Assembly: GCA_041649675.1 (NCBI GenBank)
Contig: JBAZMQ010000003.1
Coordinates: 5,335-69,334, forward strand
DNA: 64,000 nucleotides
Direction: 5' to 3'
Source: Patescibacteria group bacterium
GTDB taxonomy: Bacteria; Patescibacteriota; Patescibacteriia; Buchananbacterales; UBA6539
Shown here: piece after piece, positions 1 to 64,000 of the stretch
Position numbering within the stretch: the first letter of the stretch is position 1
Layout of the letters: the number at the start of each line of letters is the position of its first letter
Program-made: the position numbers and the translations under genes
Notes under the pieces: model-generated
Told to the model about the DNA's origin: nothing
The model's database searches: none
Seen by the model: the letters and a program-made list of their open reading frames with translations, nothing else

Positions 1-14
1 GTGCCTTAAATTTT

Positions 15-89
15 GCCGAGTTAGCTCAGTGGTAGAGCGAAGGACTGAAAATCCTTGCGTCCCCAGTTCAATTCTGGGACTCGGCACCA
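15..89 (+). tRNA. tRNA-Phe (anticodon GAA), CCA encoded
   Basis: Cloverleaf read by eye: acceptor gccgagt/actcggc, D-arm tagctcagtggtagagc, anticodon loop ctGAAaa, T-arm cccag-ttcaatt-ctggg, 3' acca. Confidence 0.85.
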
Positions 90-206
90 GAAGTTTCGGG
101 ATAAACTCCGGACTGCCCCGAAGGGATTCTTTCGGGAAAAATTCTGGAGCCTGTCCCGACGAATGTCGGGGTCCCCAGCCTGCCCGCCGAAACGAAGTGT
201 AGGTGG

Positions 207-230
207 GTTCAATTCTGGGACTCGGCACCA
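207..230 (+). repeat. 24-nt direct repeat of the tRNA-Phe 3' end (gttcaattctgggactcggcacca), 116 nt downstream of the intact gene
   Basis: Exact match to positions 66-89. The 5' part of a tRNA is absent, so this is a fragment and not a second gene. Confidence 0.8.
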
Positions 231-305
231 TTACATATCAAAAAACCCAAATCTGAAAACCCAAAATTTTTGGGATTTGGGATTTGGGTTTTAAACTTAG
301 CTTCG

Positions 306-436
306 GGCTGTGGCTCAGTTTGCGCCAGAGGCACATCCGCCTTTGGCGGAGGCTACCTACCAAAACGACTGTTATATTTTTTAGAATCGTTCAGTCGGGC
401 CGGGAGTGCCTGCTTTGGCCCGTCCGCCTTGACTGT
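306..436 (+). pseudogene. tRNA-Pro-like fragments interrupted by a palindromic element
   Basis: cgggctgtggctcagtt matches the 5' end of the downstream tRNA-Pro (cggggtatggctcagtt). It then diverges into gccagaggcacatccgcctttggcgg. Later gcctgctttggccc resembles the Pro anticodon arm. No complete cloverleaf can be drawn. Confidence 0.4.
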
Positions 437-524
437 TAAATATAAAATAATTGATTAATGGGTTGTTAAGGATTTTTACTCCTTTTTGAACTTTCTAAAC
501 TGGATTTATAATTTTTCAATTTGG

Positions 525-602
525 TCGGGGTATGGCTCAGTTGGCTAGAGCGCCTGCTTTGGGAGCAGGAGGCCGCCGGTTCAAGTCCGGCTACCCCGAC
601 CA
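525..602 (+). tRNA. tRNA-Pro (anticodon TGG)
   Basis: Acceptor cggggta/taccccg, D-arm ggctcagttggctagagc, anticodon stem cctgc/gcagg with loop ttTGGga, T-arm gccgg-ttcaagt-ccggc, then acca. Confidence 0.85.
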
Positions 603-682
603 AGTTGAAAAAAATGAAAGGTGTAGGATTACCTCGACCAAATAATTTTGTCACTGATGCGGGCTTGCCCGCCGAAGCGTAG

Positions 683-757
683 GCGGGTATAGTATAACGG
701 CTATTATGTGAGTTTTCCAAACTCAAGATAGGGGTTCGACTCCCCTTACCCGCTCCA
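683..757 (+). tRNA. tRNA-Gly (anticodon TCC)
   Basis: Acceptor gcgggta/tacccgc, D-arm tagtataacggctatta, anticodon stem tgagt/actca with loop ttTCCaa, T-arm agggg-ttcgact-cccct, then tcca. Confidence 0.8.
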
Positions 758-1034
758 AATTATTGTTTATGTTTTATGTTTATATACTTAAAAGTTTAAC
801 CGATAATAAGCTTTATATTGGTTATAGTAATAATTTGCAAAGGAGACTGAAAGAACATAACTCAGGAAAAAACCTTTCAACAGAATATAGACGGCCTTTA
901 AATTAATATACTATGAGGCTTATTTGTCAATATATGATGCCAAGGCAAGAGAGAAATTTTTTAAAACCGGTTGGGGTAGAAATTACATTAAAAAAAATTT
1001 AAAAAATACTATAAAAATTTAAACAATAATTTGG

Positions 1035-1051
1035 GCGGGTTACCCGCTCCA
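1035..1051 (+). repeat. tRNA-Gly acceptor-stem minihelix copy (gcgggt-tacccgc-tcca), 278 nt downstream of tRNA-Gly
   Basis: The 5' acceptor half is joined directly to the 3' acceptor half plus tcca. It repeats the 3' terminal about 13 nt of the tRNA-Gly gene. Confidence 0.6.
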
Positions 1052-1163
1052 GAATAACAATTAACTTTTGACAATTTACTTTTAACATTAAGATCGCCAA
1101 GTAGCGCGATTTTTTTGGTAAATATAGAGCCTTAATATAATAGTTTTAATATTTTTCTGTTTA

Positions 1164-1192
1164 TTGACAAATTTATATGAATATGCTATAGT
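1164..1192 (+). promoter_or_regulatory. sigma70-like promoter (TTGACA, 17 nt spacer, TATAGT)
   Basis: Consensus -35 and -10 hexamers with a 17-nt spacer, about 165 nt upstream of the small CDS at 1358. Confidence 0.45.
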
Positions 1193-1357
1193 ATATTATT
1201 AGCTCATTTAAACCAAAGGTGCCAATTTATGCAACAAGCCCTAGCCAAAAGACATTGATTTTTTTTGGATGTTTTCTGGCTATGGCGGCACTGTAGCAGT
1301 CATTGGCAAACTCAACAGTTGACGGAAAACCCCTACAAAAAGAAAGGGAGGAAGGTC

Positions 1358-1549
1358 ATGAACCAGAGAAAGACCAAAAAAGGTCTACGCAAGAAAGTCA
1401 GGAATCTTAAGAATCACTTCTATCTTGATTTCCGGGTTGCCCGAAAGACCTTCAGGCGAATCTGCAATTCGATCGCCAGAGGGTTGGCTACCTGGAATGA
1501 GATTCATACGAGCCGACAGGAGCTCGAGGCGATCATCAAAAACTGGTGA
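1358..1549 (+). CDS. small basic hypothetical protein (63 aa), GC-rich relative to its flanks
   Basis: An internal Met is preceded by RBS agggaggaaggtc. The upstream part of the 94-aa ORF lacks an RBS. No recognisable family. Confidence 0.4.
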   Translation: MNQRKTKKGLRKKVRNLKNHFYLDFRVARKTFRRICNSIARGLATWNEIHTSRQELEAIIKNW

Positions 1550-1570
1550 TTTGACAAGCCAACGATACTG

Positions 1571-1626
1571 ACCACCCGCAAGAGAATCACCCTCGTGACA
1601 TCTCTTCGTTGGGTGGTTTTCTTTTA
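1571..1626 (+). terminator. rho-independent terminator (long imperfect hairpin accaccc...gggtggt followed by a T-run)
   Basis: Inverted repeat followed by ttttctttt, immediately after the stop of the small CDS. Confidence 0.55.
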
Positions 1627-1833
1627 TATTAACTTCATTATTATCTCAAACCGAAACGTAATTTTTTCTCTTTCCAATTTTAATATTGTATACGTCATGC
1701 CAGTAGTTCCCATTGATTGGTGATATTAATAAAAATCTCAGTTCTAAGGTCGTCCCCGCCAGAGGCGGGCAGGCAATAAGGTGCTCCAAGAAAAAATCGC
1801 CAAACAGGCGATTTTTTGGTATACTGAAAAGAT

Positions 1834-2346
1834 ATGAATGAAAAACTACACTTTATAATTACTGGGGGAACCATAGATTCTTACTATGACCCAATAAAAG
1901 AAACAGCTGTTCCAAGTGACCATTCTTATATTCCAAAATTTATCCCAATTCTTAAGTTATATGAAACATGTATCTTTACTGAACTTTTCATGAAAGATAG
2001 TAGAAATATAAATAGTTTGGATCGAAAAATGATTCTCAGTACAGTGGCAAAGAGTAAGGCAGATAGGATAATTATTACTCATGGCAGTTACACCGTCGCC
2101 GATACAGCTAAATATCTTTCTAAATATTTAAAGCAAACCAACAAAACTATTATATTTGTATGTTCAATGATTCCGCTAATGGGGTTTGCTCCTTCTGATG
2201 CTGGCTTCAATCTAGGTTATGCAGTAGCAAAATCGCAGGAGTTAGAGCCGGGGGTATATGTATGTATAAATGGTAGAGTTTTTTCTCCCGAAGAAGTTGT
2301 TAAAATTTTGGCTGAAGGTAGGTTTGGTTCTGTTTATACTAAGTAA
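1834..2346 (+). CDS. short L-asparaginase/GatD-like N-terminal domain protein
   Basis: IITGGTIDS matches the asparaginase threonine motif (TGGTIAG). ITHGSYT sits at the HGTDT position. Preceded by a tatact -10 box. Only 170 aa. Confidence 0.55.
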   Translation: MNEKLHFIITGGTIDSYYDPIKETAVPSDHSYIPKFIPILKLYETCIFTELFMKDSRNINSLDRKMILSTVAKSKADRIIITHGSYTVADTAKYLSKYLKQTNKTIIFVCSMIPLMGFAPSDAGFNLGYAVAKSQELEPGVYVCINGRVFSPEEVVKILAEGRFGSVYTK

Positions 2347-2409
2347 TAGTAGTGGTTTAAGCTATTATCTATGTTTTTAATATTAATTTATTAATAAAAA
2401 TTAATTGCT

Positions 2410-3465
2410 ATGAAAAATTTTGAATTTTTAAAAAAAATGGATTTAAAGCCAATAACGATTCTAAAAATTGCCGGTGTCATTTTGCTGGTAATTATTTTAT
2501 TGGCAGCTACCTTTCGCTTATTGGGTTCGTCGTTTAATTCGTTAATTGGCAGAAGTGATATTAAAGGGATATCGGTTTTTGATAGTTCAAAAGATTATGC
2601 CCTGGAACAAATTGCCGAAAGCAAACCGGCCGCTTATGGCACAAGCGGTGGAGTTAATTTGTCTGTCAGAAACGTTGTTGCTTCACCAAAGATGGTTGTT
2701 GGGCAACCAACGGTCGGTGACGAAGCCGAAGAGTTTGAAGTGACTGAATATAATAGTTTAATTAAAACCCGTCAATTAAAAAAAGATTGTGCCGTGTTTA
2801 TTGATTTAAAGGCCAAAGACTACGTTATCTTTGAAAACGCCACTCAGTCCGAAAAAAATTGTTATTATACCTTCAAAGTTAAAAATGTCCAGGCCGAAGA
2901 AATTTTAGGCGTTATTAAATCTTTAAATCCTAAAGACTTATCCCAAAATACTTACACGATTAAAAAGTTAGTTGACGATTATACGGGTCAGCTAGAAATT
3001 TTGGAAAAGAAAAAACAATCAATCAATGAAACTTTGGATAGCGCTATTAAGTCTTACGATGAAATCACGGCTTTAGCCACTAGAACTCAGGATGCGGCCA
3101 GCTTGGCAAAAATTATTGATAGCAAGATAAACATTATTGAGCGCTTAACGCAGGAACGGATTAATGTTAACGAGCAGATTGATTTATTAAGTCGTTCCAA
3201 ATCCGAGCAGCTTGATCGGTTGGAATACACTTATTTTTATGTCAGTCTTATTGAAGATAAATATGTTGACCTGATTAGCTTAAAGGAATCATGGCAAGCA
3301 GCAATTAAAGAATTTGTTAGGGATATCAATCGTGTGGCTCAAGATATAACTGTTAATCTTGTTGTTGTGTTGTTTTACTTGCTCCAATATGCGATTTATT
3401 TTTTCATCGCACTAATTGTGGTTAAATATGGTTGGCAGTTGGCAAAGTATATCTGGAAAAAATAG
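2410..3465 (+). CDS. hypothetical membrane-anchored coiled-coil protein
   Basis: N-terminal transmembrane segment, long predicted coiled-coil middle, C-terminal hydrophobic segment. No family recognised. Confidence 0.55.
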   Translation: MKNFEFLKKMDLKPITILKIAGVILLVIILLAATFRLLGSSFNSLIGRSDIKGISVFDSSKDYALEQIAESKPAAYGTSGGVNLSVRNVVASPKMVVGQPTVGDEAEEFEVTEYNSLIKTRQLKKDCAVFIDLKAKDYVIFENATQSEKNCYYTFKVKNVQAEEILGVIKSLNPKDLSQNTYTIKKLVDDYTGQLEILEKKKQSINETLDSAIKSYDEITALATRTQDAASLAKIIDSKINIIERLTQERINVNEQIDLLSRSKSEQLDRLEYTYFYVSLIEDKYVDLISLKESWQAAIKEFVRDINRVAQDITVNLVVVLFYLLQYAIYFFIALIVVKYGWQLAKYIWKK

Positions 3466-3523
3466 TTAAGCTTAAATTAAAACCAGCCCCGCTTTGTGGG
3501 GCTGGTTTTTTAAATGCAGATTT

Positions 3524-3865
3524 TTATTTAATTTTTTTAAACCTGACATTAAGGATTGGCTGATATTGGTTGTTGTATTCGTCGGCAATTTGAATCGGCT
3601 CCCCTTTTATCAGGCTGTTAATCGTCAGATCACTTAACATTTCATTGTCGCTTTCAATGTCATTTTTTAATCTTTCCAGTTGGGGAAATTCTTTTTTGAA
3701 AGTTTGTTCAATGACTTTTTTCTTTTCCCTGAGTATTTTAATTTGTTCAATAATATTTTGATATTGTTCCGAACCGTCTAAATTGTCACGGTAAGCTCGT
3801 TTAAGCTCTTTTTGTTTTCTTTTTGAATCCTGAACTTTGTTAAAAATTTCTTGGAGTTTTGACAT
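3524..3865 (-). CDS. hypothetical protein (Lys/Glu-rich, coiled-coil)
   Basis: 113-aa ORF with a clean start. No motif recognised. Confidence 0.4.
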   Translation of the reverse strand: MSKLQEIFNKVQDSKRKQKELKRAYRDNLDGSEQYQNIIEQIKILREKKKVIEQTFKKEFPQLERLKNDIESDNEMLSDLTINSLIKGEPIQIADEYNNQYQPILNVRFKKIK

Positions 3866-3977
3866 TAATTTTAAATAATGAATAAAAATACATTATAGCA
3901 TTTTTTCAAAAAATAAAAATAAATTTAGCTAATTAAAAAAAGGAAACCTAAATTTGGTTTCCTTGCTGGCAATATGC

Positions 3978-4397
3978 CTATTTTTTCTTTTTTTTGCCGC
4001 CAACAGCTTTGGCCGATGATTTATTTTTGGCCAGCATCTGGAGAAGTTGTTGCAGGTTTGCCAAAAACGCGGCATTTTTGATGCCAAATTCCTTAATGGC
4101 TCTTTGGGCATCTTTGACATGAGCCTTCTTCTCGCTTACCTTTTGTTGCCATCTGCTGCTGTCTTCTCCCTTCAGGGTCTTTAAGGCAGCTACCAGTTTG
4201 GCCAAGCTCTTGGGCAACGATTCCCCTTGCTTTATGAGCAGGCTCAAAAGCTCGCGGCTATTTACCGTTAATGACTCATCGGCCAAACCGGTGTTTTTAA
4301 TTTCTATGCCCAGTGCCATCAGCAAAAGGAGTAGAAATTCCGGAATGTTTTGATCTGGATTCTTTGGATTGTCCATTTTAGACATGCTTTTAACCAC
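3978..4397 (-). CDS. hypothetical protein with a poly-Lys C-terminus
   Basis: 139-aa ORF. The true start may be the internal MSKMDNPKN. No family recognised. Confidence 0.4.
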   Translation of the reverse strand: MVKSMSKMDNPKNPDQNIPEFLLLLLMALGIEIKNTGLADESLTVNSRELLSLLIKQGESLPKSLAKLVAALKTLKGEDSSRWQQKVSEKKAHVKDAQRAIKEFGIKNAAFLANLQQLLQMLAKNKSSAKAVGGKKKKK

Positions 4398-4604
4398 CTT
4401 TCAGTTTTTAGTTATCGGTTGTTGGCGCAACTGTCCTTTTGGTTGATTTCTTCATTAAGAATATTAAGGTGCGGCGATCTCCTCCTTTTTTAACTTTTGT
4501 TAATTGATGATTATTTTAATCATAAACAGGAGATAAGTCAAGCTGATTTGACAGTAATCTATTGATATATTAAGCTAAAAACCGACAAGAATATGTAGTT
4601 AACC

Positions 4605-5696
4605 ATGGAGGCTCGAACCTTGACAACGAATAGAATAAAGACCAGAAAGCCAGACGACTGGCACGTTCACTTCCGGTGGGCGTACAATTCAGACGGAATG
4701 CTCTATCGGGTGTTTCCCTACACGGCCTGTTTTTTTGGCCGAGCTCTGCTGATGCCCAATTTAACCGATATGGGTATGGTGGTAACCGCTGAACACCTAA
4801 TCAGGTATCGGAAGTTGGTGCAAGAAGTCCAACAGCACTACCTTCGATATTGCAAAGGAACCAAGTTGTTTGGCAAGTTTTGGACCAGCCAAAGCTTCAT
4901 GCCGGAATTCAGTATTCGGCTGACACCCAAAACAACGTCGGATATGCTTTTGGCAGCCAAAGTAGCCGGAGCAATAGTTGCCAAGGTTTACCCGGACGGA
5001 GTCACCACCGGTTCGGAAGGTGGAATCTCAGACTTTAAGGCTCTGCATCCTTTGCTGCAGGCGGCCGCAGAAATAGACCTGCCGGTTTCTTGGCATCCCG
5101 AGTTGCCCGGGGCACCGCCCCTAACCGCCGAACAGCAATTCATTCCGGTTTTATCCGAGGTGGTAAGCAAGTATCCTGGCTTGAGGATAGTCATTGAGCA
5201 TCTTAGCAGTCAAATGATGGTGGATTTTGTCTGGGGTTGTCCCAAGACCGTAGCCGCTACTATCACGCCTCAGCATTTGATTCTGACTGCCAACGATGTT
5301 TTTGGCCAGCCGCACAACTTTTGCAAGCCAGTGGCTAAACTGCCAAACGACCGCGAGGCAGTAATTGCCGCAGCCATTTCCGGCGATCCCCGCTTCTTTT
5401 TTGGCAGCGATACCGCGCCTCATCCCCGTGCCAATAAAGAAGGTGCTAAGGCTGCAGCCGGAGTTTTTAGTGCCCCAGCTTTGTCAGCCGTTATCCAGGT
5501 GTTTGAAGAAAATCACGCCCTGGATAAGCTTGAAGACTTTTGGTCTCGGTTTGGCGCCGAGTTCTACGGCTTTCCCCTCAATCAAGAAACGATTGAATTT
5601 GTTCGAGAATCTTGGGAAATGCCGCTTGAATGTAGCGGCATCGTACCATTTTTGGCCGGAAAAACCCTGGACTGGCAGGTAGAATCTGTCCAATAA
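4605..5696 (+). CDS. pyrC: dihydroorotase, class II (E. coli type)
   Basis: Near-collinear with E. coli PyrC: DDWHVHFR (E. coli DDWHLHLRD), MPNL, AKVYP, ATITPQHL, FFGSDTAPH, FYGLP, VPFLAG. GC clearly above the window average. Confidence 0.85.
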   Translation: MEARTLTTNRIKTRKPDDWHVHFRWAYNSDGMLYRVFPYTACFFGRALLMPNLTDMGMVVTAEHLIRYRKLVQEVQQHYLRYCKGTKLFGKFWTSQSFMPEFSIRLTPKTTSDMLLAAKVAGAIVAKVYPDGVTTGSEGGISDFKALHPLLQAAAEIDLPVSWHPELPGAPPLTAEQQFIPVLSEVVSKYPGLRIVIEHLSSQMMVDFVWGCPKTVAATITPQHLILTANDVFGQPHNFCKPVAKLPNDREAVIAAAISGDPRFFFGSDTAPHPRANKEGAKAAAGVFSAPALSAVIQVFEENHALDKLEDFWSRFGAEFYGFPLNQETIEFVRESWEMPLECSGIVPFLAGKTLDWQVESVQ

Positions 5697-5757
5697 ACCT
5701 TAAGAAACCTCTCGCTTAATTTGTTGAGGGGTCTTTTTTTAATTTTGTTGAGTTATA

Positions 5758-5786
5758 TTGACAAAAATGACCATATGTGCTAAGAT
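5758..5786 (+). promoter_or_regulatory. sigma70-like promoter (TTGACA, 17 nt spacer, TAAGAT)
   Basis: Consensus-like hexamers about 40 nt upstream of the 3D-domain gene. Confidence 0.4.
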
Positions 5787-5827
5787 GATAAACTTTCCCA
5801 AAACTGGGAAGTTTTTATTTTAACCTT

Positions 5828-6421
5828 ATGGAACTAATCCGAACAATCAAATCAAGAAAAACTGAAATTGTTGTGCTTTTAGTGCTAGTTTTTGAGCTTA
5901 GCTTTCCTCACTTTGCGGTGGCAGTTGAGCCAGAAAATAGCTTAATTAAGCCAGATTTCACGATTAAAGCAGCTCAGGCAGCTGACCAAGAAAGTGGAAA
6001 AATTAGCTCAATGAAGCTAATTAAAGTTGATATTCCGCAAACTGAAACAAAAACTGGAGTTGAGCAAGATAATGGCTTAAATAAGCCAGAAATTGTTGTT
6101 AGTGAGTACAAAGTCATAAAAACTTATGAAAATGTACCAATAACTGCTTATTCCAGCACAGTTGATCAAACTGACAGTGACCCATGTTCAACTGCCAATG
6201 GTTATAATGTCTGTGAGCATAACCAGGAAGATGTTATTGCCGCTAATTTTTTGAAGTTTGGTACCAAAGTAAGAATTCCCGAGCAGTTTGGTAACCGAAT
6301 TTTTACCGTTCAAGACCGAATGAATGCTCGTTATTACTATCGGGCTGACGTTTGGTTAAAAACTCATGATGCGGCGGTTAAGTTTGGTATTGTTTATACC
6401 AAAATCGAAGTCATTGAATAA
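5828..6421 (+). CDS. 3D-domain (MltA/YuiC-like) cell-wall-associated protein
   Basis: N-terminal hydrophobic anchor. C-terminal region carries the conserved Asp residues typical of the 3D domain (ITAYSS...DSDPCSTANG...DVIAAN...GTKVRIPE...FTVQDR...RADVW). Confidence 0.6.
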   Translation: MELIRTIKSRKTEIVVLLVLVFELSFPHFAVAVEPENSLIKPDFTIKAAQAADQESGKISSMKLIKVDIPQTETKTGVEQDNGLNKPEIVVSEYKVIKTYENVPITAYSSTVDQTDSDPCSTANGYNVCEHNQEDVIAANFLKFGTKVRIPEQFGNRIFTVQDRMNARYYYRADVWLKTHDAAVKFGIVYTKIEVIE

Positions 6422-6453
6422 TTTTGAAAACAAAAATCAATTTTTAATAATTC

Positions 6454-6486
6454 AAAAAATGGCTTGATTTCTGAGCCATTTTTTGT
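6454..6486 (+). terminator. rho-independent terminator (aaaaaatggct...agccatttttt)
   Basis: Perfect inverted repeat plus T-run after the 3D-domain gene. Confidence 0.6.
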
Positions 6487-6548
6487 TACACTAAAGCAGT
6501 CTGATATAACAATTAACAGTTAACTGTTAACTGTTAAAGGTTTATCTT

Positions 6549-6620
6549 GGCCAGGTAGCCAAGTAGTAAGGCAGTGGTCTGCAAAACCGCTATGCATGGG
6601 TGCAATTCCCATCCTGGCCT
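6549..6620 (+). tRNA. tRNA-Cys (anticodon GCA)
   Basis: Acceptor ggccagg/cctggcc, D-arm tagccaagtagtaaggc, anticodon stem gtggt/accgc with loop ctGCAaa, T-arm atggg-tgcaatt-cccat. No encoded CCA. Confidence 0.75.
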
Positions 6621-6638
6621 TAATTAATCTATATTATT

Positions 6639-8699
6639 ATGAATGTTTCCGAATTAGCCAGAAAATTAAAGACTACAAGCAAAGAGCTGCTAGAAATTTT
6701 ACCAGCAGTCGGTTTTGATATTGGCCGGCGCGCAATTAAAATTGATGATCGCCAGGCCCAAAAAATTGTTGAACGTTGGCCGCAACTTTTAGCCGAATAT
6801 AAATTTAAGTTTAAAACTGAAGAAGAAAAAGAAGCCGAAGAAACCGTAGTCAAAAAAGTTGAAGAGAAAAAATCAGTTTCTATTGGCTCAGTCATTCGGG
6901 TTAAAGATTTTGCCGAGAAATTAAAATTGCCTTTATCAAAAGTGATGGCAGAACTAATGAAAAATGGAGTGCTTTCTTCAATGAATGAGGAAATTGATTT
7001 TGATACGGCTGCGATTGTTGGTTTTCAATTGGGCTTTGAAATAATTTCTGATACGACAACTGTAGCAGAAAACGAAAAAACCACTTCGGAAAAATTGGAA
7101 AGTTTATTAGCCGAAGATGATAAAACTAAATTGAAAGAGCGCGCGCCAGTCGTTGTGGTGATGGGGCATGTTGATCATGGTAAAACTAAATTACTGGATG
7201 CAATTAGAAAAACGGATGTGGTCGCGGGCGAAAGCGGCGGCATTACTCAACACATCGGTGCCTACCAAGTGACAGTTCCGCTAAAGGCGGAATTGTCATC
7301 CCGACCAAAGGGAGGGATCCCTCGCGCGGCTCGGGATGATTTTGCCGCCGGCAAAATCACATTTATTGATACGCCCGGCCATGAGGCTTTTACGACTATG
7401 CGGTCGCGTGGCGCTCGAGTAGCTGATATTGCTATTTTGGTGATTGCGGCCGATGACAGTATTCAGCCTCAAACTAAAGAATCAATTAAAATTATTAATT
7501 CTGTCGGTTTGCCGATGATTGTGGCCATTAATAAAATTGATAAGCCTGATGCTAATATTGAAAAAGTTAAACAAGATTTAGCGGCTTTAAATCTAGTGCC
7601 GGAAGAATGGGGCGGCAAAACCATTTGCGTGCCAATTTCAGCTAAAGCCGGTACGGGTATTGATGATTTATTGGAAATGATTTTATTGGTGGCTGAAACC
7701 GAAAAAGAAAACATTATGGCTAATCCCGATAAATTGGCTGTTGGCACAATTATTGAATCAAGGATTAACCGGGATGAAGGTCCGGTGGCAACAGTTTTGG
7801 TTCAGGCTGGAACTTTGCACCTTGGTGATTTGGTAGAAATTTCGGGCAATTTTTATGGCAAAATTAGAGCTATGAAAAATTATCGGGGTCAAGACGTTTC
7901 TAAGGCTACACCATCAATGCCGGTTAAAATTTTGGGTTTAAAAGCGGCTGCTTCGGTTGGTGATATTTTACAAGTTTCTGACGATTTAGGTAAACGAAAA
8001 AAAATAAAGAAATATCAGCTTAATCAGCAAGCGGTAGATTATTCAAAACCGTTGGAAGTTAATAGCGAAACCAATGCTGAAATGGTTTCTTTAAATTTAA
8101 TTTTACGCGCTGACGTTTTGGGTTCGTTGGAAGCAATTATTGCTTCCTTAAATAAACTTAGTAATTCAGAAGTTTCAATTAACCTTATTGTTAAAGGTTT
8201 GGGCAATATTACCGAGGGTGATATTACACGTGCTGAAGCGAGTAATGCTCTAATTTTAGGCTTTCATGTCAAAGCTACGCAAGCAGCGGAAAATATTGCC
8301 AAAGAAAAAAAAGTAGAAATTAAAACTTACGAAGTTATTTATCATTTATTGGATGAAGTAAAATCCCGTTTGGAAAAGTTATTAGTACCTGAAGTTATAA
8401 AAACTGAATTAGGCCGTCTTAAGGTCTTGGCTATTTTCCGCAAGGAGTCTAATTCAATAATTGTTGGCGGTATGGTCACTAAGGGAGTAATTTTACTAAA
8501 TAGTAAAGCTGATGTTTTGCGCGATAAACGAAAGATTGCTACCGGCCATATTACTCAATTACAAGTGAATAAAGTTGCTGTCAATGAAATGCCTCAAGGC
8601 AAAGAAGGTGGTTTAAAATTTGAAGGTAAACCAGTAGTTTTGCCAGGCGATATTTTAGAAGTTTATCAGGAAGAAGTTAAAGCCAAAAAACTTAAATAA
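6639..8699 (+). CDS. infB: translation initiation factor IF-2
   Basis: G-domain motifs GHVDHGKT, DTPGH and NKIDK are present. The C-terminal domains are collinear with IF-2. The 686-aa length is typical of a short-form IF-2. Confidence 0.95.
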   Translation: MNVSELARKLKTTSKELLEILPAVGFDIGRRAIKIDDRQAQKIVERWPQLLAEYKFKFKTEEEKEAEETVVKKVEEKKSVSIGSVIRVKDFAEKLKLPLSKVMAELMKNGVLSSMNEEIDFDTAAIVGFQLGFEIISDTTTVAENEKTTSEKLESLLAEDDKTKLKERAPVVVVMGHVDHGKTKLLDAIRKTDVVAGESGGITQHIGAYQVTVPLKAELSSRPKGGIPRAARDDFAAGKITFIDTPGHEAFTTMRSRGARVADIAILVIAADDSIQPQTKESIKIINSVGLPMIVAINKIDKPDANIEKVKQDLAALNLVPEEWGGKTICVPISAKAGTGIDDLLEMILLVAETEKENIMANPDKLAVGTIIESRINRDEGPVATVLVQAGTLHLGDLVEISGNFYGKIRAMKNYRGQDVSKATPSMPVKILGLKAAASVGDILQVSDDLGKRKKIKKYQLNQQAVDYSKPLEVNSETNAEMVSLNLILRADVLGSLEAIIASLNKLSNSEVSINLIVKGLGNITEGDITRAEASNALILGFHVKATQAAENIAKEKKVEIKTYEVIYHLLDEVKSRLEKLLVPEVIKTELGRLKVLAIFRKESNSIIVGGMVTKGVILLNSKADVLRDKRKIATGHITQLQVNKVAVNEMPQGKEGGLKFEGKPVVLPGDILEVYQEEVKAKKLK
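7272..7352 (+). repeat. GC-rich palindromic insertion in-frame within the infB G domain
   Basis: About 20 extra residues (PLKAELSSRPKGGIPRAARDDFAA) sit between IGAYQV and ITFIDTPGH, where IF-2 proteins normally have 6-8. The DNA carries ccgctaaaggcgg and a tcatcccga...tcgggatga inverted repeat, both seen in intergenic elements in this window. Confidence 0.5.
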
Positions 8700-8790
8700 G
8701 AATTAAATAAGCAAGATAAGTTTTGGGCCAGATAAGCAAGATAAGTATTTTTTATCTTGCTTACTGCTTATCTTGCCTATCTTGCTTACT
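8700..8790. repeat. direct and inverted ataagcaag/cttgcttat repeats between infB and rbfA
   Basis: gataagcaagataag-tattttttatcttgcttactgcttatcttgcctatcttgcttact. Probably a terminator-like hairpin plus tandem copies. Confidence 0.5.
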
Positions 8791-9132
8791 ATGTCTCATC
8801 GTATATTTCAAGTTAATGAATTAATCAGGCAAGAGTTAAGTAAATTATTTTTAACCGAACTTGAATTTCCCAGTGACTGTTTAGTCACAATTCTTAAAGT
8901 TGAAACCTCAAAGGATTTACGCAACGCTAAAGTTTGGTTTTCAGTTTTGCCAGTAAAGTATACCAAAAAAGTTTCAAACAAATTAAACTCCAATTCCGGT
9001 CACTTACACTTTTTGCTAAAAAAGAAACTGTCCATGAACCCATTACCCCGTTTATTTTTTGCTTTTGATGATACCGAGGCCAAAGCGGCCGACATTGAGT
9101 CGCTGCTTGACCGGATCAGAAAAGAAGAGTAA
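8791..9132 (+). CDS. rbfA: ribosome-binding factor A
   Basis: ELIRQELSKLF...VTILKVETSKDLRNAKVWFSVLP fits RbfA. The start is placed at MSHR. The longer ORF begins at 8773. Confidence 0.8.
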   Translation: MSHRIFQVNELIRQELSKLFLTELEFPSDCLVTILKVETSKDLRNAKVWFSVLPVKYTKKVSNKLNSNSGHLHFLLKKKLSMNPLPRLFFAFDDTEAKAADIESLLDRIRKEE

Positions 9133-9277
9133 GCTGCTTGGTTATGCCCCGTAGCAGAATTTTGACTAGCGCCTACGGCGCTATTTCAATAGTGATCAAC
9201 TCGGGGCTGGCTGGTGCCTATTTGTAAAATTAAGGCATGACAAGTAAATAATTAAGTCAAAGTTTCACCATGGGGTT

Positions 9278-10246
9278 ATGGAAATTTCAGAAATCAGTCA
9301 AAAAATTTATCAACAAATTAAACAAGCTCAAAATATATTATTGATTGCTCATCCGCGGCCTGATGCCGACGCGTTAGGCAGTTTAGTAGCCCTTGGAAGC
9401 TGGTTGGATTTTTTAGGTAAAACTCATACTAAGTTTTGTCTTGATCAACCGGCTAACAGTTTGTCCTGGTTGACTAGCTATCAACCAATTATTACGGATC
9501 CAAATTATTTAATTAGCCAGCAGTATGATTTAATTGTAGTTTTGGATTCAGGTGATTTGAAATACGCCGGGGTTGATAAACTTTTACCCCAATTTTCTTT
9601 TTTGCCACCGATTATCAATATTGATCATCACGCGACCAATCGAAATTTTGGCAGCCTTAACTTAGTTGATACTAAAGCCACTTCAACTACGGAAATTATT
9701 TTTCAGTTTTTTAAAAATTTGAAAGTTAAAATTACGCCCAAGCTGGCTACCGCTTTGTTAGCCGGTATTCTTAACGATACATATAATTTTACCAACCCTA
9801 ATACGAGTTACAAATCTTTAGAAACGGCCTCTAGGCTTTTGCGAGCCGGGGCAATTTTGCCGCAAGTCAGCGATTCAATTTTGAAAAATAAAACCATTGA
9901 TACTTTGCAGATTTGGGGAAAAATTTTGGTTCGTTTGAATCGTAATACTAAATTGGGAATTGTTTCAACCGTTATTACTCAGCAGGATTTGAATGATGAT
10001 TCAATTGCTTCAGAAATTACCGAAGGTATAGCAAATTTTTTAAATAATTTAACCGGAGCCAAGGCAGTGTTAATTTTAGAACAGCAGCCCGACAATATGA
10101 TTAAAGGTAGTTTTAGAACGAATGACGATTTGATTGATGTCTCTAAATTAGCTAAAATACTAGGTGGTGGTGGTCACAAGAAAGCCGCTGGGTTTAAAAT
10201 TAGTGGCAAGCTAATAAATACAGAAAGCGGCTGGCAGGTTATATAA
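9278..10246 (+). CDS. nrnA: DHH/DHHA1 phosphoesterase (NrnA-like oligoribonuclease / pAp phosphatase)
   Basis: Motifs AHPRPDADALGS, IDHH and GGGGHKKAAGF. Confidence 0.8.
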   Translation: MEISEISQKIYQQIKQAQNILLIAHPRPDADALGSLVALGSWLDFLGKTHTKFCLDQPANSLSWLTSYQPIITDPNYLISQQYDLIVVLDSGDLKYAGVDKLLPQFSFLPPIINIDHHATNRNFGSLNLVDTKATSTTEIIFQFFKNLKVKITPKLATALLAGILNDTYNFTNPNTSYKSLETASRLLRAGAILPQVSDSILKNKTIDTLQIWGKILVRLNRNTKLGIVSTVITQQDLNDDSIASEITEGIANFLNNLTGAKAVLILEQQPDNMIKGSFRTNDDLIDVSKLAKILGGGGHKKAAGFKISGKLINTESGWQVI

Positions 10247-10280
10247 ATCGAATCAGGAATCGTGAATTATGAATTATGGT

Positions 10281-10316
10281 TTTATTTCCTTAATTCCTAA
10301 TTCCTAATTCCTAATT
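10281..10316. repeat. tandem heptamer repeat (cctaatt, about 4 copies) with an upstream inverted aggaat
   Basis: ccttaattcctaattcctaattcctaattct in the clpP upstream region. Confidence 0.6.
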
Positions 10317-10323
10317 CTAAAAT

Positions 10324-10899
10324 ATGTATCTCATCCCAACTGTCATTGAAAAATCTAATTATGGCGAGCGAGCTTATGATATTTATTCTCGCTTGCTTAA
10401 AGAAAGAATTATTTTTTTGGGTTCACCCATTGATGATGCGGTAGCCAACACCGTCATTGCCCAACTTTTGTTTTTAGACAGCGAAGACACCAAAAAGGAT
10501 ATCAAGCTTTATATTAACAGTCCGGGCGGATCAGTCACGGCTGGTTTGGCAATTTATGACACCATGCAATATGTCAAAGCCGACGTGATGACAATTTGTA
10601 TTGGTATGGCTGCTTCCATGGGCGCATTGATTCTGGCTTCCGGTGCCAAGGGTAAAAGAATTGCTTTGCCTAATGCCGAAATCATGCTGCATCAAGTCAT
10701 GGGCGGCGCCGAAGGCCAAGCCACAGATATTAAAATTAGGGCCGAACATATTTTGCGAATCAAAGAACGAATGAATCAGATTTTGGCTTCTCATACCGGT
10801 CAGTCAATTAAAAAAATTGAGCAGGACACTGACCGTGATTATTTTATGAATTCGGATGAAGCCAAAAAATATGGGATTGTTGATAAGATTATCAAGTAA
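10324..10899 (+). CDS. clpP: ATP-dependent Clp protease proteolytic subunit
   Basis: [16 protein letters not shown], catalytic Ser context GMAASMGA, and MLHQ. Length 191 aa. Confidence 0.95.
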
Positions 10900-10920
10900 T
10901 CCATAGTTTCTATATTAAAA

Positions 10921-10948
10921 ATAAAAACCGGAAAACATCCGGTTTTTG
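10921..10948. terminator. rho-independent terminator (aaaaaccgg-aaaacat-ccggttttt), likely bidirectional
   Basis: Perfect hairpin flanked by A-run and T-run, between convergent clpP and the CSD-like gene. Confidence 0.65.
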
Positions 10949-11027
10949 GATTTGGTAAAAATTATTGCTAATTTTTTAAAAATAAGAAAATCCCGCAAGG
11001 TTGTCGCCTTACGGGATAGGGATAATC

Positions 11028-11810
11028 CTAATGAAACCCATTTTTGCAGTAAAAGAGATAAACCGGCCGCGGGGAGTTATCTTCGTCAACATCCAGCCAT
11101 GCTCCATTTTTTCTAAACTGGAGGTAATGAGAGACAAAGATTTCAACCCTTACTGCAGCACTGGGCGGCGGGATGGTTCTGTCTCTTAGATTCTGCCACT
11201 TGTTTGTTTTAACAAATGAAAGAAGGCTTTCAAAATTGTTACCTTGCCAGAGCACCTCGTCTTTTCCGAGATTGCTTTTTGTCCCGGCCCTGGTGTTTCT
11301 GATTATGCGCCAGTAGGTCGCCTGATTAAGCTTTTCCACCGCTATTTCCAAATTTAATAACCTCGCCCACTTTGTCACTTGAGGCAGCTTGCCTACGTCA
11401 ATCGGCGGCCTGGTGGCCAAAATGACAATTTGGTCTGCCCGTCGGGGGGAAACGAAATCTTGGAAATAAGTCGGTTGGTTGCAGGCCAAGATTTCGAGAT
11501 TTTCATTTGCCCCACCGCATTCAATTCTACGGCAGCCAGAGACATGAAAAAAGTATTGCTGGCCTTCAGCCGACACAAACCCAAAGCCTTCGCCTTGTTT
11601 AAAACGACCATCTTTTCCCGTTGCAGCTTTAAAGCTGTTAACTACAGCAATTTGCCAATCGTTTTGTTCCAATACCTTGTCTACATTTGTCTCAGCCCCT
11701 GCCATTGTTATTGCCAATGCAGTCTCCATATCGATTTCCTTCATCAGGTTAAAGATCCATATATTTTTACAACCCAAATTAAAGTAAGGGTTGACTTGCC
11801 ACCCTATCAC
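11028..11810 (-). CDS. hypothetical protein with a cold-shock-domain-like N-terminal segment, GC-rich
   Basis: GKDGRFKQGEGFGFVSAEGQQYFFHVS resembles the CSD core (KGFGFI...DVFVHFS). The C-terminal ~150 aa are unassigned. The real start may be the internal MKEIDMETALAI. GC is well above background. Confidence 0.4.
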   Translation of the reverse strand: MIGWQVNPYFNLGCKNIWIFNLMKEIDMETALAITMAGAETNVDKVLEQNDWQIAVVNSFKAATGKDGRFKQGEGFGFVSAEGQQYFFHVSGCRRIECGGANENLEILACNQPTYFQDFVSPRRADQIVILATRPPIDVGKLPQVTKWARLLNLEIAVEKLNQATYWRIIRNTRAGTKSNLGKDEVLWQGNNFESLLSFVKTNKWQNLRDRTIPPPSAAVRVEIFVSHYLQFRKNGAWLDVDEDNSPRPVYLFYCKNGFH

Positions 11811-11868
11811 ATTTAATCATTTTTGTCAATGCAAAAACGTAAATTTTGGTGGTTTTAACTTTTAGCCC

Positions 11869-11896
11869 TTGACACCTTTTTTAGATCTGCTAAGAT
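11869..11896 (+). promoter_or_regulatory. sigma70-like promoter (TTGACA, 16 nt spacer, TAAGAT)
   Basis: Consensus hexamers. Drives the transcript that begins about 11903. Confidence 0.45.
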
Positions 11897-11902
11897 ACTT
11901 AC

Positions 11903-12067
11903 ATCATTAACAACTGAGAGGTTATCAAGAGTGCTACTTGCTAAGGGTACTGGCCCAAAAGTAGCCAGCAACTCGGTTTCCTATCTGGAAGCGACAGAGT
12001 GCTAAATCCAGCCCATTAGGGGAAGATAACAAGGATTTTAAAGACTCTTGCCCAAGAGTTTTTTTGA
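11903..12067 (+). ncRNA. candidate small structured RNA or 5' leader (about 165 nt) bounded by a promoter and a terminator
   Basis: GC-rich. Internal pairings gctactt/aagtagc and ccag/ctgg; agagtgcta occurs twice. Ends in the hairpin aagactcttg-ccc-aagagttttttt. A second hairpin (gatcgaaaaaagctaa...ttagctttttttgatc) follows before the next CDS. Confidence 0.3.
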
Positions 12068-12165
12068 TCGAAAAAAGCTAATCTTTTCCCCAAGAAGGTT
12101 AGCTTTTTTTGATCTTTGTATATAGAAGTATAGGTGGATAAAAAAACCAAAAAGGAGGGTCGGAC

Positions 12166-12669
12166 ATGGGCCTTGTTATACAATTTCAACGACGAGCGAT
12201 TGAGGCTTTATTGCCTCATGTAATTGAAAAACCGATTCCGTCCAATTTAGCACTGGGTGCAGTTAACTTTTCTATCAAGGGTGGATCTCGTTTATTTGCC
12301 TTGGGTGTAAGTCCGGGATATGGCACTTGTGCCTCAATCCATGACATGAATGTCTTGGTTCTGGGAGAACAAAGACCAAAGTCTACTCCTTGGCTTCCAG
12401 CCCAACAGCCGATTTGCCATTGTGCCTATGCCGTTTTGTTACGTGACCTAACTAAAGGTGAATATGTGGAATGGTGCAGGTCCAACCTTTATCATGTTCC
12501 CAATCTTTCACAGCGGGTGATTGAAGGATTGCCAACTTCTCAAGCTATTGAAAAGTACATTAGCCGTACGGTCTGCTGTGTTGAGTTACTCCAAGTCGCC
12601 CAAGTCGCCCAAGCGGCTATTACTTGGACAATAATTGGCCATAAGGCTTTTTACGTAGTCCTGTGTTAG
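12166..12669 (+). CDS. hypothetical protein (167 aa), GC-rich
   Basis: Strong RBS aaaaaggagggtcggac before ATG. No recognisable motif. Confidence 0.5.
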   Translation: MGLVIQFQRRAIEALLPHVIEKPIPSNLALGAVNFSIKGGSRLFALGVSPGYGTCASIHDMNVLVLGEQRPKSTPWLPAQQPICHCAYAVLLRDLTKGEYVEWCRSNLYHVPNLSQRVIEGLPTSQAIEKYISRTVCCVELLQVAQVAQAAITWTIIGHKAFYVVLC

Positions 12670-12676
12670 GCATTAA

Positions 12677-12712
12677 CGGGGGAGATTTAATTGAAGTCTC
12701 CCCTCTTTTTTA
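12677..12712 (+). terminator. rho-independent terminator (gggggagat...atctcccc plus T-run)
   Basis: Hairpin followed by tctttttta. Confidence 0.65.
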
Positions 12713-13048
12713 TTTAGAAATAAAGAATTATTTATAAATTGTCAGGCTTGCCAAAAATCAATAAATATGCTAGAGTCTAGAAAGATTCATTTAATTAACA
12801 GAAAAATAGAGAATTAAGTCTAAGAAATTATTCAGGATTAAGAATCAGGCCGAAAAATTGCTTAAATTCCATCATTCTAACTAATTTATTTCGAAAGTAT
12901 ATTATCTCTACAATTCGAAAAATTAGCTTCAAATAATTAAGCTGGCTTTGCTAAGCGCAGTTTGGTTATTCATCTTAAGCCTTTTTAGGCCATCTCAATT
13001 CAAAAAATAATTGCACTTGATTCTCTATCTTTAACCAGATAGAAATTT

Positions 13049-14575
13049 ATGCAAACAATTTATTGGGCAATCGCGCTTTTTTGTGGTGTCATTGGCGGGA
13101 TTGCTTTTGGTTATCAATTGAGAAAGATCTGGGCGGTAAAGCGCAAAGATACAATTGAGACCAAAGTTGAAAATTTAATCAATGAAGCCAAGGCCAAGCA
13201 AAAAGAAATTTTATTGGCCGCCAACGACAAAGCCTTAAAGATTATTGAAGACGCCAAAGTTGAAGAGCGCCAACGCCAACAGGATTTATTACGGGCGCAG
13301 AAGCGCTTGGAAAGCCGCGAATCACTTTTTGATCAAAAGTTATTGGAATTAGAAAATAAAAAACAGGAACTTTTGGAAAAAGCCGAACGGATTGATAAGA
13401 TCAAATCTGAGATTGGTAAAATTAAAGAAGAGCAAATGGCCAAGCTGGAAAAGATTGCCGGTTTGACCCAAGAAGAGGCCAAAAAGGTTTTATTAGACAA
13501 TACCGAACGCGATATTAAAGATGATTTAGTGGTTAGAATTAAAAAATTAACCAATCAAGCCAGCGAGGAATTGGACAAAAAGGCCAAAGAAATTTTGTCC
13601 TTGGCCATTCAACGCTGTGCGGTTTCCCATGCCACTGAAAGCACCACTACGACCATTGATTTGCCTTCTGACGAAATGAAGGGCCGCATCATCGGCCGTG
13701 AAGGCAGAAATATTAGAACGGTTGAGCGCTTAACCGGTGTAGAAATTATTGTTGATGATACGCCTCAAGCCATTACTATTTCGGGTTTTTCGCCGATTAG
13801 ACGGCAAGTGGCCAAGCGAGCATTGGAAAAATTGATTTTGGATGGCCGGATTCACCCGGTAAAAATTGAAGAAGCAATTAACAATGCCAAGAAAGAAATC
13901 GCTACCGAAATTAAAGAAGCCGGTGAAAATACTTTGTATGAATTGGGTATTACTGGTGTTGATCCAAAATTAGTTCAGATTTTAGGCCGCTTAAAATACC
14001 GTACCAGTTACGGCCAAAATATTTTGCAGCACTCAATTGAAATTGCTAATCTGGCAGCGTTATTAGCCGAAGATTTAGGTGCCGATGTGGCCATTGCCAA
14101 AAAAGGTGGATTATTCCATGATATTGGTAAAGCCGTTGACCATGAAGTTCAAGGCAGCCATCCGGAAATTGGTTATGACATTTTGAAAAAATTTGGCATG
14201 CCTGAAGAAATTGCTTATATTGCCCGGGGTCATCATGAAGATAGTCCAAAGACTTTGGAAGCAATTATTGTTAAAGTGGCTGATGCCATTTCCGGTGCTC
14301 GGCCAGGCGCTAGAAAAGATACTTATGAACAATACCTCCAACGGTTGGATGAATTGGAAAAAGTGGCCACCAGTTTTGCCGGTGTGGAAAAATCTTATGC
14401 CATTCAGGCCGGTCGGGAAATTCGCGTCTTTGTTATGCCCGAAGAAATTGATGATTTAGCGGCTTTGAAATTAGCCAAAGAAATTGCTAAAAAAATTGAA
14501 GCGGAATTACGCTATCCCGGTGAAATTAAAGTCACCGTTATTAGAGAAACTCGGATAATTGAATACGCCAGATAA
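13049..14575 (+). CDS. rny: ribonuclease Y
   Basis: N-terminal TM helix, coiled coil, KH domain (GRIIGREGRNIRTVERLTGVEIIVDD), HD domain (LFHDIGKA...H). Length 508 aa. Confidence 0.9.
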   Translation: MQTIYWAIALFCGVIGGIAFGYQLRKIWAVKRKDTIETKVENLINEAKAKQKEILLAANDKALKIIEDAKVEERQRQQDLLRAQKRLESRESLFDQKLLELENKKQELLEKAERIDKIKSEIGKIKEEQMAKLEKIAGLTQEEAKKVLLDNTERDIKDDLVVRIKKLTNQASEELDKKAKEILSLAIQRCAVSHATESTTTTIDLPSDEMKGRIIGREGRNIRTVERLTGVEIIVDDTPQAITISGFSPIRRQVAKRALEKLILDGRIHPVKIEEAINNAKKEIATEIKEAGENTLYELGITGVDPKLVQILGRLKYRTSYGQNILQHSIEIANLAALLAEDLGADVAIAKKGGLFHDIGKAVDHEVQGSHPEIGYDILKKFGMPEEIAYIARGHHEDSPKTLEAIIVKVADAISGARPGARKDTYEQYLQRLDELEKVATSFAGVEKSYAIQAGREIRVFVMPEEIDDLAALKLAKEIAKKIEAELRYPGEIKVTVIRETRIIEYAR

Positions 14576-14579
14576 TTAG

Positions 14580-14612
14580 TTGGTAGCTTTTTAGCTTCTT
14601 AGCTTTTTAGGT
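14580..14612. repeat. tandem tagctt(t/c)t repeats forming the left flank of four-helix-bundle cassette 1
   Basis: tagctttttagcttcttagctttttagg. Its reverse complement recurs at 15045-15070. Confidence 0.6.
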
Positions 14613-14684
14613 AATTGTTCGAACTGTAAAATTATAAGTTTAAATATTCAACATAGCGCGCTTTAATTTTAATTAAATTGCGTT

Positions 14685-15047
14685 ATGGTAAAAATATTCA
14701 CTTATAAAGATCTAATCGTTTGGCAAAAAGCCATGGATCTGGTCGTGGCTGTTTATCAGTTAACTAAAGATTTTCCGCATCAAGAGATTTATGGCTTAGT
14801 CTCTCAAATGAGACGGTGCGTAGTCTCAATTCCGTCCAATATTGCTGAAGGGCGTCGAAGGGGTAGCCGAAAAGATTATCGTCAATTTTTATTAATTGCT
14901 TATGCTTCAGGTTCGGAGTTAGAAACCCAGCTTGAAATTATTAAAAGATTAAATTTTTGTAACAATCAAGATTCTTTAAAAGCAGATCAATTGTTAGATG
15001 AAGTAATGCGAATGCTAAACAAAATTTTAAGTATTCTAAAAAGCTAA
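14685..15047 (+). CDS. four helix bundle protein (TIGR02436 family; formerly annotated as 23S rRNA intervening-sequence protein)
   Basis: DLIVWQKAMDLVVAVYQLTKDFP...IYGLVSQMRRCVVSIPSNIAEG is the family signature. Paralog at 37678-38040. Confidence 0.8.
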   Translation: MVKIFTYKDLIVWQKAMDLVVAVYQLTKDFPHQEIYGLVSQMRRCVVSIPSNIAEGRRRGSRKDYRQFLLIAYASGSELETQLEIIKRLNFCNNQDSLKADQLLDEVMRMLNKILSILKS

Positions 15048-15070
15048 TAAAGCTACAAGCTAAGAAGCTA
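15045..15070. repeat. right-flank repeat of cassette 1 (aagctacaagctaagaagcta), reverse complement of the left-flank array
   Basis: The reverse complement gtttagcttcttagcttgtagctt matches the left flank tagcttcttagct. Confidence 0.6.
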
Positions 15071-15074
15071 AACT

Positions 15075-15869
15075 ATGAAAATATTATTCTTTGGTGATAT
15101 AATTGGTAAAATTGGCCGTAATGGACTCAAAAAAATCCTGCCGGAATTGAAAGCAGAATTTGAGCCTGATTTGACAATTGCTAATGCCGAAAATTTAGCT
15201 CATGGTTTGGGCGTTACCTCAAAGATTTTACAGGAAATGATTGAATCGGGAATTGATATTTTTACTTCTGGCAATCATGTTTTGTCCAAACCCGAAGCGG
15301 AGAAATTATTGACTGTACCTAATCCAGTTTTACTGCGGCCGGCCAATTACGTGGGCGAATTCCCGGGTGTTGGCTTTAAAGTTATTCCCGTCGGCTCCAA
15401 GTCAGTTTTAGTAATTAATTTGATGGGCCAGGTATTTATTAAAGACAATTTTGATAATCCGTTTCATAAAATTGATGAAATTTTGTATAAGTTTCAAAAG
15501 GATAACTTAGCCGCTATCATCATCGACTTTCACGCTGAAGCGACTTCGGAAAAAGTGGCTTTTGGCTGGTATGTTGACGGGCAAGTTTCGGCGGTTTTAG
15601 GCACTCATACTCATGTGCCAACCGCTGATTTGCGAATTTTGCCCCAAGGGACGGCTTATATTTCTGATGTTGGTATGGTTGGTGCAACTGACTCAGTTAT
15701 TGGTGACAAGAAAGAGCCAATCATCCAATCATTTCTAGCCGGTACTGGACCAGCCATTGAAATACCCGAGGAAGGCGAAGTCACAGTTAATGGTGTCTTT
15801 TTAGAGATTGATGCCAAGACAAAAAAAACGGTAAATTTTAGCCGGGTAGACAGAAAAGTTAAAGTGTAG
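15075..15869 (+). CDS. ymdB: YmdB-like metallophosphoesterase (2',3'-cyclic-nucleotide phosphodiesterase family)
   Basis: MKILFFGDIIGKIGR...ANAEN...GNH...FHAE...GTHTHV is collinear with the YmdB family. Position immediately downstream of rny matches Bacillus synteny. Confidence 0.8.
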   Translation: MKILFFGDIIGKIGRNGLKKILPELKAEFEPDLTIANAENLAHGLGVTSKILQEMIESGIDIFTSGNHVLSKPEAEKLLTVPNPVLLRPANYVGEFPGVGFKVIPVGSKSVLVINLMGQVFIKDNFDNPFHKIDEILYKFQKDNLAAIIIDFHAEATSEKVAFGWYVDGQVSAVLGTHTHVPTADLRILPQGTAYISDVGMVGATDSVIGDKKEPIIQSFLAGTGPAIEIPEEGEVTVNGVFLEIDAKTKKTVNFSRVDRKVKV

Positions 15870-15947
15870 TAACATAGATTTATAATTTAAAAAAATAATT
15901 GTTAACTATATGACTACCCTTGCCGGTAGTCAGGAAGGGGGTGAAAA

Positions 15948-16226
15948 ATGAACAAAGTAGAGCTCGTAGAAGTAATCAGTGAAAAAATTGGTGTTGCCAA
16001 AAAAGAAGTCGAAGATGTCGTTGACGCTTTGACCGACACCATTATCAATAAATTAAAAGAAGGTCAAGAAGTGACTTTGACTGGTTTTGGTGCCTTTTCG
16101 GCCCGAACTAGAAAAGGTCGCGTTGGTGTTAACCCTCGCAATCCTTCAGAAAAGATTGATATTCCTTCAGTGGTGGTTCCAAAATTTAAAGCTGGAAAAA
16201 ACCTTAAGGAAGCGCTAAAGAAATAA
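15948..16226 (+). CDS. hup: DNA-binding protein HU
   Basis: MNKVELVEVISEK...LTGFGAF...RKGRVGVNPRNP. Length 92 aa. Confidence 0.9.
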   Translation: MNKVELVEVISEKIGVAKKEVEDVVDALTDTIINKLKEGQEVTLTGFGAFSARTRKGRVGVNPRNPSEKIDIPSVVVPKFKAGKNLKEALKK

Positions 16227-16239
16227 TTAGCTAAAAATA

Positions 16240-16266
16240 CAAGACCCCGCTAGCGGGGTCTTTTGC
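16240..16266 (+). terminator. rho-independent terminator (agaccccgc-tag-cggggtct plus tttt)
   Basis: Perfect hairpin followed by a T-run after hup. Confidence 0.7.
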
Positions 16267-16283
16267 TATTAAGCCAAAGTTAA

Positions 16284-16688
16284 TTATTCAGTTAGCCATT
16301 TGATGGCTTCTTCTCTGTTTTGAAACGATTCAATCTGTTCTTTTTTACTTGTTAAATTTACGACAAATCTCATAATTGACTGTAACAAAGAGTTGGGAAC
16401 CAAAACCGCTACTTTTTTAATTTGTTCGTAATCTGACATTTTGGCAAAAATTTGCCTGGCTTGTGGGGAGGGATAATGAGCAGATAAACCCAGTGAAGTA
16501 AGGTCAAATATACAGTTAAATTGTTTACCGGAATTCTGGTTTAGAATTTCTTTTAGATTTTCATTAATCAATTCAGCCTGTTTAACATTAGAGGTTACAT
16601 CATTAACACCGTTAATCATTTTAATATTAATGATCTCATCTTCTAATGAGATTTTAAAAGTATTTTTTAAATTTTGGTCAGATTCCAT
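16284..16688 (-). CDS. hypothetical protein, possibly STAS-like
   Basis: 134 aa. KKVAVLVPNSLLQSIMRFV loosely resembles STAS / anti-sigma antagonist folds. Weak. Confidence 0.35.
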   Translation of the reverse strand: MESDQNLKNTFKISLEDEIINIKMINGVNDVTSNVKQAELINENLKEILNQNSGKQFNCIFDLTSLGLSAHYPSPQARQIFAKMSDYEQIKKVAVLVPNSLLQSIMRFVVNLTSKKEQIESFQNREEAIKWLTE

Positions 16689-16775
16689 ATTTTTTCTCCT
16701 TAATATTAGTATACCGCAAAAACAAAAAAACCTCTAATGCTAGAGATTTTTTCAATTCAATCCTGAACTAAATTC

Positions 16776-16823
16776 GCACCCGAAAGGATTTGAACCTTTA
16801 ACCCCTTGGTCTCCCGCGCAAAC
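16776..16823 (-). repeat. tRNA-like 3' fragment (T-arm aaagg-ttcaaat-ccttt plus acceptor-like cgggtgcga) abutting the 3' end of tRNA-Arg
   Basis: Reverse complement reads ...ggggttaaaggttcaaatcctttcgggtgcga. No matching 5' half. Confidence 0.45.
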
Positions 16824-16896
16824 CGCGCCCAGTAGGAGTCGAACCTACAACCTTCTGGTCCGAAGCCAGACGCTCTATCCATTGAGCTATAGGCGC
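16824..16896 (-). tRNA. tRNA-Arg (anticodon TCG)
   Basis: Reverse complement: gcgccta-tagctcaatggatagagc-gtctgg-cttcgga-ccagaa-ggttgtagg-ttcgact-cctac-tgggcgc. Anticodon loop ctTCGga. Confidence 0.8.
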
Positions 16897-16957
16897 GGTT
16901 TGTTCGGGATAAACTCTATCCGAGCGGAAAGTTGTTAATATGTATAGTTATTCTTAT

Positions 16958-17033
16958 TGGTGGGCGCAGCAGGACTCGAACCTGCGACCGTCTCCTTAAG
17001 AGGGAGCAGCTCTACCAACTGAGCTATGCGCCC
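16958..17033 (-). tRNA. tRNA-Lys (anticodon CTT), CCA encoded
   Basis: Reverse complement: gggcgca-tagctcagttggtagagc-tgctcc-ctcttaa-ggaga...gcagg-ttcgagt-cctgc-tgcgccc-acca. Anticodon loop ctCTTaa. The anticodon stem has one mismatch. Confidence 0.7.
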
Positions 17034-17194
17034 AAGTTACTATAATTATTTAGATTGTGCTGGATAGATCTTATTAATCAGCTTTGTCATTCTGAGGGAA
17101 TAAAGAATTATTGGAATTGTTTGACTCTCTTTTGAGGTATAGACTTAGCTAATCTTTTGTTTCTAACTTCAATAAGATATCACGAAATTAATAA

Positions 17195-17232
17195 AAAATC
17201 AACCCCAGACTTATTTAGGGGTTGATTTTTAG
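17195..17232. terminator. bidirectional rho-independent terminator (aaaaatcaaccccagacttatttaggggttgattttt)
   Basis: Inverted repeat flanked by A-run and T-run, downstream of pilT on the minus strand. Confidence 0.6.
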
Positions 17233-17233
17233 A

Positions 17234-18274
17234 CTAGTCAATTAAGTCCGGAGTAGACATGTGGGATTGAGCGGTCTCTTTATTAATTATCCCTGCATTG
17301 TAAAGATTGATTAGATTTTGATCCATGGTAATCATTCCCTCTTTGGCACTGGTTTGAATCACTGTTTTGATTTGGGCAATTTTATTTTCCCGAATCAAAT
17401 TGGCAATTGCGGGTGTGTTGATTAAAATTTCGCGGCTGGCAACCCGGCCACCTTTTTCTTTTGGAATTAATTGTTGCGAGATGATTGCCTTTAAGGTCAT
17501 TGAAACTTGCAATCTGATTTGTTGCTGTTGGTGGGAGGGAAAAATATCAATAATACGATCAATGGTTTGGGCCGCATTATGAGTGTGTAAAGTTGCTAAT
17601 ACCAAATGGCCGGTCTCGGCTAAAGTAATAGTAGCGGCAATTGTTTCCAAGTCACGCATCTCACCGACCATAATAACATTAGGATCTTGGCGCAAGACAT
17701 GAATAAGAGCGCTTTCAAAAGTAATCATATCGGTATGCAACTGTCGTTGTTTGATAATACTTTTGTCTGGCTGAAATAAAAATTCAATTGGATCTTCTAG
17801 GGTAATGATATTAGCTGAACGATTGGCATTAATATAATTAATCATAGCGGCCAAAGTAGTTGATTTACCACAGCCAGTTGGCCCAGTAGTCAGAATTAAG
17901 CCCTGATTTAAACCAAGTAACTTGTAAGCAATTTCTGGCATTTCAATATCTTTCATGGTAGGAATTTCTGCCGAAATTACCCTGGCAACCAAACCGAGGT
18001 TATCTTTTTCCCAATGCAAGTTAACGCGGAACCGCTGGCCAGTTTTTATTTCATAAGATAAATCCAATTCGCGATTATTTAAAAAAGCTTCTTTCTGTTT
18101 TTCAGTCAACATTGGATAAATTAAATCCTCGGCAATCTTGTTGGTAATTTTTCCCTGACTTTTTATTGGTTGTAATTGGCCGTCAATTCTTAAAACTGGT
18201 GGCATGCCGCAAACCAAATGTAAATCGGAAGCTTTTTGGTCAACGGCAATTTTAAATAAATCGTCAATTTTCAT
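17234..18274 (-). CDS. pilT: type IV pilus retraction ATPase
   Basis: Walker A GPTGCGKSTT, TLEDPIEF. PilT-length 346 aa. AIANLIRE near the C-terminus. Confidence 0.9.
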   Translation of the reverse strand: MKIDDLFKIAVDQKASDLHLVCGMPPVLRIDGQLQPIKSQGKITNKIAEDLIYPMLTEKQKEAFLNNRELDLSYEIKTGQRFRVNLHWEKDNLGLVARVISAEIPTMKDIEMPEIAYKLLGLNQGLILTTGPTGCGKSTTLAAMINYINANRSANIITLEDPIEFLFQPDKSIIKQRQLHTDMITFESALIHVLRQDPNVIMVGEMRDLETIAATITLAETGHLVLATLHTHNAAQTIDRIIDIFPSHQQQQIRLQVSMTLKAIISQQLIPKEKGGRVASREILINTPAIANLIRENKIAQIKTVIQTSAKEGMITMDQNLINLYNAGIINKETAQSHMSTPDLID

Positions 18275-18295
18275 ATTAAAAAATTATTAGTTAAC

Positions 18296-19204
18296 TTATT
18301 GGTTAGTTTCTTGTTTTAAAGCAAAAAGTATTCCATAGACAGTGTTAGGTGAATATTTTTGTTGAATTTCTAGAAGTTCTTCTTTAAATAGTTGAGCCAA
18401 AGGTCCTTTGTCATTTTTAAATGCTATATCACTAGATTCAATTGGCGCCATGGCGCTTTCCCTTTGGAAAACCTGGTAGCCTAATGGCGGGGTGACACCT
18501 TTAACTAAATAATCGTCTTTGTTTAAGTCATCTAATTCTTCGGCAAAAATTTTGCATTTTTCCAATTCGTCATCTGGTCCGGTTTCGGCCAATGAGCCGT
18601 TTTTATGACCGCCAAAATAAAATTTTAACCCCATTCTTTTGCAGGCTTCCGAGTAACTTTCCGCCATGGCTGGAGTGGCCGACAAGGCCCCAAAAGCATT
18701 GAAGTCTTCTTGGTTAAAATGCTGGCATACTAGTTCTTGGCAGATTCCTTTATTTCGGTGTGCTAAATCGGTATAAGCTAAAGACAGGTAGCTGACCGAA
18801 TTAAGTTTAGGTTGGTCAGGATAATTGTAAGTTTCACTGGCCAAAAAGCTGACTAGTCGGTTGTTTTGATCAGCTACGACGACAATTCTGTCAGCTCGAC
18901 CGATATCGGCGTTAATAATGTTGTCAGTTAATACTCTTGATCTTTCTTGGGGGTTATCGCCGTCATAAACATCGGGACCGGTTTTATCATCATAAATTCT
19001 GACAACAGCATCACCAAAAAAATCAAGTATTTTTTCTGCTTCTTCTTTTGACTCCCATTGTTCCCTATCTTTTATTATGATTTCAAATAATTGTAAGTCT
19101 TTTAAAACTTCTGCCTCAGAATTAAAATCAACAATATCGGCCGATTTTAAGGTTGCCCGGAGTTGTTCTTTGATTGGTTTGGGCCTATTTTCTCTTTCAA
19201 CCAT
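18296..19204 (-). CDS. hypothetical protein (possible GNAT-like fold)
   Basis: 302 aa. HRNKGICQELV resembles the acetyl-CoA binding motif A. Weak. Confidence 0.4.
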   Translation of the reverse strand: MVERENRPKPIKEQLRATLKSADIVDFNSEAEVLKDLQLFEIIIKDREQWESKEEAEKILDFFGDAVVRIYDDKTGPDVYDGDNPQERSRVLTDNIINADIGRADRIVVVADQNNRLVSFLASETYNYPDQPKLNSVSYLSLAYTDLAHRNKGICQELVCQHFNQEDFNAFGALSATPAMAESYSEACKRMGLKFYFGGHKNGSLAETGPDDELEKCKIFAEELDDLNKDDYLVKGVTPPLGYQVFQRESAMAPIESSDIAFKNDKGPLAQLFKEELLEIQQKYSPNTVYGILFALKQETNQ

Positions 19205-19224
19205 AAAGGTTATAAGAAATATTT

Positions 19225-19920
19225 TTACTTATCCCAATTTTTTTTCTTTAGTCCGACAGCAGCCGCTTTAACCTGAGCTTCTTGCTTGCTGGAGCCACTG
19301 GCCGTGGCGATTAATTCTTGGTCCAAATAAACTCCAACCTGGAATTTTTTTGCGTGATCCGGGCCACTTTCTTTTATTACGTTATAAGTTGGAGTAATAC
19401 CCAATTTTTCCTGGGCGATTTCTTGAAATTTACTTTTAGGATCTAAATAAAGTTGATTGGATAGAATATGTGGTAGTTCGGGCAGTAAGAATGTATGAAT
19501 AAATTGTTCAGCGACTTGATAGCCCTGGTCAAGATAAATTGAGCCAATAAGGGCCTCAAAAGCATTGGCTAAAATATAGTTTCTAGCCTTACTGTTTGTG
19601 TCTTTGGCTTCGCCTTTGCTTAAGTAAAGGTATGCCTCCAAATCAATTTTTTTAGCGATTTTTGAAAGCATTTGGCTATTAACCAAACTGGCTCGCCAGT
19701 TGGTTAGTTCGCCTTCTGGATTGGGATAATTTTGGTAGAGGTATTCGGTGACAACCAATTCCAAAACAGCATCACCTAGAAATTCCATTCGTTCATTATG
19801 ATTAATACCAAACCCTGGATTTTCGTTAATATAGGATCGGTGAACAAAAGCTTGCTTGAGCAAGTCGGAATTTTTAAATTTAATTTTTACTCTTTTTTCT
19901 AGTTGGGAAAAATCTTTCAT
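19225..19920 (-). CDS. rnc: ribonuclease III
   Basis: Signature ERMEFLGDAVLELVVTEYLY. C-terminal dsRBD. Length 231 aa. Confidence 0.9.
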   Translation of the reverse strand: MKDFSQLEKRVKIKFKNSDLLKQAFVHRSYINENPGFGINHNERMEFLGDAVLELVVTEYLYQNYPNPEGELTNWRASLVNSQMLSKIAKKIDLEAYLYLSKGEAKDTNSKARNYILANAFEALIGSIYLDQGYQVAEQFIHTFLLPELPHILSNQLYLDPKSKFQEIAQEKLGITPTYNVIKESGPDHAKKFQVGVYLDQELIATASGSSKQEAQVKAAAVGLKKKNWDK

Positions 19921-20012
19921 GTTAGTTAGCTTGTAGCTTGTCCCGACTCTTTAGTCGGGATTCCGAATTTACATCGGGATAGCTTGTAGCTTGTAGGTAA
20001 TGTTGTATTAAA
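19921..20012. repeat. tagcttgtagcttgt direct repeats flanking cccgac hairpins
   Basis: gttagcttgtagcttgt-cccgactctttagtcggga-ttccgaatttacatcggga-tagcttgtagcttgtagg between rnc and nusB. Confidence 0.6.
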
Positions 20013-20041
20013 CCTAAAAGCTGTAAACTAAAAACTAATAT

Positions 20042-20521
20042 TTATGAATTAGTAGTTGGTTTGGCTGGCTTAGTTTCTGCTTCTACGGCCTGGCCTTTTT
20101 CATTTAGTATTTCTTTGTAGATGGTGCCTAAAACGCCGTTAACAAATTTACCGGATGATTCACCGCCAAAAGTTTTTGCCAATTCAATTGCTTCGTTAAT
20201 AGCAACTTTTTCTGGAATGTCGGGATCAAATCTCATTTCTTGAATGCCAATCCGTAAAACATTTCGGTCAACCATGGTAATTTGTTCAATTGGCCATTCT
20301 GGTGCATATTTAGCGATAAGTTTATCAATCTCTGGCTGATTTTTTACCACGCCATTTACTAAATGTTCAATAAAGCCGTTATCGTCAAATTGCGGCGCAA
20401 ATTCTTTTAGGTTACGTTTAATACTGCCAGCCAGTTTTTGGGCATCATCATAACGATTATTAAAATCCCATTGGTAAAGAGTTTGCAGGGCAATGGTACG
20501 GGCTAAATGGCGATTAGACAT
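20042..20521 (-). CDS. nusB: transcription antitermination factor NusB
   Basis: [20 protein letters not shown]...[13 protein letters not shown] pattern. Length 159 aa. Confidence 0.85.
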
Positions 20522-20599
20522 AGTTGGTTTAAGCTCTAGGGTTTTAGGCCTCAGGTTAGTTTTTTAAAAAACTAGAGCCTAGTGCCTAATAGCTAGATA

Positions 20600-20800
20600 T
20601 TATTTTTTCTCTCTCTTCTTTTTAGTTTTAAGTTTAATAACTTCCTTGCCTTTGTAGCTGCCGCAATTTGGGCAAACTCGGTGAGGTATGGTTGGTTTTT
20701 TACATTTTGGGCATTTGACCAATTTGTTTTTAGTTAAAGCGTCATGGGCACGATTTCTTCGGCCTCTTGACCTGCTTCTTCGTTTGGCTGGTACTGGCAT
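20600..20800 (-). CDS. rpmF: 50S ribosomal protein L32 with a Lys-rich C-terminal extension
   Basis: MPVPAKRRSRSRGRRNRAH plus a C-x2-C...C-x2-C zinc ribbon. Confidence 0.85.
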   Translation of the reverse strand: MPVPAKRRSRSRGRRNRAHDALTKNKLVKCPKCKKPTIPHRVCPNCGSYKGKEVIKLKTKKKREKK

Positions 20801-20841
20801 AATATTTATATTTTACTTTATTAATTAGTTTTTATCAATTT

Positions 20842-23379
20842 TTAGACAAAAGTAGCTGAAGCGACGGAATCTTTTTCTTCTTTGAATTTCATCAATCTAA
20901 CCCCTTGAGTGGCCCGGCCTAAAATATTTACGGCCTTTAACGGCAGACGGATGACCTGACCTTTGCAAGAAATGATGATAATATCTTCTTCTAAGGCTTT
21001 TGAATTTACAATCGTGGCAGCGACAATTTGGCCGGTTTTAGGCGTAATTTTGGCAGTTTTAATGCCCGACCCGCCGCGGCCCTGGACTTTGTAGTTGGAT
21101 AGATTGCTTCTCTTGCCAAAGCCGTTGGCCATCAAAATTAATAGTTGACCGATTTTACTGATGGTTGAATCAACCACATCCAAACTGACGACTTGGTCAT
21201 TGCCTTTTAATCTAATGCCTCGGACGCCAGAAGCGGCTCGACCCATGGCCCTGACCTGACTTTCTCTAAACCTAATTGCTTGCCCGCCTGAACTGACTAA
21301 CATAATTTCATCTTTGCCCGTTGACGGTTTAACCCATTCAAGTTCATCGTTCTTTTTCAATCTAATAGCAATTAAGCCTGAGCGTCTAATGTTGTCAAAG
21401 TCAGATAGTTCAACTTTTTTTATGTTACCTTTGGCCGTTGCCATGACTAAAAATTTGTAATCGCCTAGCTCGCTTAAAGGTAAAGCTGAAGAAATTTTTT
21501 CATCCGGAGCTAATTGTAAGAAATTAACAATTGCTTGGCCTTTGGCGGTTCTTGAACCTTTAGGAATATCATAAGCTTTAAGTTGGAACACTCGGCCTTT
21601 GGTAGTGAAAAATAAAATGTCAGAATGAGTGGTAGTGGTAAAGAATTGCTCAACAATGTCTTCTTCCTTGGTGGTTAAGCCAGCCACACCTTTGCCGCCG
21701 CGGCCTTGAGTTTTGAAAGTCTCTGGCGGTAACCGTTTAATATAGCCGTCTTTGGTAATGGTAATAATTGTATCTTCGTCCGGAATCAAATCTTCAGTTG
21801 TAAAGTCTTTGGCACCGTGAGCTACAATTTGAGTTCTTCTCTCATCGCCGTATTTTTCTCTAATCTCCCCTAGCTCTTTTTTAATAATATTTAAAATTTT
21901 ACTGGCCGATTTAAGGATTGATTCCAAGTCTTTTATCAATTCCAGCTTTTCTTTTAGCTCCTGCTCAATCTTTAATCTTTCCAAGTTAGCCAATTGTTGT
22001 AATCGCATTTCCAATATTGCTACGGCCTGTCTCTCGCTTAGCTTGAACTTCTTAATCAAATTGATTTTTGCGATATCTTTATCTTTGGATTGCTTAATGG
22101 TTTTGATTATCTCATCAATTTTTGCCAAAGCCATTTTTAAACCTTCTAAAATATGAGCTCGGTCTTTAGCTTTGTTCAAATCATATTCAGTTCTGGCGCG
22201 AATGACTTTTTGTCGATGTTTTAGATACTCTTCTAAAATCATTTTCAAAGTCAAAACTCGCGGCTGAATGCCGTCAATTAAAGCCAGCATGTTGGAATGA
22301 AAAGTTGTTTGCAATTCAGTTAGTTTGAATAATGAATTCAAAACCTTTTTCGGATAAGCATCCTTTTTTAACTCAATGACAACTCTTACTCCCTCTTTTG
22401 AAGATTCGTCTCGCAAATCCTTGATGCCGTCAAGTCTTTTGTCTTTAACCAGTTCGGCAATTTTTTCCAAAAGGGTAGCTTTGTTAATTTGGTAAGGAAC
22501 TTCCGAAACGATAATTTTAAAACTATCACCTTTACCTTCAACAATTTCCGCTTTGGCGCGCAAAACTACTCCGCCCTTACCGGTAGCATACATTTGTTTA
22601 ATTGCACTATTGTCAAAAATAATGCCGCCGGTTGGAAAATCTGGTCCTTTAACAAAATTCATCAAATCATCAACATTAGCATCAGGGTGGTCAATCAAAT
22701 AAGTAGTAGCATCAATTACCTCGGTTAAATTATGGGGAGCAATATTGGTTGCCATGCCAACGGCAATACCCATGGTGCCGTTAATTAAAAGATTTGGCAG
22801 CTTAGCCGGCAGTAAATTTGGCTCCTTGTGGGAACCGTCGTAGTTAGGAATAAAATCAACCGTTTCTTTTTCAATATCTGATAAAAGTTCTTCGGAAATA
22901 TTAGCCAATTTAGCTTCAGTATAACGCATGGCTGCCGCACCATCGCCGTCCATTGAGCCGAAGTTACCTTGACCTTTAATCAAAGGATAGCGCAAAGAAA
23001 AATCTTGGGCCATTCTAACCATGGAATCATAAACGGCCGCATCACCATGCGGATGATATTTGCCTAACACTTCACCAACGACGGTAGCTGATTTTCGGAA
23101 TTTTGCTCCAGGCTTTAAACCAATATTCCACATGGCATACAAAATCCGGCGGTGAACTGGTTTTAAACCGTCACGCACATCCGGCAAAGCCCGGGCAATA
23201 ATTACAGACATGGCATAATCCAAATAAGACTCCTGCATTTCTTCAACAATTGGCCGTTTAACCAATTTGCCGATCCCTACTTTTTCGTTTGGAATCTCCA
23301 ATTGTTGTGGTTTTGCCGCTTCGGGCTTAGGCGTATTTTTTGGATTTAGTTTTTTGGCTTTCTTGTTAATTTTTGGCAT
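20842..23379 (-). CDS. gyrA: DNA gyrase subunit A
   Basis: [14 protein letters not shown] active-site region and the GyrA-box QGRGGKG are present. C-terminal beta-pinwheel repeats. Lys-rich N-terminal extension of about 40 aa. Confidence 0.93.
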
Positions 23380-23392
23380 ATCCTAAAATAGT

Positions 23393-24055
23393 TTATTTAT
23401 TGAATTTAAAGGTTTGGACCATTAAATTCGTTGAGGTATTATTAATAAAATCAAATATGACTAAAAAATAATCATCTTTTTGCCAGTAATTTTTAACTCC
23501 AGAGAGTTGGGAAAAATCGGACAGCAGGTCATATTTTTTAATCTTTACTGTTTTATCAGTTTCCGTGTTTTTAAAACTGACAATCAAATTTTTGCTATCA
23601 TTATCAGTTGGTTGGGCTATTGTTAATTCGGCCGGATATTTAATTATAAAATTGTTTTTGGTATTAGAATATATTTGCCAGTCGGCAGTTTCATTAGCTA
23701 ATAATTTATCTTTTATCGTTGTAACTTGATCAGCCGTTAGTTCCGTTGTACTGGTTGGTGCCAATTGGTTAAGCCCTTGTTTGGTTTTATCCAAAATTAG
23801 TTTGGTATTATTTGAAAAATCAGCTAGGTCTTTGGCTAATGAATTCCAATTGGCATCTGAAGCTGGTTGTTGAACAATATTTAATACGTCTTTTAAGGAA
23901 AACAACCAAATGGAAATTACGGCCAACATTAAAATAATGATTGAAACTAAAAAAATTGATTTTCTGGTTTCTTCTGGCAGATTCTCAATTTTAAATGGTT
24001 CTTTTTTTTTCACAAAGGGATTATCTAGATTTTCCAATCTCTTTTTAAAAAACAT
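23393..24055 (-). CDS. hypothetical membrane-anchored protein
   Basis: One N-terminal TM helix. No motif. Confidence 0.45.
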   Translation of the reverse strand: MFFKKRLENLDNPFVKKKEPFKIENLPEETRKSIFLVSIIILMLAVISIWLFSLKDVLNIVQQPASDANWNSLAKDLADFSNNTKLILDKTKQGLNQLAPTSTTELTADQVTTIKDKLLANETADWQIYSNTKNNFIIKYPAELTIAQPTDNDSKNLIVSFKNTETDKTVKIKKYDLLSDFSQLSGVKNYWQKDDYFLVIFDFINNTSTNLMVQTFKFNK

Positions 24056-24058
24056 ATT

Positions 24059-24712
24059 TTATGGTTGCATGATAACCACTTGCATATTATCGTTGGGCAA
24101 ATCCTTTTTGGTGATTTTTAGCTTGTTGATTTTTTCTTTAGGGCAAACACCAATTTCTTTACAAAATGAATTAACGTTATCCAACTTATTTTTAACTTTT
24201 AACTCCGGCAAATCATAATGCATCGGGATAACTAAACGTGGTTCAACCTGACTAATTATTTCCGTTGCTTTCTTCGCATTAATAGTATAAACGCCACCGA
24301 CTGGAATCATTAGTATATCTACCCCCTCTAATTTTTCCACTTGTTCGTCTGTTAAAGTATGGCCCAAATCACCCAAATGGGCCAAGCTAATGCCATCAAT
24401 TTCAATTCGATAAATAATATTTTTACCCTGATCCTTGCCCTCATTAGCATCATGATAAGAATTAATACCATAAATAAAAATATTTTTTACTTCATACTCC
24501 CCTGGTTGATCAATAATAAAAGGTTGGTCGGTGTTAAGGCCTTTGACTCCTTCTAAATTATTATGATCATAATGTTGGTGACTGATAGTTACCACATCAG
24601 TGGCTAATCGTGGCAATTTTAGGCCTAAAGTTTTATCAAACGGATCGGTAACCAAAACGCAATTTTGGCCTTCTAATTTAAAGCAAGATTGTCCAAACCA
24701 AGTAATAATCAT
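24059..24712 (-). CDS. MBL-fold metallo-hydrolase
   Basis: HQHYDHNN (HxHxDH) and the LGDLGH motif. Length 217 aa. Confidence 0.75.
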   Translation of the reverse strand: MIITWFGQSCFKLEGQNCVLVTDPFDKTLGLKLPRLATDVVTISHQHYDHNNLEGVKGLNTDQPFIIDQPGEYEVKNIFIYGINSYHDANEGKDQGKNIIYRIEIDGISLAHLGDLGHTLTDEQVEKLEGVDILMIPVGGVYTINAKKATEIISQVEPRLVIPMHYDLPELKVKNKLDNVNSFCKEIGVCPKEKINKLKITKKDLPNDNMQVVIMQP

Positions 24713-25042
24713 AAATATAATGCTAATTAATAATAATTTATATGTTTACCTGCTACTCAGGCAGGAATGCTGTTAAAAATAAACATAAAATGCGAATTTT
24801 TCAGCCATTATATTCGTATCATTCGCATCAATTCGCCCACCTGCCATAATATTTTTACCAAATTTTTAAGTCAGTAAAATCAAAATTTATCTGCAGATAA
24901 TTTAGGCAGTTATTGGCTGGTAGATGTATTCGCATTATGTTATTTTGTTACTTTTATTTTAGCAAATTATTCATAAATTGGCAAGAAAAAATGCCATAAA
25001 ATTATGGCTAATTTAAGCCAAAATTATTGGTTATTTAAGAGC

Positions 25043-25804
25043 CTAATCAAAATCAATATCTTCTAGTTGGTTTTGGGGTTTTTTTGTATTTGGAGTAAGC
25101 TTTGAAGTTTGGTTTAGTTGCTGGCTGGGTAAAGGATTTTGAGTTTTATTTTCAATCGGTCTGTTGGTTTGTTGGTCGGATTCCGAGGCAAAATCACTCT
25201 CATTTTGGCTTAATCTGGAAAGTTGCTTAAGTAATTCATCGCTAAGATCAGCTTCTTTAATCTTTGCTGCCGCTAAAATTGGATTAGAAATTTTGGTCGC
25301 ATTTTGTCCGGCCACACCGCGAATATCATCAGTAACAAAATTTACTGCCCGCTGGGTTGGACCTTTGGATTCTGGGGCTGGTTTGGCTGTATTATCACTT
25401 TTATTACCACTGATGCTGTAACTATCAACAACGGCATCAAAAACTTTTTTATCAGCGGCGGAAAAATAAACTTTTTTACCAGAAGCATCCTTGAATCCAT
25501 ATTTTTTTAAATTATAGCTATGCTCCTTAAGCCGCCGGACTTGTTTATAGCTTAAACCTTTGGAATATTTAGATAATTTAGATACGGCATCACCAACAGC
25601 TCTTCTCGTTTCACCAAGTTCTGAATCGCCAAAAAATCGCAGTCGGTGCTCCCGCCGCATTTGGCGTAAATCTTTGGTCAGCCCTGGTTTTTGGCTTACT
25701 TTATTTGGGCTACCGGAGCGAAAAAGTGCTCCAGTTCCTGATTTTGTAACTCCAGTATGACCTTGTAATCTGTTAGTTGCCATATTTTCAGATATCCATT
25801 TCAA
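25043..25804 (-). CDS. hypothetical Lys/Ser-rich low-complexity protein
   Basis: 253 aa. Overlaps the upstream ORF by 17 nt in another frame. Confidence 0.4.
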   Translation of the reverse strand: MKWISENMATNRLQGHTGVTKSGTGALFRSGSPNKVSQKPGLTKDLRQMRREHRLRFFGDSELGETRRAVGDAVSKLSKYSKGLSYKQVRRLKEHSYNLKKYGFKDASGKKVYFSAADKKVFDAVVDSYSISGNKSDNTAKPAPESKGPTQRAVNFVTDDIRGVAGQNATKISNPILAAAKIKEADLSDELLKQLSRLSQNESDFASESDQQTNRPIENKTQNPLPSQQLNQTSKLTPNTKKPQNQLEDIDFD

Positions 25805-26357
25805 TTACTTCACCCGCTCCTTCTTCCTTAAACAAATCTTCTTTTTTAGGTTGGCGCATTGGTGAAGGTGAATTAGTTGTTTGATTATCTTTATTTAATT
25901 TTTGGAGATTATTGACAGCGCTTGTTGTTTTTTGGTTGGGAGTTTTAGTCTCAATCTGACCTAGCAAGCTTCTGGGGTCATGAGCTAAAGGATCTTTGCC
26001 CTGAGCCGCTTGCCAAGCTTCGTCAGAAATTATTCGGCGGTTTTCCGCGTCTGCTCGTTTCTTTTTTCTTTTTTTCTCCTCGGCTTCATTTTCAGCTAGC
26101 TGCCAGTAAGCGGCCTTGTTGATTGTCAGGGAAGGTGCCTTGGTTTGTTTTAATTTTCCTTGGCTCTGCAGATATTTGAAGGCTTTTATGGCTTGTTGTT
26201 TACTGACCATTCTATTGGTTACTGCTCCTCGGACATAGGAATTGGGCGCTTTTAATAGTGTTCTTTTAAAATCTTTAGGAAATAAACTTTTATTAGCCGC
26301 TTTGGCAAAAGCTTTTCTGATATTGGCTTGGGTGTATTTTGATGGTAGCGTCGCCAT
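25788..26357 (-). CDS. hypothetical Lys-rich low-complexity protein
   Basis: 189 aa. N-terminus MATLPSKYTQANIRKAF. The downstream partner has an internal MATNRLQGH. Confidence 0.4.
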   Translation of the reverse strand: MATLPSKYTQANIRKAFAKAANKSLFPKDFKRTLLKAPNSYVRGAVTNRMVSKQQAIKAFKYLQSQGKLKQTKAPSLTINKAAYWQLAENEAEEKKRKKKRADAENRRIISDEAWQAAQGKDPLAHDPRSLLGQIETKTPNQKTTSAVNNLQKLNKDNQTTNSPSPMRQPKKEDLFKEEGAGEVIEMDI

Positions 26358-26676
26358 ATTAATAGGTAGTAGTTAATTTATTATATTTTACCACAAATTT
26401 TGTTAAATTATAAGGACTATTGAACTCCGCACCTTGCAAATACGGTTAATTATTTATTTCATAAATCTGGGTTATATTGATGTAAAAAATGTTTATTACT
26501 TCACGCGGTAGGTAACAAAATAACGTCCATAAGGTGTGGGGGTTGATTAATTTTTACAAATATGTTAATATAGGATATACTTTTTTAGTAATTAATAATT
26601 TAACTAATTCCACCTCATAATTATGGGTATGAGGGCTTTGGACCAATAAAATCGGCCCAAGGCTAAGCAAAAAATT

Positions 26677-27882
26677 ATGACAAAAAACGAGACTAAAGTT
26701 GATCAAAATTCACTAGATAAATCAGTCTCTACCAATCAAACCTCCCAGTTTAGAAAAATGTTAGCTGAGGGGGATTTTATTAAAATACCTAAAGTCGGTG
26801 AGATCGTAAAAGGTAAAATAATTGATATCTCCCGTTCTGAAATCCGTTTGGATATTGAAGGTTTAACCACCGGTGTAGTTCGCGGCCGAGAATTTTACGA
26901 CGAAGCCAGTGAATATTCAAATCTTAAAGTCGGTGATGAAGTAGAAGCCACTGTTATTGAATTAGAGAATGAAAACGGTGAGATGGAACTTTCCTTGCGT
27001 TTTGCCGGCCACCAAAAAGTTTGGGGCAATTTGGATGATTTGCAAAGAAGCGGCCAAATTGTTAAAGCGGTCGTTACCGATGCCAACCGCGGTGGTTTAA
27101 TGGTAAAGGTTGGAAAAATTCCTGGATTTTTACCGGTTTCTCAATTAATGCCTGAACATTATCCTCGGGTTCCTGGCGGCGAAAAAGGCCGGATACTTGA
27201 ACGGTTAAAGAGTTACGTTGGCAAAGAGTTTGAAGTTAAAGTAATTGATGTTGATGAAGGTGAAGAAAAATTAATCGTTTCCGAAAAAGCCAGCTGGGAA
27301 GAAAAGCAAAAAGAAGTCATTGCCAGCTATAAAGTCGGTGATGTAGTTTCCGGTAAAGTTACAGCGGTTACTGATTTTGGGGTCTTTGTTGAATTTGGTG
27401 ATGATAAATTGGAAGGCTTGGTTCATATTTCTGAATTAGCCTGGCAACGTATTGATAATCCGTCTGACTTTGTAAAAGTCGGTGATGTTATCAAAGCCGA
27501 AATCATAAATGTTGAAGGTTCAAAAATATTTTTGTCCATGAAAAAACTTAAAGATGATCCCTGGAAGAATGTGACGGAAAAATATAATGTTGGTCAGGTA
27601 GTCAAAGGTAAGGTTTTGAAAGTTAATCCGTTTGGTTTGTTTGTTGAGCTTGATCCAGATATTCATGGTTTGGCTCACGTCTCCGAATTATCTGACAAAT
27701 CAATTGTTGATCCAAGAGAAATTGCCAAACCCGGTGACATGGTTGATTTCAAAATTCTTTCTTTGGAAGCTGCCAATCATCGTTTAGGCTTAAGCATCAA
27801 AGCCCTTAAAGAAAAAAATATCAAACCGGCTGAAAATGTTACTGCTGCGCCTACTGATGAAAAAGGAGCTTTGACTGAATAA
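26677..27882 (+). CDS. rpsA: 30S ribosomal protein S1 (short, four S1 domains)
   Basis: Repeated S1 motifs (G.IV.G.V..V.DFG.FV....GL.HISE). Confidence 0.85.
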   Translation: MTKNETKVDQNSLDKSVSTNQTSQFRKMLAEGDFIKIPKVGEIVKGKIIDISRSEIRLDIEGLTTGVVRGREFYDEASEYSNLKVGDEVEATVIELENENGEMELSLRFAGHQKVWGNLDDLQRSGQIVKAVVTDANRGGLMVKVGKIPGFLPVSQLMPEHYPRVPGGEKGRILERLKSYVGKEFEVKVIDVDEGEEKLIVSEKASWEEKQKEVIASYKVGDVVSGKVTAVTDFGVFVEFGDDKLEGLVHISELAWQRIDNPSDFVKVGDVIKAEIINVEGSKIFLSMKKLKDDPWKNVTEKYNVGQVVKGKVLKVNPFGLFVELDPDIHGLAHVSELSDKSIVDPREIAKPGDMVDFKILSLEAANHRLGLSIKALKEKNIKPAENVTAAPTDEKGALTE

Positions 27883-27968
27883 ATAATCAATAAAAATCAA
27901 CTTGATAAGATTGTCTAAAACGGGTATAATAGTAAAAGATTTACCCGTTTTAGATTTAAATTTAAACT

Positions 27969-29819
27969 ATGAAGAATTTGACAAAAAATTTCTTAATAAT
28001 ATTTTTAGTTTTTTTGGTTGTGGCCGGTCTTTTTAGCGTTTATCTTAATCCAGAGAAGGCAAAAACTCAGCTGGATATTACGGCGATGGTTGATAAAATT
28101 AACCAAGGCCAAATTAAATCAGCGGTCGTGGTTGATAATAATATTACTTTGACTTTGGCCGACAATTCCATCGCTGAGGTGCAAAAAGAACCGACTGAGT
28201 CGTTAGGTTCATTGCTGAAAAATTACAATGTTGATCCGGAAAAATTAAAACAAGTTAAAATTACAGTTGGTCAAAATTCAAGTTTAGAATTTTGGTTAGT
28301 AACCCTGTTGCCATTTATTATCCCGTTTTTATTTGTGGCCGGTTTTATTTATTTTATGATGCGCCAAGTTCAGGGAGCAAATAGTAAGGCAATGATGTTT
28401 GGTCAAAGTAAGGCCAGAGAAGTAGTGCCTCAAGACCAAAAAAATAAAATTACTTTTCGTGATGTAGCTGGCGTTAGAGAGGCCAAAGAAGAATTGACTG
28501 AGATTGTTGAATTTTTAAAAAATCCAAAAAAGTTTCTTAATTTAGGCGCCCGAATTCCTAAAGGTGTTTTATTAGTTGGTCCTCCGGGTACCGGTAAAAC
28601 TTTGTTAGCTAGGGCTGTGGCTGGTGAGGCCAATGTGCCTTTCTTTAGTATTTCCGGTTCGGAATTTGTTGAAATGTTTGTTGGCGTTGGTGCTTCTCGA
28701 GTTCGGGATTTATTCCGGAAAGCGAAAAAAAATTCGCCTTGTATTGTTTTTATTGATGAATTGGATGCCGTTGGCCGCCAACGCGGCGCTGGTTTGGGCG
28801 GTTCTAATGATGAACGGGAGCAGACTTTGAATCAAATTTTGGTGGAAATGGACGGTTTTGATGTTACGACTAATATTATTGTGATTGCCGCAACCAATCG
28901 GCCCGATATTTTGGACCTAGCTTTATTAAGACCAGGGCGTTTTGATCGGCGGGTGGTTTTGGATGCGCCCAATATTGATGACCGCGAAGCAATTTTGCAA
29001 GTTCATGCTCGTAAAAAACCATTAGCCAAAGAAGTTAATTTGAGAACCGTTGCCGAACGAACGCCAGGTTTTACCGGGGCCGACTTGAATAATCTTTTGA
29101 ATGAAGCTGCGATTTTAGCGGCCAGACGAAATAAAACAAAAGTTGATATGTCAGAAGTTTTAGAAAGTATTGAAAAGGTAATTTTAGGTCCGGAAAGAAA
29201 AAGTCATTTATTGTCAGAAGTTGAGAAAAAAATTACGGCTTACCATGAAGCTGGTCATGCTTTAGTTGCTCACCAATTGCCTCATTCTGATCCGGTACAA
29301 AAAGTTTCAATTGTTTCTCGCGGCCGGGCCGCTGGTTATACTTTGAAGATGCCAATGACTGATAAATATTTTCAGACTAAAGCTGAATTTACCGACGAAT
29401 TAGCGGTTTTGTTGGCTGGCTTTGTGACGGAAAAAGAAATTTTTAATGATATTTCTACCGGTGCTTCAAATGATCTTAAAGAAGCAACTAAATTAGCCCG
29501 TCGTTTGATTATGGAGTTTGGTATGAGTGATGCTTTGGGACCAAGAACTTTTGGCAAGAGAGAGGAACTGATATTTTTAGGTCGGGAGATTACTGAACAG
29601 CGTGATTATAGCGAAAAAATCGCCGAATTGATTGACGGCGAAATCAATAAGTTTATTGCCAACGCCGCTAAAACCGCTTCTGATATTATCAAGTCAATGC
29701 GGCCTAAGCTAGACGAAATTGCTTTGACTCTTTTAAAGAAAGAAACTTTAGAAAAGGAAGAATTTGAGGCAATCTTTGCCGATAAAAAAGTTGAGAAGAA
29801 AGAATCTCAAACAGCTTAA
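27969..29819 (+). CDS. ftsH: ATP-dependent zinc metalloprotease FtsH
   Basis: N-terminal TM helices, AAA Walker [18 protein letters not shown] zinc site. Confidence 0.95.
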
Positions 29820-29839
29820 AAATATTTTATATAAATAAT

Positions 29840-30814
29840 ATGTACACCTATTGGCAAATTTTTAAACAAGCTTTTAAGATTGCCTGGGAAAATCCCCGAA
29901 TTTGGTTATTTGGTCTGTTTACTGCGATTTTAGGCAGCGCTGGTGGTTTGGAGCTATTAATGGGTGGTTATGGTTTTGGTGGCCAGGGAATCATTGTTTC
30001 CATAGCCCAAGGACTAATTGAAGGTGGTTTGTTCACGGTTGCTGGTTTTCATGGGTTTGTTAAAATTTTGTTTATTCATCCAATTTATCTATTTGTTGCC
30101 GTTCTTCTAGCCTTAGTATTTATTGGTATATCAATTTTTGTTTTGTGGTTTTCCTTGGTTTCTCAGTCAGCTTTAATTGGCCAGGCTGTTAGTATTAGCC
30201 GGAGCAAACCGTTAACTTGGCGCGCTAGTTTTGAATTAGGTCTAGCCAAGTTTTGGCGCGTGTTTTCCTTAAATCTTGTTGGTCAGGTGATTGTTTGGAT
30301 TCTGGTTGGCCTAGTTGGTTTAACGGTATTTTTTGATCCAAGCCGTCCAAGTTTAGTCATCGCTACTTTTTTCCTTGAGTCAGTAATTATTGCTGTGGCT
30401 TTTATCCTTTTGCTAATCTTATCGTTTATTGTTAAATTCGCCATCTGCGGAGTGGTTTTAAAAGATTGGCAATTGTCTACGGCGATTAAAGAAACATTTA
30501 AATTGTTTAAAAATAATTGGTTGCTTGGTATTGAAATTTCTACTGTCTTATTTCTCATTAATTTTATTGTCAGCGCCATAATGCTTTATTTGTTGTCCTG
30601 GCTTTTGTTTTTCTTTTTGAAGTTGTATGCTGCTTTCTACTTCGGTCTAGTTTTCATTTTTTTGGTGCTCTTGGCAATATTTTTGATCACCCAAATCATT
30701 TTAGTAATTTTTCATTGGTCAACTTGGTCAATTATCTTTGAGCTTTTGTCAACCAAAAAACCAGTCTTGCGTAGTTTTATCTCCAGAGTTTTTTCCAAGG
30801 TCTCAAGCCAATAA
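29840..30814 (+). CDS. hypothetical polytopic membrane protein
   Basis: Multiple predicted TM helices. No motif. Confidence 0.5.
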   Translation: MYTYWQIFKQAFKIAWENPRIWLFGLFTAILGSAGGLELLMGGYGFGGQGIIVSIAQGLIEGGLFTVAGFHGFVKILFIHPIYLFVAVLLALVFIGISIFVLWFSLVSQSALIGQAVSISRSKPLTWRASFELGLAKFWRVFSLNLVGQVIVWILVGLVGLTVFFDPSRPSLVIATFFLESVIIAVAFILLLILSFIVKFAICGVVLKDWQLSTAIKETFKLFKNNWLLGIEISTVLFLINFIVSAIMLYLLSWLLFFFLKLYAAFYFGLVFIFLVLLAIFLITQIILVIFHWSTWSIIFELLSTKKPVLRSFISRVFSKVSSQ

Positions 30815-30835
30815 TCGTTTAATCCCATCAATATA

Positions 30836-30868
30836 AAACCAGCTCCGCTTTTGCGGGGTTGATTTTTT
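30836..30868 (+). terminator. probable rho-independent terminator
   Basis: aaccagctccgcttttgcggggttgatttttt. Imperfect hairpin plus T-run. Confidence 0.45.
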
Positions 30869-30927
30869 ATATCTAACTTGTCAGTAAGCCCAAAAGAAAT
30901 TATAATTAAAGAGAAGGTAAACTAATT

Positions 30928-32664
30928 ATGCCAAACGACGATCAATTAATTCGAGAAATTTTAGCCAGCAAAAAGCCAAAGATTGCCACTGAAGAAGTTG
31001 CTGGCAAATTTGTTGATAAAATGAAAAGCATTGGCGCTAAAGAAAAAGAGCGCGAGGCTCAGGTTAATGCGTCAATGACTGGTTTTCAATACATTGATTT
31101 GAAAGGTTTTCCCATTAGCGCTGAAACCATCAGCCTAATTTCCGAAGAGCAATCAAAAGAGTTACAGGCAATCTGTTTTTTTGTCGGTCCAAACGATATT
31201 CGGATTGGTGCCGTTGATCCGACCAATGAAAAACTTCAAGGCATAATTGCCAAATTGGCTAAAGAATATCGGGCGGAAGTCGGAGTTTATCTTATTTCTC
31301 AAAATAGTTATAATTTTGCTTTTCAGCTTTATCGGACAATCCCTAAAATCAGACGATTTGTCGGCGGTGTTGAGATTACCGAGGATGATATCAAAAAATA
31401 TGAAAAGGAAATTTTGACTTTCAAAGATTTGGATGAAAAACTAAAAGAGATTTCAATCACTGACATGTTAACCTTGGTTATTGCCGCGGCGATTAAATCA
31501 CGTTCATCCGATATTCATATTGAAGCCGAAGAAAAAGGGATTAAAGTTAGGTTTAGAATTGATGGTATTTTGCACGATGCGGCTAATTTGGACGTTAAAG
31601 TTTGGTCACAAGTGATAGCTAGGATTAAATTAGTTTCTAAGTTGAAAATCAATATTGAAGACCGGCCGCAGGATGGTCGTTTTACTATTTTTATGGCTCA
31701 CGAAAAAATTGATGTTCGTGTTTCTTGTTTGCCCACTGCTTATGGCGAAAGTGTAGTTATGCGTTTGTTAATGTCTTCAGCTGTCGGCGTAGCCTTTGAA
31801 GATTTAGGCCTGCGGGGAAAACCTTTTGAAGCTTTAAGGTTAGAAATTGAAAAACCAAATGGTATGGTAGTAACAACCGGACCGACCGGTTCAGGTAAAA
31901 CCACTACTTTGTATGCGGTTTTAAATAAACTTAATAACCCGGGAACAAAAATTATCACTATTGAAGACCCGATTGAATACAAATTAGCCGGTATCAACCA
32001 AAGCCAGGTTGATTATAGTAAAAGTTATACTTTTGCTAATGGTTTACGGTCAATCTTACGGCAGGATCCGGATATCGTGATGGTTGGTGAAGTCCGGGAT
32101 TTAGAAACCGCCGAAATTGCGATTAATGCGGCTTTGACTGGTCATTTGGTTATTACCACTTTGCATACTAATGATGCGGCTGGCACTATCCCCCGTTTTC
32201 TGTCAATGCAAGTCAAACCCTTTTTGTTAGCGCCAGCGATTAACGCCATGATTGGCCAGCGTTTAGTTAGAAAAATTTGTCAAAATTGTAAACAAGAAAC
32301 TGAATTGGATAATAAAATAATGTCACGGGTAATGAAAATTTTATCTGAGATTCCCGAGGCGTCCGGTTTTAGAATTTCCAACGAAGAATTGAAAAAACTA
32401 AAATTTTACAAAGGTGGCGGCTGTGAACAATGTCAGGGTTTGGGCTATAAAGGCCGAATCGGTATTTTTGAAATTATGACCATGAATAAGGAAGTGGAAA
32501 AGTTGATTTTGACTAGCCAGGTTTCGGAGTATGACATGCGGGCTATTGGTATTAAAAATGGCATGATTACTATGATTCAAGACGGGCTATTGAAAGCCAT
32601 TGATGGCATTACCACTGCCGATGAAGTCTTTCGGGTGGCCAAAGACGTTAGTGCTGAATTATAA
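30928..32664 (+). CDS. pilB: type II/IV secretion system ATPase (PilB/GspE family)
   Basis: Walker A GPTGSGKTTT, IEDPIEY, tetracysteine C-terminal motif (CxxC...CEQC). Confidence 0.9.
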   Translation: MPNDDQLIREILASKKPKIATEEVAGKFVDKMKSIGAKEKEREAQVNASMTGFQYIDLKGFPISAETISLISEEQSKELQAICFFVGPNDIRIGAVDPTNEKLQGIIAKLAKEYRAEVGVYLISQNSYNFAFQLYRTIPKIRRFVGGVEITEDDIKKYEKEILTFKDLDEKLKEISITDMLTLVIAAAIKSRSSDIHIEAEEKGIKVRFRIDGILHDAANLDVKVWSQVIARIKLVSKLKINIEDRPQDGRFTIFMAHEKIDVRVSCLPTAYGESVVMRLLMSSAVGVAFEDLGLRGKPFEALRLEIEKPNGMVVTTGPTGSGKTTTLYAVLNKLNNPGTKIITIEDPIEYKLAGINQSQVDYSKSYTFANGLRSILRQDPDIVMVGEVRDLETAEIAINAALTGHLVITTLHTNDAAGTIPRFLSMQVKPFLLAPAINAMIGQRLVRKICQNCKQETELDNKIMSRVMKILSEIPEASGFRISNEELKKLKFYKGGGCEQCQGLGYKGRIGIFEIMTMNKEVEKLILTSQVSEYDMRAIGIKNGMITMIQDGLLKAIDGITTADEVFRVAKDVSAEL

Positions 32665-32673
32665 TTTTTATTA

Positions 32674-32702
32674 CAAAAAAGCCGGTTTGATCCGGTTTTT
32701 AT
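32674..32702 (+). terminator. rho-independent terminator (aaaaaagccgg-tttgat-ccggttttt)
   Basis: Perfect hairpin plus T-run after pilB. Confidence 0.7.
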
Positions 32703-32768
32703 TATTGAAAAATATTATAGCGATTTAGAACGGTTATAGTTGGTATAGACCAACAGGATTTTGTTTAG

Positions 32769-33374
32769 TTATTTTTTTTCGGTAGTTTTTTGGTAATTTT
32801 GATCGTTGTCAATTAGTCCTTCAATCAGCTCTCGTAAAAAATCAGCCTTGGAAAGTTTGGTATTTTGAGTTTTGTATTGTAAATAACGTTCAATCCTGGA
32901 ATTTATCCGCAAAGTGAATTTAATCGTTGGCGATTCTTTGCCATCACTAGTTTCAATTTTTTGCAGAAATTTAGCCAATGTTATCTCCAGGGTTTTTTCG
33001 GTGTAATATTCTAAATTCAAAAGATGAGAAGTATTTTTATCTTTTTGCAGCTGAACTAGATTTTTATTAATCAATCGGCCTTTTTGGCAAAGGTAAAGGA
33101 TTGGTTTATGATAAGCCAAGGCAATGGCAATCAAATAACCGCTTTCCGAAAGGGGTTTGGTGCCTTCAATAATTAATGCATCCATTTGGTTTAGCATTGC
33201 CTCTCCAGTTTGTTCAATTCGTTCCAAGTCCTGAGTGGAAAAGCCGGCTAAATTGGGGGCGGCTAAATTACTCATCACTAAAACGCCGGAGTCATTTAAA
33301 ATATCAATGATTCTCAAAAATGTTTTTTGTAATCTGTCTTCGGCTTGATTGTCGGCGGTAAAATATAAGCGCAT
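32769..33374 (-). CDS. nucleoside 2-deoxyribosyltransferase-like (NDT-fold) domain protein with a C-terminal extension
   Basis: MRLYFTADNQ...DALIIEGTKPLSESGYLIAIALAYHKPILYL resembles the NDT-like Rossmann fold. The C-terminal 70 aa are unassigned. Confidence 0.4.
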   Translation of the reverse strand: MRLYFTADNQAEDRLQKTFLRIIDILNDSGVLVMSNLAAPNLAGFSTQDLERIEQTGEAMLNQMDALIIEGTKPLSESGYLIAIALAYHKPILYLCQKGRLINKNLVQLQKDKNTSHLLNLEYYTEKTLEITLAKFLQKIETSDGKESPTIKFTLRINSRIERYLQYKTQNTKLSKADFLRELIEGLIDNDQNYQKTTEKK

Positions 33375-33376
33375 AG

Positions 33377-34333
33377 TTAATTTTGGTGAATAATTTCTCC
33401 AGCAATATTTTTATTCATCAATTCCTTAATCCCTTTGTTGTTTTTAGTTTGGGTCAAAACCCACAAAAATTTAGTCAGGGCTGATGGCCAAGTCATGCTA
33501 TTGATTAATAAAATATTTTTTGGCAAAAACTCTGGGTTAGAAATATTTTTACTCCAAATAACTATTGGTAATCCTGATTTACCTAAAAGTTCAATCAAAT
33601 CAGTTGGTAAATTTTGGTAAGCTTCGGCATTAACCGCTATTCCTTCACAGCCCTCAATTTGATTTGCGATTTTTTTCAGATTAATTAATGGGCCGACAGT
33701 AATAACTTCAACTTTTTCCGCTAAGCTGGTGTAAAATTTGGTTTTTTCTTTGGCCGAACCTGTTTTAGAAAAAGTCCGGATACTAAAATCAATCCGGCCC
33801 AGCAAGCTGGGGACATTAATTGGAGTAGCAAAAACATTTAGCGATCCTTCAGTGTTTGATTTGAGCGCCTGATTGGCTTTAATTAAGCGATTACCAAACA
33901 TTACCGAAACGCCAGCTATTTGGTGGTTAACTGCCTGGTAAGAATTAATTAGGTTAGCTCTGATTTCTGTTTTTTTAACACTGGGTTTGTTTGACTGAAC
34001 GCCGGTAAAAACTATTGGCTTAGTTAAATTTTGTAGCAAAAAAGACAGAGCGCAGCTGGTATAGAGTAAATTATCAACGCTATGTAAAATTACAAAACCA
34101 TCGGTTTGGTTAAACCTTTGCTGAATTTCTTTTGCTAATTTTAACCAAATTTTTGGCGTGATATCTGCCGACGGTTGGTTAAAAATCAAAACCGGTTTAA
34201 CGTCAGCCAAGATATTGAGTTCCGGCATTTGTTCCAGCCAGTCTTGCTGTTTTAGGTTAGTTGACTGGTTGCAAATCATTAAATAAATTTTTTTTCGATC
34301 ATTATCCATAATGTTTTTAAGCGCCGTCACCAA
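33377..34333 (-). CDS. L-asparaginase-like protein with degenerate catalytic motifs
   Basis: VILHSVDNLLYTSCALSFLL..KPIVFTGVQ aligns with the asparaginase VITHGTDTMEETA...KPVV.TGA region, but HGTDT is HSVDN. The N-terminal TGGT motif is replaced by CNQS. Confidence 0.55.
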   Translation of the reverse strand: MVTALKNIMDNDRKKIYLMICNQSTNLKQQDWLEQMPELNILADVKPVLIFNQPSADITPKIWLKLAKEIQQRFNQTDGFVILHSVDNLLYTSCALSFLLQNLTKPIVFTGVQSNKPSVKKTEIRANLINSYQAVNHQIAGVSVMFGNRLIKANQALKSNTEGSLNVFATPINVPSLLGRIDFSIRTFSKTGSAKEKTKFYTSLAEKVEVITVGPLINLKKIANQIEGCEGIAVNAEAYQNLPTDLIELLGKSGLPIVIWSKNISNPEFLPKNILLINSMTWPSALTKFLWVLTQTKNNKGIKELMNKNIAGEIIHQN

Positions 34334-34408
34334 GTGACAGCCGTCCCTTTTATTTTAAGCCCTTGTTAATAAAAAAACAAGTCTCCTGCCTGGGTTTGTT
34401 TGAAGCTT

Positions 34409-34642
34409 TTATTCGTTAATTTGGACTATCTGGCCAAGCATTTTTTTGCCATTGGGCAAAATCAATTCAAAACTTTCACCGGTTTGTCGGCCCAAGGTTG
34501 CTTGGCCAATTGGTGATAAATGAGAAATCTTTCCATTTTTTGGATTAGTATCGGTTGAATCAACAATTTCTAATTCTTTAATTTCACCATTAAGGTTAAT
34601 CTTAATTTTACTGCCGATACTAATTGTTTTTTGGTCATTCAT
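34409..34642 (-). CDS. GreA/GreB C-terminal-domain-only protein
   Basis: ISHLSPIGQATLGRQTGESFELILPNG..MLGQIVQI matches the FKBP-like C-terminal domain of Gre factors. 77 aa. No N-terminal coiled coil. Confidence 0.55.
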   Translation of the reverse strand: MNDQKTISIGSKIKINLNGEIKELEIVDSTDTNPKNGKISHLSPIGQATLGRQTGESFELILPNGKKMLGQIVQINE

Positions 34643-34939
34643 ATTAAAAAGAAAAACCCTTTGTTAGGGTTTTTCTTAAGATATTGGGGGGTGAAAAATA
34701 GGAGTAAAAAACTGTGCTTTTTTCAGAAAAGCGATTGGCGCTTAAGGAATTATTTTTTGCCATAAATAAGGCCATGAAATTTTTGCCCCTACTGTTCATT
34801 TTTAGCATAATTTTTTCCCAGTTTAGTGTCAATTAGTTTTAGAGGATAAGCTGTGAAAAAAATGGGGACAAGTAATTTTTTAAAGTTAAATATTAAAAAA
34901 AGGCTACCTAGGAAACATAGGTAACCGTACTACATTGTA

Positions 34940-35700
34940 CATTACTCCCCAAAGAGGAGCTTCGTTGTGACCTTTGACTGGCCAAAGGGTTTTTCGTATT
35001 CGTGCACTTCGGAAATTACCCAAATCTTTATGCATTATAATTTTGACCCTAGGCCGAAAGGTCTTGTTGCTACTGTTTCAGTAAATAAAGGGGGTGCCCA
35101 AGATGCTTGGGCAGGAACAACTACTGCTAATTTTCCTCCGTCTGCACCGTGCAGATTTTCCCTTTTGATTCACAAAGCTTTCAGAAAGTTTTTTAATGCC
35201 AAACTCCGTAGCTTGGCATACTCTCGCGTAATGGCTAGAGGGAATAAGACCGGAAATATTCCGGTGAGTCACCTGTTAAGGTAACAGCCTGCCGCCTTTG
35301 TTAGCGGCTAGATTCATACAGCCATATATTGGCCTCCTGTATGCGCCGCTTCTAGATTTCGCCTAACCTTTGTTCCTCGGGGGTTAGAAGAAGATCGAGA
35401 AAGCGGCTGTTGCTTCGTTGCCGGCGCTACCTGTTCGGGCCAGCGTCTCCGCCTTATTTCCATGGCTGCCAAAATCCGGGCTGCCGAGAATCAGGGAAAT
35501 CATCCCTGGTTGGCCACGAGTGGCCGTCATTGATCCATTCATACTGAGTTTCCTCCATGTCATGTGGCTTGGTCACATTGGCTCGCGTTTCTTAGAATCT
35601 GCTAATTTGCTTTGGACGAGGCTCTTTAAGGCGGTTGTTTCCGGATGTACCTGCCGGGCAAGTACATCACTACGGCCTGAGAGTTAGTTACTCGTTTAGA
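34940..35700. other. GC-rich non-coding island, candidate structured RNA, identity unresolved
   Basis: About 760 nt with GC far above the flanks. Only short ORFs without RBS. Many local hairpins (tgcccaag-atgc-ttgggca, ccggaaatattccgg). ccaaaatccgggctgcc loosely resembles the RNase P RNA P4 5' strand. Confidence 0.25.
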
Positions 35701-35861
35701 ATTGGGCAAATGCAAATCCTGTTCTTTTGATATTCAAGCTTTCTGCAACCTGATAATATTTATATTAGAACACTAGTTTAAATTTAGCAATATCGGGGTG
35801 TTAATAAAAAAATAGGGGCGCATTAGCGTCCCTTATAGAGAATTTTGTAAATTTTTAGAAT

Positions 35862-37601
35862 TTAGCTGGAATACATCTTTTCAATTTCTTTTTGAAAATG
35901 TTCTTCAATGGTTTTTCGTCGCAGTTTTAGAGTAGGAGTCAGCTCGTCTTTTTCTTGGCAAAATTCACTGGGCAAAATTTTAAATTTTCTAACTTTTTCC
36001 CAATCGGCCAACTGCTGATTAATTTTTTCAATTCTTTCTTTAAATAAAGCGTTTAATTTTGGCTCATTAATTAATTGGTCCGGTTCCTTGCTGGTAATAC
36101 CAATTTGGTTTAAAGCAATTGCTATTTCCTGCCAATCGGGAATAATTAAAGCCACTAAATAGCTGTGTTTATTGCCGCAAACCATTGATTGGTTAATATA
36201 ACGGTCATTATTTAAAATTAATTCAATTTGTTCTGGCCAAGCAATTTTACCGTTAGAAAAAGAAATCATTTCTTTTTTTCGGCCGATAATCATTAAAAAT
36301 CCGTCACTGCTTAAAAATCCTAAATCGCCAGTGTGCAGCCAACCTTCAGCATCAATTGCCTCTTTAGTTAGTTCCGGCTTTTGCCAATAGCCAGCCATAA
36401 CGTTTGGGCCTTTGACTAAAATTTCTTTATCTGGCGCAATTTTAATTTCCACTCCGGGTAATTGTTGGCCAACTGTTCCAAATTTAAAATTGTTTTGCCG
36501 ATTGACCGTTATTACCGGTGAAGTTTCGGTTAAGCCGTAGCCTTCGGTAATAACAATTCCGAGCCGGGCAAAAAATCTAGCGAGCTTATGGTTTAAAGTC
36601 GCGCCGCCAGAAATTGTTAATCGTAGCCTGCCGCCAAAGGTGGCTCTGATTTTATGAAAGACCAAAAAGTCGGCAACTAAATGAGAAATAGTTTTTGGCT
36701 GCTGTTTTAAAGCCCAGGTAAAAATTTTGTATTTTATTTTGCTGCCTTTTTTAGTTTTTTCCCAAATCCCGTCATGAACTCGTTCAAAAATCCGCGGAAT
36801 GGAAACTAAAACTGTCGGTTTAATTTCTTTTAAATTGAGCAGCAGCGTTTTTATGTTTTCGGCATAAGCAATACAGCTGCCGCGGCAAATCAAAGGGGCA
36901 TAATAGCCAACAGTTCGTTCCAAAACATGGGATAACGGTAAAAAAGAAAGTAAAATATCATGTTCATTAACCGGTACGGCGGTAACCGAAGCTTCGGCAT
37001 CAAATAAAAAATTGCGGTGAGTTAGCATTACGCCCTTAGGTACGGCTGTGGTGCCGGAAGTATAAATAATGCTGGCAATATCATTGGCTTCGGCCTGAAT
37101 GGTGATTGATTGATTTGAGTTTTCGCCCAATTCCATTACTGTCTGAAGGCTGACTATTTTTTTATCCAAATCGTGGTGATTATTGGGTTGGTCCAAGTCA
37201 ATAAAAATAATAGTTTTTAAATGGGGTAAATCTTTGATTATTAGCAGGAGCTTATTAAATTGTTCCTGATTGGAAACCAACAAAATCGAGCTTTGGGAGT
37301 CGTTTAAGATATGTTGAATAATTTTTGGTGATAAAGTGGTATGAACCGGTACAGTAATTGCGCCCAAAGTCATAATCGCTAAATCAGCTCTGACCCATTC
37401 GGTTCGGTTTTCGCTTAAAATGGCCACGCGATCGCCTTGATTAATCCCCAGTTCTTTCAAACCTTTAGCCATTATATTCACTCTTTTTTGCAGTTGGTCA
37501 AAAGTAATATCAATATAGGCGCCGTGGTATTTGAATTTTAAAGCCGGGCGCTTGGCAAATTTTTGTGCTGTTTCAGTAAATTTTTGGGGGATGGTCAGCA
37601 T
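35862..37601 (-). CDS. long-chain-fatty-acid--CoA ligase (AMP-binding family)
   Basis: AMP-binding motif YTSGTTAVPKGVMLTHRN, TEGYGLTE, GWLHTGD. Length 579 aa. Confidence 0.9.
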   Translation of the reverse strand: MLTIPQKFTETAQKFAKRPALKFKYHGAYIDITFDQLQKRVNIMAKGLKELGINQGDRVAILSENRTEWVRADLAIMTLGAITVPVHTTLSPKIIQHILNDSQSSILLVSNQEQFNKLLLIIKDLPHLKTIIFIDLDQPNNHHDLDKKIVSLQTVMELGENSNQSITIQAEANDIASIIYTSGTTAVPKGVMLTHRNFLFDAEASVTAVPVNEHDILLSFLPLSHVLERTVGYYAPLICRGSCIAYAENIKTLLLNLKEIKPTVLVSIPRIFERVHDGIWEKTKKGSKIKYKIFTWALKQQPKTISHLVADFLVFHKIRATFGGRLRLTISGGATLNHKLARFFARLGIVITEGYGLTETSPVITVNRQNNFKFGTVGQQLPGVEIKIAPDKEILVKGPNVMAGYWQKPELTKEAIDAEGWLHTGDLGFLSSDGFLMIIGRKKEMISFSNGKIAWPEQIELILNNDRYINQSMVCGNKHSYLVALIIPDWQEIAIALNQIGITSKEPDQLINEPKLNALFKERIEKINQQLADWEKVRKFKILPSEFCQEKDELTPTLKLRRKTIEEHFQKEIEKMYSS

Positions 37602-37603
37602 GT

Positions 37604-37660
37604 TAGGTAATTAGGTAACTAGGTAATTAGGTAACTAGGTAGTTAGGTTACCGACTTGGT
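37604..37660. repeat. tandem taggtaa(t/c) array, one flank of four-helix-bundle cassette 2
   Basis: taggtaattaggtaactaggtaattaggtaactaggtagttaggttacc. Confidence 0.7.
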
Positions 37661-37677
37661 TAGGGAGATATTTATAA

Positions 37678-38040
37678 TTAAATTTTAAGCTTGTTTATTA
37701 AAGAATTCAACATTTTCATTACTTCCAATAAAATACTGCCGACTTCCGAATAGTCAAGATATTTGCCGAAAGGCAATTGTTTTGTTATCTCTAATTGAGC
37801 TTCTAGTTCAGCTCCCGACCCAAAAGCATGTAAAAGAAAAACCCGATAGTTCTTTTGGCTGCCTCGAGCCTTGCCCTCAGCAATATTTGAGGGAATTGAA
37901 ACAGCGGCTCTTCTCATTTGAGCTGATAGACCATAAACTTCCGAAGACGGGAATTTTTCTGTTAGTTTGTATATGGCAATAACCAACTTAATTGATTTTT
38001 GCCAGACAATCAAATCTCGATAATTTGTGATTTGCGCCAT
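37678..38040 (-). CDS. four helix bundle protein (TIGR02436 family), paralog of 14685-15047
   Basis: DLIVWQKSIKLVIAIYKLTEKFP...VYGLSAQMRRAAVSIPSNIAEG. Confidence 0.8.
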   Translation of the reverse strand: MAQITNYRDLIVWQKSIKLVIAIYKLTEKFPSSEVYGLSAQMRRAAVSIPSNIAEGKARGSQKNYRVFLLHAFGSGAELEAQLEITKQLPFGKYLDYSEVGSILLEVMKMLNSLINKLKI

Positions 38041-38094
38041 ACTTTTTGGTTAATATTAAGTTTGGCGCTATGTTGATTTGTCAATTTTTTAGTC

Positions 38095-38150
38095 CCTAAT
38101 CACCTAATTTCCCAACCTAACTTCCTAATTACCTAATTACCTATTATTAC
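38095..38150. repeat. inverted copy of the taggtaat array (cctaattacctaattacct), other flank of cassette 2
   Basis: cctaatcacctaatttcccaacctaacttcctaattacctaattacctatt is the reverse complement of the 37604-37660 array. Confidence 0.7.
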
Positions 38151-38213
38151 TAAAGATCCGCTCCCCTGGCCTACCCATCGTCCGAGGGCGATAGGTAAGC
38201 CACGAAGGCGGAT

Positions 38214-39053
38214 TTAAATTTCAGAGATAAATCTATAGATTGCTTTGTAAATTAGCCAGCGTTTTTGATCTAAAGCAATATTGTGGCTGACGCCGTCAAC
38301 CCATAAAATCCGTTTATCGTTGGAAGCTAGTTTTTCGTGCAAGTATTGAGCGGAACTAGGATGGACAACGGCATCGGTATTAGAATGGATAATCAAAGTC
38401 GGGGCGGTAATATTTTTTAGGCTTGGGATGGTTGTTGTTTTTATAAATCGAAAAAGATTTTTTAAACTGGAAATGGGAATTACCGGATAGACTACTTGTT
38501 CCCCCTCGGCATAGGTAAATTTATAATTATTGCCTCTTTTTTTATAATATTTAATAAAAAAGCCGTAAGTGTATACCCGAAGTTTTGCTAATTTTTGCCA
38601 TTTGATTTTAATTGGTGTACCAATGGAAATTATTCCGGCCAAAGGATTGTTGTGTTTAGTGGCGAGATGAAAAGCTAGGTTGCCGCCAAAAGAACTGCCG
38701 ATAATAAAAATTTTTTTAGTGCTATTTTTTAAAAATAAATAGGCTTCTTCAACTGATTGTTGCCAATCTTGAATCGTGGTTTTTTCTAAATCTTGGGGGG
38801 TAGTGCCGTGGCCGGCAATTTTGGGAGCAAAAACCGTTAAGCCTTTGTCGGCCAAGTATTGGGCTAAGTCGCAGAACTCATACGGCGTACTGGTAAAGCC
38901 ATGTAATAATAAGACCCCGACTTCATTGCTGCGGGGAAAATAAATTGTTTTATCAGGATTTATAATATTTTTGAATTTAGAAAAATCAACATTTGCAAAC
39001 GGATCAGATTTGTTAGTACGTTTTTCGATGAATTCCAAAATTTCTGCAACCAT
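38214..39053 (-). CDS. alpha/beta hydrolase (esterase/lipase-like)
   Basis: GxSxG nucleophile elbow (GSSFGG) and HG oxyanion motif (LLHGF). Confidence 0.75.
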   Translation of the reverse strand: MVAEILEFIEKRTNKSDPFANVDFSKFKNIINPDKTIYFPRSNEVGVLLLHGFTSTPYEFCDLAQYLADKGLTVFAPKIAGHGTTPQDLEKTTIQDWQQSVEEAYLFLKNSTKKIFIIGSSFGGNLAFHLATKHNNPLAGIISIGTPIKIKWQKLAKLRVYTYGFFIKYYKKRGNNYKFTYAEGEQVVYPVIPISSLKNLFRFIKTTTIPSLKNITAPTLIIHSNTDAVVHPSSAQYLHEKLASNDKRILWVDGVSHNIALDQKRWLIYKAIYRFISEI

Positions 39054-39249
39054 ATTTTTTGTTTTTGTTTCTGCTTATGAAAAATACGTTAATTTAGCTA
39101 AATTGTCAAGAGGATAATAGGAGGATAAGCTGTGTTTATATCAAAAAAAATCGCAAAAAGGCCATAATTTTACCAATCTTGGGTATGGTTTCCTGTTATT
39201 TTTTATAGAAATAGGGATTATTTTAGTAGAAAGAAGGTAAAAATGAGTC

Positions 39250-40422
39250 TTAGCTTTTTTTACCTAAATCCCAGAGTAGATTGAAATAATTTAAATAGCC
39301 GCTGACTAAACTTTCATTTTTTATTTCAATAATAGCTGGTGGATTACCAAAAGTTTGTAAAATAATGGTGTCTTCCCAAATATTAAAATTAGAAGGAGTT
39401 GAATACTGTTTTGGAATTAAGCTAACCTGCAGTTGATCACCCAATCCTTTTTGGGCTTCTTTTTCTAAATTTTCAACTTTATAACTCACCCATTTCCAAA
39501 TGATTTTCTTTTTTTTAAGTAAGTTTTCATATTCCGGATAAGTATTACCCATACATTCAAACCAGCGATCACCAACGGCGCCAACCACGTAGCCGGTACT
39601 ACCCGACTTTACTCTTTTTAGTAGTCCAAGATGATAGGCTTGAAAATCCTCATACCCTTCATAAACGTTAATTTCCTGTTTTTTTTCCACCGCTCCGCTC
39701 AAAAACATTTTAGTTCTTGCCATTGTTGGCTTTTCAAAAATTTTTTCCGGCGATCCTTGTTCAGCTATTTCCCCTTTGTCTAAAAAAATAATCCGGTCCG
39801 AAATTTCTTGAGCAAATCTCATGTGATGAGTAACCACGATCATGGTTGTCCCCTCCTTGGCTAGTCGTTTTATAATTTTTAAAACTCCAGCGGCCAACTC
39901 CGGATCAAGGGCGGCAGTAATTTCATCCAATAAAATTACTTCCGGATTCATCGCTAAAGTCCGAGCAATTGCTACTCTTTGTTTTTGGCCACCGGATAAA
40001 TTTTGGGGATAGTCATTTATCTTATCTAACAGGTCAACTTTTTCTAGCCATCTTTTAGCTTCGTTGGCAGCTTGTTGTTTGGGCATTTTTTTAACCAATA
40101 TTAAGGCTTCGGTAATATTTTCCAAAGCGGTTTTGTGAGGCCATAAATTAAATTCCTGGAAAACTACCCCGATTTTTTCTCGCAGTTTATCTTTTTGTGT
40201 CTCCTTGGTTAGTTGTTCAACTTTATATTGGTCATCAATTATAATTTGGCCCTGTTCAAAAGGTTCTAGCAAAGCTAAACAGCGCAATAAAGTTGTTTTA
40301 CCGCCGCCGCTGGGACCGATGATTGAAATTATTTCTCCTTTGTTTATTTCAAAATCAATACCCTCTAAAATTAATTTTGAGTCAAATTTTTTTGATAAAT
40401 TTTTAACTTTGATTATTGACAT
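39250..40422 (-). CDS. amino-acid ABC transporter ATP-binding protein with a ~140-aa C-terminal extension
   Basis: Walker A GPSGGGKTT, signature LSGGQKQRVAIARTLA, Walker B ILLDE. The C-terminal tail ends ..YLNYFNLLWDLGKK, like the C-termini of the TrmB-like regulators in this window. Confidence 0.8.
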   Translation of the reverse strand: MSIIKVKNLSKKFDSKLILEGIDFEINKGEIISIIGPSGGGKTTLLRCLALLEPFEQGQIIIDDQYKVEQLTKETQKDKLREKIGVVFQEFNLWPHKTALENITEALILVKKMPKQQAANEAKRWLEKVDLLDKINDYPQNLSGGQKQRVAIARTLAMNPEVILLDEITAALDPELAAGVLKIIKRLAKEGTTMIVVTHHMRFAQEISDRIIFLDKGEIAEQGSPEKIFEKPTMARTKMFLSGAVEKKQEINVYEGYEDFQAYHLGLLKRVKSGSTGYVVGAVGDRWFECMGNTYPEYENLLKKKKIIWKWVSYKVENLEKEAQKGLGDQLQVSLIPKQYSTPSNFNIWEDTIILQTFGNPPAIIEIKNESLVSGYLNYFNLLWDLGKKS

Positions 40423-40426
40423 AAAA

Positions 40427-41080
40427 TTAATATTTTTTTTCCAATTTTTTCAAAACTAAAGTTAAGGGAATTATAATTATTAGATAAATGCCAGCAATGA
40501 CTGTATAAATTTCCAAGGGTCGGAAGCTAACACTGATTAAATTTTGCCCGGAGTGCAAAAGTTCATCAACCGAGATTACCGAGCTCAAGGATGTTAATTT
40601 TATTGTTTCAACATAACGCCCGGACAAAGGCGGAATAATAAGTTTAGTTGCTTGGGGGACTACAATTCTTCTGATTATTTGAAATTTTGTTAGACCCAAA
40701 GTTAAAGAAGCTTCGGTTTGACCTTTGGGTACAGATTGGATTCCAGCCCGAAAAATTTCTGCCGCAAAGCCGGCCAGGTTTAAAGAAAGACCAATTACGG
40801 CCGTTGGCAAAGCTGAGATTCGGAAGCCAGTAAAGATTGGTAAAGCGTAATAAAGCCAGACCAAAAGGACTAAAAGTGGCAAGCCAGTAAAAATTTCAAT
40901 AAAAATAATTGCTGAGTATTTTAAAAGTTTATTTTTTGAAATTTTGGCCAAGGCCAATAAGAACCCAAGAATTGTGCCAAAAATTAAGGAAAAAAAAGTC
41001 AGCTCTAAAGTCAGCATTGTTCCGTTCAGGATTGCTGTTTTGTATTCGGCAATGACATTGAAATTCCAAGTGTAATTCAT
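40427..41080 (-). CDS. amino-acid ABC transporter permease (HisM/GlnP-like)
   Basis: EAA-like loop region (EASLTLGLTKFQIIRRIVVPQA) and five TM helices. Confidence 0.8.
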   Translation of the reverse strand: MNYTWNFNVIAEYKTAILNGTMLTLELTFFSLIFGTILGFLLALAKISKNKLLKYSAIIFIEIFTGLPLLVLLVWLYYALPIFTGFRISALPTAVIGLSLNLAGFAAEIFRAGIQSVPKGQTEASLTLGLTKFQIIRRIVVPQATKLIIPPLSGRYVETIKLTSLSSVISVDELLHSGQNLISVSFRPLEIYTVIAGIYLIIIIPLTLVLKKLEKKY

Positions 41081-41145
41081 ATTAAGATTATTTTGGTAAA
41101 GAAGGCGCCTGCGTCAAAGCAGGCGCTTCTTTTATCCGAATTTTA

Positions 41146-42000
41146 TCATTGCGCTAGTAGTTGATAATTTTTCTTTTCGGTAAACCAAGTTGAATTGTAT
41201 TTTTTAGCCAAGGCATCTAATTCGCCGGTTGATTCCAGATAATTAATACCGTTGGTTAAGAAATTTAATAATTGCTGATCAGCTTGGCGCGTGGCCCAAG
41301 AGATTGGTGTGACTGAGTATGGTTCAGCAAATAATTCTCTAACTTCTAAATGGGTTTTGGCATAGCCCTTGGTTACGTCAGCCATAATTAAACCAACATC
41401 GGCCTGGCCAGCTGATACGGCTACTAGTGGTGCAGTGTTGTCAGCACTTGATTCCAAAACTAATAACTGAGCTTTGGGCAAATATTTTTTAGCGTAGGTG
41501 TCGGCGTATTCACCTTGGATAACGGCGATTTTAATGTCGGCCCGATTTAAGTCTTGAATTTTTTTGAATCGATTGTCCCCTGACTTAACCACGCCATTGT
41601 TGCCGGCAAAATAAAATGGTTGGGTAAAAGCAACCGCAGTTGAACGATTAATCATCGGATAAAATCCAGCGACTCCGGCGTCACATTTGCCAGTATTGAT
41701 GTCAGCAGCAAATCCGCCCCAACTTGATTCAACGTATGCCAGTTTTAGACTGGCATCTTCAGCAATCCTTTTTATCGCGTCAATCAGAAAGCCGGAAAGT
41801 TCGCCGGTGTTTGGATCTTTAATTACTGATGGTGGCCAAGTGGCGTAGCAAATGGTCAAGGTATTAGTTTTTAAAATCCTTGCCAAGGTATCTTCTTTTT
41901 GGCTGGAAATTGCTGCCGGTAATTTGTTTACCGACCAAAGAGCGATGATGACGGCTAATACTGACAGGACAATTGCCGCCAAACTGATTTTTTTGTTCAT
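41146..42000 (-). CDS. amino-acid ABC transporter substrate-binding protein
   Basis: Signal anchor plus family-3 solute-binding-protein pattern. Operon with the permease and ATPase. Confidence 0.75.
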   Translation of the reverse strand: MNKKISLAAIVLSVLAVIIALWSVNKLPAAISSQKEDTLARILKTNTLTICYATWPPSVIKDPNTGELSGFLIDAIKRIAEDASLKLAYVESSWGGFAADINTGKCDAGVAGFYPMINRSTAVAFTQPFYFAGNNGVVKSGDNRFKKIQDLNRADIKIAVIQGEYADTYAKKYLPKAQLLVLESSADNTAPLVAVSAGQADVGLIMADVTKGYAKTHLEVRELFAEPYSVTPISWATRQADQQLLNFLTNGINYLESTGELDALAKKYNSTWFTEKKNYQLLAQ

Positions 42001-42136
42001 ACATTCTTTAATTAATTATAAATTTAGCTATGTAAATTCTTAATATTTTTTACTCTTTTTTGAAAATGCAAGTTAGTCTTATATTTTCAAGTGGGAGGCC
42101 AAGTTTTATTCAGACTTGGCAAAACTGAGTTAGAGT

Positions 42137-42616
42137 TCATGGTTTTGATAGTAGAGTAAATCTCTTAAGACTTGCTCGACTATCACCTTTTACAAGAGAA
42201 CCACTTTTGCGGATCTCTTTAATGATCTGATTGGTAATTTCCGGTGATTTTTCCGAGGCGGCTGCTTGGGCCACAGCTTCAAACAAAGATGTTTTGGCCG
42301 TGACTTGCATTATTGCGCTTTTCCAGCCGTCAGACGCACGGACATCAGTGACCAGGTCACTGATGGAAAAAAACCTACCTTCGAGGGCAGCCACTACCTG
42401 ATCTCCCCTAATAAAAGGATTGACCAGTAAAAACTGTCCTCTAGTCGTTTCCTTAAACGTGCCTGCCTCTGGCACGAAAAGGAAGCGACTGGTTTCCGCC
42501 TTCTTCGGCCAAAAGGCTTTAATCATTTTTTCTTCTTTTTGGCCACAAAAGATAAAGGCCAGGCAGGTGACAACCACGACTGTTACTGCAATTGATAGTC
42601 CAGTGTGCTTTTTCAT
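42137..42616 (-). CDS. hypothetical secreted/lipoprotein-like protein
   Basis: N-terminal signal-like segment ending in Cys (VVTCLAFIFCGQ). Confidence 0.45.
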   Translation of the reverse strand: MKKHTGLSIAVTVVVVTCLAFIFCGQKEEKMIKAFWPKKAETSRFLFVPEAGTFKETTRGQFLLVNPFIRGDQVVAALEGRFFSISDLVTDVRASDGWKSAIMQVTAKTSLFEAVAQAAASEKSPEITNQIIKEIRKSGSLVKGDSRASLKRFTLLSKP

Positions 42617-42822
42617 GGTAACTCTCCTTGTTTTAGTTTAGGGTTCAATTGTTAAACTTTTAGCTTAACAATTCATTATACTAGATGTTTATAAATTTGT
42701 CAATTATATTGAATAAATAATTTGAAGTCATTGACAAATTTTCTAAAATAAGCTAAAATTATAATAATAAAATCGTCAAGATTATCGGCAATTTTATTAA
42801 AATAAGCTAAAATATTAATAAT

Positions 42823-43563
42823 ATGATCAAAGAATCACTACAAAAATACGGTTTATCCAACAAAGAAGCCGATGTTTATTTGGCGCTTTTGGAGCTTGGT
42901 AAGGCTAAAAGTAGAGAAATTGCCACTAAAACTAAACTGCCCCGCTCAACGGTTTATAGTGTGCTGGAATTTTTAGAAAAGAAAGGCCTGGTTTTTTCTT
43001 TTGATCAAGGTAAAATTAAAACCTACGTGGCCCAAGATCCAGTGAGGATTGTTTCGGATATTGCCAGCCAGGCTCAAGCTATTAAAACAATTTTTCCGGA
43101 ATTAAAAGATTTATATCAAGGGGCTAAAACAAAACCGCAAATAAAATATTATCAGGGCGTTTCCGAGTTAAAAGGAATGTATAATGGCATTCTAAAAATA
43201 AAAGACTTAAAAAGTTATGATATTGTGGCAGCTGAAGGTTATTGGCTCAAGTTAGATGAAAAATTTTTACAAGATTTTAAAAAACGAAGGGCAGAGGCCG
43301 GCATAAAAACCCGATTAATATTGGATAATTCTCAAGCTTCTCTTGAGCGTAAAGCCAATGAAGAAAAAACTAACTCAGAGGTAAAAATTATGCCACCGAG
43401 CATGGCTCAATTTAAAATTTCTGCTGGAACTTATATTTTTAAGGATAAAGTAATTTTTATTGCCTATAAAAAAGAATTAATTGCAGTGGAAATAATTTCC
43501 GAAGAGATTTCCTCGTTACTAAAAATGATGTTTGAATTTTGCTGGCAATTTTTAGCCAAGTAG
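42823..43563 (+). CDS. TrmB-family transcriptional regulator
   Basis: N-terminal wHTH LSNKEADVYLALLELGKAKSREIATKTKLPRSTVYSVLEFLEKKGLV. Confidence 0.75.
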   Translation: MIKESLQKYGLSNKEADVYLALLELGKAKSREIATKTKLPRSTVYSVLEFLEKKGLVFSFDQGKIKTYVAQDPVRIVSDIASQAQAIKTIFPELKDLYQGAKTKPQIKYYQGVSELKGMYNGILKIKDLKSYDIVAAEGYWLKLDEKFLQDFKKRRAEAGIKTRLILDNSQASLERKANEEKTNSEVKIMPPSMAQFKISAGTYIFKDKVIFIAYKKELIAVEIISEEISSLLKMMFEFCWQFLAK

Positions 43564-43662
43564 GCTAGAATAAAAAAGACTTTTCAATAAATAGAACCCC
43601 GTCTAAAACTCAAAATTATTTGATTTAAAAGTTTTGAGCGATGTCGGCAAGAGACTTTTATC

Positions 43663-43728
43663 CCGCCATATGCTCCTGTAGCTTCCGCCAAAGGCGGATC
43701 CGCCTTTGGCCCCTCACCATGCCTCTGA
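43663..43728. repeat. left arm of the nested inverted repeats enclosing tRNA-Arg(CCT)
   Basis: Outer IR ccgccatatgctcctg matches caggagcgtatggcgg at 43891-43906. Hairpin gccaaaggcgg-at-ccgcctttggc at 43687-43710. Inner IR cctttggcccctcaccatgcc matches ggcatggtgaggggccaaagg just 3' of the tRNA. Confidence 0.75.
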
Positions 43729-43800
43729 GCCCCTGTAGTTCAAAGGATAGAACAAGAGACTCCTAAGCTCTGGATGGAGGTTCGATTCCTCCCGGGGGCA
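43729..43800 (+). tRNA. tRNA-Arg (anticodon CCT)
   Basis: Acceptor gcccctg/cgggggc, D-arm gttc-aaaggata-gaac, anticodon loop ctCCTaa (4 bp stem plus one mismatch), T-arm ggagg-ttcgatt-cctcc. Confidence 0.7.
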
Positions 43801-43909
43801 TGGTGAGGGGCCAAAGGACATATAATAAGTTTCCCGACGTAAAATCGGGATCCCAATTCCGCTATAGGCAGACATCGGGACAACTCCTACCAGGAGCGTA
43901 TGGCGGGGT

Positions 43910-43948
43910 CTAAGCTCTGGATGGAGGTTAGATTTCCTCCTAAGGGCA
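43910..43948 (+). repeat. partial copy of tRNA-Arg(CCT), anticodon loop through T-arm (ctaagctctggatggaggttagatttcctcc)
   Basis: Near-identical to tRNA positions 33-64, with substitutions in the T-loop and the acceptor 3' strand. 110 nt downstream of the intact gene. Confidence 0.75.
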
Positions 43949-43986
43949 AGTAAACAAATATTAATGATAAACTCGCCATTACCCTT

Positions 43987-44057
43987 GGGCCTATGGTCCA
44001 GTGGTACGACGCCACATTCGCATTGTGGAGACGGCAGTTCGATTCTGCCTAGGTCCA
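43987..44057 (+). tRNA. tRNA-Ala (anticodon CGC)
   Basis: Acceptor gggccta/taggtcc with the G3:U70 Ala identity pair, anticodon stem ccaca/tgtgg with loop ttCGCat, T-arm ggcag-ttcgatt-ctgcc. Confidence 0.7.
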
Positions 44058-44096
44058 GAGGTAATGGCAGGTATAAGAAGTTTTTTATTGATTCAC

Positions 44097-44134
44097 CAAA
44101 AATAACCTTTTTTGTCCAAAAAAGGTTATTTTTG
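44097..44134 (+). terminator. rho-independent terminator (caaaaataacctttttt...aaaaaaggttatttttg)
   Basis: 17-bp inverted repeat, AT-rich, after the tRNA pair. Confidence 0.55.
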
Positions 44135-44439
44135 TATTTATAAAAAATATTTTACGACTCAATTTTTAGTTTAAATTTAGCCAAAATTTTAATTAACATT
44201 TAAATTATATATATTTTTTTGCCAAATTTAAACAAAATTTTAGAGAATTTAAACAAAATATCTAGGTACTAATATTATTCATTATATATTTATCTAATTT
44301 TAGGTAAATTTTTGAGTCGTTAAATATTTATGTTAAAATTATCAACAGCTAAACCCTTGACAATATTCTGATTATATAATAGAATAGAAAGGCTCTTTAT
44401 TGTAATAATCAGGTTTTGCCTCATCAATTTGAGTGTATG

Positions 44440-44690
44440 CCTGTTTTTTTGACCTTACTCTGGGCTGGTTTTTGTTCTGCCTCTCCAGCTCAGTGCGGGG
44501 CGGCTGTCTTCCGCATATTGTAGCACCCACATCTGGTGCTCACATTGGACCTTGCGTCTATTTTTCTGCGGCGGCAGCTCCATTGATCAGGACCCGATCA
44601 AGTCATTTCTCTTGGGCAAGCTGAATAAGCTTGTGGCATTGGAGTGATTTGATTCGGGTCCTTTGTCATATTCTCTTAATTTTGCTTGAT
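44440..44690. other. GC-rich structured non-coding segment inside an AT-rich spacer, candidate small RNA
   Basis: Local hairpins tgcgg...ccgca and agcacc-cacatct-ggtgct. Long-range IR aggacccgatcaa / ttgattcgggtcct. The 63-aa ORF here has no RBS. Confidence 0.3.
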
Positions 44691-44826
44691 TTTATTACTT
44701 TTTTGACAAGCCTTGAAGTTGATTATATAATACATTCATTATTTAAAGTTATTTAGTATTAATATGGGCTCTTAGCCTGTTCATTATAATTTGAAAATTT
44801 AAATATTACCGCATACTAACACCAAT

Positions 44827-44900
44827 GGGCCCTTAGCTCAGTTGGCTAGAGCGCTTCCATGGCATGGAAGAGGCCAAGGGTTCAAATCCCTTAGGGTCCA
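44827..44900 (+). tRNA. tRNA-Ala (anticodon GGC)
   Basis: Acceptor gggccct/agggtcc with G3:U70, D-arm agctcagttggctagagc, anticodon stem cttcc/ggaag with loop atGGCat, T-arm ggg-ttcaaat-ccc. Confidence 0.8.
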
Positions 44901-44968
44901 TTGGCGTTGGTAGGCGGTGAAGGGAGTCACCCGAACGTAATATCGGATTTGGACTCACCAAAATATCT

Positions 44969-45253
44969 ATGAGTTACTATGTTTATTTTTTGAAAAGCAT
45001 AAAGAATAATAAAATCTATACAGGATACACTAAAATAGACCCAATTTTAAGAATTAAACAACACAACCAGGGAACGGATAAATGGACTAAAGAAAATGGT
45101 CCATTTTTGTTGTTATATTATGAAAAATATTGTTGTAAAAAAGATGCTATTTTGAGAGAAAAATTTTATAAAACAGGTATTGGCAGAAGAATTCACAATG
45201 CAATAATTAGCTCAGTTTCCGCCAAAGGCGGACCCGCCTTTGGCGGGGGCTAG
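44969..45253 (+). CDS. GIY-YIG nuclease-domain protein (UPF0213 / YhbQ-like)
   Basis: YVYFLKS..NKIYTGYT....R...HN.G is the GIY-YIG signature. 94 aa. The last 11 codons (SAKGGPAFGGG) read through the ccgccaaaggcgg palindrome. Confidence 0.7.
   Translation: MSYYVYFLKSIKNNKIYTGYTKIDPILRIKQHNQGTDKWTKENGPFLLLYYEKYCCKKDAILREKFYKTGIGRRIHNAIISSVSAKGGPAFGGG
45219..45246. repeat. palindromic hairpin ccgccaaaggcgg-ac-ccgcctttggcgg
   Basis: 13-bp stem with a 2-nt loop. Same family as 43687-43710 and 337-349. Confidence 0.8.
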
Positions 45254-45332
45254 AGCGCTTCCATGGCATGGAAGAGGCCAAGGGTTCTCAGCCAGAGGCT
45301 GATGCGCCTTTGGCGCAAAATTCCTTAGGGTC
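45250..45332 (+). pseudogene. partial tRNA-Ala(GGC) copy (D-stem 3' side through 3' end) with a 30-nt insertion in the T-loop
   Basis: ctagagcgcttccatggcatggaagaggccaagggttc is identical to the intact gene, then tcagccagaggctgatgcgcctttggcgcaaaatt, then ccttagggtcca. The 5' acceptor/D segment is replaced by the palindrome. Confidence 0.75.
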
Positions 45333-45822
45333 CACCAAAAATAATGTTTCACAAGAAACATTATTTTTGTTTTGGCTATATAATTACTCCCCCTGTTTTA
45401 AATTCAGTTACTTGGGGGGGGGGCGGCTTGTAAAACAAAAAAATAGGGTAGAAGTTTTAAGCTTACTACCCCTGTCAACTAATTGTATCATCCATGATCC
45501 GTACGGGACGTTGACGCGCCCTTGAGCCGTAGCTCAACTGTTGTTTTCCTTTTTTACCGCCTTTAGCAAGCAGTGTTGATCAGAAATAGATATTGGGAAA
45601 CGGGGTCCCCGTTGAAGAGAGATAGGCACCGGCTTAACTTATAAAAAGGAGGTTGTGGGAAGTTTTCTGGGGTGAACAACAGCTATTACCGATGGTATTC
45701 TAGACAAGGATCGGGGCATCTGCCCTTGTGCTTACCACTTCCGCAGACCAGAAAACTTTTTGCAGATGCTTACGCTCCTATTTTACCAAAAAAATGAAAA
45801 ATTTAGAATATACAATTAAGTT

Positions 45823-46581
45823 TTAATTTTTTATCCTAGTCTTTGGTGAAAAATCATAGATAAATTTAAACCAGGTGCGATAGCTATTGGCCAGTTTTTC
45901 ATCGCGCAAAATAAATAAAGTAACATCATCATCAACCTTTTTTAATTCCAGCCCGGTAAAAGTAACAACATAGTCGCCAAAAATATCAATGGCTGATTCC
46001 GTACTGTATTGACTGGGGATAAAACGATATTCACCACCCAAAATTTTAACTGCATCTTGGCCTTTTTCTTTAACTATTTCGTCATAAACATGGTAAAAGG
46101 TAATTTTTTTACGCTTAGCTTCTTTGAGAAATTGATCTAAAAAAGTTTTTAAACGCGGATCAAACCAGCCAAGCTTGGCACCGATCATATAAACATCCTG
46201 GCCGGTTCTTAAAATATCACGCAAATAATTTTTAAAACCTTCAAGGCCGCGATAGATGTAAGCTTCCTGGGTGTGCTCGCGACTTTCATAGCGCTTTCTT
46301 AATTCCGGTAAACTCTGATTTAAATTAATTTCTTTTTCTTTAATTAATTCTAAAAGTTTATCCGGATCAACTGGTGAGTATAAATTTTCATTTTTACTGA
46401 CAATTGGAAAAATTAATCCTTTGTCAATTAAACGATTAATTGCGTCATAAACATTACGGCGATGAATTTCAGCTTTGGAAGAAATTTGTCCAACGCCGGC
46501 TTCTTTTAAATCCAAAAGTGCCTCGTAAATTTTTGCTTCATTAGGTGAGAGACCCAATTCTTGTAAAACTTTTATTGACAT
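45823..46581 (-). CDS. TrmB-family transcriptional regulator
   Basis: LGLSPNEAKIYEALLDLKEAGVGQISSKAEIHRRNVYDAINRLIDKGLI. Confidence 0.75.
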   Translation of the reverse strand: MSIKVLQELGLSPNEAKIYEALLDLKEAGVGQISSKAEIHRRNVYDAINRLIDKGLIFPIVSKNENLYSPVDPDKLLELIKEKEINLNQSLPELRKRYESREHTQEAYIYRGLEGFKNYLRDILRTGQDVYMIGAKLGWFDPRLKTFLDQFLKEAKRKKITFYHVYDEIVKEKGQDAVKILGGEYRFIPSQYSTESAIDIFGDYVVTFTGLELKKVDDDVTLFILRDEKLANSYRTWFKFIYDFSPKTRIKN

Positions 46582-46784
46582 AATATTAAAAATTTAATAG
46601 GGAATAAGTTGTCCCTATTTTTATTATGCCTGATTGAATGTATTTGTCAAGGTGATAAGTACCACCACATGGTCATATTGGCCACTCGTAAGGTATGTGA
46701 TACGCTATAAAGTTAAACTAAAGTAGTTTAACAATGTTCTTTACAGCAAACTAGGCGAAATGCCTAAAAATAAGGAAGAATGCT

Positions 46785-47270
46785 ATGTCTACGTATCTGA
46801 TCCTTCGTCAAATGGGAACCCTAAAAAACTACAATGAAACGAAATCGGAATTTGTTTGCATCCTTGTCATGATTGTTGCTTTTTTCTTGATCATTGCTTG
46901 TTTGATGATCTGGGATTGTTGCATAAAAACAACTGTCTCGGTTGATTATTTCATTGAGGCAACTGACGGCCAAGTACGGGAAGTCAGACATAAAACGCGG
47001 ATAATTGAAGAAAGATTGGCCAATATGCAAAGTAAAGAGAGCTTAAAGGTATTGACAAGAATATCTTGGCACTACGCTCACCAGGCCGAACTCCAGATAG
47101 TTTTGCCTGATGGCCAGACAAGAATCCAGAAGCTTAATGCGCCATCACAACCGTTAAATGAATGTTTCATTTTTTTAGCCCCGCTAGAGGGTGAATTGAA
47201 AGTTCGTTTAAAGGTAGATGGTAAAAGAAATTTTGTTACTCAATCAGTACTCAGAATTCAAGTTCAATAA
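46785..47270 (+). CDS. hypothetical membrane-anchored protein
   Basis: One TM helix (FVCILVMIVAFFLIIACLMIW). No motif. Moderately GC-rich. Confidence 0.45.
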   Translation: MSTYLILRQMGTLKNYNETKSEFVCILVMIVAFFLIIACLMIWDCCIKTTVSVDYFIEATDGQVREVRHKTRIIEERLANMQSKESLKVLTRISWHYAHQAELQIVLPDGQTRIQKLNAPSQPLNECFIFLAPLEGELKVRLKVDGKRNFVTQSVLRIQVQ

Positions 47271-47307
47271 CCGGGCCTTTGGTCCAAAAGAAAAAGGAGA
47301 GCAAGAC

Positions 47308-47556
47308 ATGAGTAGGATGAAATTGGAGCAAATGAGAAAAAAGCTTTTGTGGCGCAAACGGATCAGTTTTGTGACAGCTATGGTTACGTCAACTATCGGG
47401 ATCTTTGCCGTTGGCTATTACCTTTGGGGCGGGGAAACCATGAAAACCAAAGATGGCATTTTGATTATAGTCTGTTTGATTGTTGCAGGCATTGATCATA
47501 TGCATTATTTCTTCCACGCCCTCAAGTTGTGGCTGCTTGACTGCCTAAAAATGTAA
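47308..47556 (+). CDS. small two-TM membrane protein
   Basis: RBS aaaaaggagagcaagac before the internal ATG at 47308. The longer ORF start at 47218 overlaps the upstream gene. Confidence 0.45.
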   Translation: MSRMKLEQMRKKLLWRKRISFVTAMVTSTIGIFAVGYYLWGGETMKTKDGILIIVCLIVAGIDHMHYFFHALKLWLLDCLKM

Positions 47557-47589
47557 GGTTAAAGCAGATTTAAGCTCATTGCAAAAATT

Positions 47590-47626
47590 AAGCCGTTTAC
47601 TAAAAAAGTAAACGGCTTTTTTCTTT
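47590..47626. terminator. bidirectional rho-independent terminator (aagccgtttac-taaaaaa-gtaaacggctt plus T-run)
   Basis: Perfect 11-bp stem between convergent genes. Confidence 0.7.
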
Positions 47627-47634
47627 TGGGAATT

Positions 47635-48450
47635 TTAGATAGTTTTTAAAAAAGAGGCGGTATCTTTAGGATTAACTTTAATTTTTTTACATAGCGGCCA
47701 AACCAATTCAAATTGTGATTTGATCAATTCAGTAAAATCACGACTGGTTACGGTAAAGCCAAAACTCTCTTGGCGCGAAGAAATAAAAGCGACTTTATCG
47801 GCATAGGCCCAAAGACCCATGTTCCAACTCATGCCTTTGGGTGAGAGCCGAATCTCGCGGTGAAATTCTTTACTTACGCCCAAAAAGGGATATTGTTTGA
47901 ATTTGACGGCTTTGTCCGGCGGCCAAATCGTTCGCAAATAAATTTTTTTACGAATCCTTTTTTTATTATGTTCAGCCAGCCAGTCTTTGCCTAAAACTTC
48001 AATCATTTCCGAAATTGGCCAGATGCAAAGTGTCACAATATTTTCATACCATAAAATATCATTAATCGCGCGCCGAATTCCCTCTTGGCCGCTGAAAAAT
48101 TTTATCTTGGGCTCCAAGTAATTTATTTGTTTTGAAAGCGTGGGAATAATTTCATCCAGTTCTTTTTTTTGTTTCTGTAGATTTTCAATTCTATCTTTAA
48201 CTAGGAAGGTTAAGTTTTTAGCATCAGTCACTCGAAATAATTTTTTATTATCCTGCGACTGCTCGCTGACCAAACCCAAGCTAATTAAAATTTTTAAATT
48301 ATCATAAACTGACGGGCGGGGGATATTGAGATTTTCCGCGAGCTGGCGCGCCGATGAAGTTCCGGTTTCGAGCAAACGTAAATAAATGCGGCTGGTGGTG
48401 TCGGACAAGTTTAGATTTTTAAGAATGTCTTTAAACATACTTTTTGTCAT
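47635..48450 (-). CDS. TrmB-family transcriptional regulator
   Basis: RIYLRLLETGTSSARQLAENLNIPRPSVYDNLKILISLGLV. Confidence 0.75.
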   Translation of the reverse strand: MTKSMFKDILKNLNLSDTTSRIYLRLLETGTSSARQLAENLNIPRPSVYDNLKILISLGLVSEQSQDNKKLFRVTDAKNLTFLVKDRIENLQKQKKELDEIIPTLSKQINYLEPKIKFFSGQEGIRRAINDILWYENIVTLCIWPISEMIEVLGKDWLAEHNKKRIRKKIYLRTIWPPDKAVKFKQYPFLGVSKEFHREIRLSPKGMSWNMGLWAYADKVAFISSRQESFGFTVTSRDFTELIKSQFELVWPLCKKIKVNPKDTASFLKTI

Positions 48451-48453
48451 TCT

Positions 48454-48556
48454 GAATCCCGCGAAGCGGGATGAAGAATCTCTAATTAATTAAGTGGTTA
48501 AATGAGATTCTTCGTCCCGACGTGTCGTCGGGACTCAGAATGACATTTACATTTAG
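48454..48556. repeat. about 100-bp complex palindrome in the divergent promoter region
   Basis: Arm gtcattctgaatcccgcgaagcgggatgaagaatctc pairs with gagattcttcgtcccgacgtgtcgtcgggactcagaatgac. Each arm carries its own cccgNcg...cNcggg hairpin. A partial copy (tgtcattctgagggaataaagaat) lies at 17078-17105. Confidence 0.75.
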
Positions 48557-48695
48557 TATCAATCTAGCATAGTTGTCGGTTTTCGTCAACAGATTGACAG
48601 TTTTTGATTAAAGTGATAATTTAAAGCGTTTACCGTGGTGGTAAATATAAACGAAACAAACAAGGTCTGAACCTTGAAAATTAAGGAGAATTGCC

Positions 48696-48938
48696 GTGGA
48701 AAAGAAATCGTATTGGAAAGGTTTGTTGGTAGTAGTTTTTATCAGCTTAATGAGCTGTGTTGTGTTTTTCTTGGTGCTATCAAGTATGAAAACTGAGCCA
48801 TTATTTATCAGGCTGGTTTTAAAAATCGGTTTAGGCTTTTGTGTGACAACAACTTTGGTGGCGGTACTTGGTGGTCCGCTGCTGATTTGGTCTATGAACT
48901 CAAAATCAAGAAATTCAGGTTTAGATAAAAAAATCTGA
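48696..48938 (+). CDS. small two-TM membrane protein
   Basis: 80-aa hydrophobic ORF after an aaggag RBS. Confidence 0.45.
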   Translation: MEKKSYWKGLLVVVFISLMSCVVFFLVLSSMKTEPLFIRLVLKIGLGFCVTTTLVAVLGGPLLIWSMNSKSRNSGLDKKI

Positions 48939-48952
48939 AGAAGGGAGAAACG

Positions 48953-50005
48953 GTGATGAAATACTTGAACATGGTTGTGATTGCCGCAGTGTTGTTGGTA
49001 GTAATGCCGATTTGGGCCGCGGAAAAAATTGAGGTCAAAGACCCGGCCAAACTTATTCCGTCAATTCAAATTGGCGACAAATTGACGCTTAAGCTTTGGG
49101 GCTTTGCCCAAGCGGCGTATGTTGAAAGCGCGGTACCAGATGAATTTCAGTGGACGAATTTGCGTTTACTGGGAAATTTGGATGGCCAGCGAATTGGCCT
49201 GGGATTTGTTTTCAACTTTGCCGACTTACAGCATCCGAACGGAAATTACGTTCGTGAGTTCTATGGCAAAATTAAGCTCACGGATTCATTGGAGGCAAGG
49301 GCTGGCTGGTTGTTAACCTCGGTGGGTAACGGCGAAGCTTTCCCTGGCCCGCCCAAGATTGAAACGGTTTTGTTTCCTCGGAGTCTGGCTTATGGCCAAT
49401 ATGGTACGGGCCTTCAGCTTCGTTGGAATAAAGAACTCTGGTCAGTTGTGGCGGATGTGACCGGTGACACGTCGTTGCCGTTTAGCGATTCTGGCCGATT
49501 CAAGAATTTGGAATTTTCCGCTCGGCTTAAACGGTCATTTCGTGGCCAAGATCGGGAAGTGGGTTATTTGGGTACATCATTTCAGTATACCCAGACAGTC
49601 AACCGTTTTGGTTTTGATGGCCAGTGGCAGCCGATTAAAGAATTGACGCTGCGCGGCGGTATGTTTTATTCGGACTATGAAAGCCAAAGAAAGAGTAATC
49701 GCTTCGGCGGCTTTCTTCTGGCGGCGTATCGGCCCTTGTCTTGGTTTGAATTGCATACCATGGTTGACCAAACCTCGGATTTGTCTAAAGAGTACGAAGA
49801 AATTCAAAAGCAGAAAGACAAACAAGGCAACATCACCTACAAAAAGGTGACAATTCAAACATCGGACTTAACCAATGTCTATTGGACCAACGGGATTCGT
49901 TTTTTGGGTAAGAATGATCGTTGGTCAGCAACCCTTGATTATGAAATGAATTTGGAAGATACAAAATCAGGTTGGTTGCGGGGTCGGCTCCAAGTTCGGT
50001 TTTGA
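48953..50005 (+). CDS. putative secreted beta-rich protein (porin-like; terminal ...QVRF)
   Basis: Signal peptide (MMKYLNMVVIAAVLLVVMPIWAA), alternating amphipathic pattern, C-terminal aromatic residue. GC-rich. Family not identified. Confidence 0.4.
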   Translation: MMKYLNMVVIAAVLLVVMPIWAAEKIEVKDPAKLIPSIQIGDKLTLKLWGFAQAAYVESAVPDEFQWTNLRLLGNLDGQRIGLGFVFNFADLQHPNGNYVREFYGKIKLTDSLEARAGWLLTSVGNGEAFPGPPKIETVLFPRSLAYGQYGTGLQLRWNKELWSVVADVTGDTSLPFSDSGRFKNLEFSARLKRSFRGQDREVGYLGTSFQYTQTVNRFGFDGQWQPIKELTLRGGMFYSDYESQRKSNRFGGFLLAAYRPLSWFELHTMVDQTSDLSKEYEEIQKQKDKQGNITYKKVTIQTSDLTNVYWTNGIRFLGKNDRWSATLDYEMNLEDTKSGWLRGRLQVRF

Positions 50006-50067
50006 GGCTGTGGATCAATCAGTAAACGCAAAGAAAAGACAGGAAAGAAAAAAAGGAGCAAAACATT

Positions 50068-50823
50068 ATGGAAGAAACAGTAAAACAACGGATTAAGGAG
50101 TTGGCTTTGGGCATTATAAATGTTCTGGAGTCAAGTCCCGTGATGCTAGACGTTAAATTTCCCACCAAGGCGATCGCTAGTGCCAGAAAAGATGTTGATA
50201 AAGGAAAAGTACATCTGGTGTTAGAATCGCCGATTGAATGGATAAGCCCGACAGTGAAGCTCAAAAAAGAGATTCTGGCCTGGTTGGTTGAAAACACGGC
50301 TGAGATTACTAAACCAGACAGGCGTGAGGCAATAATGAGTCTGGCTTTAACTGAAGCGATTTCTATGTCTAATGCTTCAGACCGCCGTTTTACCCGTCGT
50401 TTTACTTTTGCCTGTGCGGCGGTCTGTTTATTGCTTTGCGTGATTGTTGGTTTTTTGACAAATTGGGCAAATCACCAAAATCAGTATCAGTGGCAGCAGC
50501 AGAAAAAAATTACCCAAGCCATGCGCGAAAAGGTTGAGGCCCAATCAGCCGGAGTGGTGGTGCGTGGATATGACACGGACGGCTGGCTGGTCAACAACAA
50601 CGACTTTGCCGTCAGGATCAAGGCGGTTGGATTAAAAAGATATTCTGGCGGCCATGAAGTATTTGCCGCTGACAGTACTTTGTCTATCAAAGTACTTCTG
50701 CCCGGTGAAATTGAAAGGCGCTGGGTTCAACCAGGCCTTAAGTTCTTTGTTCTTAATATGGCTGGCGGGGAAATCGGTTTGATTATTCCCCAAGATCCAT
50801 ATCAGTATTCACAACCAACATAA
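50068..50823 (+). CDS. hypothetical bitopic membrane protein
   Basis: N-terminal ~115-aa soluble domain, one TM helix (FACAAVCLLLCVIVGFL), C-terminal ~110-aa domain. Confidence 0.45.
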   Translation: MEETVKQRIKELALGIINVLESSPVMLDVKFPTKAIASARKDVDKGKVHLVLESPIEWISPTVKLKKEILAWLVENTAEITKPDRREAIMSLALTEAISMSNASDRRFTRRFTFACAAVCLLLCVIVGFLTNWANHQNQYQWQQQKKITQAMREKVEAQSAGVVVRGYDTDGWLVNNNDFAVRIKAVGLKRYSGGHEVFAADSTLSIKVLLPGEIERRWVQPGLKFFVLNMAGGEIGLIIPQDPYQYSQPT

Positions 50824-50960
50824 GTTGGACTGGATAAAACTAAAAGCGCTTACAGTAATGTGGGCGCTTCTTTTTATACATGAAGGATACAAACATTTGT
50901 ATTGCAATAAAAAAAGAGCTGATTAGCTTTTTTGCTTTTCAGCTCGGTGTTTTAACTTGG

Positions 50961-52031
50961 TTACAGCCTTACTATCCGGCCAGTTGAAGCCGATTTATAC
51001 ATCGCTTCAATCAATTCTACGGCTGGCCTGCCTTCACGGCCGTCAATAAGCGGGACGCGGTTGTCTATAATGGCCGCCGCGAAATCCTCAATTTGGAGCT
51101 GGTGACCTTTGGTTTTTAAGCTGGCCATTGGGTCGCTTCCGGCTGCTCCGGTTTCGGATTCTTTCTCTTCCATCAATTTTTCAACTTCGGCGTCAACTAG
51201 TTGCTTTTTTTGGAAGTTCCAGGTAACGAGTTTGCCATCTTCAATGACGGCGCGGCCACTTGAACCGTAAATTTCCAGTCTCGCTGTTCCGCCGGGCCAA
51301 AGGGCAGTACTGGCTTCAATCGTGCCGAAAGCACCGTTGGCAAACTTAAGCTGGGCCGTGATCAAATCTTCCGTTCCCAACTCCCGAAGTTTTTGATGGA
51401 CGGCGCATTGACTCTGCGCCCAGACTTGTTTTACTTGGCCCATAATCATTCCGAGCAGGTCAATGTAATGGATTCCCTGGTTCATTGCGGCTCCGCCACC
51501 ATCAAGATTTTTTGTTCCGCGCCAAGCGGCGCCGGTGTAGTATTCTTCGGGGCGATACCATTTGATGTAGGCATTGCCTAAAATGAGTTGACCAAACCGT
51601 CCTTCTTGCAGGGCTTGCCAGACAAGCTGAACAGCTTTGGTGTACCGGGTTTGAAAGATACAACCGAGCAAAACGTCAGACGCATCAGCGGCGGTAATCA
51701 TCCTGTCGATTCTGGCGGTTGTTACCTCCAGCGGTTTTTCGGCCAGAACGTGTTTACCGGCTTTGAGGCAGGTAATCGCAATGTTTTGGCGCAGGCCGGA
51801 TGGTACACAAAGGCAAACGGCCTGGACAGCAGGGTCTTTTAGCATCTTTCGGTAGTTGCTGTAGGCTTTGACGCCCGGATATGTGGCGGCTAGTTTCCGG
51901 GCTCTTTCCAGGATGACATCGGAAACAGCCACCAACTCGGCGTTAGACGATTGGTTGATGGCCGCGGCGTGAACTGGTCCGATATTTCCCACACCAATGA
52001 TTGCAAATCCAACTTTTTTTAACATAGTCAC
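50961..52031 (-). CDS. Gfo/Idh/MocA-family NAD(P)-dependent oxidoreductase
   Basis: N-terminal Rossmann motif VGFAIIGVGNIGPVHAAAI, EKP motif (AEKPLE), C-terminal alpha/beta domain. GC about 55%. Confidence 0.8.
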   Translation of the reverse strand: MTMLKKVGFAIIGVGNIGPVHAAAINQSSNAELVAVSDVILERARKLAATYPGVKAYSNYRKMLKDPAVQAVCLCVPSGLRQNIAITCLKAGKHVLAEKPLEVTTARIDRMITAADASDVLLGCIFQTRYTKAVQLVWQALQEGRFGQLILGNAYIKWYRPEEYYTGAAWRGTKNLDGGGAAMNQGIHYIDLLGMIMGQVKQVWAQSQCAVHQKLRELGTEDLITAQLKFANGAFGTIEASTALWPGGTARLEIYGSSGRAVIEDGKLVTWNFQKKQLVDAEVEKLMEEKESETGAAGSDPMASLKTKGHQLQIEDFAAAIIDNRVPLIDGREGRPAVELIEAMYKSASTGRIVRL

Positions 52032-52174
52032 TGTCCTCCTCTAAAATTGTTGCTGCGGTTGTTGGCTTTCGCTGCCTGGCAATATGTTATTAAATTATGG
52101 CCGGTTTGTCAATTTGGGTAACTAATCTTTTGTAAACAAAAAATACCTTAGCTAAGGTATTTTTTTGGCAGTTA

Positions 52175-52549
52175 TTATCTTTTTTGGTCTATTATAATGC
52201 AGGAATCGTGGATACATTCAATTTTATTTTTCTGGCAAAAGTCAATTGCTCTTTGACTTTCACTGCCCGGCTGTAACCAAACTTTTTTTATGCCTAATTT
52301 TTTTGCTTCTTCTAAAATCGTTTCGGTAATTGGCGGCGGCACAACAAAAATTGCCACATCAATTTTAACTGGTACGACAGTTAAAAGCGGATAGGCTTTA
52401 ATATTTAAAAGTTCCTTTAAACTGGGATTAATCGGAATGACTTTGAAGCCGGCTTCTTTTAAATCTTTAAAAACTTTGAAACCGTATTTTTCCTGATTGG
52501 CACTGGCGCCAATAACAGCATAAGTAAAATTTTTATCAATCATAATCAT
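52175..52549 (-). CDS. CoA-binding domain protein (YccU-like)
   Basis: YAVIGASANQEKYGFKVFKDLKEAGFKVIPINP matches the CoA-binding fold. Confidence 0.7.
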   Translation of the reverse strand: MIMIDKNFTYAVIGASANQEKYGFKVFKDLKEAGFKVIPINPSLKELLNIKAYPLLTVVPVKIDVAIFVVPPPITETILEEAKKLGIKKVWLQPGSESQRAIDFCQKNKIECIHDSCIIIDQKR

Positions 52550-52704
52550 TTAAGTTAATGATTATATTATAGTGGTTAATTTAAATTTTGACTAATTGAC
52601 AAAAATAGGTTAAGAAGTTATAGGAAGTTAATGGTGCGTAACTTTACAATTTAATAGTGTCAAGGAAACAATTAAGGCTGAATAAGAGATAGGAGGAACT
52701 TGCC

Positions 52705-54237
52705 ATGGCAATGCAAGTACAGAATGATTCAGTTACCGCCAATGGAACAAGCGCTGGTGGTAACGACCATCAGCCAATTGTTTCGTTGGCCGCTGCCAAG
52801 CCAATTAGTGCGTTGGCTCAAGCAACTATTTGGGCCGATCAAGAGGAAAAAGCTTTATTGCTTCAGCTAAAAATGGGTGAACAAACCCGTGACCAGCTCA
52901 TGGCTTGGGCCGTAAAAAGCCAAGATTTTAATCACGATCGGGCAACCTATACTGCCCTTTCTCAGCGTCTTATCAGACATCTGGGTAATTTGGTAGCAAA
53001 AGAATCAGCCGTTAAGATTAATGGTAATGTGCCGAGATGGAAAGCAGCAAGAAGTCTGCTGTTAAGCGCTCTGGTTAGTTTTAACCAACAATCGTCAGTC
53101 CTGTTACCTTCGGGTAAGGCTTGCCCAAAATCAGGGCGCGGTGGTTTGAGAGTGGCTTCAGCTTCTAAGGACAGTGAGCTTAAATTATTACTTGAAGAAA
53201 TCGTTCAGGCAGGCCAAGCTGGTATTGATACTCGAATTCTGAAGGCTAAACCCGGTCGGGAACCGCAGTTATTAATCCAAAATTTGCAGTACTTGCGGAC
53301 AAAAGGTTTGATCCGTAATATTGGCGGAATAACCAAAGCCGGGGCAATTTGGCAAGCAACGCCAGAGGGTCAAAAAAGATCTCAAAGCGATGCTCCAGTT
53401 GGATCGGCTATGCCAGAATCGGTTAGTGAGAATACCATCCCGTCAATTACCGAGCCAGGCAGCAACGGAGTATCTGACAAGGCTTCTGAAAAGGTTCCTT
53501 TTAAAATCAAGGCTCGCAAAAAGCCTCCCAGAAGACCGAGAGAAGTAAAAGAAAAAGAAGTGCTGTTTGAACCACTACGGCGGAAAAATCCGCTGCCATC
53601 AGAACCGCCAGCCCAGACTAAGTCACCAGATATAATGAGCGTGCCTGAGATTGATGAATTAGTTTTAAAGTTCCTCGAAGATTATGACTGGCAACAGACA
53701 CCAAAAGACTTGGCTGGGGCGCTAAAAACTGAAGGCCGGTTTTACGGTTTAGATGTTTCCCTTTGGGGGAAAGATATGGTTGAAAACAAAATTGTTGTGC
53801 CGGCAATACAAAGGTTGGCTGGTTCTAAGAGACTGCGCATTGCTATTGACAAAAACCACTGCCAACCGATTGATCGAGACGTAGAGATATTGCCGCGAGT
53901 ACCTTTAGTCGCCAAGAAACCGCCGTCAGTTAAATCTGAATGGGTAACAATTTCTGATAAGGAAGCCGCTGATAACCGTCGGGTGCCGGTTGACCCTGAA
54001 GAATGGTGTCTGGTGGCACTAGAATTGCTTTCAGCCGCTCCTTCTCAAGGGTTTTCAGTGACTAAGGTTGCTGAAATATTCAAGCACCAAGGCTCAACCA
54101 GCTACCGGCCAGACCCAAAACGGAATTTTGAAAAAATCTTAGGCAATTTGGCCGTGGCTTTCAGATCCCTAAAAGAGTGTAACCAAATTATGATCATTAA
54201 TCCGGATCAAGATCCCTGGCACTATCAGCTTTATTAA
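52705..54237 (+). CDS. hypothetical protein (510 aa), GC-rich, with several winged-helix-like segments
   Basis: No catalytic motif. A Pro/Lys-rich linker in the middle. GC well above background. Confidence 0.5.
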   Translation: MAMQVQNDSVTANGTSAGGNDHQPIVSLAAAKPISALAQATIWADQEEKALLLQLKMGEQTRDQLMAWAVKSQDFNHDRATYTALSQRLIRHLGNLVAKESAVKINGNVPRWKAARSLLLSALVSFNQQSSVLLPSGKACPKSGRGGLRVASASKDSELKLLLEEIVQAGQAGIDTRILKAKPGREPQLLIQNLQYLRTKGLIRNIGGITKAGAIWQATPEGQKRSQSDAPVGSAMPESVSENTIPSITEPGSNGVSDKASEKVPFKIKARKKPPRRPREVKEKEVLFEPLRRKNPLPSEPPAQTKSPDIMSVPEIDELVLKFLEDYDWQQTPKDLAGALKTEGRFYGLDVSLWGKDMVENKIVVPAIQRLAGSKRLRIAIDKNHCQPIDRDVEILPRVPLVAKKPPSVKSEWVTISDKEAADNRRVPVDPEEWCLVALELLSAAPSQGFSVTKVAEIFKHQGSTSYRPDPKRNFEKILGNLAVAFRSLKECNQIMIINPDQDPWHYQLY

Positions 54238-54271
54238 GTATTTGACACCTTCCCTAATTGTTATTTGCATC

Positions 54272-54306
54272 AGCTCACACGTAATTTAGTGTGAGCTCTT
54301 TTTTTA
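54272..54306 (+). terminator. rho-independent terminator (agctcacac-gtaatttag-gtgtgagct plus T-run)
   Basis: Perfect 9-bp stem followed by cttttttt. Confidence 0.7.
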
Positions 54307-54410
54307 TTGATTTTATTGGTATTTATTTAACTAGACAACTATTTTTTAAAGCGCTATAATAGTTTTATCGCAAATAAAATTATTAATTTTTTAGTTTAAA
54401 AATAAAAATT

Positions 54411-54737
54411 ATGGCAGAATTCACATTTACCGACCAAAACTTTGATCAGGAGGTAATCAAATCAGATGTTGCCGTGCTTGTTGATTTTTGGGCACCTTGG
54501 TGTGGCCCTTGTAAAATGCAAGGTCCGATTTTAGACGAAGTGGCTAAAGCTTATGAAGGCAAAAAAATAAAGATTGGCAAACTTAATGTTGACCAAGCGC
54601 CGCAATCAGCTTCTCGTTTTCAAATTATGAGTATTCCTACTTTAATGATTTTTAAAGATGGCAAACCAATTGATCAAATGATGGGAGTCCAAGATAAAAA
54701 TATTTTGCAACAGAAACTTGATAAGTTAATAGGGTAA
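54411..54737 (+). CDS. trxA: thioredoxin
   Basis: WAPWCGPCK active site. Length 108 aa. Confidence 0.95.
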   Translation: MAEFTFTDQNFDQEVIKSDVAVLVDFWAPWCGPCKMQGPILDEVAKAYEGKKIKIGKLNVDQAPQSASRFQIMSIPTLMIFKDGKPIDQMMGVQDKNILQQKLDKLIG

Positions 54738-54795
54738 TAATTAATAGCAAAGAGCCGCCCTTTTGGGGCGTCTTTTCGTCTCTTGGTGGGTTTTA

Positions 54796-55755
54796 ATGTC
54801 TCAGGAACAATATGACATCATTATAATTGGCGGAGGGCCAGCTGGCTTAACAGCTGGTCTTTATGCGTCTCGTCGGACGTTGAAAGTTTTGGTTTTAACC
54901 AAAGATTTAGGCGGCCAAGCGGCCATTACTTATGATGTAGAAAATTATCCCGGTCTTGATTTAATAGATGGTTTTACTTTAATGCAGCGTTTTGCCGATC
55001 AGGCCAAAAAGTTTGGTTCCGAAATTCGCTATGGTCAAGTGGAAAGTGTCAAAAAAGAAAAAGATATTTTCGTAGTTACTACTTTGGATAAAAAAACTTT
55101 TCGCAGCCGGTCTTTAATTTTAGCCTTTGGTCTTTTGCCGCGAGATTTGAATGCCCCTGGTGAACAAAAGTTTAAAGGCCGTGGTGTTTCTTATTGTGCC
55201 ACTTGTGATGGCCCGCTTTATAAAAATAAAACCGTAGCGGTGGTTGGCGGCGGTAATGCGGCTTTGGACGCAGCTGAGTACTTAGCGAAATTAGTTTCCA
55301 AACTTTATCTAATTCACCGTCGTGATCAATTCCGCGGTGAGGAATTCGTAGTTGAGCGCTTGAAAAAGGATCCAAAGATTGAAATGGTTTTAAGTTCAGA
55401 GATTTTAGAAATCAAAGGCAACCAATTTGTTGAATCAATTGTAATTAAAAATAACGGCCACGATAAAACTAAGGAGTTGAAAGTTGATGGTGTATTTGTT
55501 GAAATTGGTTACACCGCCAAAACTGAGTTTATTAAAAATTTAGTTAAAATTAATGAGCGCGGTGAAATAATTACCGATAAAGATTCAAATACTTCACAGC
55601 CTGGTGTGTTTGGCTGTGGTGATGTGACGGATTGTTCATATAAACAAATCGTAATCTCTGCCGGCGAAGGCGCCAAAGCCGCTTTGCAAGCTTATAAATA
55701 TCTTTGCCTTTGTGACGGCCAAAAGATTTTACCGGATTGGGAAAGGAAGAAATAA
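54796..55755 (+). CDS. trxB: thioredoxin-disulfide reductase
   Basis: FAD motif IIIIGGGPAG, redox CATCDG, NAD(P)H motif VVGGGNAA. Start placed at MSQEQYD. Confidence 0.9.
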   Translation: MSQEQYDIIIIGGGPAGLTAGLYASRRTLKVLVLTKDLGGQAAITYDVENYPGLDLIDGFTLMQRFADQAKKFGSEIRYGQVESVKKEKDIFVVTTLDKKTFRSRSLILAFGLLPRDLNAPGEQKFKGRGVSYCATCDGPLYKNKTVAVVGGGNAALDAAEYLAKLVSKLYLIHRRDQFRGEEFVVERLKKDPKIEMVLSSEILEIKGNQFVESIVIKNNGHDKTKELKVDGVFVEIGYTAKTEFIKNLVKINERGEIITDKDSNTSQPGVFGCGDVTDCSYKQIVISAGEGAKAALQAYKYLCLCDGQKILPDWERKK

Positions 55756-55941
55756 CACGGTCAACCGTTAATCGTTTACAGTTCACCGACAAATGTAATC
55801 CCGAAAGGGTTATTTTTATGCCCTTCTTTTTCATTTCGTAATCAGTTATAATATCTAGGTTATTAGGTCGTTAGACATTAGATCCTAAAGCCTAATAACC
55901 CTGCCTGTCGGCAGGCAGGTTAAAATCTAACAACCTAAACT

Positions 55942-57138
55942 ATGCCATTGCAAGTTTCAAAACGAGCTCAAAAAGTTATTGCTTCACCAATCCGCAAATT
56001 TTTGCCTTTGGTCAAACAGGCCGAGAAGAGAGGAATTAAAATTTTTAAGCTTAATGTTGGTGATCCTGATTTGACTCCGCCAGCTCAACTTTTGCAAACC
56101 ATTAAAAAGTATAATCAACCTAATTTGGGTTATGCACCATCGCCGGGAATTACGGAGCACACCCAGGCTTGGGTGAAATATTATAGTCACTACGGTATCA
56201 AAATAAAACCGGAAAATATTATTCCGACTGTTGGTGGCGCTGAAGCGATTTTATTGGCCATGCTGGCCGTGGCTGATGCCGGTGATGAAATTATTGTTTT
56301 TGAACCGCTTTATACCAGTTACAAAGGTTTTGCCGCTATGGCCGATATTAAATTGGTACCAGTAACTTTGAAAGTGGAAAATAATTTTCATCTGCCTTCG
56401 GAAAAAGAAATTACTAAAAAGATTACTAAAAAAACTAAAGCCATTGTTGTCATCAATCCTAACAATCCAACTGGTACGATTTTGTCTGATCAGGAAATTA
56501 AAACCATTATTAAAATTGCTAGAAAGTATCATTTGTTTATCATCTCCGATGAAACCTATCGGGAAATTGTTTTTACGTCAAAACCAAACAGTTTGCTTAA
56601 ATATCCACTCGCAAAAAATTACGCTATTATTGTTGACAGCGTCTCCAAAAGATTTTCTTGTCCGGGAGCCAGAATCGGCTGCGTGGCTAGTTATAATCAA
56701 GAAGTGGTTTGGTCAATTCTAAAGTTTGCCATGATTAGGCTTTCAGTCCCGACCTTGGAACAATATGGCCTGGTTTCATTGCTGAAAAATCCCAAACCTT
56801 ATACCAAAAAGATTACGGCTGAGTATAAAAAGCGCTGCGATGTTTTAATTTCGGCTTTGCAAAAAATGCCCGGCGTGATTTGTCAAAAACCACAGGGTGC
56901 TTTTTATTTAATTGCTAAATTACCCATTGATAATTCAGAGAATTTTATTAAATGGCTTTTGACCAAATTTAACTATCAGAAAAAATCTTTGCTTTTAACG
57001 CCAACAGCCGAGTTTTACATTACTCCGAATCAAGGTAGAAATGAAACCAGAATTGCTTATGTTTTAAATACTCAAAAGATTAAGGAGGCAATGGTAGTTT
57101 TGCAAAAAGCCTTAGAGCAATATCCGGGCAAAAAATAA
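55942..57138 (+). CDS. class I/II pyridoxal-phosphate-dependent aminotransferase (aspartate aminotransferase-like)
   Basis: PLP-lysine context DSVSKRFSCPGARIG, NPNNPTG motif. Length 398 aa. Confidence 0.8.
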   Translation: MPLQVSKRAQKVIASPIRKFLPLVKQAEKRGIKIFKLNVGDPDLTPPAQLLQTIKKYNQPNLGYAPSPGITEHTQAWVKYYSHYGIKIKPENIIPTVGGAEAILLAMLAVADAGDEIIVFEPLYTSYKGFAAMADIKLVPVTLKVENNFHLPSEKEITKKITKKTKAIVVINPNNPTGTILSDQEIKTIIKIARKYHLFIISDETYREIVFTSKPNSLLKYPLAKNYAIIVDSVSKRFSCPGARIGCVASYNQEVVWSILKFAMIRLSVPTLEQYGLVSLLKNPKPYTKKITAEYKKRCDVLISALQKMPGVICQKPQGAFYLIAKLPIDNSENFIKWLLTKFNYQKKSLLLTPTAEFYITPNQGRNETRIAYVLNTQKIKEAMVVLQKALEQYPGKK

Positions 57139-57218
57139 AAACGGCTGATGCCGTTTTGGAATATAAATAAACTTTCCCTTAAAGATTTTAAGGTTAAAGT
57201 TTTTTGTCTGCAGCCAAT

Positions 57219-57407
57219 TTAAGGCTGCAGATTTTGTTTGATTGAGCGCAGTAGCACTTCGTTTAATTCTTCCATTAGCAGTAAATCATGAATAACAGCT
57301 TTAACCTTGGGGTCTTTAGCCTTGGTTACCATTTTTCGGTAGCAGTCTTGGAGCTTTAATTCCGCCGCCAGTGCCTCTTGGGCATGAAGAGATAAAATTT
57401 CAGTCAT
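57219..57407 (-). CDS. small hypothetical protein (62 aa)
   Basis: aaaagg RBS 5 nt before the ATG on the minus strand. Followed by the hairpin tctgcagcc-aattt-aaggctgcaga at 57206-57230. Confidence 0.3.
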   Translation of the reverse strand: MTEILSLHAQEALAAELKLQDCYRKMVTKAKDPKVKAVIHDLLLMEELNEVLLRSIKQNLQP

Positions 57408-57623
57408 ACCTTTTTAATTATTAATGGGGCAAAATTTAGCGTAGCGTTAAAAAAATCATCCGTCAATAAGCCTTTTTTGGCTTATTTTATTAAAAAAAAT
57501 TGACAATAGCAAAAAAATACGTTAAATTTATATAATTATTTTGGGTTATTAACTGTTTAGTCACAGTTTTTAAAAAATTTTGCCCAGTTTTATCCCAATT
57601 TATCCAGGTAGCTAAAAAGAATT

Positions 57624-58235
57624 ATGTTTTATCCTAATTTGCGACACGAAAAGAACTTACGGAGAAAAGGTTTTTTTTATATTGCCGGGTTAGATGAAGT
57701 CGGCCGCGGTGCTTGGGCCGGACCAATTGTGGCAGCAGCAGTAATTTTAGATCCCAAATTAAAAATCAAAGGCATTAAAGATTCAAAAAAATTAAGAAGC
57801 CCCGACCGCAAAGAAATTTTTGAAAAAATTATTGGTTCGGCTGTTGCTTGGTCAGTTGGTATAGTCAGTCATGAAATTATTGATCAGATTGGAATCAACC
57901 AGGCCAATGTTTTGGCAATGCAACAGGCTTTGGAAAAAATTACGCCGCAACCAGATCATTTATTGGTTGATGCGATATCTTTTGATTATAAAAATCTGCC
58001 TTTGAAAGCAATAATCAAGGGTGATTATAAAATTACTTCAGTTGCTGCCGCTTCAATCGTGGCTAAAGTTACCCGTGATCAGATTATGGATGACTTAGAC
58101 GAAATGTATCCGCAGTACGGCTTTAAACAGCACAAAGGTTATGGTACCAATCAGCATCATCAAATGTTGATGAAATATGGCGTTTGCCAAATCCACCGCC
58201 GAACCTATCAGCCAATTAAGTATTTAATTAGTTAG
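57624..58235 (+). CDS. rnhB: ribonuclease HII
   Basis: GLDEVGRGAWAGPIVAAAVIL (DEVGRG), DSKKL. Confidence 0.9.
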   Translation: MFYPNLRHEKNLRRKGFFYIAGLDEVGRGAWAGPIVAAAVILDPKLKIKGIKDSKKLRSPDRKEIFEKIIGSAVAWSVGIVSHEIIDQIGINQANVLAMQQALEKITPQPDHLLVDAISFDYKNLPLKAIIKGDYKITSVAAASIVAKVTRDQIMDDLDEMYPQYGFKQHKGYGTNQHHQMLMKYGVCQIHRRTYQPIKYLIS

Positions 58236-58282
58236 CAAATTGGTGTATACTGGTATTAGTTTTAGTTTTTAATAATTAGCTT

Positions 58283-58834
58283 ATGGTTTATATTTCTGGC
58301 GGTCGGGAGCTTTTAGATCCTGATCAAATTTTGGCCAAAATTAATATTAAAACCGGCGATCAGATTGCGGATTTAGGTTGCGGCGGGGCTGGTCATTTTA
58401 TTGCTCCTTTGGCCCGTTTAGTTGGTGACCAAACTAAAATTTATGCCGTTGATATTATGAAAACGGTTTTAAGAGCAATTACCAGCAAAGCCCGGCTGGA
58501 AGGGATAAATAATATCCGGCCGATTTGGTCAGATCTAGAAAATGTTGGTGCGACCAATATTACACCTGACAGTTTGGATGCGGCGGTATTGGTTAATGTC
58601 TTGTCTTTATCAAAAAAAAGAGAAAATATTTTGAAAGAGGCCTTGCGTTTATTAAAAAAAGGTGGTAAATTGTTAATCGTTGATTGGAATAAAGTACCTA
58701 CGACCTTTGGTCCGCCGCTAGAGCAAAGGGTCAAAGATGAAGAAGTAAAAGAAATCGCTAGCCGCTTAAATTATAAATTCGATCAAGAGTTTGCCGCTGG
58801 TAAATATCACTTCGGTTTAATTTTAATAAAATAA
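58283..58834 (+). CDS. class I SAM-dependent methyltransferase
   Basis: Motif I IADLGCGGAGHF. Acidic-hydrophobic motif II. Confidence 0.7.
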   Translation: MVYISGGRELLDPDQILAKINIKTGDQIADLGCGGAGHFIAPLARLVGDQTKIYAVDIMKTVLRAITSKARLEGINNIRPIWSDLENVGATNITPDSLDAAVLVNVLSLSKKRENILKEALRLLKKGGKLLIVDWNKVPTTFGPPLEQRVKDEEVKEIASRLNYKFDQEFAAGKYHFGLILIK

Positions 58835-59235
58835 TGAATTATCTTAAAAGTTTTTTCAACTTAAGCCATCTATTTAATCTAAGGCCGCAAGCCATGACCA
58901 ATTCAGCGGTTATTACTTTAGCGGTCGTTTTTGGTCTTTTAATAATTTTAAGCTTGGCCGCTTGGTTGTATATCAATAAAACTAAGGATGGTTTGAAACT
59001 AAAGGGTTTGCGTCGGCTGTTTCATCTGTTTTTATCAATGGGCATTTCTGGATTTATTTATTTATTTTTTGCCTGGCAGGGAGTAGCCATTTTAGCCTCG
59101 CGGTTTTGGCTATTGATTTGGGCAATAGTTTTAGTTATTTGGTTATTGTTTATTGTTAAATATTTATTCAAGGAAGTACCAAAGTTACGTTCAGAAATTG
59201 AAGAAAAAAGAAAGTTTGCCAAATATCTTCCTTAG
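58834..59235 (+). CDS. hypothetical membrane protein
   Basis: Three to four TM helices. Start overlaps the upstream stop (ATGA). Confidence 0.45.
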   Translation: MNYLKSFFNLSHLFNLRPQAMTNSAVITLAVVFGLLIILSLAAWLYINKTKDGLKLKGLRRLFHLFLSMGISGFIYLFFAWQGVAILASRFWLLIWAIVLVIWLLFIVKYLFKEVPKLRSEIEEKRKFAKYLP

Positions 59236-59262
59236 TTAATTAAAAAAATTGAGCCAATCAAC

Positions 59263-59290
59263 TTAGCGCCTGTTTGGCGCTTTTTGTTTT
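59263..59290 (+). terminator. rho-independent terminator (agcgcc-tgtttg-ggcgct plus tttttgtttt)
   Basis: Hairpin plus T-run. Confidence 0.6.
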
Positions 59291-59518
59291 ACAGAGTCAT
59301 TTCGAGGTCGCCTTAAGTGAGATTGAGAGGCGACCGAGAAATCCCATCATAGTTAACAATATGAAACCAAAAATATTTTATATCTATATTATGATGAATA
59401 AATGGAACACTACTTCCTAATTTTAAAGATTTAGCAAAAGATTGGGTATGATGAGATTTCTCCCCCTAATAATTCAATTAATAAGCTCGGGGTCGAAATG
59501 ACAAAAAAATAAATAGTT

Positions 59519-59902
59519 ATGTTAAATCCAAATCAGCGAAAACAACTTGGTAAAATTGGCGAAGAGATTGCTGCTAAATATTTGCAGCAGAAAGGTTATA
59601 AAGTTATGGCCAGGAATTTTTCGGTTCGGGAAGGTGAAATTGATTTGATTTGTGCCAAATCGGGAGTAACGGTTTTTGTGGAAGTAAAAACGCGGACTAA
59701 CCAAAACTTTGGTTATCCGGAAGCAGCAGTAGGTAAAAGAAAAATTGAGCGGTTAATTTTAGCCGGGCAGAATTATTTTTTAGGCCAAAACCAAGCCAGT
59801 CAATGGCAAATTGATGTAATCAGCCTGTTTTTAGGCGGTCAAAACCAAATTTTGGAAATTAAGCATTTTGAAAATATTAGTATTGACAGCTATTGTTTTT
59901 AG
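59519..59902 (+). CDS. yraN: YraN-family endonuclease (UPF0102)
   Basis: GEEIAAKYLQQKGYKV.ARNF....GEIDLI......VFVEVKTR. Confidence 0.8.
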   Translation: MLNPNQRKQLGKIGEEIAAKYLQQKGYKVMARNFSVREGEIDLICAKSGVTVFVEVKTRTNQNFGYPEAAVGKRKIERLILAGQNYFLGQNQASQWQIDVISLFLGGQNQILEIKHFENISIDSYCF

Positions 59903-60007
59903 TTCTATAATTAAAGTACTTCGGATTAAGTTGGTAATGGTAGCCTATGGCTGCCACTTTTTTTTAGCCGATACTAATTAATATTTAATTATGAATATCT
60001 AAAACAT

Positions 60008-61333
60008 ATGGATCAGTCATCAATCTCAGACGCAATTAAACAAATTTGTCAGGAAAAAGGTTTGCCGGTTGAATCGGTAGTGCAAACTGTTGAAGCCGCT
60101 TTGGCGGCTGCTTTTCGCAAAGACTTTGGCGAAAAGAATCAAAATATTAAAGTTGAGTTTGACTTAAACACCGGTAAGTCAAAAGTTTTTGACGTAAAAA
60201 CAGTCGTTGAAGATATGCCCGAAGAATTGTTGGCTGAAGGTACAGAAATTATGCCGCTAGAACCAAAACCAGTTGCGGCGGCTGAAGGGGAAGTAACCGA
60301 GGAAGTTCGGCGCTTTAATCCAAAAACTGAAATTCAATTAAGTGATGCCAAAAAAATCAAAAAAGATTACGAAGTCGGTGATGAGATAAAGACCCCTTTA
60401 GAAGTGCCGGGTGAATTCGGCCGCATGGCGGCCCAAACTGCCAAACAAGTGATTATCCAAAAGCTGCGCGAAACCGAACGCGAAACTGTTTACCAAGAAT
60501 TTAAAGGCAAGGAAGGTGAAATTATCGTTGGTACCATTCAGCGCCGCGAAGGCAATTTAGTTTTAATTGATTTAGGAAAAACTACGGCTTTATTGCCGCC
60601 CGAAGAACAAATTCGCAGCGAGAACTATACTCCCGGCGGCCACCTCAAGGTTTATATTATGTCAGTTAACATTACCACCAAGGGTCCAGAAATTATTGTT
60701 TCTCGTTCTCATCCCGAAATTGTCAAAAAACTTTTTTCTTTGGAAATTCCGGAAATTGCCAACGGTGTGGTTCAAATTAAATCCATTGCTCGAGAAGCCG
60801 GTTCGCGTTCTAAAATCGCGGTTTTTACTGATCAAGAAAATATTGATCCGATTGGTTCTTGTATTGGCCAACGGGGGGCGCGCATTCAAACTATCATTAC
60901 CGAGCTTAAGGGTGAAAAGGTTGACATCATCAAATACAGCGATGATCCCAAAGAATTTATTGCCAATGCTTTGTCGCCAGCCAAAATTTTAAACATTGAT
61001 ATTAATGATGAACAAAAAACTGCCACTGCTTACGTGGCCGAAGATCAGTTATCTTTAGCCATTGGCCGCGCCGGTCAGAATGTCAGACTAGCTGCTCGTT
61101 TAACCGGCTGGAAAATTGATATAGTTTCGGAAAGTGGCAAAAAGGTTGATGAAGAAAGTGCCGCTGAATTATTAAAAGATGAAATCGAAGAAGTGACTGA
61201 AGCCAAACCGGTATCAGAAACTGCTACCGAAGAAAAGCCAAAGAAAAAATCAGTGAAGAAAGAAAAAGTTGAGAAAAAAGAAAAAAAGACTGAAAAGAAA
61301 ACTAAAGTTAAAAAAGAGAAAAAGTCGGAATAG
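60008..61333 (+). CDS. nusA: transcription termination/antitermination factor NusA, with a Lys-rich C-terminal tail
   Basis: S1 domain (GEIIVGTIQRREGNLVLIDLG), KH domains (IGSCIGQRGARIQ; AIGRAGQNVRLA). Confidence 0.9.
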   Translation: MDQSSISDAIKQICQEKGLPVESVVQTVEAALAAAFRKDFGEKNQNIKVEFDLNTGKSKVFDVKTVVEDMPEELLAEGTEIMPLEPKPVAAAEGEVTEEVRRFNPKTEIQLSDAKKIKKDYEVGDEIKTPLEVPGEFGRMAAQTAKQVIIQKLRETERETVYQEFKGKEGEIIVGTIQRREGNLVLIDLGKTTALLPPEEQIRSENYTPGGHLKVYIMSVNITTKGPEIIVSRSHPEIVKKLFSLEIPEIANGVVQIKSIAREAGSRSKIAVFTDQENIDPIGSCIGQRGARIQTIITELKGEKVDIIKYSDDPKEFIANALSPAKILNIDINDEQKTATAYVAEDQLSLAIGRAGQNVRLAARLTGWKIDIVSESGKKVDEESAAELLKDEIEEVTEAKPVSETATEEKPKKKSVKKEKVEKKEKKTEKKTKVKKEKKSE

Positions 61334-61435
61334 TTTTAGGATTCCCCTCTTAAGATAAGAGGGGTTAGGGGAGTTATGAAGTTATGCAAAAAGCCATAAC
61401 CCCCTCTAACTCCCCCTTAGCTTAAGGGGGAGGAC

Positions 61436-61453
61436 ACTAAAATTAAGCTTTTG
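61436..61453. repeat. 17-bp direct repeat, left copy (actaaaattaagcttttg) flanking the GNAT cassette
   Basis: Right copy cctaaaactaagcttttg at 62011-62028. Each copy is preceded by a GC-rich hairpin (ggggg/ccccc-rich at 61350-61435; ccctctccgttttcggagaggg at 61990-62010). Confidence 0.65.
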
Positions 61454-61461
61454 AAAAAGAT

Positions 61462-61929
61462 ATGGTTTCTATTCGAAAAGCAAAAGTCAAAGATTTGGAT
61501 TTGGTTTCTGCCATGGCGGTTAATTTGCTTAAATACCACAGCCAGTTTGATACTTATTATAGACCGGCAAAGAATGCTAAGGGTGCCTATCATAAACTCT
61601 TTAGATCAGCAATCTTTTCTCGAAGAAAGATTTTATTAGTTGCTGAAATTGACAGTGAAATAATTGGTTTTGTCATGGCTTTAGTTAGAAGAAAACCGCC
61701 GGTCTTTGCAATTAAAGACTATGGCTTTATTACCGATATATTTATTGTCAACGAGTATAGAAATCAAGGAATTGCCGGTCTTTTTCTGCAAGAATTGTTT
61801 AAATGGTTTAAAAAGAATAGAATAAAAAATATTGAGCTTTTAGCTCACGTCAAAAATGATATTGGCCAAAAGTTCTGGTCCAAATATAAATTTAAAGATT
61901 TTTTGGTCAGCAAGAGAATAAAAATTTAG
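61462..61929 (+). CDS. GNAT-family N-acetyltransferase
   Basis: Motif A RNQGIAGLFLQEL. Length 155 aa. Confidence 0.75.
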   Translation: MVSIRKAKVKDLDLVSAMAVNLLKYHSQFDTYYRPAKNAKGAYHKLFRSAIFSRRKILLVAEIDSEIIGFVMALVRRKPPVFAIKDYGFITDIFIVNEYRNQGIAGLFLQELFKWFKKNRIKNIELLAHVKNDIGQKFWSKYKFKDFLVSKRIKI

Positions 61930-62010
61930 TAATTTTATTTATGTAAGCCGTAGGTGAGATAATAAAGTCCGTAACCTCACCCCACCCTCTCCGTTTTCGG
62001 AGAGGGAGTC

Positions 62011-62028
62011 CTAAAACTAAGCTTTTGT
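62011..62028. repeat. 17-bp direct repeat, right copy
   Basis: See 61436-61453. Confidence 0.65.
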
Positions 62029-62035
62029 TTCAGCC

Positions 62036-62086
62036 CCTAATTTCCTAATTTCCTAACAACCTAACTTACTAATAACCTAATCAAAC
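62036..62086. repeat. tandem cctaa(t/c)tt-type short repeats upstream of hppA
   Basis: cccctaatttcctaatttcctaacaacctaacttactaataacctaatc. Same family as 10281-10316 and 37604-38150. Confidence 0.6.
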
Positions 62087-62089
62087 ATC

Positions 62090-64000
62090 TATGAATCAGC
62101 TCGTACTTTGGGTAATTGCCAGCGCCGTTCTCGGTTTAGCCGTAGCGGTTTGGCTTGCTTACCAAGTGACCAAAAAACCCGTGCTTAACGAAAAAGCCAA
62201 GGAAATTTCTCAATATATTCATGAGGGAGCCATGGCTTATTTGACTAAACAATATCAAGTCTTGGCAATTTTTATTATCGTGGTTGCTTTATTAATTGCG
62301 TTTGTTCCCGGCTTAAGTTGGAAAACCGCTTTGATGTTTGTTTTTGGTTCGGTTATTTCTATCGCCTCGGGTAACATCGGTATGCAAATTGCCACCCGAG
62401 CCAATGCTAGAACCGCTGAAGCGGTTAATGATGGTGTCACCAAAGGTTTGCGGATGGCATTTTTTGCCGGTAGTGTTAGCGGTTTGGCTGTTGTCAGCCT
62501 GGGTTTATTAGGTGTGACTTTTTCTTATTTATTATTTCATGATGTTGACGTCCTGTTTGGTTTTGCTTTTGGCGCTTCCTCGGTGGCTTTATTTGCCAGA
62601 GTCGGCGGTGGTATTTATACCAAAGCGGCTGACGTTGGTGCGGACTTAGTCGGTAAAGTTGAAGCCGGTATTCCTGAAGATGATCCGAGAAATCCGGCCG
62701 TCATTGCCGATAATGTTGGTGATAATGTTGGTGATACTGCTGGCATGGGTGCGGATTTATATGAAACTTATGTTGATGCCATAATTTCAGCTATGGCTTT
62801 GGGCGCGGTCAGTATTACTACTTTTGGCAGTAACGCCTTGTATGTTCCGTTGCTTTTAGCGGCCGTTGGCATTATTGGTACTTTAGTTGGTAATTTAGTT
62901 ATCAAATTTTTTAATCATCCCAAACCACATGTGATTATGAATGCGGCTATTGCCGTTGCCAATATTGCTACCACTCTTTTAGCTATCCCGATAATTTACT
63001 TTTTGCTGCCTGGCAGCTTTGGTGTTTTTTGGGCAATGTTAGCCGGGCTTTTGGCCGGAGTAATTATTTCTTTTGCCACTGATTACTTTACCTCTTATCG
63101 CTATAAACCCGTGCAAGGTATTGCTAAGTCAACTGAAACTGGTCCGGCAACTGCTATTATCAACGGTTTGGCCGTTGGTATGATTAGCACCACTGTGCCA
63201 GTTTTGGCAGTTTCAGCCGCAACTTTGATTGCTTATTATTTTGGTGGTCTATTCGGTATTGGTATGGCCGCAGTTGGCATGTTGGCTTCCTTGGGAATTA
63301 CTTTAGCCACTGATACTTATGGTCCGATTTCGGATAATGCTGCCGGTATTGCTGAAATGGCCGGTATGGGCCAAGAGACTCGTGAGCGCGCTGAGGCTTT
63401 GGATGCGATTGGCAATTCCACTGCTGCCATTGGTAAAGGTTTTTCCGTTTCAGCCGCGGCTTTAATCGCTTTAGTTTTATTAATTAGTTTTTCCCGAATT
63501 GTTGGTTTGGATAATGTTAATTTATTGGATGCCAAAGTAATTGTCGGTATGTTTATTGGTGGTTTGTTGCCGTTTGTTTTTGCCGCTTTAACCATGAAGT
63601 CAGTTGGCAAAGCCGCAATGCAAATGGTGCAGGAAGTTCGCCGCCAGTTTAAAGAAATTCCTGGCTTACTGGAAGGTACAGCCAAACCTGACCACAAACG
63701 CTGCGTGGCAATTTCCACCCAAGCCGCAATTAAAGAAATGATTTTACCCGGCGCTTTGGCAATTGTTTTACCCATTGCCGTTGGTTTTGGTTTGGGCGCA
63801 TCGGCTTTGGCAGGCTTTTTAGCTTCTTCTTTGGTGGTTGGCTTTTTAATGGCTATATTTATGGCTAATGCTGGTGGCGCTTGGGACAATGCCAAGAAAT
63901 ATATTGAAGCCGGTAACTTGGGTGGCAAAGGTTCAGCCGCTCACAAAGCGGCGGTTATTGGTGATACGGTCGGCGATCCGTTTAAAGACACTTCCGGCCC
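62090..64000 (+). CDS. hppA: membrane-bound H+/Na+-translocating pyrophosphatase (V-PPase), 3' truncated by the window edge
   Basis: Read in-frame from ATG at 62090: GGGIYTKAADVGADLVGKVE.GIPEDDPRNPAVIADNVGDNVGDTAGMGADL, then multiple TM helices to the end of the window. The listed antisense ORF 63317-63928 is spurious. Confidence 0.9.

Follow-up and report, generated by a model that had tools for sequence, protein, structure and literature searches.

Integrases usually target tRNA genes. In organelle genomes, free-standing homing endonuclease genes can invade the 3' terminus of a host gene, for which they supply a replacement while the original end persists downstream as a pseudo-fragment; the GIY-YIG open reading frame (ORF) at atp6 of Allomyces is an example. 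The eukaryotic nuclease Slx1 acts together with Slx4 on branched DNA; to our knowledge, neither Slx1 nor UPF0213/COG2827 has been linked to tRNA genes. SegB of phage T4 is a GIY-YIG homing endonuclease that is encoded in a tRNA cluster and recognizes a site that contains a universally conserved tRNA motif, which makes many tRNA genes possible targets; it cuts the tRNA genes of its own genome, with protection ascribed to low expression, and its ORF loses its stop codon when tRNA maturation severs the transcript between that codon and the last sense codon (PMC2330249). The SegB protein is described as having an I-TevI-like two-domain organization with a C-terminal NUMOD3 DNA-binding motif (PMC2330249).

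Here, we analyzed a 64-kb stretch of a metagenome-assembled Patescibacteria genome (the window) in which five of the nine tRNAs have fragments of themselves nearby. We consider it probable, at roughly 60%, that these loci are homing-endonuclease-like selfish cassettes in tRNA transcription units, with three decayed cassettes at positions 1 to 1060 and two more elsewhere in the window, one of them intact. Such a cassette would have three parts: a stand-alone GIY-YIG gene of approximately 85 to 94 codons on the tRNA strand; a partial or complete duplicate of the tRNA, by which one functional gene would be preserved; and a GC-rich structured end, which is either an acceptor minihelix or a 30-nt double hairpin that sits in the displaced piece, within its D or T loop. 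Judging from the sequence, cassette decay is apparent at several stages in this window.

The arrangement is like that of SegB and of F-Tfl of phage T5 in that a free-standing GIY-YIG gene lies among same-strand tRNAs, with which it is cotranscribed in the phages and probably would be here, and the loss of the SegB stop codon is paralleled by 21 related loci whose stop codon falls inside a tRNA. However, SegB is a phage-borne, two-domain protein of about 220 amino acids, whereas the cassettes described here are chromosomal, are absent from viral contigs, and encode a catalytic domain only (84 to 94 amino acids). SegB also comes with neither a partial tRNA duplicate nor a hairpin module, and it recognizes a T-arm motif, whereas most junctions here fall within the D loop. 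As in the atp6 case of Allomyces, the nuclease gene carries a copy of the displaced gene part, and the outcome is one functional gene plus a truncated duplicate; the differences are that the host gene here is an RNA gene, the duplication can be 5' or 3', and a hairpin lies in the displaced part. Integrase islands at tRNAs (attL/attR) share the tRNA target, the regeneration of an intact gene, and the partial direct repeat left behind, but here we find no recombinase, the duplication is not confined to the 3' end, the cargo is 0.1 to 0.5 kb, and the loop junctions bear hairpins. REP/RAYT and IS200/IS605 elements likewise combine GC-rich covarying hairpins with a small nuclease gene and ORF-less miniatures, yet their nuclease is of the HUH Y1 type instead of GIY-YIG, and the module here occurs once per unit and only in tRNA loops. 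UPF0213/COG2827 and Slx1 are the closest to our nuclease in sequence and fold. We found no description of this tRNA/nuclease arrangement in the published literature that we searched, which resembles SegB but has a minimal Slx1-like nuclease and a new hairpin module.

A first-pass annotation of the window had reported that three intact tRNAs at its start each lie near a fragment of themselves. Both ARAGORN and Rfam call tRNA-Phe(GAA), tRNA-Pro(TGG), and tRNA-Gly(TCC) (Table 1), and the self-fragments adjacent to them are far above chance, with at most 0.27 matches expected per flank in shuffle controls. Self-fragments also accompany tRNA-Arg(CCT) and tRNA-Ala(GGC) at 43.7 to 45.4 kb. Rfam searches, run at gathering thresholds over the whole window and in E-value mode over positions 1 to 1400 and 44300 to 45900, returned tRNAs only and no ribozyme, intron, or other known motif.

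Table 1. Features of the five tRNA loci with self-fragments (positions in the window)
Feature	Position	Strand	Basis
tRNA-Phe(GAA), intact, CCA encoded	15..89	+	ARAGORN; Rfam 70.9 bits
GC-hairpin spacer (TCCCGACGAATGTCGGG at 154-170) without recognizable ORF remnant	90..170	+	
tRNA-Phe, truncated 3' part, split at T-loop start	171..230	+	
Long AT-rich hairpin followed by T run	237..295	+	Sequence and alignments
tRNA-Pro 5' fragment, nt 1-17 (15/17 identical)	304..320	+	
30-nt double hairpin (TGCGCCAGAGGCACA + TCCGCCTTTGGCGGA), in D loop after nt 17	321..350	.	
ggcta, tRNA-Pro nt 18-22, 3' side of split D arm	351..355	+	
tRNA-Pro fragment, nt 23-37 (14/15), collinear with other old pieces	404..418	+	
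tRNA-Pro(TGG), intact	526..602	+	ARAGORN, Rfam
tRNA-Pro fragment, nt 67-77 (tacctcgacca, 10/11), old acceptor 3' strand and CCA	630..640	+	
gcggg and hairpin strand cttgcccgccgaagcgtag	659..682	+	Partial 5' acceptor copy and GC hairpin pairing with tRNA-Gly 5' end
tRNA-Gly(TCC), intact, CCA encoded	683..757	+	ARAGORN, Rfam
GIY-YIG nuclease pseudogene, probable ATG at 769	763..1022	+	Pfam, tblastn
tRNA-Gly acceptor minihelix (nt 1-6 and nt 65-75, ends in CCA)	1035..1051	+	
tRNA-Arg(CCT) 5' fragment (gctcctgtagct, 10/12), then double hairpin with second hairpin truncated	43672..43710	+	
tRNA-Arg(CCT), intact, no encoded CCA, flanked by 15-16 bp inverted repeat	43729..43800	+	ARAGORN
Diverged tRNA-Arg(CCT) copy, anticodon loop to 3' end (24/25 over nt 35-59)	43909..43948	+	
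Sigma-70 consensus match (12/12), 35 nt 5' of old tRNA-Ala 5' fragment	44703..44731	+	Consensus match only
Old tRNA-Ala(GGC) 5' fragment (tgggctcttagc, 11/12)	44765..44776	+	
tRNA-Ala(GGC), intact, no encoded CCA, in leader/trailer helix of ~18 bp	44826..44901	+	ARAGORN
GIY-YIG nuclease gene, intact, 94 aa	44969..45253	+	Pfam, structure model
tRNA-Ala(GGC), truncated, nt 7-76 and CCA	45206..45337	+	Self-alignment, folds
Terminator-like hairpin and T run, immediately 3' of old CCA	45336..45369	+	

The truncated tRNA-Phe copy runs from the variable loop to CCA and is split by a 28-nt hairpin insertion at 179-206 (GCCCGCC...GGTGGG). Its first piece, 171-178, corresponds exactly to tRNA-Phe nt 45-52 and repeats the motif gtccccag found at 59-66. 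The second, 207-230, is the 24-nt copy of the tRNA 3' end that had been noticed earlier; it is identical to tRNA nt 52-75 (window positions 66-89) at 24 of 24 nucleotides, with 0.03 such matches expected in shuffles. The AT-rich hairpin and T run that follow are probably the native terminator, still in place on the old tRNA-Phe 3' end. Upstream of tRNA-Pro, the reported palindrome-split segment resembling the tRNA 5' end is present as described, and the palindrome, ccgcctttggcgg, is the second hairpin of the 30-nt double hairpin. Serial events are visible at this locus, where three or more collinear pieces of the old tRNA-Pro gene survive. The intact tRNA-Pro is flanked by an 11-bp leader/trailer complement (ttcaatttggt / accaagttgaa), read from the sequence, and the 24-nt flank duplex is weak (-7.4 versus a shuffle mean of -5.4 kcal/mol). 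A GC-hairpin motif that was said to occur twice does so, as GCCCGCCGAARCG at 182 and 667; TCCCGACG-N-TCGGG is found at 154 and 43832, with a chance expectation of 0.

The stretch from 758 to 1034, downstream of tRNA-Gly, had been taken for anonymous spacer cargo but is actually a protein-coding pseudogene of the GIY-YIG type. It contains one frameshift, and Logan contigs assembled independently from run SRR8542065 share it; with a single base inserted near 893, an 86-aa ORF is recovered. The acceptor-only minihelix of tRNA-Gly reported beyond it joins the first 6 nt to the last 11 nt of the tRNA (3' part, 12/12) and folds at -12.6 kcal/mol (z = -3.1). This minihelix is the conserved end structure of the Gly-type ORF subfamily, which has 391 matches.

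At the Ala(GGC) locus, the intact nuclease gene sits between tRNA-Ala(GGC) and the truncated copy of that tRNA, and its last 15 codons consist of a tRNA D-arm fragment, the double hairpin, and GGCTAG. The nuclease gene is embedded in and co-oriented with the tRNA unit, and the end of the ORF overlaps the tRNA. The truncated copy is made up of 45206-45217 (11/12), 45248-45287 (40/40), and 45318-45337, separated by double hairpins at 45218-45247 and, in the T loop, at 45288-45317. Promoter and terminator matches bracket the whole unit. Most clearly for Phe and Ala(GGC), the truncated copies retain a native promoter-like site or terminator-like hairpin; they therefore resemble the original gene, and the intact tRNA seems to be the one that the cassette brought. 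A tblastn search with GIY-YIG proteins detected no ORF remnant in the tRNA-Phe and tRNA-Arg(CCT) spacers, which are tied to nuclease cassettes through shared grammar only. Over the window as a whole, tblastn found two coding regions only; a marginal match at 234-353 is due to translated hairpin. The GC-richer noncoding stretch at 45395-45800 gave no fold signal (z = -0.57).

The nuclease has the GIY and YIG motifs, the conserved Arg and the metal-binding Glu, and the alpha/beta fold around a three-stranded sheet that mark the GIY-YIG superfamily. Both ORFs of the window match Pfam PF01541 (GIY-YIG) at E values of 7.7e-15 (Gly-locus ORF) and 4.6e-14 (44969-45253 ORF), and when catalytic-type residues were compared over 32 homologues, Y6, Y17, G19, R28, H32, and E64 were invariant or nearly so. 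In the AlphaFold model of the 94-aa protein (pLDDT 89.5), the secondary-structure elements are arranged as β-β-α-α-β-α-α. The Pfam domain covers residues 3-69, helices extend up to residue 84, and the last 10 residues, which are encoded by the hairpin, are of low model confidence. Neither Pfam nor the model revealed a separate DNA-binding domain (NUMOD, helix-turn-helix, or zinc finger) in this protein, and family proteins of about 84 to 94 aa comprise the catalytic domain only. The closest solved structures by profile are 1ywl and 1zg2 (UPF0213; E = 5e-6). Foldseek returned 1zg2 at 3.9e-4, Slx1 at 2.8e-3 to 8e-2, and I-TevI at 0.6 to 0.7, and the Slx1 fold matches (7cq2, 7cq4, and 6seh) superimpose with an rmsd of 2.2 Å over about 72 residues. 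The protein belongs to the UPF0213/Slx1-type stand-alone GIY-YIG clade and is nearer to Slx1/UPF0213 than to I-TevI. Since it is a bare catalytic domain with an Slx1/UPF0213-like fold, sequence-specific homing is not its obvious activity. The family comprises 3,161 clusters at E ≤ 1e-10, and the best 150 relatives listed are mostly about 85 to 125 aa long. The 44969-45253 gene is a paralogue of the Gly-locus ORF, and one genome carries several diverged paralogues (41% identity).

The interruption of a truncated tRNA copy is a conserved 30-nt double hairpin, usually placed after D-loop nt 17 (25 cases; after nt 12 and nt 13 in 3 cases each). When the sequences on either side of the double hairpin are joined, they reconstitute the D arm of the neighboring tRNA in 31 of 49 cases; the insertions are precise, and no target nucleotides are lost. 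The stems covary, with 34 to 35 of 36 Watson-Crick and three pair types where variation is greatest (pairs 3-13 and 18-28). A single long hairpin, which is the minimum-free-energy fold of the 30-mer, was rejected, as pairs 3-28 and 13-18 are Watson-Crick in only 12 to 13 of 36. Hairpins are also present in the D and T loops of dead copies at a distance from the ORF (45288-45317 and loci L010, L043, and L049). A second subfamily ends in an acceptor minihelix that matches its tRNA (Gly or Pro), and flavobacterial and archaeal relatives have a quite different hairpin in the same place. We rejected a tRNA intron of the group I or archaeal bulge-helix-bulge type, since the hairpin-bearing copies examined are missing either the acceptor strand on the 5' side or the greater part of the 3' half and L049 minus its hairpin gives no tRNA, and likewise a split, permuted, or intron-containing functional tRNA, since interrupted copies are incomplete. 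Membership in the REP/RAYT or IS200/IS605 elements was rejected as well, the sole ORF being GIY-YIG and there usually being one hairpin module per cassette.

The same layout is found in more than 50 Patescibacteria genomes from many studies. Relatives of the nuclease ORF are carried on chromosomes of Patescibacteria and, in a few cases, occur in Bacteroidota and Bathyarchaeia; a search of viral contigs found none. A same-strand tRNA lies within 250 nt of the nuclease ORF at 51 of 57 related loci, and 18 tRNA species, counted by anticodon, occur beside such ORFs. The stop codon of the ORF is a TAG at tRNA nt 8-10 in 15 loci and a TAG at nt 21-23 in 6 more. There are two mirror architectures, with the truncated copy of the neighboring tRNA on the far side of the ORF, and, depending on the genome, the ORF lies upstream or downstream of a given tRNA or is missing. 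The order tRNA-Gly, ORF, Gly minihelix recurs at L093 and L095, and tRNA-Pro, ORF, Pro minihelix is found at L102-L105. At five loci, the old and new tRNA 3' parts are 100% identical over 57 to 60 nt. Population contigs, from the metagenome assemblies ERZ27268713-ERZ27268725 and ERZ1292631-ERZ1292643, vary as well. An 80-nt unit (hairpin, D-arm stub, spacer, and 17-nt tRNA 5' part) is present at L078-L083 and absent at L084, where the flanks are otherwise the same, and loci differ by one versus two tandem ORF copies (L078 versus L077; L085/L086 versus L087/L088). Among the loci compared, we found no allele pair differing by a whole ORF-bearing cassette. The fragments do not recur at orthologous positions in related genomes; synteny itself is unconserved. 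One filled/empty pair exists. None of 18 metagenome loci recovered through the downstream asparaginase-like gene had the tRNA cluster, and no empty sites were obtained thereby; an exact-protein look-up of flanking genes returned only the same genome or short contigs ending near tRNA repeats. Short-read contigs break at such loci, and the Logan contigs L058, L091, and L092 stop near tRNA repeats.

These observations suggest how such a cassette could spread. The predicted nuclease would break tRNA-gene DNA, and host recombination would repair the break off the cassette-bearing copy, with the tRNA sequence serving as homology. The cassette would be copied in, and the resident gene would be reduced to fragments still joined to its promoter or terminator. 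Little nuclease is probably made, since the ORF relies on a stop codon inside the tRNA, and processing by RNase P would remove that codon. Over time, the ORF would become frameshifted (Gly) or deleted (Pro, Phe, and Arg-CCT), giving miniature scars of 100 to 300 nt. The role of the hairpin and the cleavage target of the nuclease are what we infer in this scheme. Against this scheme, intact and interrupted copies share the D-loop sequence, and a D-loop-specific nuclease would also cut its own carrier. We also considered whether the truncated tRNA piece and its hairpin might be a working RNA or folded-DNA partner of the nuclease instead of a scar, which appears very unlikely; in the strongest version, the transcribed hairpin and tRNA-derived stretch would act as an RNA guide that brings the domain-less GIY-YIG enzyme to matching tRNA genes. 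Such a guide would be formally like the omega-RNA or reRNA of IscB and TnpB, with a scaffold at the element end and the flanking target as guide. It would explain the position of the module on the ORF side facing the displaced half, the D-stem halves that flank it, target finding by an 85-aa protein, and retargeting to new tRNAs. That related proteins of other phyla come with different hairpins makes a scaffold specific to the protein somewhat less likely.

The hairpin module could instead be a REP/MITE-like mobile unit that inserts into the folded, single-stranded loops of tRNA genes, with the GIY-YIG protein as its structure-specific nuclease, in the way that RAYT serves REP or TnpA serves IS200/IS605 ends; the tRNA duplications would then be survivors, only insertions into redundant copies being tolerated. 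We regard this as unlikely, although it accommodates several observations: the D- and T-loop hairpins in dead copies away from an ORF, the polymorphism of the ORF-less 80-nt unit in the population, the precision of insertion without target loss, the resemblance of the protein to Slx1 (which cuts branched DNA), and the stem covariation, which points to a folded single strand and not a duplex palindrome. However, cassettes usually have one module and not two ends, the different hairpin or minihelix of relatives indicates that hairpin sequence is not tied to the protein, and within the 64-kb window, no double hairpin occurs outside the tRNA fragments beside these ORFs. A domesticated function in host tRNA or mRNA processing, quality control, or defense, in which the fragments would be RNA signals such as RNase P/Z sites or stabilizers, is improbable. 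It would suit an ORF that lies in a tRNA transcription unit and ends at a stop codon supplied by that tRNA, the conserved CCA minihelix and hairpin modules that would be structured in RNA, and the large size of the family. Yet the distribution is patchy, the position of the ORF relative to a given tRNA varies, and pseudogenes, ORF-less remnants, tandem copy number variation, and diverged paralogues are hallmarks of selfish DNA. RNA-level roles are compatible with selfish cassettes in tRNA units, not opposed to them.

The first-pass annotation had read the duplications as scars of classic site-specific integration and excision, with the tRNA 3' end duplicated as attL/attR. What holds of this is that the loci carry scars or ends of tRNA-targeting mobile DNA, some of them miniature (ORF-less) and formed in serial events; att duplication by site-specific integration is extremely unlikely. 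Direct repeats of the tRNA 3' end do exist at Phe, Arg(CCT), and Ala(GGC), but duplication affects 5' parts no less often than 3' parts, the junctions fall within the D loop (nt 17, 12, or 13) or T loop and contain a conserved hairpin, and the preserved cargo is a stand-alone GIY-YIG nuclease gene of which viral contigs contained no relatives. Neither a tyrosine nor a serine recombinase is present in or beside any unit of the window or in the listed gene calls of related loci. The spacers could not be aligned to one another except for short hairpins. A single family of miniature elements defined by spacer sequence is ruled out, since 90-206, 43801-43909, the Ala spacer, and the Arg-TCG trailer share only these. 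There is almost no chance that the loci result from assembly or binning error or from chance similarity. The window does come from a metagenome-assembled genome, and short-read contigs break here, but the Logan assembly downstream of tRNA-Gly is identical (0 mismatches in 1,105 nt), as is the ENA contig that covers the Ala(GGC) unit (no mismatch over 520 nt), and neither the recurrence of the architecture across genomes nor the shuffle expectation agrees with an artifact.

Read as homing-endonuclease-like cassettes, these loci provide a tRNA-linked context for a large stand-alone GIY-YIG (UPF0213-like) family without an assigned function. Such cassettes would explain the fragment- and GC-hairpin-littered tRNA loci of Patescibacteria and fit the breaks in short-read assemblies. 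They would represent a compact invasion of an essential RNA gene, achieved with a replacement piece and a borrowed promoter, terminator, and stop codon, and the covarying double hairpin placed in the D loop would be a new cis element. For annotation, such loci yield spurious ORFs (with "...SAKGGPASGGG" tails) and missed or miscalled tRNA pseudogenes. If the nuclease were programmable by the adjacent tRNA-derived sequence, or junction specific, it would be among the smallest targeting nucleases known.

The window is bacterial in content (genes for IF-2, RNase Y, GyrA and FtsH), has a GC content of about 38%, and carries nine tRNA genes on which ARAGORN and Rfam agree. A systematic search of 450 nt either side of each tRNA found self-fragments at five of the nine (Phe, Pro, Gly, Arg-CCT and Ala-GGC), against at most 0.27 matches expected from shuffled flanks. 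The fragments described in the first-pass annotation are borne out: an exact repeat of the tRNA-Phe 3' end, a tRNA-Pro 5' segment with a palindromic insertion directly after it, and an acceptor-only copy of tRNA-Gly. The truncated tRNA-Phe copy begins upstream of that repeat, at 171, and is split by a 28-nt hairpin at the start of its T loop. The truncated, or old, tRNA-Pro gene consists of at least three collinear pieces (nt 1-22, with the insertion; nt 23-37; nt 67-77), and the intact tRNA-Pro is placed between the second and third of these. All four GC-rich double-hairpin copies in the window lie within tRNA fragments.

The 278-nt spacer after tRNA-Gly encodes a GIY-YIG nuclease domain with one frameshift. 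One added base near 893 restores an 86-residue ORF, and the frameshifted sequence is identical in an independent Logan assembly from run SRR8542065 (0 mismatches in 1,105 nt). Directly 3' of tRNA-Ala(GGC) lies an intact 94-residue paralogue (41% identity). After it comes a copy of this tRNA running from nt 7 to CCA, with a 40-nt identical stretch; a 30-nt insertion splits its D loop and another its T loop. No further GIY-YIG coding remnant was detectable in the window, which leaves the units at Phe, Pro and Arg(CCT) without an ORF. The window thus holds a decay series from intact (Ala-GGC) through frameshifted (Gly) to ORF-less units.

At tRNA-Ala(GGC), a sigma-70 match is followed 35 nt later by a stretch matching tRNA nt 1-12, and a terminator-like hairpin lies immediately 3' of the CCA that closes the interrupted copy of the tRNA 3' part. 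No terminator-like site lies between the intact tRNA-Ala(GGC) and the ORF; the intact tRNA is without an encoded CCA and is enclosed by a leader/trailer helix of about 18 bp. The truncated tRNA-Phe copy likewise has a long hairpin and T run downstream. With promoter and terminator taken as consensus matches, we read the tRNA fragments as the resident gene on its own signals, and the intact tRNA plus ORF as probable inserted material.

Coordinates of features in the window and, where an L-number is given, at loci from other genomes or metagenomes
Feature	Position	Basis or content
tRNA-Phe	15-89	ARAGORN and Rfam
Repeat of final 24 nt of tRNA-Phe	207-230	exact
Hairpin and T run after truncated tRNA-Phe	237-300
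tRNA-Pro 5' segment	304-320
tRNA-Pro	526-602	ARAGORN and Rfam
tRNA-Gly	683-757	ARAGORN and Rfam
Acceptor-only copy of tRNA-Gly	1035-1051
tRNA-Arg(CCT) region	43710-43815	no encoded CCA; duplex -31 kcal/mol
tRNA-Ala(CGC) region	43970-44075	no encoded CCA; duplex -18 kcal/mol
Sigma-70 match	44703-44731	12/12; consensus match only
Match to first 12 nt of tRNA-Ala(GGC)	44765-44776	11/12
tRNA-Ala(GGC) region	44805-44920	no encoded CCA; duplex -24 kcal/mol
Intact nuclease gene	44969-45253
Terminator-like hairpin	45336-45369	consensus match only
TrmB-family regulator paralogues	42823-43563, 45823-46581, 47635-48450
Long imperfect inverted repeat	48447-48552	tgtcattctga ... tcagaatgaca
gtcattctga motif	17085-17097
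GGGCTTGCCCGCC-loop-GGCGGG	659-682	upstream of tRNA-Gly
GGGCTTGCCCGCC-loop-GGCGGG	179-206	T loop of truncated tRNA-Phe
GGGCTTGCCCGCC-loop-GGCGGG	L051:2905-2950	upstream of tRNA-Pro fragment
GIY-YIG relative near tmRNA gene	L053:2417-3255	170 nt 3' of a tmRNA gene in place of a tRNA
Truncated tRNA-Met	L012:731-830	18-nt palindrome
ORF and tRNA, flavobacterial and Bathyarchaeia MAGs	L052:2930-3330, L056:2900-3310, L054:2880-3320
Gly-type context	L093	tRNA-Gly(GCC), ORF, '...AAATTTAGGCGGGC-TCACCCGCTCCA'
Gly-type context	L095	tRNA-Gly(TCC), ORF, '...TTTGGGCGGGC-CTACCCGCTCCA'
Gly-type context	L102-L105	tRNA-Pro(TGG), ORF, '...TTTGGACGGGG-TTCCCGACCA'

The three CCA-less tRNAs are surrounded by leader/trailer inverted repeats of 9-16 bp, with duplex energies that in shuffles reach only -8 to -13 kcal/mol; the repeats may be stems for tRNA processing or may mark the edges of inserted tRNA cassettes. 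A 'ttcaCCA' with a terminator, resembling a displaced old 3' end, lies 38 nt past tRNA-Ala(CGC). Three TrmB-family regulator paralogues surround this Arg/Ala/Ala cluster, and the noncoding stretches beside it (44430-44680 and 45395-45800) have higher GC than their surroundings. Neither has an Rfam match, and 45395-45800, the one of the two that was folded, has a folding energy no better than shuffles (z -0.57). Farther on, two GC hairpins, atcccgcgaagcgggat and gtcccgacgtgtcgtcgggac, sit inside a long imperfect inverted repeat; the second hairpin is similar to those of the tRNA spacers. Part of the repeat's terminal motif occurs again elsewhere in the window, and the repeat may represent a further small repetitive element.

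The nuclease is a bare GIY-YIG domain (Pfam, residues 3-69). Its AlphaFold model (pLDDT 89.5) is confident to about residue 84; the hairpin-encoded final ten residues are modeled poorly. Among solved structures, the UPF0213 proteins 1ywl and 1zg2 are closest in sequence; in fold, 1zg2 and the Slx1 nuclease domain rank highest and the I-TevI catalytic domain lower. Of 1.84 billion cluster representatives searched with a profile, 14,874 matched at E<=1e-3, among them 3,161 at E<=1e-10; most of the best 150 listed are 85-125 aa long. No relatives were found in viral contigs.

When genome collections were scanned with an alignment of the closest homologues, 57 loci were recovered, nearly all from Patescibacteria, with some records under other uncultured-bacterium labels, two labeled flavobacteria (Croceitalea, Flavobacteriaceae) and one Bathyarchaeia. 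A same-strand tRNA gene lies within 250 nt of the ORF in 51 loci; the six exceptions are four contig ends (three with a partial tRNA at the edge), one locus cut short and one after a tmRNA gene, which suggests that tRNA-like genes generally are able to host the nuclease gene. Across related loci 18 tRNA species, by anticodon, are involved, most frequently Pro and Val. The loci show two mirror architectures. In type A, an intact tRNA and a short spacer precede the ORF, whose 3' end reads into 'AGCTCAGTT', the 30-nt insertion and 'GGCTAG' before the remaining tRNA, hence the conserved '...SAKGGPASGGG' protein tails. Type B starts with a 5' tRNA piece comprising acceptor strand and D-stem; next come the 30-nt insertion, a few nucleotides of the D-stem 3' side, the ORF and the intact tRNA, within which the ORF usually terminates (TAG at tRNA nt 8-10 in 15 loci, at nt 21-23 in six others). 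The flavobacterial and Bathyarchaeia MAGs have the same ORF and tRNA layout, and their truncated copies carry a different hairpin (e.g., CCTGCCTGCCGGCAGGCAGGG) in the D or T loop. A truncated tRNA-Met has a perfect palindrome (CCCCGATGTACATCGGGG) in place of its anticodon arm, with D stem, T arm and acceptor still identical to the intact gene.

The 30-nt insertion has the consensus TCNGCC-ANA-GGCNGA then YCNGCC-TNT-GGCNGR. A pattern that left the variable stem positions free found 36 distinct sense-strand copies, in 34-35 of which these positions are Watson-Crick paired inside each half, and the pairs that vary most show three pair types. Energy minimization instead favors one long hairpin, which is paired at its corresponding most variable positions (3-28 and 13-18) in only 12-13 of the 36; the conserved form is therefore two separate 6-bp hairpins. 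This points to a double hairpin formed in single-stranded RNA or DNA and not to a duplex palindrome. Joining the 9 nt on either side of the insertion rebuilds the D arm of the neighboring intact tRNA in 31 of 49 cases (<=3 mismatches), with the insertion after nt 17 (25 cases), 12 (three) or 13 (three).

Database searching with the repaired Gly ORF gave 391 relatives, and the acceptor minihelix is a regular feature of their contexts, Gly at two loci and Pro at four others; it therefore changes with the tRNA. One variant (L094) is degenerate, and in another (L106-L109) an 18-bp inverted repeat containing the GCCCGCC/GGCGGG motif surrounds the ORF. The GGGCTTGCCCGCC-loop-GGCGGG motif that forms this repeat is similar to a degenerate tRNA-Gly acceptor minihelix.

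Contigs encoding one identical nuclease (P0010) share flanks and vary in structure. Six of them (L078-L083) carry in the tRNA-Pro D loop an 80-nt unit, composed of the double hairpin, 'gctagc', 27 nt and a 17-nt tRNA 5' part, and exactly this unit is absent from L084. The tRNA-part/ORF/hairpin unit is doubled in tandem in only some population contigs: with identical flanks, L077 has two and the other P0010 contigs one, and contigs of a second relative, P0005, also vary between one and two (L085/L086 versus L087/L088). In five type A loci, the 3' parts of the old and new copies match at 100% identity across 57-60 nt. Among the relatives reached, no allele pair differed by a complete ORF cassette, and synteny around the window tRNA cluster was not conserved.

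Anatomy, recurrence over genomes and tRNA identities, the structured hairpin, embedding in a tRNA transcription unit and structural polymorphism in populations are direct observations, around which we propose a mechanism. The nuclease would cut tRNA-gene DNA, and recombinational repair off a cassette-bearing copy, with tRNA sequence as homology, would copy the cassette in. In type A the inserted material would be the 3' part of the tRNA together with ORF, D-stem stub and hairpin, and in type B the hairpin and D-stem stub followed by the ORF and the 5' part of the tRNA. The hairpins may shield the displaced half from re-cutting or ORF-deleting recombination, or may be the nuclease binding site, and RNase P cleavage would take off the stop codon and so limit expression.

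Some organellar endonuclease genes bring a replacement gene terminus, an arrangement close to that of the cassette. The cassette works like a free-standing homing endonuclease gene, with T4 SegB closest; its nuclease is a putative homing endonuclease and lacks the DNA-binding domain usual in such enzymes. The main weakness of this reading, the intact tRNA copy that would retain the putative target, is tolerable, as the SegB precedent shows: SegB cuts T4's own tRNA genes in vitro, and T4's protection is ascribed to low SegB expression, including a stop codon lost in tRNA processing (PMC2330249). The missing DNA-binding domain and the predicted Slx1-like fold are a second weakness and keep alive the alternative that a folded hairpin or junction is the nuclease's real substrate. 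It is very improbable that hairpin and tRNA fragment form a functional RNA or DNA partner targeting the nuclease. The cassette is neither a tRNA intron nor a REP/RAYT element, the defining features of both having been looked for and not found. Those of an integrase-type att scar are also absent, so the earlier interpretation of the fragments as scars of site-specific integration does not hold.

No account of GIY-YIG genes nested at Patescibacteria tRNA genes, or of the double hairpin, turned up in full-text searches of an incomplete literature collection. The finding is real and amounts to more than "integration scars": the tRNA fragments of the window expose a widespread variant of selfish DNA that is driven by a nuclease, resides inside tRNA genes and appears not to have been described before.

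Follow-up and report, generated by a model that had tools for sequence, protein, structure and literature searches.

The infB gene of a Candidatus Buchananbacteria (Patescibacteria) genome raises the question why the G domain of translation initiation factor IF-2 carries an extra, palindromic stretch of DNA, and what kind of element this stretch represents. The gene (6639–8699, forward strand) codes for 686 aa and is part of a 64,000-nucleotide stretch of DNA which was analysed as a whole ("the window"; all coordinates refer to it). Its product is 100% identical to a public IF-2 from a Patescibacteria MAG, has the Pfam domains IF2_N, GTP_EFTU, and IF-2 among its precomputed matches, and matches IF-2 entries in the PDB down to E = 2e-63. 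The first-pass annotation had counted about 28 residues between the conserved segments IGAY and ITF, where 6–8 are usual, and had proposed an in-frame insertion. Both points are upheld. The spacing is 30 residues (QVTVPLKAELSSRPKGGIPRAARDDFAAGK), compared to 8 in insert-less relatives. Alignment with orthologs gives 34 residues from HIGAY to DTPGH here versus 12 in most relatives, including close ones, and in solved IF-2 structures, which leaves 22 extra residues; the full range of this loop is 12–13 residues in insert-less relatives, solved structures, and other phyla. The reading frame of infB is intact across the insert. At the level of sequence, these comparisons demonstrate that the extra segment was inserted into a loop which lacks it in the bacterial ground state. 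An assembly artefact was ruled out, since dozens of independent assemblies contain the insert.

The extra codons, P214–G238 (7278–7352, forward strand), were delimited by loop-length comparison, by alignment to the IF2 G domain from G. stearothermophilus (2LKC), and by an AlphaFold model. These 25 residues stand in place of a 3-residue turn, which again yields 22 extra residues, and are located between the G-domain strands beta2 (QVTV) and beta3 (KITF). In the 2LKC alignment, query residues 55–80 are opposite chain residues 53–56. The model predicts strands at 207–213 and 238–244 and a coil at residues 214–237, with pLDDT below 50 at 219–235; the surface-loop position suggested earlier is thus also the predicted one, namely the beta2–beta3 hairpin loop. 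The extra DNA had been described as GC-rich, which is correct (0.59 in 7280–7359 versus 0.385 window-wide), although the neighbouring conserved G-domain codons already reach 0.50–0.54.

The palindromic nature of the insert had been recognized, yet it was under-described, as the extra DNA (about 7272–7358) consists of three consecutive hairpins, in frame. Its minimum free energy of folding is −51.8 kcal/mol, compared to −28.9 ± 3.6 kcal/mol for shuffled sequences (z = −6.4; none of 200 shuffles as good). Hairpin 1 (TGACAGTTCCGC taaag GCGGAATTGTCA, 7270–7298) was identified by fold and covariation; its 5′ arm is formed by the host codons for V-T-V. Hairpin 2 (7296–7339, from fold and repeat search) has the outer arms TCATCCCGA and TCGGGATGA. 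These contain the inverted repeat reported previously, tcatcccga at 7296–7304 and tcgggatga at 7331–7339; the pattern TCCCGA..TCGGGA occurs 4 times versus 0.03 expected. At the centre of hairpin 2 is a perfect 12-nt palindrome with zero spacer, GAGGGATCCCTC (7312–7323). This hairpin translates to SSRPKGGIPRAARDD and is an inverted dimer, a unit of the ATCCCGAG..CGAGGGAT type being joined to ATCCCTCG..CTCGGGAT. Hairpin 3 (TGATTTTGCCG c CGGCAAAATCA, 7337–7359), again from fold and covariation, encodes D-D-F-A with its 5′ arm, and its 3′ arm is formed by the host codons for K-I-T.

Covariation was analysed in 27 distinct infB inserts, across which 90.5% of the cells are paired. Double-sided (compensatory) changes number 80, compared to 19.9 ± 3.4 in shuffled data (none of 500 as high) and 14–25 in slid controls; they affect 8 of 12 pairs in hairpin 1 and 5 of 10 pairs in hairpin 3, while the sequence at the tip of hairpin 1 varies freely among other infB inserts. 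The core of hairpin 2 is identical at synonymous sites among hosts which are 54%–84% identical. Of 686 stem pairs, 647 are Watson-Crick, 14 are G·U, 10 are A·C, and 15 are other combinations. The pairing extends into the host gene: 22 of 24 carriers of a type-A insert spell the host Ile codon as ATC, compared to 5 of 31 non-carriers (p = 1.4e-8), and ATT is avoided in carriers even though it would still pair in RNA. The hairpins are kept at the nucleotide level, including synonymous positions of the adjoining host codons. Because changes are compensatory, stems are almost purely Watson-Crick, G·U pairs are not in excess, and host codons have been recruited, the constraint seems to act on DNA rather than on protein or sense RNA. 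A structure in the sense RNA was rejected specifically by the asymmetry test (14 G·U versus 10 A·C).

Strong covariation across hosts that are only about 40% identical could alternatively mean that the hairpins are functional. They would then be a selected cis-acting structure in infB, with the peptide as a by-product; an mRNA pause site, attenuator or terminator, an RNase site, and a protein-binding DNA palindrome are candidates. Such a reading would account for the strong covariation in hairpins 1 and 3 and for core nucleotides that are invariant at synonymous sites among distant hosts. The zero-spacer 12-nt palindrome may resemble the binding site of a dimeric protein, and hairpin 3 followed by CATTTATT is terminator-like by a simple scan. 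An intragenic terminator was nevertheless rejected, given that only hairpin 3 of the window fits the pattern and that the T-run behind it is not conserved (e.g., in L064). Further points against a cis-acting role are the lack of the insert in relatives which are 89%–98% identical, the decayed or truncated hairpins of some lineages, the unrelated palindromes which Daviesbacteria have in the same loop, and the pair counts and ATT avoidance given above. Nor was any Rfam family matched: the best covariance model reaches 15.7 bits against the insert (E = 2.2; gathering score 40), and only tRNAs exceed the gathering threshold in the whole window. We consider a selected cis-acting structure quite unlikely.

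The distribution of the insert is patchy in both Buchananbacteria and Daviesbacteria, two very distant groups of Patescibacteria. In a neighbour-joining tree, carriers are scattered among non-carriers, and by Fitch parsimony 18 carriers among 116 sequences imply no fewer than 14 changes, and 37 carriers among 117 no fewer than 30. Carriers and non-carriers may be close relatives (88.9% identity for L120/L121, 94% for P0135/P0143, and 98% for P0134/P0205). None of the 55 carrier proteins shows a disrupted frame, and neither does any of the 30 infB matches from metagenomes that include both flanks. At the same loop, truncated (L126, L131), expanded (L125, L127), and decayed forms (L124, z = −1.3) are found beside intact ones, a spectrum resembling a life cycle. 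Daviesbacteria have AT-rich palindromes there which are unrelated. The fact that the same codon position is occupied or empty across very distant relatives suggests a recurrent landing site rather than a one-off event. What had been envisaged as a single insertion is instead a recurrent, patchy hot spot at one infB codon position, which had been missed.

The insert of L120 illustrates how it is decoupled from its host. It is 89%–90% identical in nucleotides to that of L002, while the genes are only about 70% identical. Informative flanking sites join L120 to its insert-less sister by 18:4 upstream and 12:7 downstream. A long recombination tract that brought the insert into L120 was therefore rejected. 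In these alignments, how similar two inserts are does not depend on how similar their hosts are, and polymorphisms in the adjacent flanks are not carried along with the insert.

This decoupling bears on whether the G domain acquired the loop long ago as a functional extension and passed it on vertically, as a lineage-specific protein loop which has been lost many times. Many carriers have in common the peptide motif SSRP.GGIP...RDDFA, and the insert is always in frame, two points in favour of such an extension. The conserved residues, however, are exactly those that arise from paired nucleotides: SSR (tcatcccga) is encoded by the reverse complement of RDD (tcgggatga), and the residues that follow RDD and precede ITF change together, their codons being complementary. 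Insert-less sisters retain an EKNGK-type turn, which is ancestral and would not be regenerated by deletion. Together with the lack of correlation with host phylogeny and the disordered coil predicted by the model, this makes an inherited functional extension highly improbable.

Relatives outside infB were retrieved with an exact 21-nt pattern from the insert, applied to a collection of about 10^12 bases. This core pattern has 61 metagenome matches, 28 of them outside infB, to be read against a rough estimate of the order of 10 chance matches in that collection. Similarity extends clearly beyond the 21 nt only in low-GC free-standing hairpins and in eight elements referred to as group A (L060, L065, L071, L072, L075, L084, L100, L109). 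The latter are dispersed, intergenic elements of about 200 bp from other, higher-GC bacteria, with terminal inverted repeats of ~20 nt and eight different gene contexts. They score 42–49 bits against the whole three-hairpin model, and CGTC stands before their hairpin 2. The central hairpin and the TGAT...ATCA hairpin that follows it thus recur in MITE-like intergenic elements on unrelated metagenome contigs. As far as can be read from the nucleotides themselves, the central hairpin in infB is shown to be the same module as the core of these dispersed elements. Searches of annotated plasmids and phages with a 75-nt consensus returned two weak, chance-like plasmid matches and no phage match. In viral contigs, the core pattern has one match, inside a 904-aa ORF without a PHROG family. 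A search of other proteins with a doubled insert-peptide profile, which lacked power, returned only two tiny hypothetical proteins.

The palindromes might instead have been made locally, by template switching during replication (quasi-palindrome or fold-back copying) at a fragile, A-rich site that encodes a turn. A mutational hot spot would then coincide with a permissive loop, and a mobile element would not be involved. Template switching is documented to create and to perfect hairpins in a single event; one mutation then yields perfect stems together with seemingly compensatory changes, and the arms are copied from neighbouring sequence (PMC8794818). One arm each of hairpins 1 and 3 is made up of host codons, the stems are nearly perfect in Watson-Crick pairing, and several unrelated palindromic sequences occupy the same position, all of which fits this process. 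It accounts for the local arms only, and not for the imported core common to lineages and to loci other than infB. Hosts whose proteins are only ~40% identical have the central module TCCCGAG...GAGGGATCCCTC...CTCGGGATGA in common with one another and with elements outside infB, so that this module cannot be a copy of local infB sequence. The insert of L128, moreover, has no reverse-complement source in its own flanks. Template switching probably contributes to hairpins 1 and 3 without being the whole story; as the sole origin of the insert, it appears unlikely.

Closer to hand, the insert had been linked to hairpins beside tRNA genes of the same genome by a common palindromic core. This core, ccgctaaaggcgg, is present exactly in the insert (7278–7290), but the sites near tRNA genes (337–349, reverse strand; 43685–43697; 45219–45231; 45234–45246, reverse strand) read CCGCCAAAGGCGG, with one mismatch. 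At up to two mismatches, ccgctaaaggcgg has 12 matches versus 1.26 expected (none of 100 shuffles as high). Hairpins of similar form, single or double, are located at 336–350 and 43683–43710. A possibly related 30-nt double hairpin, TCCGCCAAAGGCGGA + CCCGCCTTTGGCGGG (45217–45246), is found in a partial copy of tRNA-Ala(GGC) and consists of a hairpin unit and its own reverse complement. This block recurs, with 29 of 30 nucleotides identical, in IF-2 from L098, where it forms a second in-frame insert (SAKGGPASGG) within domain C1; it has no match in viral contigs. Small free-standing GIY-YIG nucleases adjoin two hairpin sites, one in the window (44969–45253) and one downstream of infB in L128.

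The similarity between the infB insert and the tRNA-adjacent sites covers 15–16 nt at the tip of hairpin 1 (blastn-short E about 2), which hints at membership in a tRNA-adjacent repeat family of this genome. The kinship does not extend further: with filters off, a covariance model of the insert scores 95.7 bits at the insert and at most 18.8 bits elsewhere in the 64 kb. The covariance model detected no second full copy in the window, where blastn-short yielded pieces of at most 16 nt, and none is present in the infB-locus flanks of 13 insert-bearing relatives. The DNA searched thus shows no source population of elements in these genomes, which weighs against the reading that we prefer. In a scan of 517 kb, 15 of 26 GC-rich hairpins within ORFs are in IF-2.

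Which known systems does the insert resemble? Its behaviour is aptly described by the comparison, made at the outset, with Rickettsia palindromic elements (RPEs). According to the account in PMC10969869, RPEs (Ogata et al., 2000, 2002) are short hairpin-forming palindromes in frame in conserved genes, translated as an extra peptide compatible with the fold; their presence differs between related genomes and they are read as selfish DNA. The infB insert has stable hairpins (z = −6.4), is in frame, would be read through as a peptide, and is patchy. It differs in several respects. RPEs are described there as families of about 100–150 bp with full-length similarity in dozens of genes per genome, whereas the infB insert has 66–108 nt, is composed of hairpin modules, is single-copy in 64 kb, and recurs in distant Patescibacteria at a single codon position of a single gene, with nearly perfect stems that borrow host codons. 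Dispersed copies in many genes were not found; the 64 kb and the flanks of relatives contain only the infB copy. Because the host belongs to the Patescibacteria, sequence homology to RPEs, which are from the genus Rickettsia, is not expected.

REP and REPIN elements offer a second parallel: short, imperfect GC-rich palindromes of 20–40 nt, often in inverted pairs, constrained at the DNA level, with new hairpin units tending to nest beside old ones. The REPIN architecture, an inverted dimer of a hairpin unit, is present in hairpin 2 and in the 30-nt block. REPs are extragenic, number from tens to hundreds per genome, bear the tetranucleotide GTAG or CGTC as a tag at one end, and are mobilised by RAYTs (Y1 transposases), whose gene occurs alongside them (PMC3116915, PMC3733652), whereas the infB insert is intragenic and single-copy in the window. 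None of GTAG, CTAC, CGTC, and GACG occurs within 7267–7360; the nearest CTAC (7262–7265) is in host Ala-Tyr codons. Patchy, site-specific occurrence beside highly conserved motifs of an essential gene, with lateral-looking spread, is reminiscent of inteins and homing elements; the infB insert, however, has no splicing or nuclease domain, stays in the protein, and comprises only 22 residues. Bacterial MITEs, such as ERIC and Correia elements, are non-autonomous and structured, and in-frame fusion with genes is known for them. The group-A elements, which carry the central hairpin of the infB insert and its TGAT..ATCA hairpin, are of this kind, but the infB insert itself has no associated transposase, terminal inverted repeat, or target-site duplication. 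A flanking direct repeat was not found around it; the hairpin arms merge with host codons.

We thus favour the interpretation, with a probability of roughly 0.6, that the insert is a translated selfish palindromic element, akin to RPEs and REPINs, at an insertion hot spot. The beta2–beta3 turn of the IF-2 G domain would be occupied by a GC-rich palindromic element of small size and modular build (three hairpins, about 66–90 nt) which, as conservation of the frame suggests, the ribosome translates into a disordered surface loop of 22 residues. The element, or a family of hairpin modules, would repeatedly enter and leave a single permissive infB position, presumably by a transposition-like process or by very-short-patch recombination acting on hairpin or single-stranded DNA. 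It may persist since extra residues are tolerated in the loop and since imprecise deletion from an essential gene would be lethal; a benefit to the host would not be required. The near-perfect stems would be kept or renewed by DNA-level processes, either quasi-palindrome template switching or recent arrival, rather than by selection on the protein or on the fold of the sense-strand RNA.

A bolder version, which we regard as possible but doubtful, is that Patescibacteria harbour an undescribed class of site-homing hairpin modules of 30–100 nt which move between lineages without their flanks and rebuild host codons into stems. Their sites may include the infB beta2–beta3 turn, a second position in IF-2 (domain C1), and the D- and T-loops of tRNA gene copies, and the driving force could be a trans-acting enzyme that works on DNA in single-stranded or hairpin form. 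If such a class exists, it would represent a site-specific, protein-embedded mobile palindrome and give selfish DNA a new way of remodelling essential proteins, and IF-2 would be a natural recorder of hairpin-element traffic.

To our knowledge, in-frame selfish palindromes have so far been regarded as largely a peculiarity of Rickettsia. On the favoured interpretation, that of a translated selfish element, the same phenomenon would extend to Patescibacteria, where an essential translation factor has such a palindrome in its catalytic domain. Tiny selfish DNA hairpins seem to have landed repeatedly at this infB codon position; what is new is that one position is hit or vacated time after time and that the element imposes pairing on neighbouring host codons. 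In these lineages, IF-2 motifs such as SSRP.GGIP..RDD would mirror DNA palindromes and should not be taken for protein function or phylogenetic signal. The patchy inserts may serve as natural replicates for the movement of hairpin elements, for the upkeep of palindromes, and for the tolerance of a GTPase core to insertions.

The infB gene of the window (6639-8699, forward strand; GC of the AT-rich window 0.385) codes for an IF-2 of 686 residues, which is matched at 100% identity by a public protein and has its next-closest relatives in Candidatus Buchananbacteria. It is preceded by tRNA-Cys (6549-6620) and followed by rbfA (8773-9132) and the gene for a DHH/DHHA1 protein (9278-10246), and the gene order around infB is the same in relatives. 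The first-pass annotation had described extra residues in a loop of the G domain, and both the length and the location are borne out. The spacing between HIGAY and DTPGH is 34 residues in this protein. Among the 120 closest database relatives it is exactly 12 in 101 and 28-48 in 19, so that the proposed ortholog alignment does not reveal a loop of the same length in most close relatives; in IF-2 genes fetched from the genomes of other phyla the loop has 12-13 residues. The alignment to the solved G domain of G. stearothermophilus (2LKC) breaks after QVTV and restarts at KITF, and query residues 55-80 stand against chain residues 53-56, which amounts to 22 extra residues. AlphaFold2 (54-sequence alignment; mean pLDDT of the model 80.4) predicts strands at 207-213 and 238-244 and coil at 214-237, with pLDDT < 50 at 219-235. 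In G domains, switch I comes before beta2 and the DxxG motif is at the end of beta3, which places the beta2-beta3 turn at the sheet end distal to the nucleotide. Empty sites have an A-rich turn (e.g., AAAAAAGG or GGAAAACTG) flanked by two strongly conserved blocks. A 19-residue loop (QAWATSKDNKNIKEIITFV), unlike the GC-rich element, occupies the same position in the IF-2 of an unclassified bacterium MAG (L020, 923-1009).

The insert consists of three adjacent hairpins: H1 (7270-7298; 12-nt arms, 92% complementary), H2 (7296-7339; outer arms TCATCCCGA and TCGGGATGA enclosing the perfect palindrome GAGGGATCCCTC at 7312-7323), and H3 (7337-7359; 11-nt arms, 100% complementary). Host codons take part in the outer stems, V-T-V being the 5' arm of H1 and K-I-T the 3' arm of H3. 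H2 can be read directly from the sequences as an inverted dimer of a ATCCCGAG-(GCGAAGC-type loop)-CGAGGGAT unit; the GCGAAGC mini-hairpin is stable. The minimum free energy of the 105-nt stretch is -51.8 kcal/mol compared to -28.9 ± 3.6 for shuffles (z = -6.4), so that the palindromic nature already noticed in the extra DNA is far beyond chance.

A genome scan revealed three further carriers of the insert (L001, L002, and L012). The pattern GAGGGATCCCTCN{6,30}CGGGATGAT matched 61 metagenome loci, of which 33 are within infB, and the reading frame, said to be preserved in the window, is indeed kept there and in every infB match having both flanks. The metagenome hosts have IF-2 identities to the window protein down to 36-52%. 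One of them (L061) is a member of Candidatus Daviesbacteria (Microgenomates group), and the element is thus found at an identical codon position in two groups of Patescibacteria that are very distant from each other.

Carriers are interspersed with non-carriers on a neighbor-joining tree of IF-2 proteins computed with the loop removed. By Fitch parsimony, the 18 carriers in a set of 116 sequences require no fewer than 14 changes, and the 37 carriers of the Daviesbacteria set (117 sequences) no fewer than 30; these counts are inflated by tree errors and by a carrier serving as query. Patchiness is unambiguous in close pairs of a carrier and a non-carrier (L120 and L121, 88.9% identity; P0135 and P0143, 94%; P0134 and P0205, 98%). 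L121 is in the ancestral state, because its EKNGK turn is common to other non-carriers. The inserts of L120 and L002 share 89-90% nucleotide identity, their genes only about 70%. At the informative sites flanking the insert, L120 groups with L121 (18:4 upstream, 12:7 downstream), which indicates that the insert moved with at most a few flanking codons. Compared to L001, the carrier closest to it, the window has an identity of 0.81-0.86 in the flanks and of only 0.73 in the insert; compared to L090, the identity is 0.78 in the insert and 0.62 in the flanks. The distribution is thus patchy and decoupled from host phylogeny, and this contradicts the view that the insert is a vertically inherited functional protein loop.

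That view is also at odds with a constraint which, judged from the sequences, acts at the nucleotide level and is visible as covariation, Watson-Crick stems, and complementary codons. Pairs were counted in an alignment (A1) comprising 27 distinct inserts, against a three-hairpin structure that we specified. Paired cells account for 90.5%. Both-sided changes occur in 80 cells. Shuffles give 19.9 ± 3.4, with none of 500 reaching the observed number, and sliding the partners by 1-3 columns gives 14-25; compensatory changes affect 8 of the 12 H1 pairs and 5 of the 10 H3 pairs. The core of H2 was set by the search pattern and its invariance in pattern-derived loci is therefore uninformative; GGIP/RGIP and RDD are, independently, also present in protein-derived carriers. 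The conserved peptide is a shadow of base pairing: the DNA for SSR (tca tcc cga) and that for RDD (cgg gat ga) are reverse complements of each other, and the residue following RDD covaries with the one preceding ITF, their codons being complementary (F/K, S/R, L/K(AAG), H/V, G/T, D/I). Of the stem pairs, 647 are Watson-Crick, 14 are G·U, 10 are A·C, and 15 are of other kinds. G·U thus makes up only 2% and is not in excess of A·C, a spectrum which a DNA palindrome would predict, but not a sense-strand RNA helix. In the host xITF, Ile is encoded by ATC in 22 of 24 type-A carriers compared to 5 of the 31 non-carriers (p = 1.4e-8); pairing in RNA would be kept by ATT, too.

The loop occurs in several other states. 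H3 and part of H2 are gone in L126, and L131 has a 21-residue form that is explicable by deletion between repeated GAGAT and GGGAT. L125 and L127 have extra hairpin units (z = -8.1 for L127), and L124 is decayed (z = -1.3, Ile codon ATT). In Daviesbacteria, this position is filled in about 26 proteins (P0125-P0233 set) by inserts of unrelated, AT-richer sequence (e.g., QISVQVTGDSGQKDKKSSELKPVTSNLITFI and SVQVTGDSGQKDKKSSELKPVTSN). The two of these for which DNA was fetched, L128 (z = -5.4) and L130 (z = -5.0), are palindromic and AT-rich, with short internal direct repeats. A 76-aa GIY-YIG gene is located directly downstream of infB in L128. We consider it disfavoured that the hairpins are a selected cis-acting structure, because a relative of 98% identity lacks the insert, some copies have decayed, palindromes of unrelated sequence are found at this site, G·U and A·C pairs show no asymmetry, and the T-run after H3 is not conserved.

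Kinship of the insert to hairpins adjacent to tRNA genes had been proposed as well. The similarity is limited to the tip of H1, the only part retrieved by blastn-short in the window (15/16 nt; 336-350, 43683-43698, 45217-45232). With the covariance model R1, the insert scores 95.7 bits and no other place in the window exceeds 18.8 bits, so that the window has no second copy. No extra copies were found in the flanks of 13 carrier loci. The hairpins next to tRNA genes form a genuine and peculiar family of their own. The true gene for tRNA-Ala(GGC) (44826-44901) is followed by the ORF for a 94-aa GIY-YIG nuclease (44969-45253; Pfam E = 4.6e-14) and then by a near-exact second tRNA-Ala copy, which starts from TTAGCTCAGTT and is devoid of the 5' acceptor strand (region 44826-45330). 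Double hairpins of ~30 nt are positioned exactly in the D-loop (45217-45246) and T-loop (about 45289-45318) of this partial copy, within which the nuclease ORF terminates (...SAKGGPAFGGG*). The IF-2 of L098 (infB on the minus strand) has two in-frame palindromic inserts, one being the G-domain element. The other (1566-1593) is the double hairpin TCCGCCAAAGGCGGACCCGCCTCTGGCGGG (SAKGGPASGG). It is located in domain C1, after the helix ...EAIEKEIAKI and ahead of the strand that follows, and matches the window block 45217-45246 at 29/30 nt.

Additional palindromes were encountered in the window. Downstream of tRNA-Phe (15-89), its 3' part is duplicated at ~170-231 (ggttcaattctgggactcggcacca) with ~30 GC-rich nt at the T-loop position, close to a cccgac hairpin at 155-170. 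A sequence resembling a tRNA 5' half (GGGCTGTGGCTCAGTT) continues into the double hairpin TGCGCCAGAGGCACA and TCCGCCTTTGGCGGA (293-371). A similar double hairpin (43676-43710) is upstream of tRNA-Arg(CCT) (region 43676-43815), which lies between the two arms of an inverted repeat (CCCCTCACCATGCC / GGCATGGTGAGGGG). An intergenic nested palindrome of cloverleaf-like layout (48445-48545; MFE -58.6, z = -11.3) has an outer stem GTCATTCTGA / TCAGAATGAC around three hairpins, including ATCCCGCGAAGCGGGAT and GTCCCGACGTGTCGTCGGGAC. More cccgac-type hairpins are at 19941-19979 and 43832-43850.

Among the 61 pattern matches, 28 are not in infB; by our own rough estimate, chance matches would be on the order of ten in ~10^12 bases. 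Eight of these loci (group-A: L060, L065, L071, L072, L075, L084, L100, and L109) resemble the insert far beyond the pattern. They have the left arm TCCCGAGCAAAG at the correct distance, followed by a TGATCCGC...GCGGATCA hairpin in place of TGATTTTGC...GCAAAATCA from infB, and score 42-49 bits against the whole three-hairpin model. Each is intergenic, between different genes, and bounded by ~20-nt terminal inverted repeats (tgtcaaaaatatgttccgat). This dispersed element of ~200 bp, from contigs with a GC of about 0.5, has a cloverleaf-like fold with a long outer stem (GTCATTGCGAG.../...CTCGCAATGAC) and three internal hairpins, and appears to represent an undescribed MITE family. Stand-alone H2-like hairpins occur in the AT-rich contigs L097, L103, L108, and L114, with a second copy in L108 that the pattern did not pick. 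Purely local template switching could plausibly have shaped H1 and H3 (PMC8794818) but is unable to supply the shared core.

As to known systems, the insert is functionally similar to the Rickettsia palindromic element (review PMC10969869), and the analogy drawn in the first-pass annotation holds to that extent; in architecture it is similar to REPINs (PMC3116915). It differs from both in copy number and location. The REP tag (PMC3733652) is absent, and, unlike MITEs, the insert has neither terminal repeats nor a target-site duplication. A literature search found no description of an insert in Patescibacteria IF-2. The best-supported interpretation is that the insert would be a palindromic DNA element, selfish or neutral, occupying a permissive site that is used again and again. 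An IMG/VR viral contig (L132) carries a 904-aa ORF (10009-12723) without a PHROG match. Three in-frame hairpin-unit motifs in this ORF (GGIPHFADSVRNDG, EEGSLADARDD, and VPRFARDD, the last encoded by GTCCCTCGCTTCGCTCGGGATGAC) hint that such units may enter other protein-coding genes, too.

Follow-up and report, generated by a model that had tools for sequence, protein, structure and literature searches.

The promoter-to-terminator RNA on the plus strand of a 64,000-nucleotide stretch of Patescibacteria DNA (referred to here as the window) is, as judged from its sequence, a SAM-I riboswitch, a known RNA class. Very probably, the plus strand carries a SAM-I riboswitch operon that places ORF167, a member of a protein family that we call X, in the SAM regulon, and the minus-strand gene ORF233 is an unrelated neighbor. 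Overall, the region would add a new regulon member to a known RNA class. The features are listed in Table 1.

Table 1 Features of the predicted riboswitch operon and of the adjoining insertion (window positions)
Feature	Position	Strand	Description and basis
Lineage-specific insertion	10899-11867		Holds ORF233 and, within it, the promoter region and terminator of this gene; lies outside the riboswitch unit
Terminator-like hairpin after ORF233	10990-11017	-	11-pair stem, 6 G-C, T-rich tail (terminator scan)
ORF233	11028-11729	-	ATG at 11729, 233 aa; open to GTG at 11810 as 260 aa
Promoter, sigma-70-type	11869-11896	+	TTGACA-16 nt-TAAGAT with TG extension (TGcTAAGAT); 10/12 matches (promoter scan)
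SAM-I (S-box) riboswitch aptamer	11919-12032	+	RF00162 match; P1-P4 four-way junction, L2-J3/4 pseudoknot
First hairpin, T1	12040-12065	+	AAAGACUCUU/GCCC/AAGAGUUUUU, then U-run
Second terminator-like hairpin, T2	12066-12114	+	20-bp stem, U7 (terminator scan and inverted repeat I2)
RBS AGGAGG	12153-12158	+	7 nt 5' of ATG; read from sequence
ORF167	12166-12669	+	167 aa (ORF list); member of family X; predicted riboswitch-controlled gene
Intrinsic terminator closing the ORF167 transcript	12678-12704	+	11 pairs, 5 G-C, T-rich tail (terminator scan)

An earlier reading of this DNA, made from the sequence only, had offered an sRNA or a cis-regulatory riboswitch as the identity of the leader and had proposed an Rfam and covariation analysis. 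That analysis bears out the riboswitch option and gives its class, SAM-I (RF00162). The RNA spans 11903-12065, with transcription probably starting near 11903. Based on cmscan, RF00162 matches the window copy over its full length (model positions 1-108) with 36.0 bits (E = 2e-5), compared with an Rfam gathering score of 44.4 bits for this family. The orthologous leader, at the syntenic site in a relative of 68% identity, exceeds the gathering score with 46.5 bits (L001, L002, L003 and L013). In the window the conserved core segments UUAUCAAGAG, GCAAC, GUGCUAA and AGAUAA are complete, and the ligand-pocket nucleotides of J1/2, P3 and P1 (UUAUCAAGAG; GCAAC...GUGC; AGAUAA) are identical to the model consensus. 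The RNAalifold and cmscan structures agree on P1-P4 arranged around a four-way junction, the SAM-I architecture described previously (PMC3064774). All 36 pairs, 32 of them nested, are kept in both the window and L001, whereas in slid controls of the same alignment pairing falls to 25-45%. Compensatory changes affect six pairs, five in P3 and one in the pseudoknot, a count obtained from two distinct sequences only. In the window the pseudoknot joins CUGG (11950-11953) to CCAG (12008-12011); in L001 it joins CUAG to CUAG, a change from G-C to A-U in which both sides are altered. As these differences are compensatory, one of them in the pseudoknot, we argue that the fold is under selection. We consider the identity and structure of the aptamer established on this evidence, and SAM binding is predicted from them. 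A literature search for SAM riboswitches in Patescibacteria/CPR gave nothing relevant.

The P2 helix differs from the standard form, whose K-turn has tandem G.A/A.G pairs after a bulge of 3 nt. In the window, GCUAA on the 5' strand faces AA on the 3' strand, tandem G.A pairs are missing, and the strand with the larger bulge is the opposite one to that in the standard K-turn; the same holds for L001. Given that the L2-J3/4 pseudoknot is reported to require the K-turn (PMC3064774), and that the score of the window copy is below the Rfam threshold, the aptamer could be a decaying relic that does not sense SAM, and the leader just a 5' UTR that is structured and has leaky terminators. We consider this very unlikely, as the core nucleotides are all intact and the differences from L001 are compensatory, the one in the pseudoknot included. 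Further, K-turn sequence variants and a pk-turn substitute still permit SAM binding in SAM-I riboswitches (PMC3651934, PMC3672288), and for this reason we read the missing K-turn as a variant feature and not as grounds for exclusion.

Most of the leader layout described from the letters was recovered. The promoter claimed at 11869 is present, and both of its hexamers are unchanged in L001; the second hairpin, the strong RBS and the 167-aa ORF were each found downstream of T1. The terminator reported as canonical at 12040-12067 exists as a hairpin but is weaker than that word implies: G-C pairs number just 2 in the T1 stem, and T1 is absent from the output of the terminator scan, for which 3 are the minimum. 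T2 is kept in L001 with a compensatory change from U-A to C-G, and the GGAGG of the RBS is conserved there. The promoter, T1, T2 and the RBS are all retained despite 25% DNA divergence between the window and L001. The presence of two successive terminator-like hairpins between the aptamer and ORF167, the second of them strong, would also be expected if the RNA were mainly a free-standing sRNA, possibly aptamer-containing and trans-acting, with ORF167 expressed independently, and a riboswitch leader that terminates is bound to build up as a discrete RNA. However, the promoter scan found no promoter-like site between the aptamer and ORF167, the interval from T1 onward included, and the 52-nt spacer between T2 and the ATG is not conserved, with an 11-nt deletion in L001. 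The same aptamer class is also found ahead of metK and X in another genome (L031, see below), and a trans role would supplement cis control rather than replace it. We therefore regard an independent sRNA as quite improbable and favor a cis-acting riboswitch.

Candidate anti-terminator pairings were found for both hairpins. The 5' arm of T1, ACUCUUG (12043-12049), is complementary to CAAGAGU (11926-11932) at the P1/J1-2 boundary, and a leader prefix ending at the T1 loop folds this helix in the window and L001 alike (shuffle test fractions of 0.003 and 0.02, respectively). The 5' arm and loop of T2 are complementary to GGGGAAGAU (12019-12027), which comprises the 3' side of P4, J4/1 and the 3' side of P1. 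The energy of this duplex is -11.3 kcal/mol in the window and -16.0 kcal/mol in L001. The corresponding shuffle fractions are 0.001 in L001 and 0.06 in the window, where anti-termination at T2 is thus weakly indicated and T2 resembles a strong constitutive terminator. Based on these predicted pairings, T1 and, putatively, T2 would be regulated.

We propose that the strong promoter begins the leader and that its 114 structured nucleotides (11919-12032) would serve as the SAM-I aptamer. When SAM is plentiful, its binding would lock the P1 helix and the J1/2 strand, T1 would form, T2 probably would too, and transcription would stop. The RNA of ~165 nt would then represent the terminated leader and not the product of a separate sRNA gene. 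Under SAM shortage, the strands of P1 would be released and could pair with the two terminators, CAAGAGU with the 5' arm of T1 and GGGGAAGAU with the 5' arm of T2; with the terminators blocked, RNA polymerase would read through and protein X would be made from the strong RBS. X may work alongside SAM synthetase (MetK) or at a point immediately before it, thereby restoring the SAM supply.

Family X is a cytoplasmic, Patescibacteria-wide protein family. It comprises ~190 sequence clusters, nearly all from Patescibacteria, and has a typical length of ~138 aa; the ORF167 lineage carries an insert of ~25 aa. ORF167 had been described as being of no known family, correctly so: a search with 102 members matched no family in Pfam or NCBIfam, and there was no match in PHROGs or PADLOC. 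A comparison of the X profile with the PDB gave nothing significant (the only match was a TUTase, E = 1.8), and the AlphaFold model, a confident one (AF2; pLDDT 81.7, pTM 0.80 for ORF167), matched no fold in the PDB or BFVD. Across the 102 sequences, Ser49 is present in all and Cys55 in 100, and Q8, R9, E13, E99, E140 and Y163 are conserved in at least 90%. At the sequence level, this conservation pattern is enzyme-like. X would most likely bind a ligand or act as a small enzyme through the glycine-rich loop with the invariant Ser49/Cys55, and Arg9, Glu99, Glu140 and Tyr163 are proposed as further working residues.

Several more specific assignments of X were tried and rejected. Nucleotidyltransferases of the Pol-beta type have the motif hG[GS]-x9-13-DhDh, in which the acidic residues are invariant and the GS is followed by an alpha-helix. 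In X, the candidate residues Asp57 and His59 occur in 72 and 57 of the 102 sequences, respectively, the model shows a loop and not a helix at residues 50-61, and the TUTase above was the sole profile match of this kind. Paralogy with the upstream 116-aa and 285-aa proteins was hinted at by a 14-residue BLAST match and received an hhalign probability of <1%. Longer X homologs were inspected for domain fusions and contain loop insertions only.

Genomic context links X to SAM and metK. In 7 of 16 distinct genomic contexts, metK is directly beside X on the same strand (L004, L008, L014, L016, L024, L029 and L031). X is upstream of metK in six of these loci, and in L031 the order is reversed (metK-X). 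In an all-against-all comparison of 20 X loci, metK was the sole recurrent neighbor; the chance of adjacency to one given gene in a genome of ~1000 genes is about 0.2% per genome. The metK-X operon of L031 is preceded by a canonical SAM-I riboswitch (60.4 bits) and a terminator. No SAM riboswitch of any Rfam class was detected upstream of the six X-then-metK loci at E <0.1, and the spacers upstream of these operons, at 50-90 nt, are too short for one. Within the 64-kb window, metK is absent.

Nine of the 16 contexts are without metK, and half (eight) are without both metK and a SAM riboswitch. The other neighbors of X are varied and include tsaD, gatB, miaA, RimK-like ligases and sugar-nucleotide genes. 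Such a distribution would fit a coincidental link, with X being an unrelated housekeeping protein that is near metK in some lineages. We consider this unlikely, given that metK alone recurs and at a rate to be compared with the chance value above, that its seven adjacencies occur in both gene orders and among no fewer than five distinct flanking contexts, and that there are two independent SAM-I riboswitches, one canonical and one a K-turn-less variant. Because X recurs beside the gene of the SAM-synthesizing enzyme, we conclude that it is probably an unrecognized part of SAM metabolism. The association of X with metK and with the riboswitch is seen directly in these loci, and its biochemical role is predicted from it. 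In a more specific and tentative proposal, X may have a hitherto unrecognized part in the SAM homeostasis of Patescibacteria, either as a small enzyme or as a partner of MetK, and its fold may be one that the PDB lacks; in this lineage, a single K-turn-less aptamer may gate two successive terminators, one per P1 strand.

The sequence-only reading also saw a resemblance to type III toxin-antitoxin systems or retron-like ncRNA. We consider it extremely improbable that the region is a defense or toxin module of this kind, in which an RNA accompanies an effector. The likeness is confined to a superficial order of parts, with a small protein of unknown family downstream of a structured RNA, and RF00162 accounts for the RNA. 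A scan of 10800-13100 found no tandem repeats in the leader, the only array in this interval (9 bp x 2.6) being within ORF167. ToxIN-like type III systems were rejected, as there are no antitoxin tandem direct repeats upstream of ORF167 and no PADLOC match, and retrons were rejected, as no reverse transcriptase gene adjoins the RNA. Neither ORF167 nor ORF233 matches a reverse transcriptase or any other Pfam or PADLOC family, neither matches PHROGs, and no phage or plasmid homologs were found for either.

The region had further been described as a GC-rich island, for which a test of horizontal origin was proposed. Positions 11028-12715 have a GC content of 43.1%, compared with an average of 38.3% (sd 2.8) for segments of the same length (1688 bp), 8% of which are as GC-rich or more; the GC content is elevated, not exceptional. 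The excess is due to ORF233 (46.0%), the aptamer (47.4%) and ORF167 (45.0%), and the spacers have 28-35% GC. The GC3 of ORF167 is ordinary at 0.377, and that of ORF233 is 0.47 (gene mean 0.352, sd 0.066). Based on blastn between the window and L001, positions 9299-10898 correspond to 3029-4660 of L001 and positions 11868-14586 to 4718-7427, and between these blocks 969 bp replace 57 bp of L001. Only this segment is inserted when the window is set against that syntenic genome, and the region does not form a single island: a GC-rich island of horizontal origin fits the minus-strand gene alone, the riboswitch and the gene for the 167-aa protein being native and in synteny. The edges of the insertion show no flanking direct repeats and no mobile-element signature.

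ORF233 itself had been read as a 260-aa protein with a cold-shock-like N-terminal part. The frame does extend to the GTG, but the ATG is the likely start, favored by the RBS GAAGGAA and by the NCBI annotation, and gives 233 aa. A search of 5.8 billion proteins returned the self-match only, and ORF233 is an ORFan. The motifs GEGFGFV and YFFHVS, 7 residues apart, are present in a segment of residues ~38-85 and align with their counterparts, RNP1 (GFGFI/V) and RNP2 (VFVHF-like), in cold-shock proteins of the PDB (E = 0.25-1.9) and in CspB (pairwise BLASTP, E = 6e-4 over 49 columns). The similarity thus persists, but the Pfam cold-shock profile (PF00313, cut-off 27 bits) gives 12.7 bits (E = 0.12) and is matched at positions 7-32 only of a domain of ~66 residues. 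Judged by these alignments, the resemblance is weak, partial and sub-threshold. With no homologs from which to build an alignment, AF2 was run on the single sequence, and the model (pLDDT 34) was unusable for judging whether the protein has the five-stranded OB-fold barrel of a cold-shock domain. As part of the overall explanation, in which we have high confidence, ORF233 is unrelated to the riboswitch and lies beside its promoter by accident.

Riboswitch regulons have repeatedly led to missing transporters and enzymes. Patescibacteria have a minimal, host-dependent metabolism, and most of their conserved unknown genes are without a functional lead. The RNA class described here is itself textbook. 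A family of ~138 aa, with neither a known domain nor a known fold, is picked out by its seven metK adjacencies and by two independent SAM-I riboswitches. X offers a concrete, testable entry point into SAM supply and bears on the availability of the main methyl donor in ultrasmall episymbionts. The leader is a natural SAM-I variant, with no standard K-turn and with tandem terminators, and would be useful for studies of riboswitch mechanism and for engineering.

Well-known SAM-I (RF00162) examples are the Bacillus subtilis yitJ and metK leaders and the Thermoanaerobacter tengcongensis metF aptamer. The window leader shares with them the P1-P4 four-way junction, the L2-J3/4 pseudoknot and the core nucleotides of J1/2, P3 and P1, as well as a terminator-type OFF expression platform and control of a SAM-related gene, the latter two as predicted. 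In contrast to the standard, P2 carries an A-rich asymmetric loop (5'-GCUAA/AA-3') in place of the K-turn, two terminator-like hairpins follow one aptamer, and the anti-terminator with the highest predicted stability draws on the 5' strand of P1/J1-2 and not the 3' strand only. The host is a Patescibacterium, and the controlled gene is not a known methionine/SAM gene. Listeria monocytogenes SreA and SreB similarly combine a SAM-I aptamer with a terminator to give a discrete RNA of ~150-200 nt, and both leaders persist as small RNAs. SreA has a trans-acting role as a small RNA, whereas the window RNA gives no sign of a trans target. SreA is also a SAM-I riboswitch ahead of a methionine ABC transporter (bioRxiv 10.1101/2024.05.28.596223). 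ORF233 resembles cold-shock proteins (PF00313; CspA, CspB) in its RNP1/RNP2-like motifs at residues ~43-66 (GFGFV, YFFHVS), with the right spacing and an alignment that reaches CspB residue 56. It differs from them in scoring far below the family cut-off, in having no homologs, and in its 233-aa length, of which ~40 residues at the N-terminus and ~150 at the C-terminus belong to no known family. The known genes of the S-box/SAM regulon are metK, metE, metH, metNPQ and the mtn salvage genes. Neither the sequence nor the predicted fold of X matches any of these families, but like them X stands under a SAM-I riboswitch, with predicted repression by SAM, and clusters with metK.

Between clpP and rny (the RNase Y gene) of this low-GC genome (NCBI label "Patescibacteria group bacterium"; locus tags WC508_01575 and WC508_01580), every feature listed in the sequence-only reading, namely promoter, structured leader, hairpins, RBS and both open reading frames, was found in the sequence. 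The Rfam scan matched RF00162 (SAM-I) over the full model length at 36 bits (E 2e-5), short of the curated 44.4-bit threshold, and all conserved core segments of the aptamer are intact. The nearest relative of the 167-aa protein (ORF167; 68% identity) lies on contigs colinear with the window (L001-L003, L013 and L019), which share the gene order IF2, rbfA, DHH phosphoesterase, clpP, leader, ORF, rny, ymdB. At the same syntenic position in these relatives RF00162 scores 46.5 bits, above threshold. Both aligned sequences (n=2) form the complete set of 36 pairs in the four-helix structure plus L2-J3/4 pseudoknot, with six both-sided changes: distal P3 has five of them and the pseudoknot the sixth (G-C to A-U); when partners were slid as a control, pairing fell to 25-45%. 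Covariation between two sequences is limited evidence, yet it is coherent. Judged from its sequence, the promoter-to-terminator RNA is a SAM-I riboswitch with a variant P2, and the earlier suggestion of a riboswitch is borne out by the full-length match, the syntenic copy and the compensatory pairs. Since the class is known, the RNA at the center of that reading is explained; its type III toxin-antitoxin and retron alternatives are rejected.

Features of the clpP-rny region, in window coordinates
Feature	Position	Strand	Basis
clpP (flank)	10324-10899		
Long ORF	11028-11810	-	
Near-consensus extended -10 promoter	11869-11896	+	promoter scan
RF00162 match	11919-12032		Rfam scan
Hairpin T1 with U-run	12040-12065	+	
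Long second hairpin T2	12066-12114	+	
RBS AGGAGG	12153-12158	+	
ORF167 (167 aa)	12166-12669	+	
Terminator of ORF167	12678-12704	+	
rny (flank)	13049-14575		

The promoter scan found no promoter-like site between the aptamer and ORF167. Promoter, T1, T2 and RBS are all kept in the syntenic relative L001, where overall DNA identity is ~75%; T2 shows a compensatory change. When cut at the T1 loop, the leader of both lineages folds a long-range helix between CAAGAGU (11926-11932, at the P1/J1-2 boundary) and the T1 5' arm, ACUCUUG (shuffle fractions 0.003 in the window, 0.02 in L001). The modeled helix could plausibly serve as an anti-terminator whose formation would be blocked once SAM binds. T2, in its 5' arm and loop, can pair with GGGGAAGAU (12019-12027); the duplex has nine perfect pairs in L001 (-16 kcal/mol, shuffle fraction 0.001) and eight in the window (-11.3 kcal/mol, 0.06). 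Given this complementarity of the P1 strands to T1 and T2, we infer that a single aptamer may gate both, one strand each.

As the earlier reading held, ORF167 matches no family in Pfam, NCBIfam, PHROG or PADLOC. An exhaustive profile search for its family, X, gave 191 cluster representatives (134 below 1e-10), nearly all full-length at 125-160 aa; named sources are Patescibacteria (Harrisonbacteria, Saccharibacteria) and one MAG labelled Gammaproteobacteria. Among 102 aligned members Ser49 is invariant, and Met1, Gln8, Arg9, Ala11, Glu13, Gly47, Gly51, Gly53, Cys55, Val65, Glu99, Glu140, Leu142 and Tyr163 show conservation of 90% or higher; the family signature reads G-[IV]-S-x-G-x-G-T-C. AlphaFold gave a confident model (pLDDT 81.7, pTM 0.80), Foldseek found no similar fold in PDB or BFVD, and a PDB profile search with X gave no significant match. 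With polar residues this strictly conserved and a glycine-rich loop, X looks more like an enzyme or ligand-binding protein than a passive subunit. A 123-aa variant (L018, L025, L026; ~2915-3288), upstream of a gyrB-like gene in the MAG deposited as Gammaproteobacteria, is without the conserved N-terminal MxxIxQxQRRAIE helix. ORF167 contains a perfect 9-bp x2.6 tandem repeat (CCAAGTCGC, 12591-12613) coding VAQVAQ; the protein and its ortholog are equal in length.

In an all-against-all comparison the sole recurrent neighbour of X was metK, which directly adjoins it on the same strand in 7 of 16 distinct genomic contexts (X then metK in L004, L008, L014, L016, L024 and L029; metK then X in L031), with at least five different flanking contexts. 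At L031 a canonical SAM-I riboswitch (60.4 bits) and a terminator precede metK-X. No SAM link was seen in 8 of the 16 contexts. On the strength of two independent riboswitches and the repeated metK linkage, we place X in the SAM regulon of Patescibacteria as a putative new member. SAM would switch X off and X would be co-expressed with MetK, from which we infer that X helps restore SAM supply. Immediately upstream of X-metK in L008 (61-327) is a gene for an 88-aa ArsR-type HTH_5 regulator, which may be a protein-based substitute for the riboswitch. In Harrisonbacteria-type loci (L004 420-776, L014 2648-2998) a 116-118-aa protein without known family precedes X-metK in a three-gene cluster; hhalign showed no kinship to X. 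MetK beside X has 349 aa in L016 (3510-4559) and L031 (420-1469), versus 384-395 aa in other X-linked loci.

The minus-strand ORF has 233 aa from its likely start (ATG 11729; ORF233) and 260 aa if opened to 11810. Window positions 10899-11867 (969 bp) stand where the relative has 57 bp; thus the segment with ORF233 and the RBS, promoter region and terminator belonging to it is a lineage-specific insertion, whose right end falls precisely at the riboswitch promoter. For ORF233 the GC3 lies 1.8 sd above the gene mean; that of ORF167 is ordinary. The GC excess reported for the region is real but modest (43.1% vs 38.3 ± 2.8% in equal-sized windows, 8% of which are equally high). No homologs of ORF233 turned up among 5.8 billion proteins, or in phages or plasmids, and its structure prediction (pLDDT 34) is not usable. 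The proposed cold-shock resemblance is limited to ~45 residues and stays sub-threshold (E 0.12 for the Pfam domain and 0.25-1.9 for cold-shock proteins in the PDB); pairwise comparison with a CspB sequence gave E 6e-4. ORF233 may be a degenerate cold-shock domain fused to a domain of no known family, and nothing connects it to the riboswitch.

A second small lineage-specific insertion (14587-15067; 72 bp in the syntenic relative) separates rny from ymdB and carries a plus-strand ORF (14685-15047, 120 aa) of the 23S_rRNA_IVP family (PF05635, E 2e-39), with weak bAvd likeness too. In the 379-nt spacer upstream of rny (12670-13048; 28.5% GC), alignable with L001, are promoter-like sites as well as an imperfect inverted repeat of 31 nt (12802-12832/13002-13032); the spacer may act as a long, regulated leader of rny. 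Whereas the genes of the window average a GC3 of 0.35, it is 0.50 or higher in those for an Amidohydro_2 protein (4605-5696), a protein without family (48953-50005) and a GFO_IDH_MocA oxidoreductase (50961-52031), which may be other acquired genes.

The remaining interest lies in X as a fold-orphan, candidate new member of the SAM regulon in Patescibacteria, in the tandem terminators and in an aptamer without K-turn. P2 has an A-rich asymmetric loop in place of the standard K-turn, which accounts for the low RF00162 score. The K-turn is important for the SAM-I pseudoknot (PMC3064774); SAM-I still binds SAM with K-turn variants, even a pk-turn replacement (PMC3651934, PMC3672288), and on this published tolerance we file the RNA within SAM-I.
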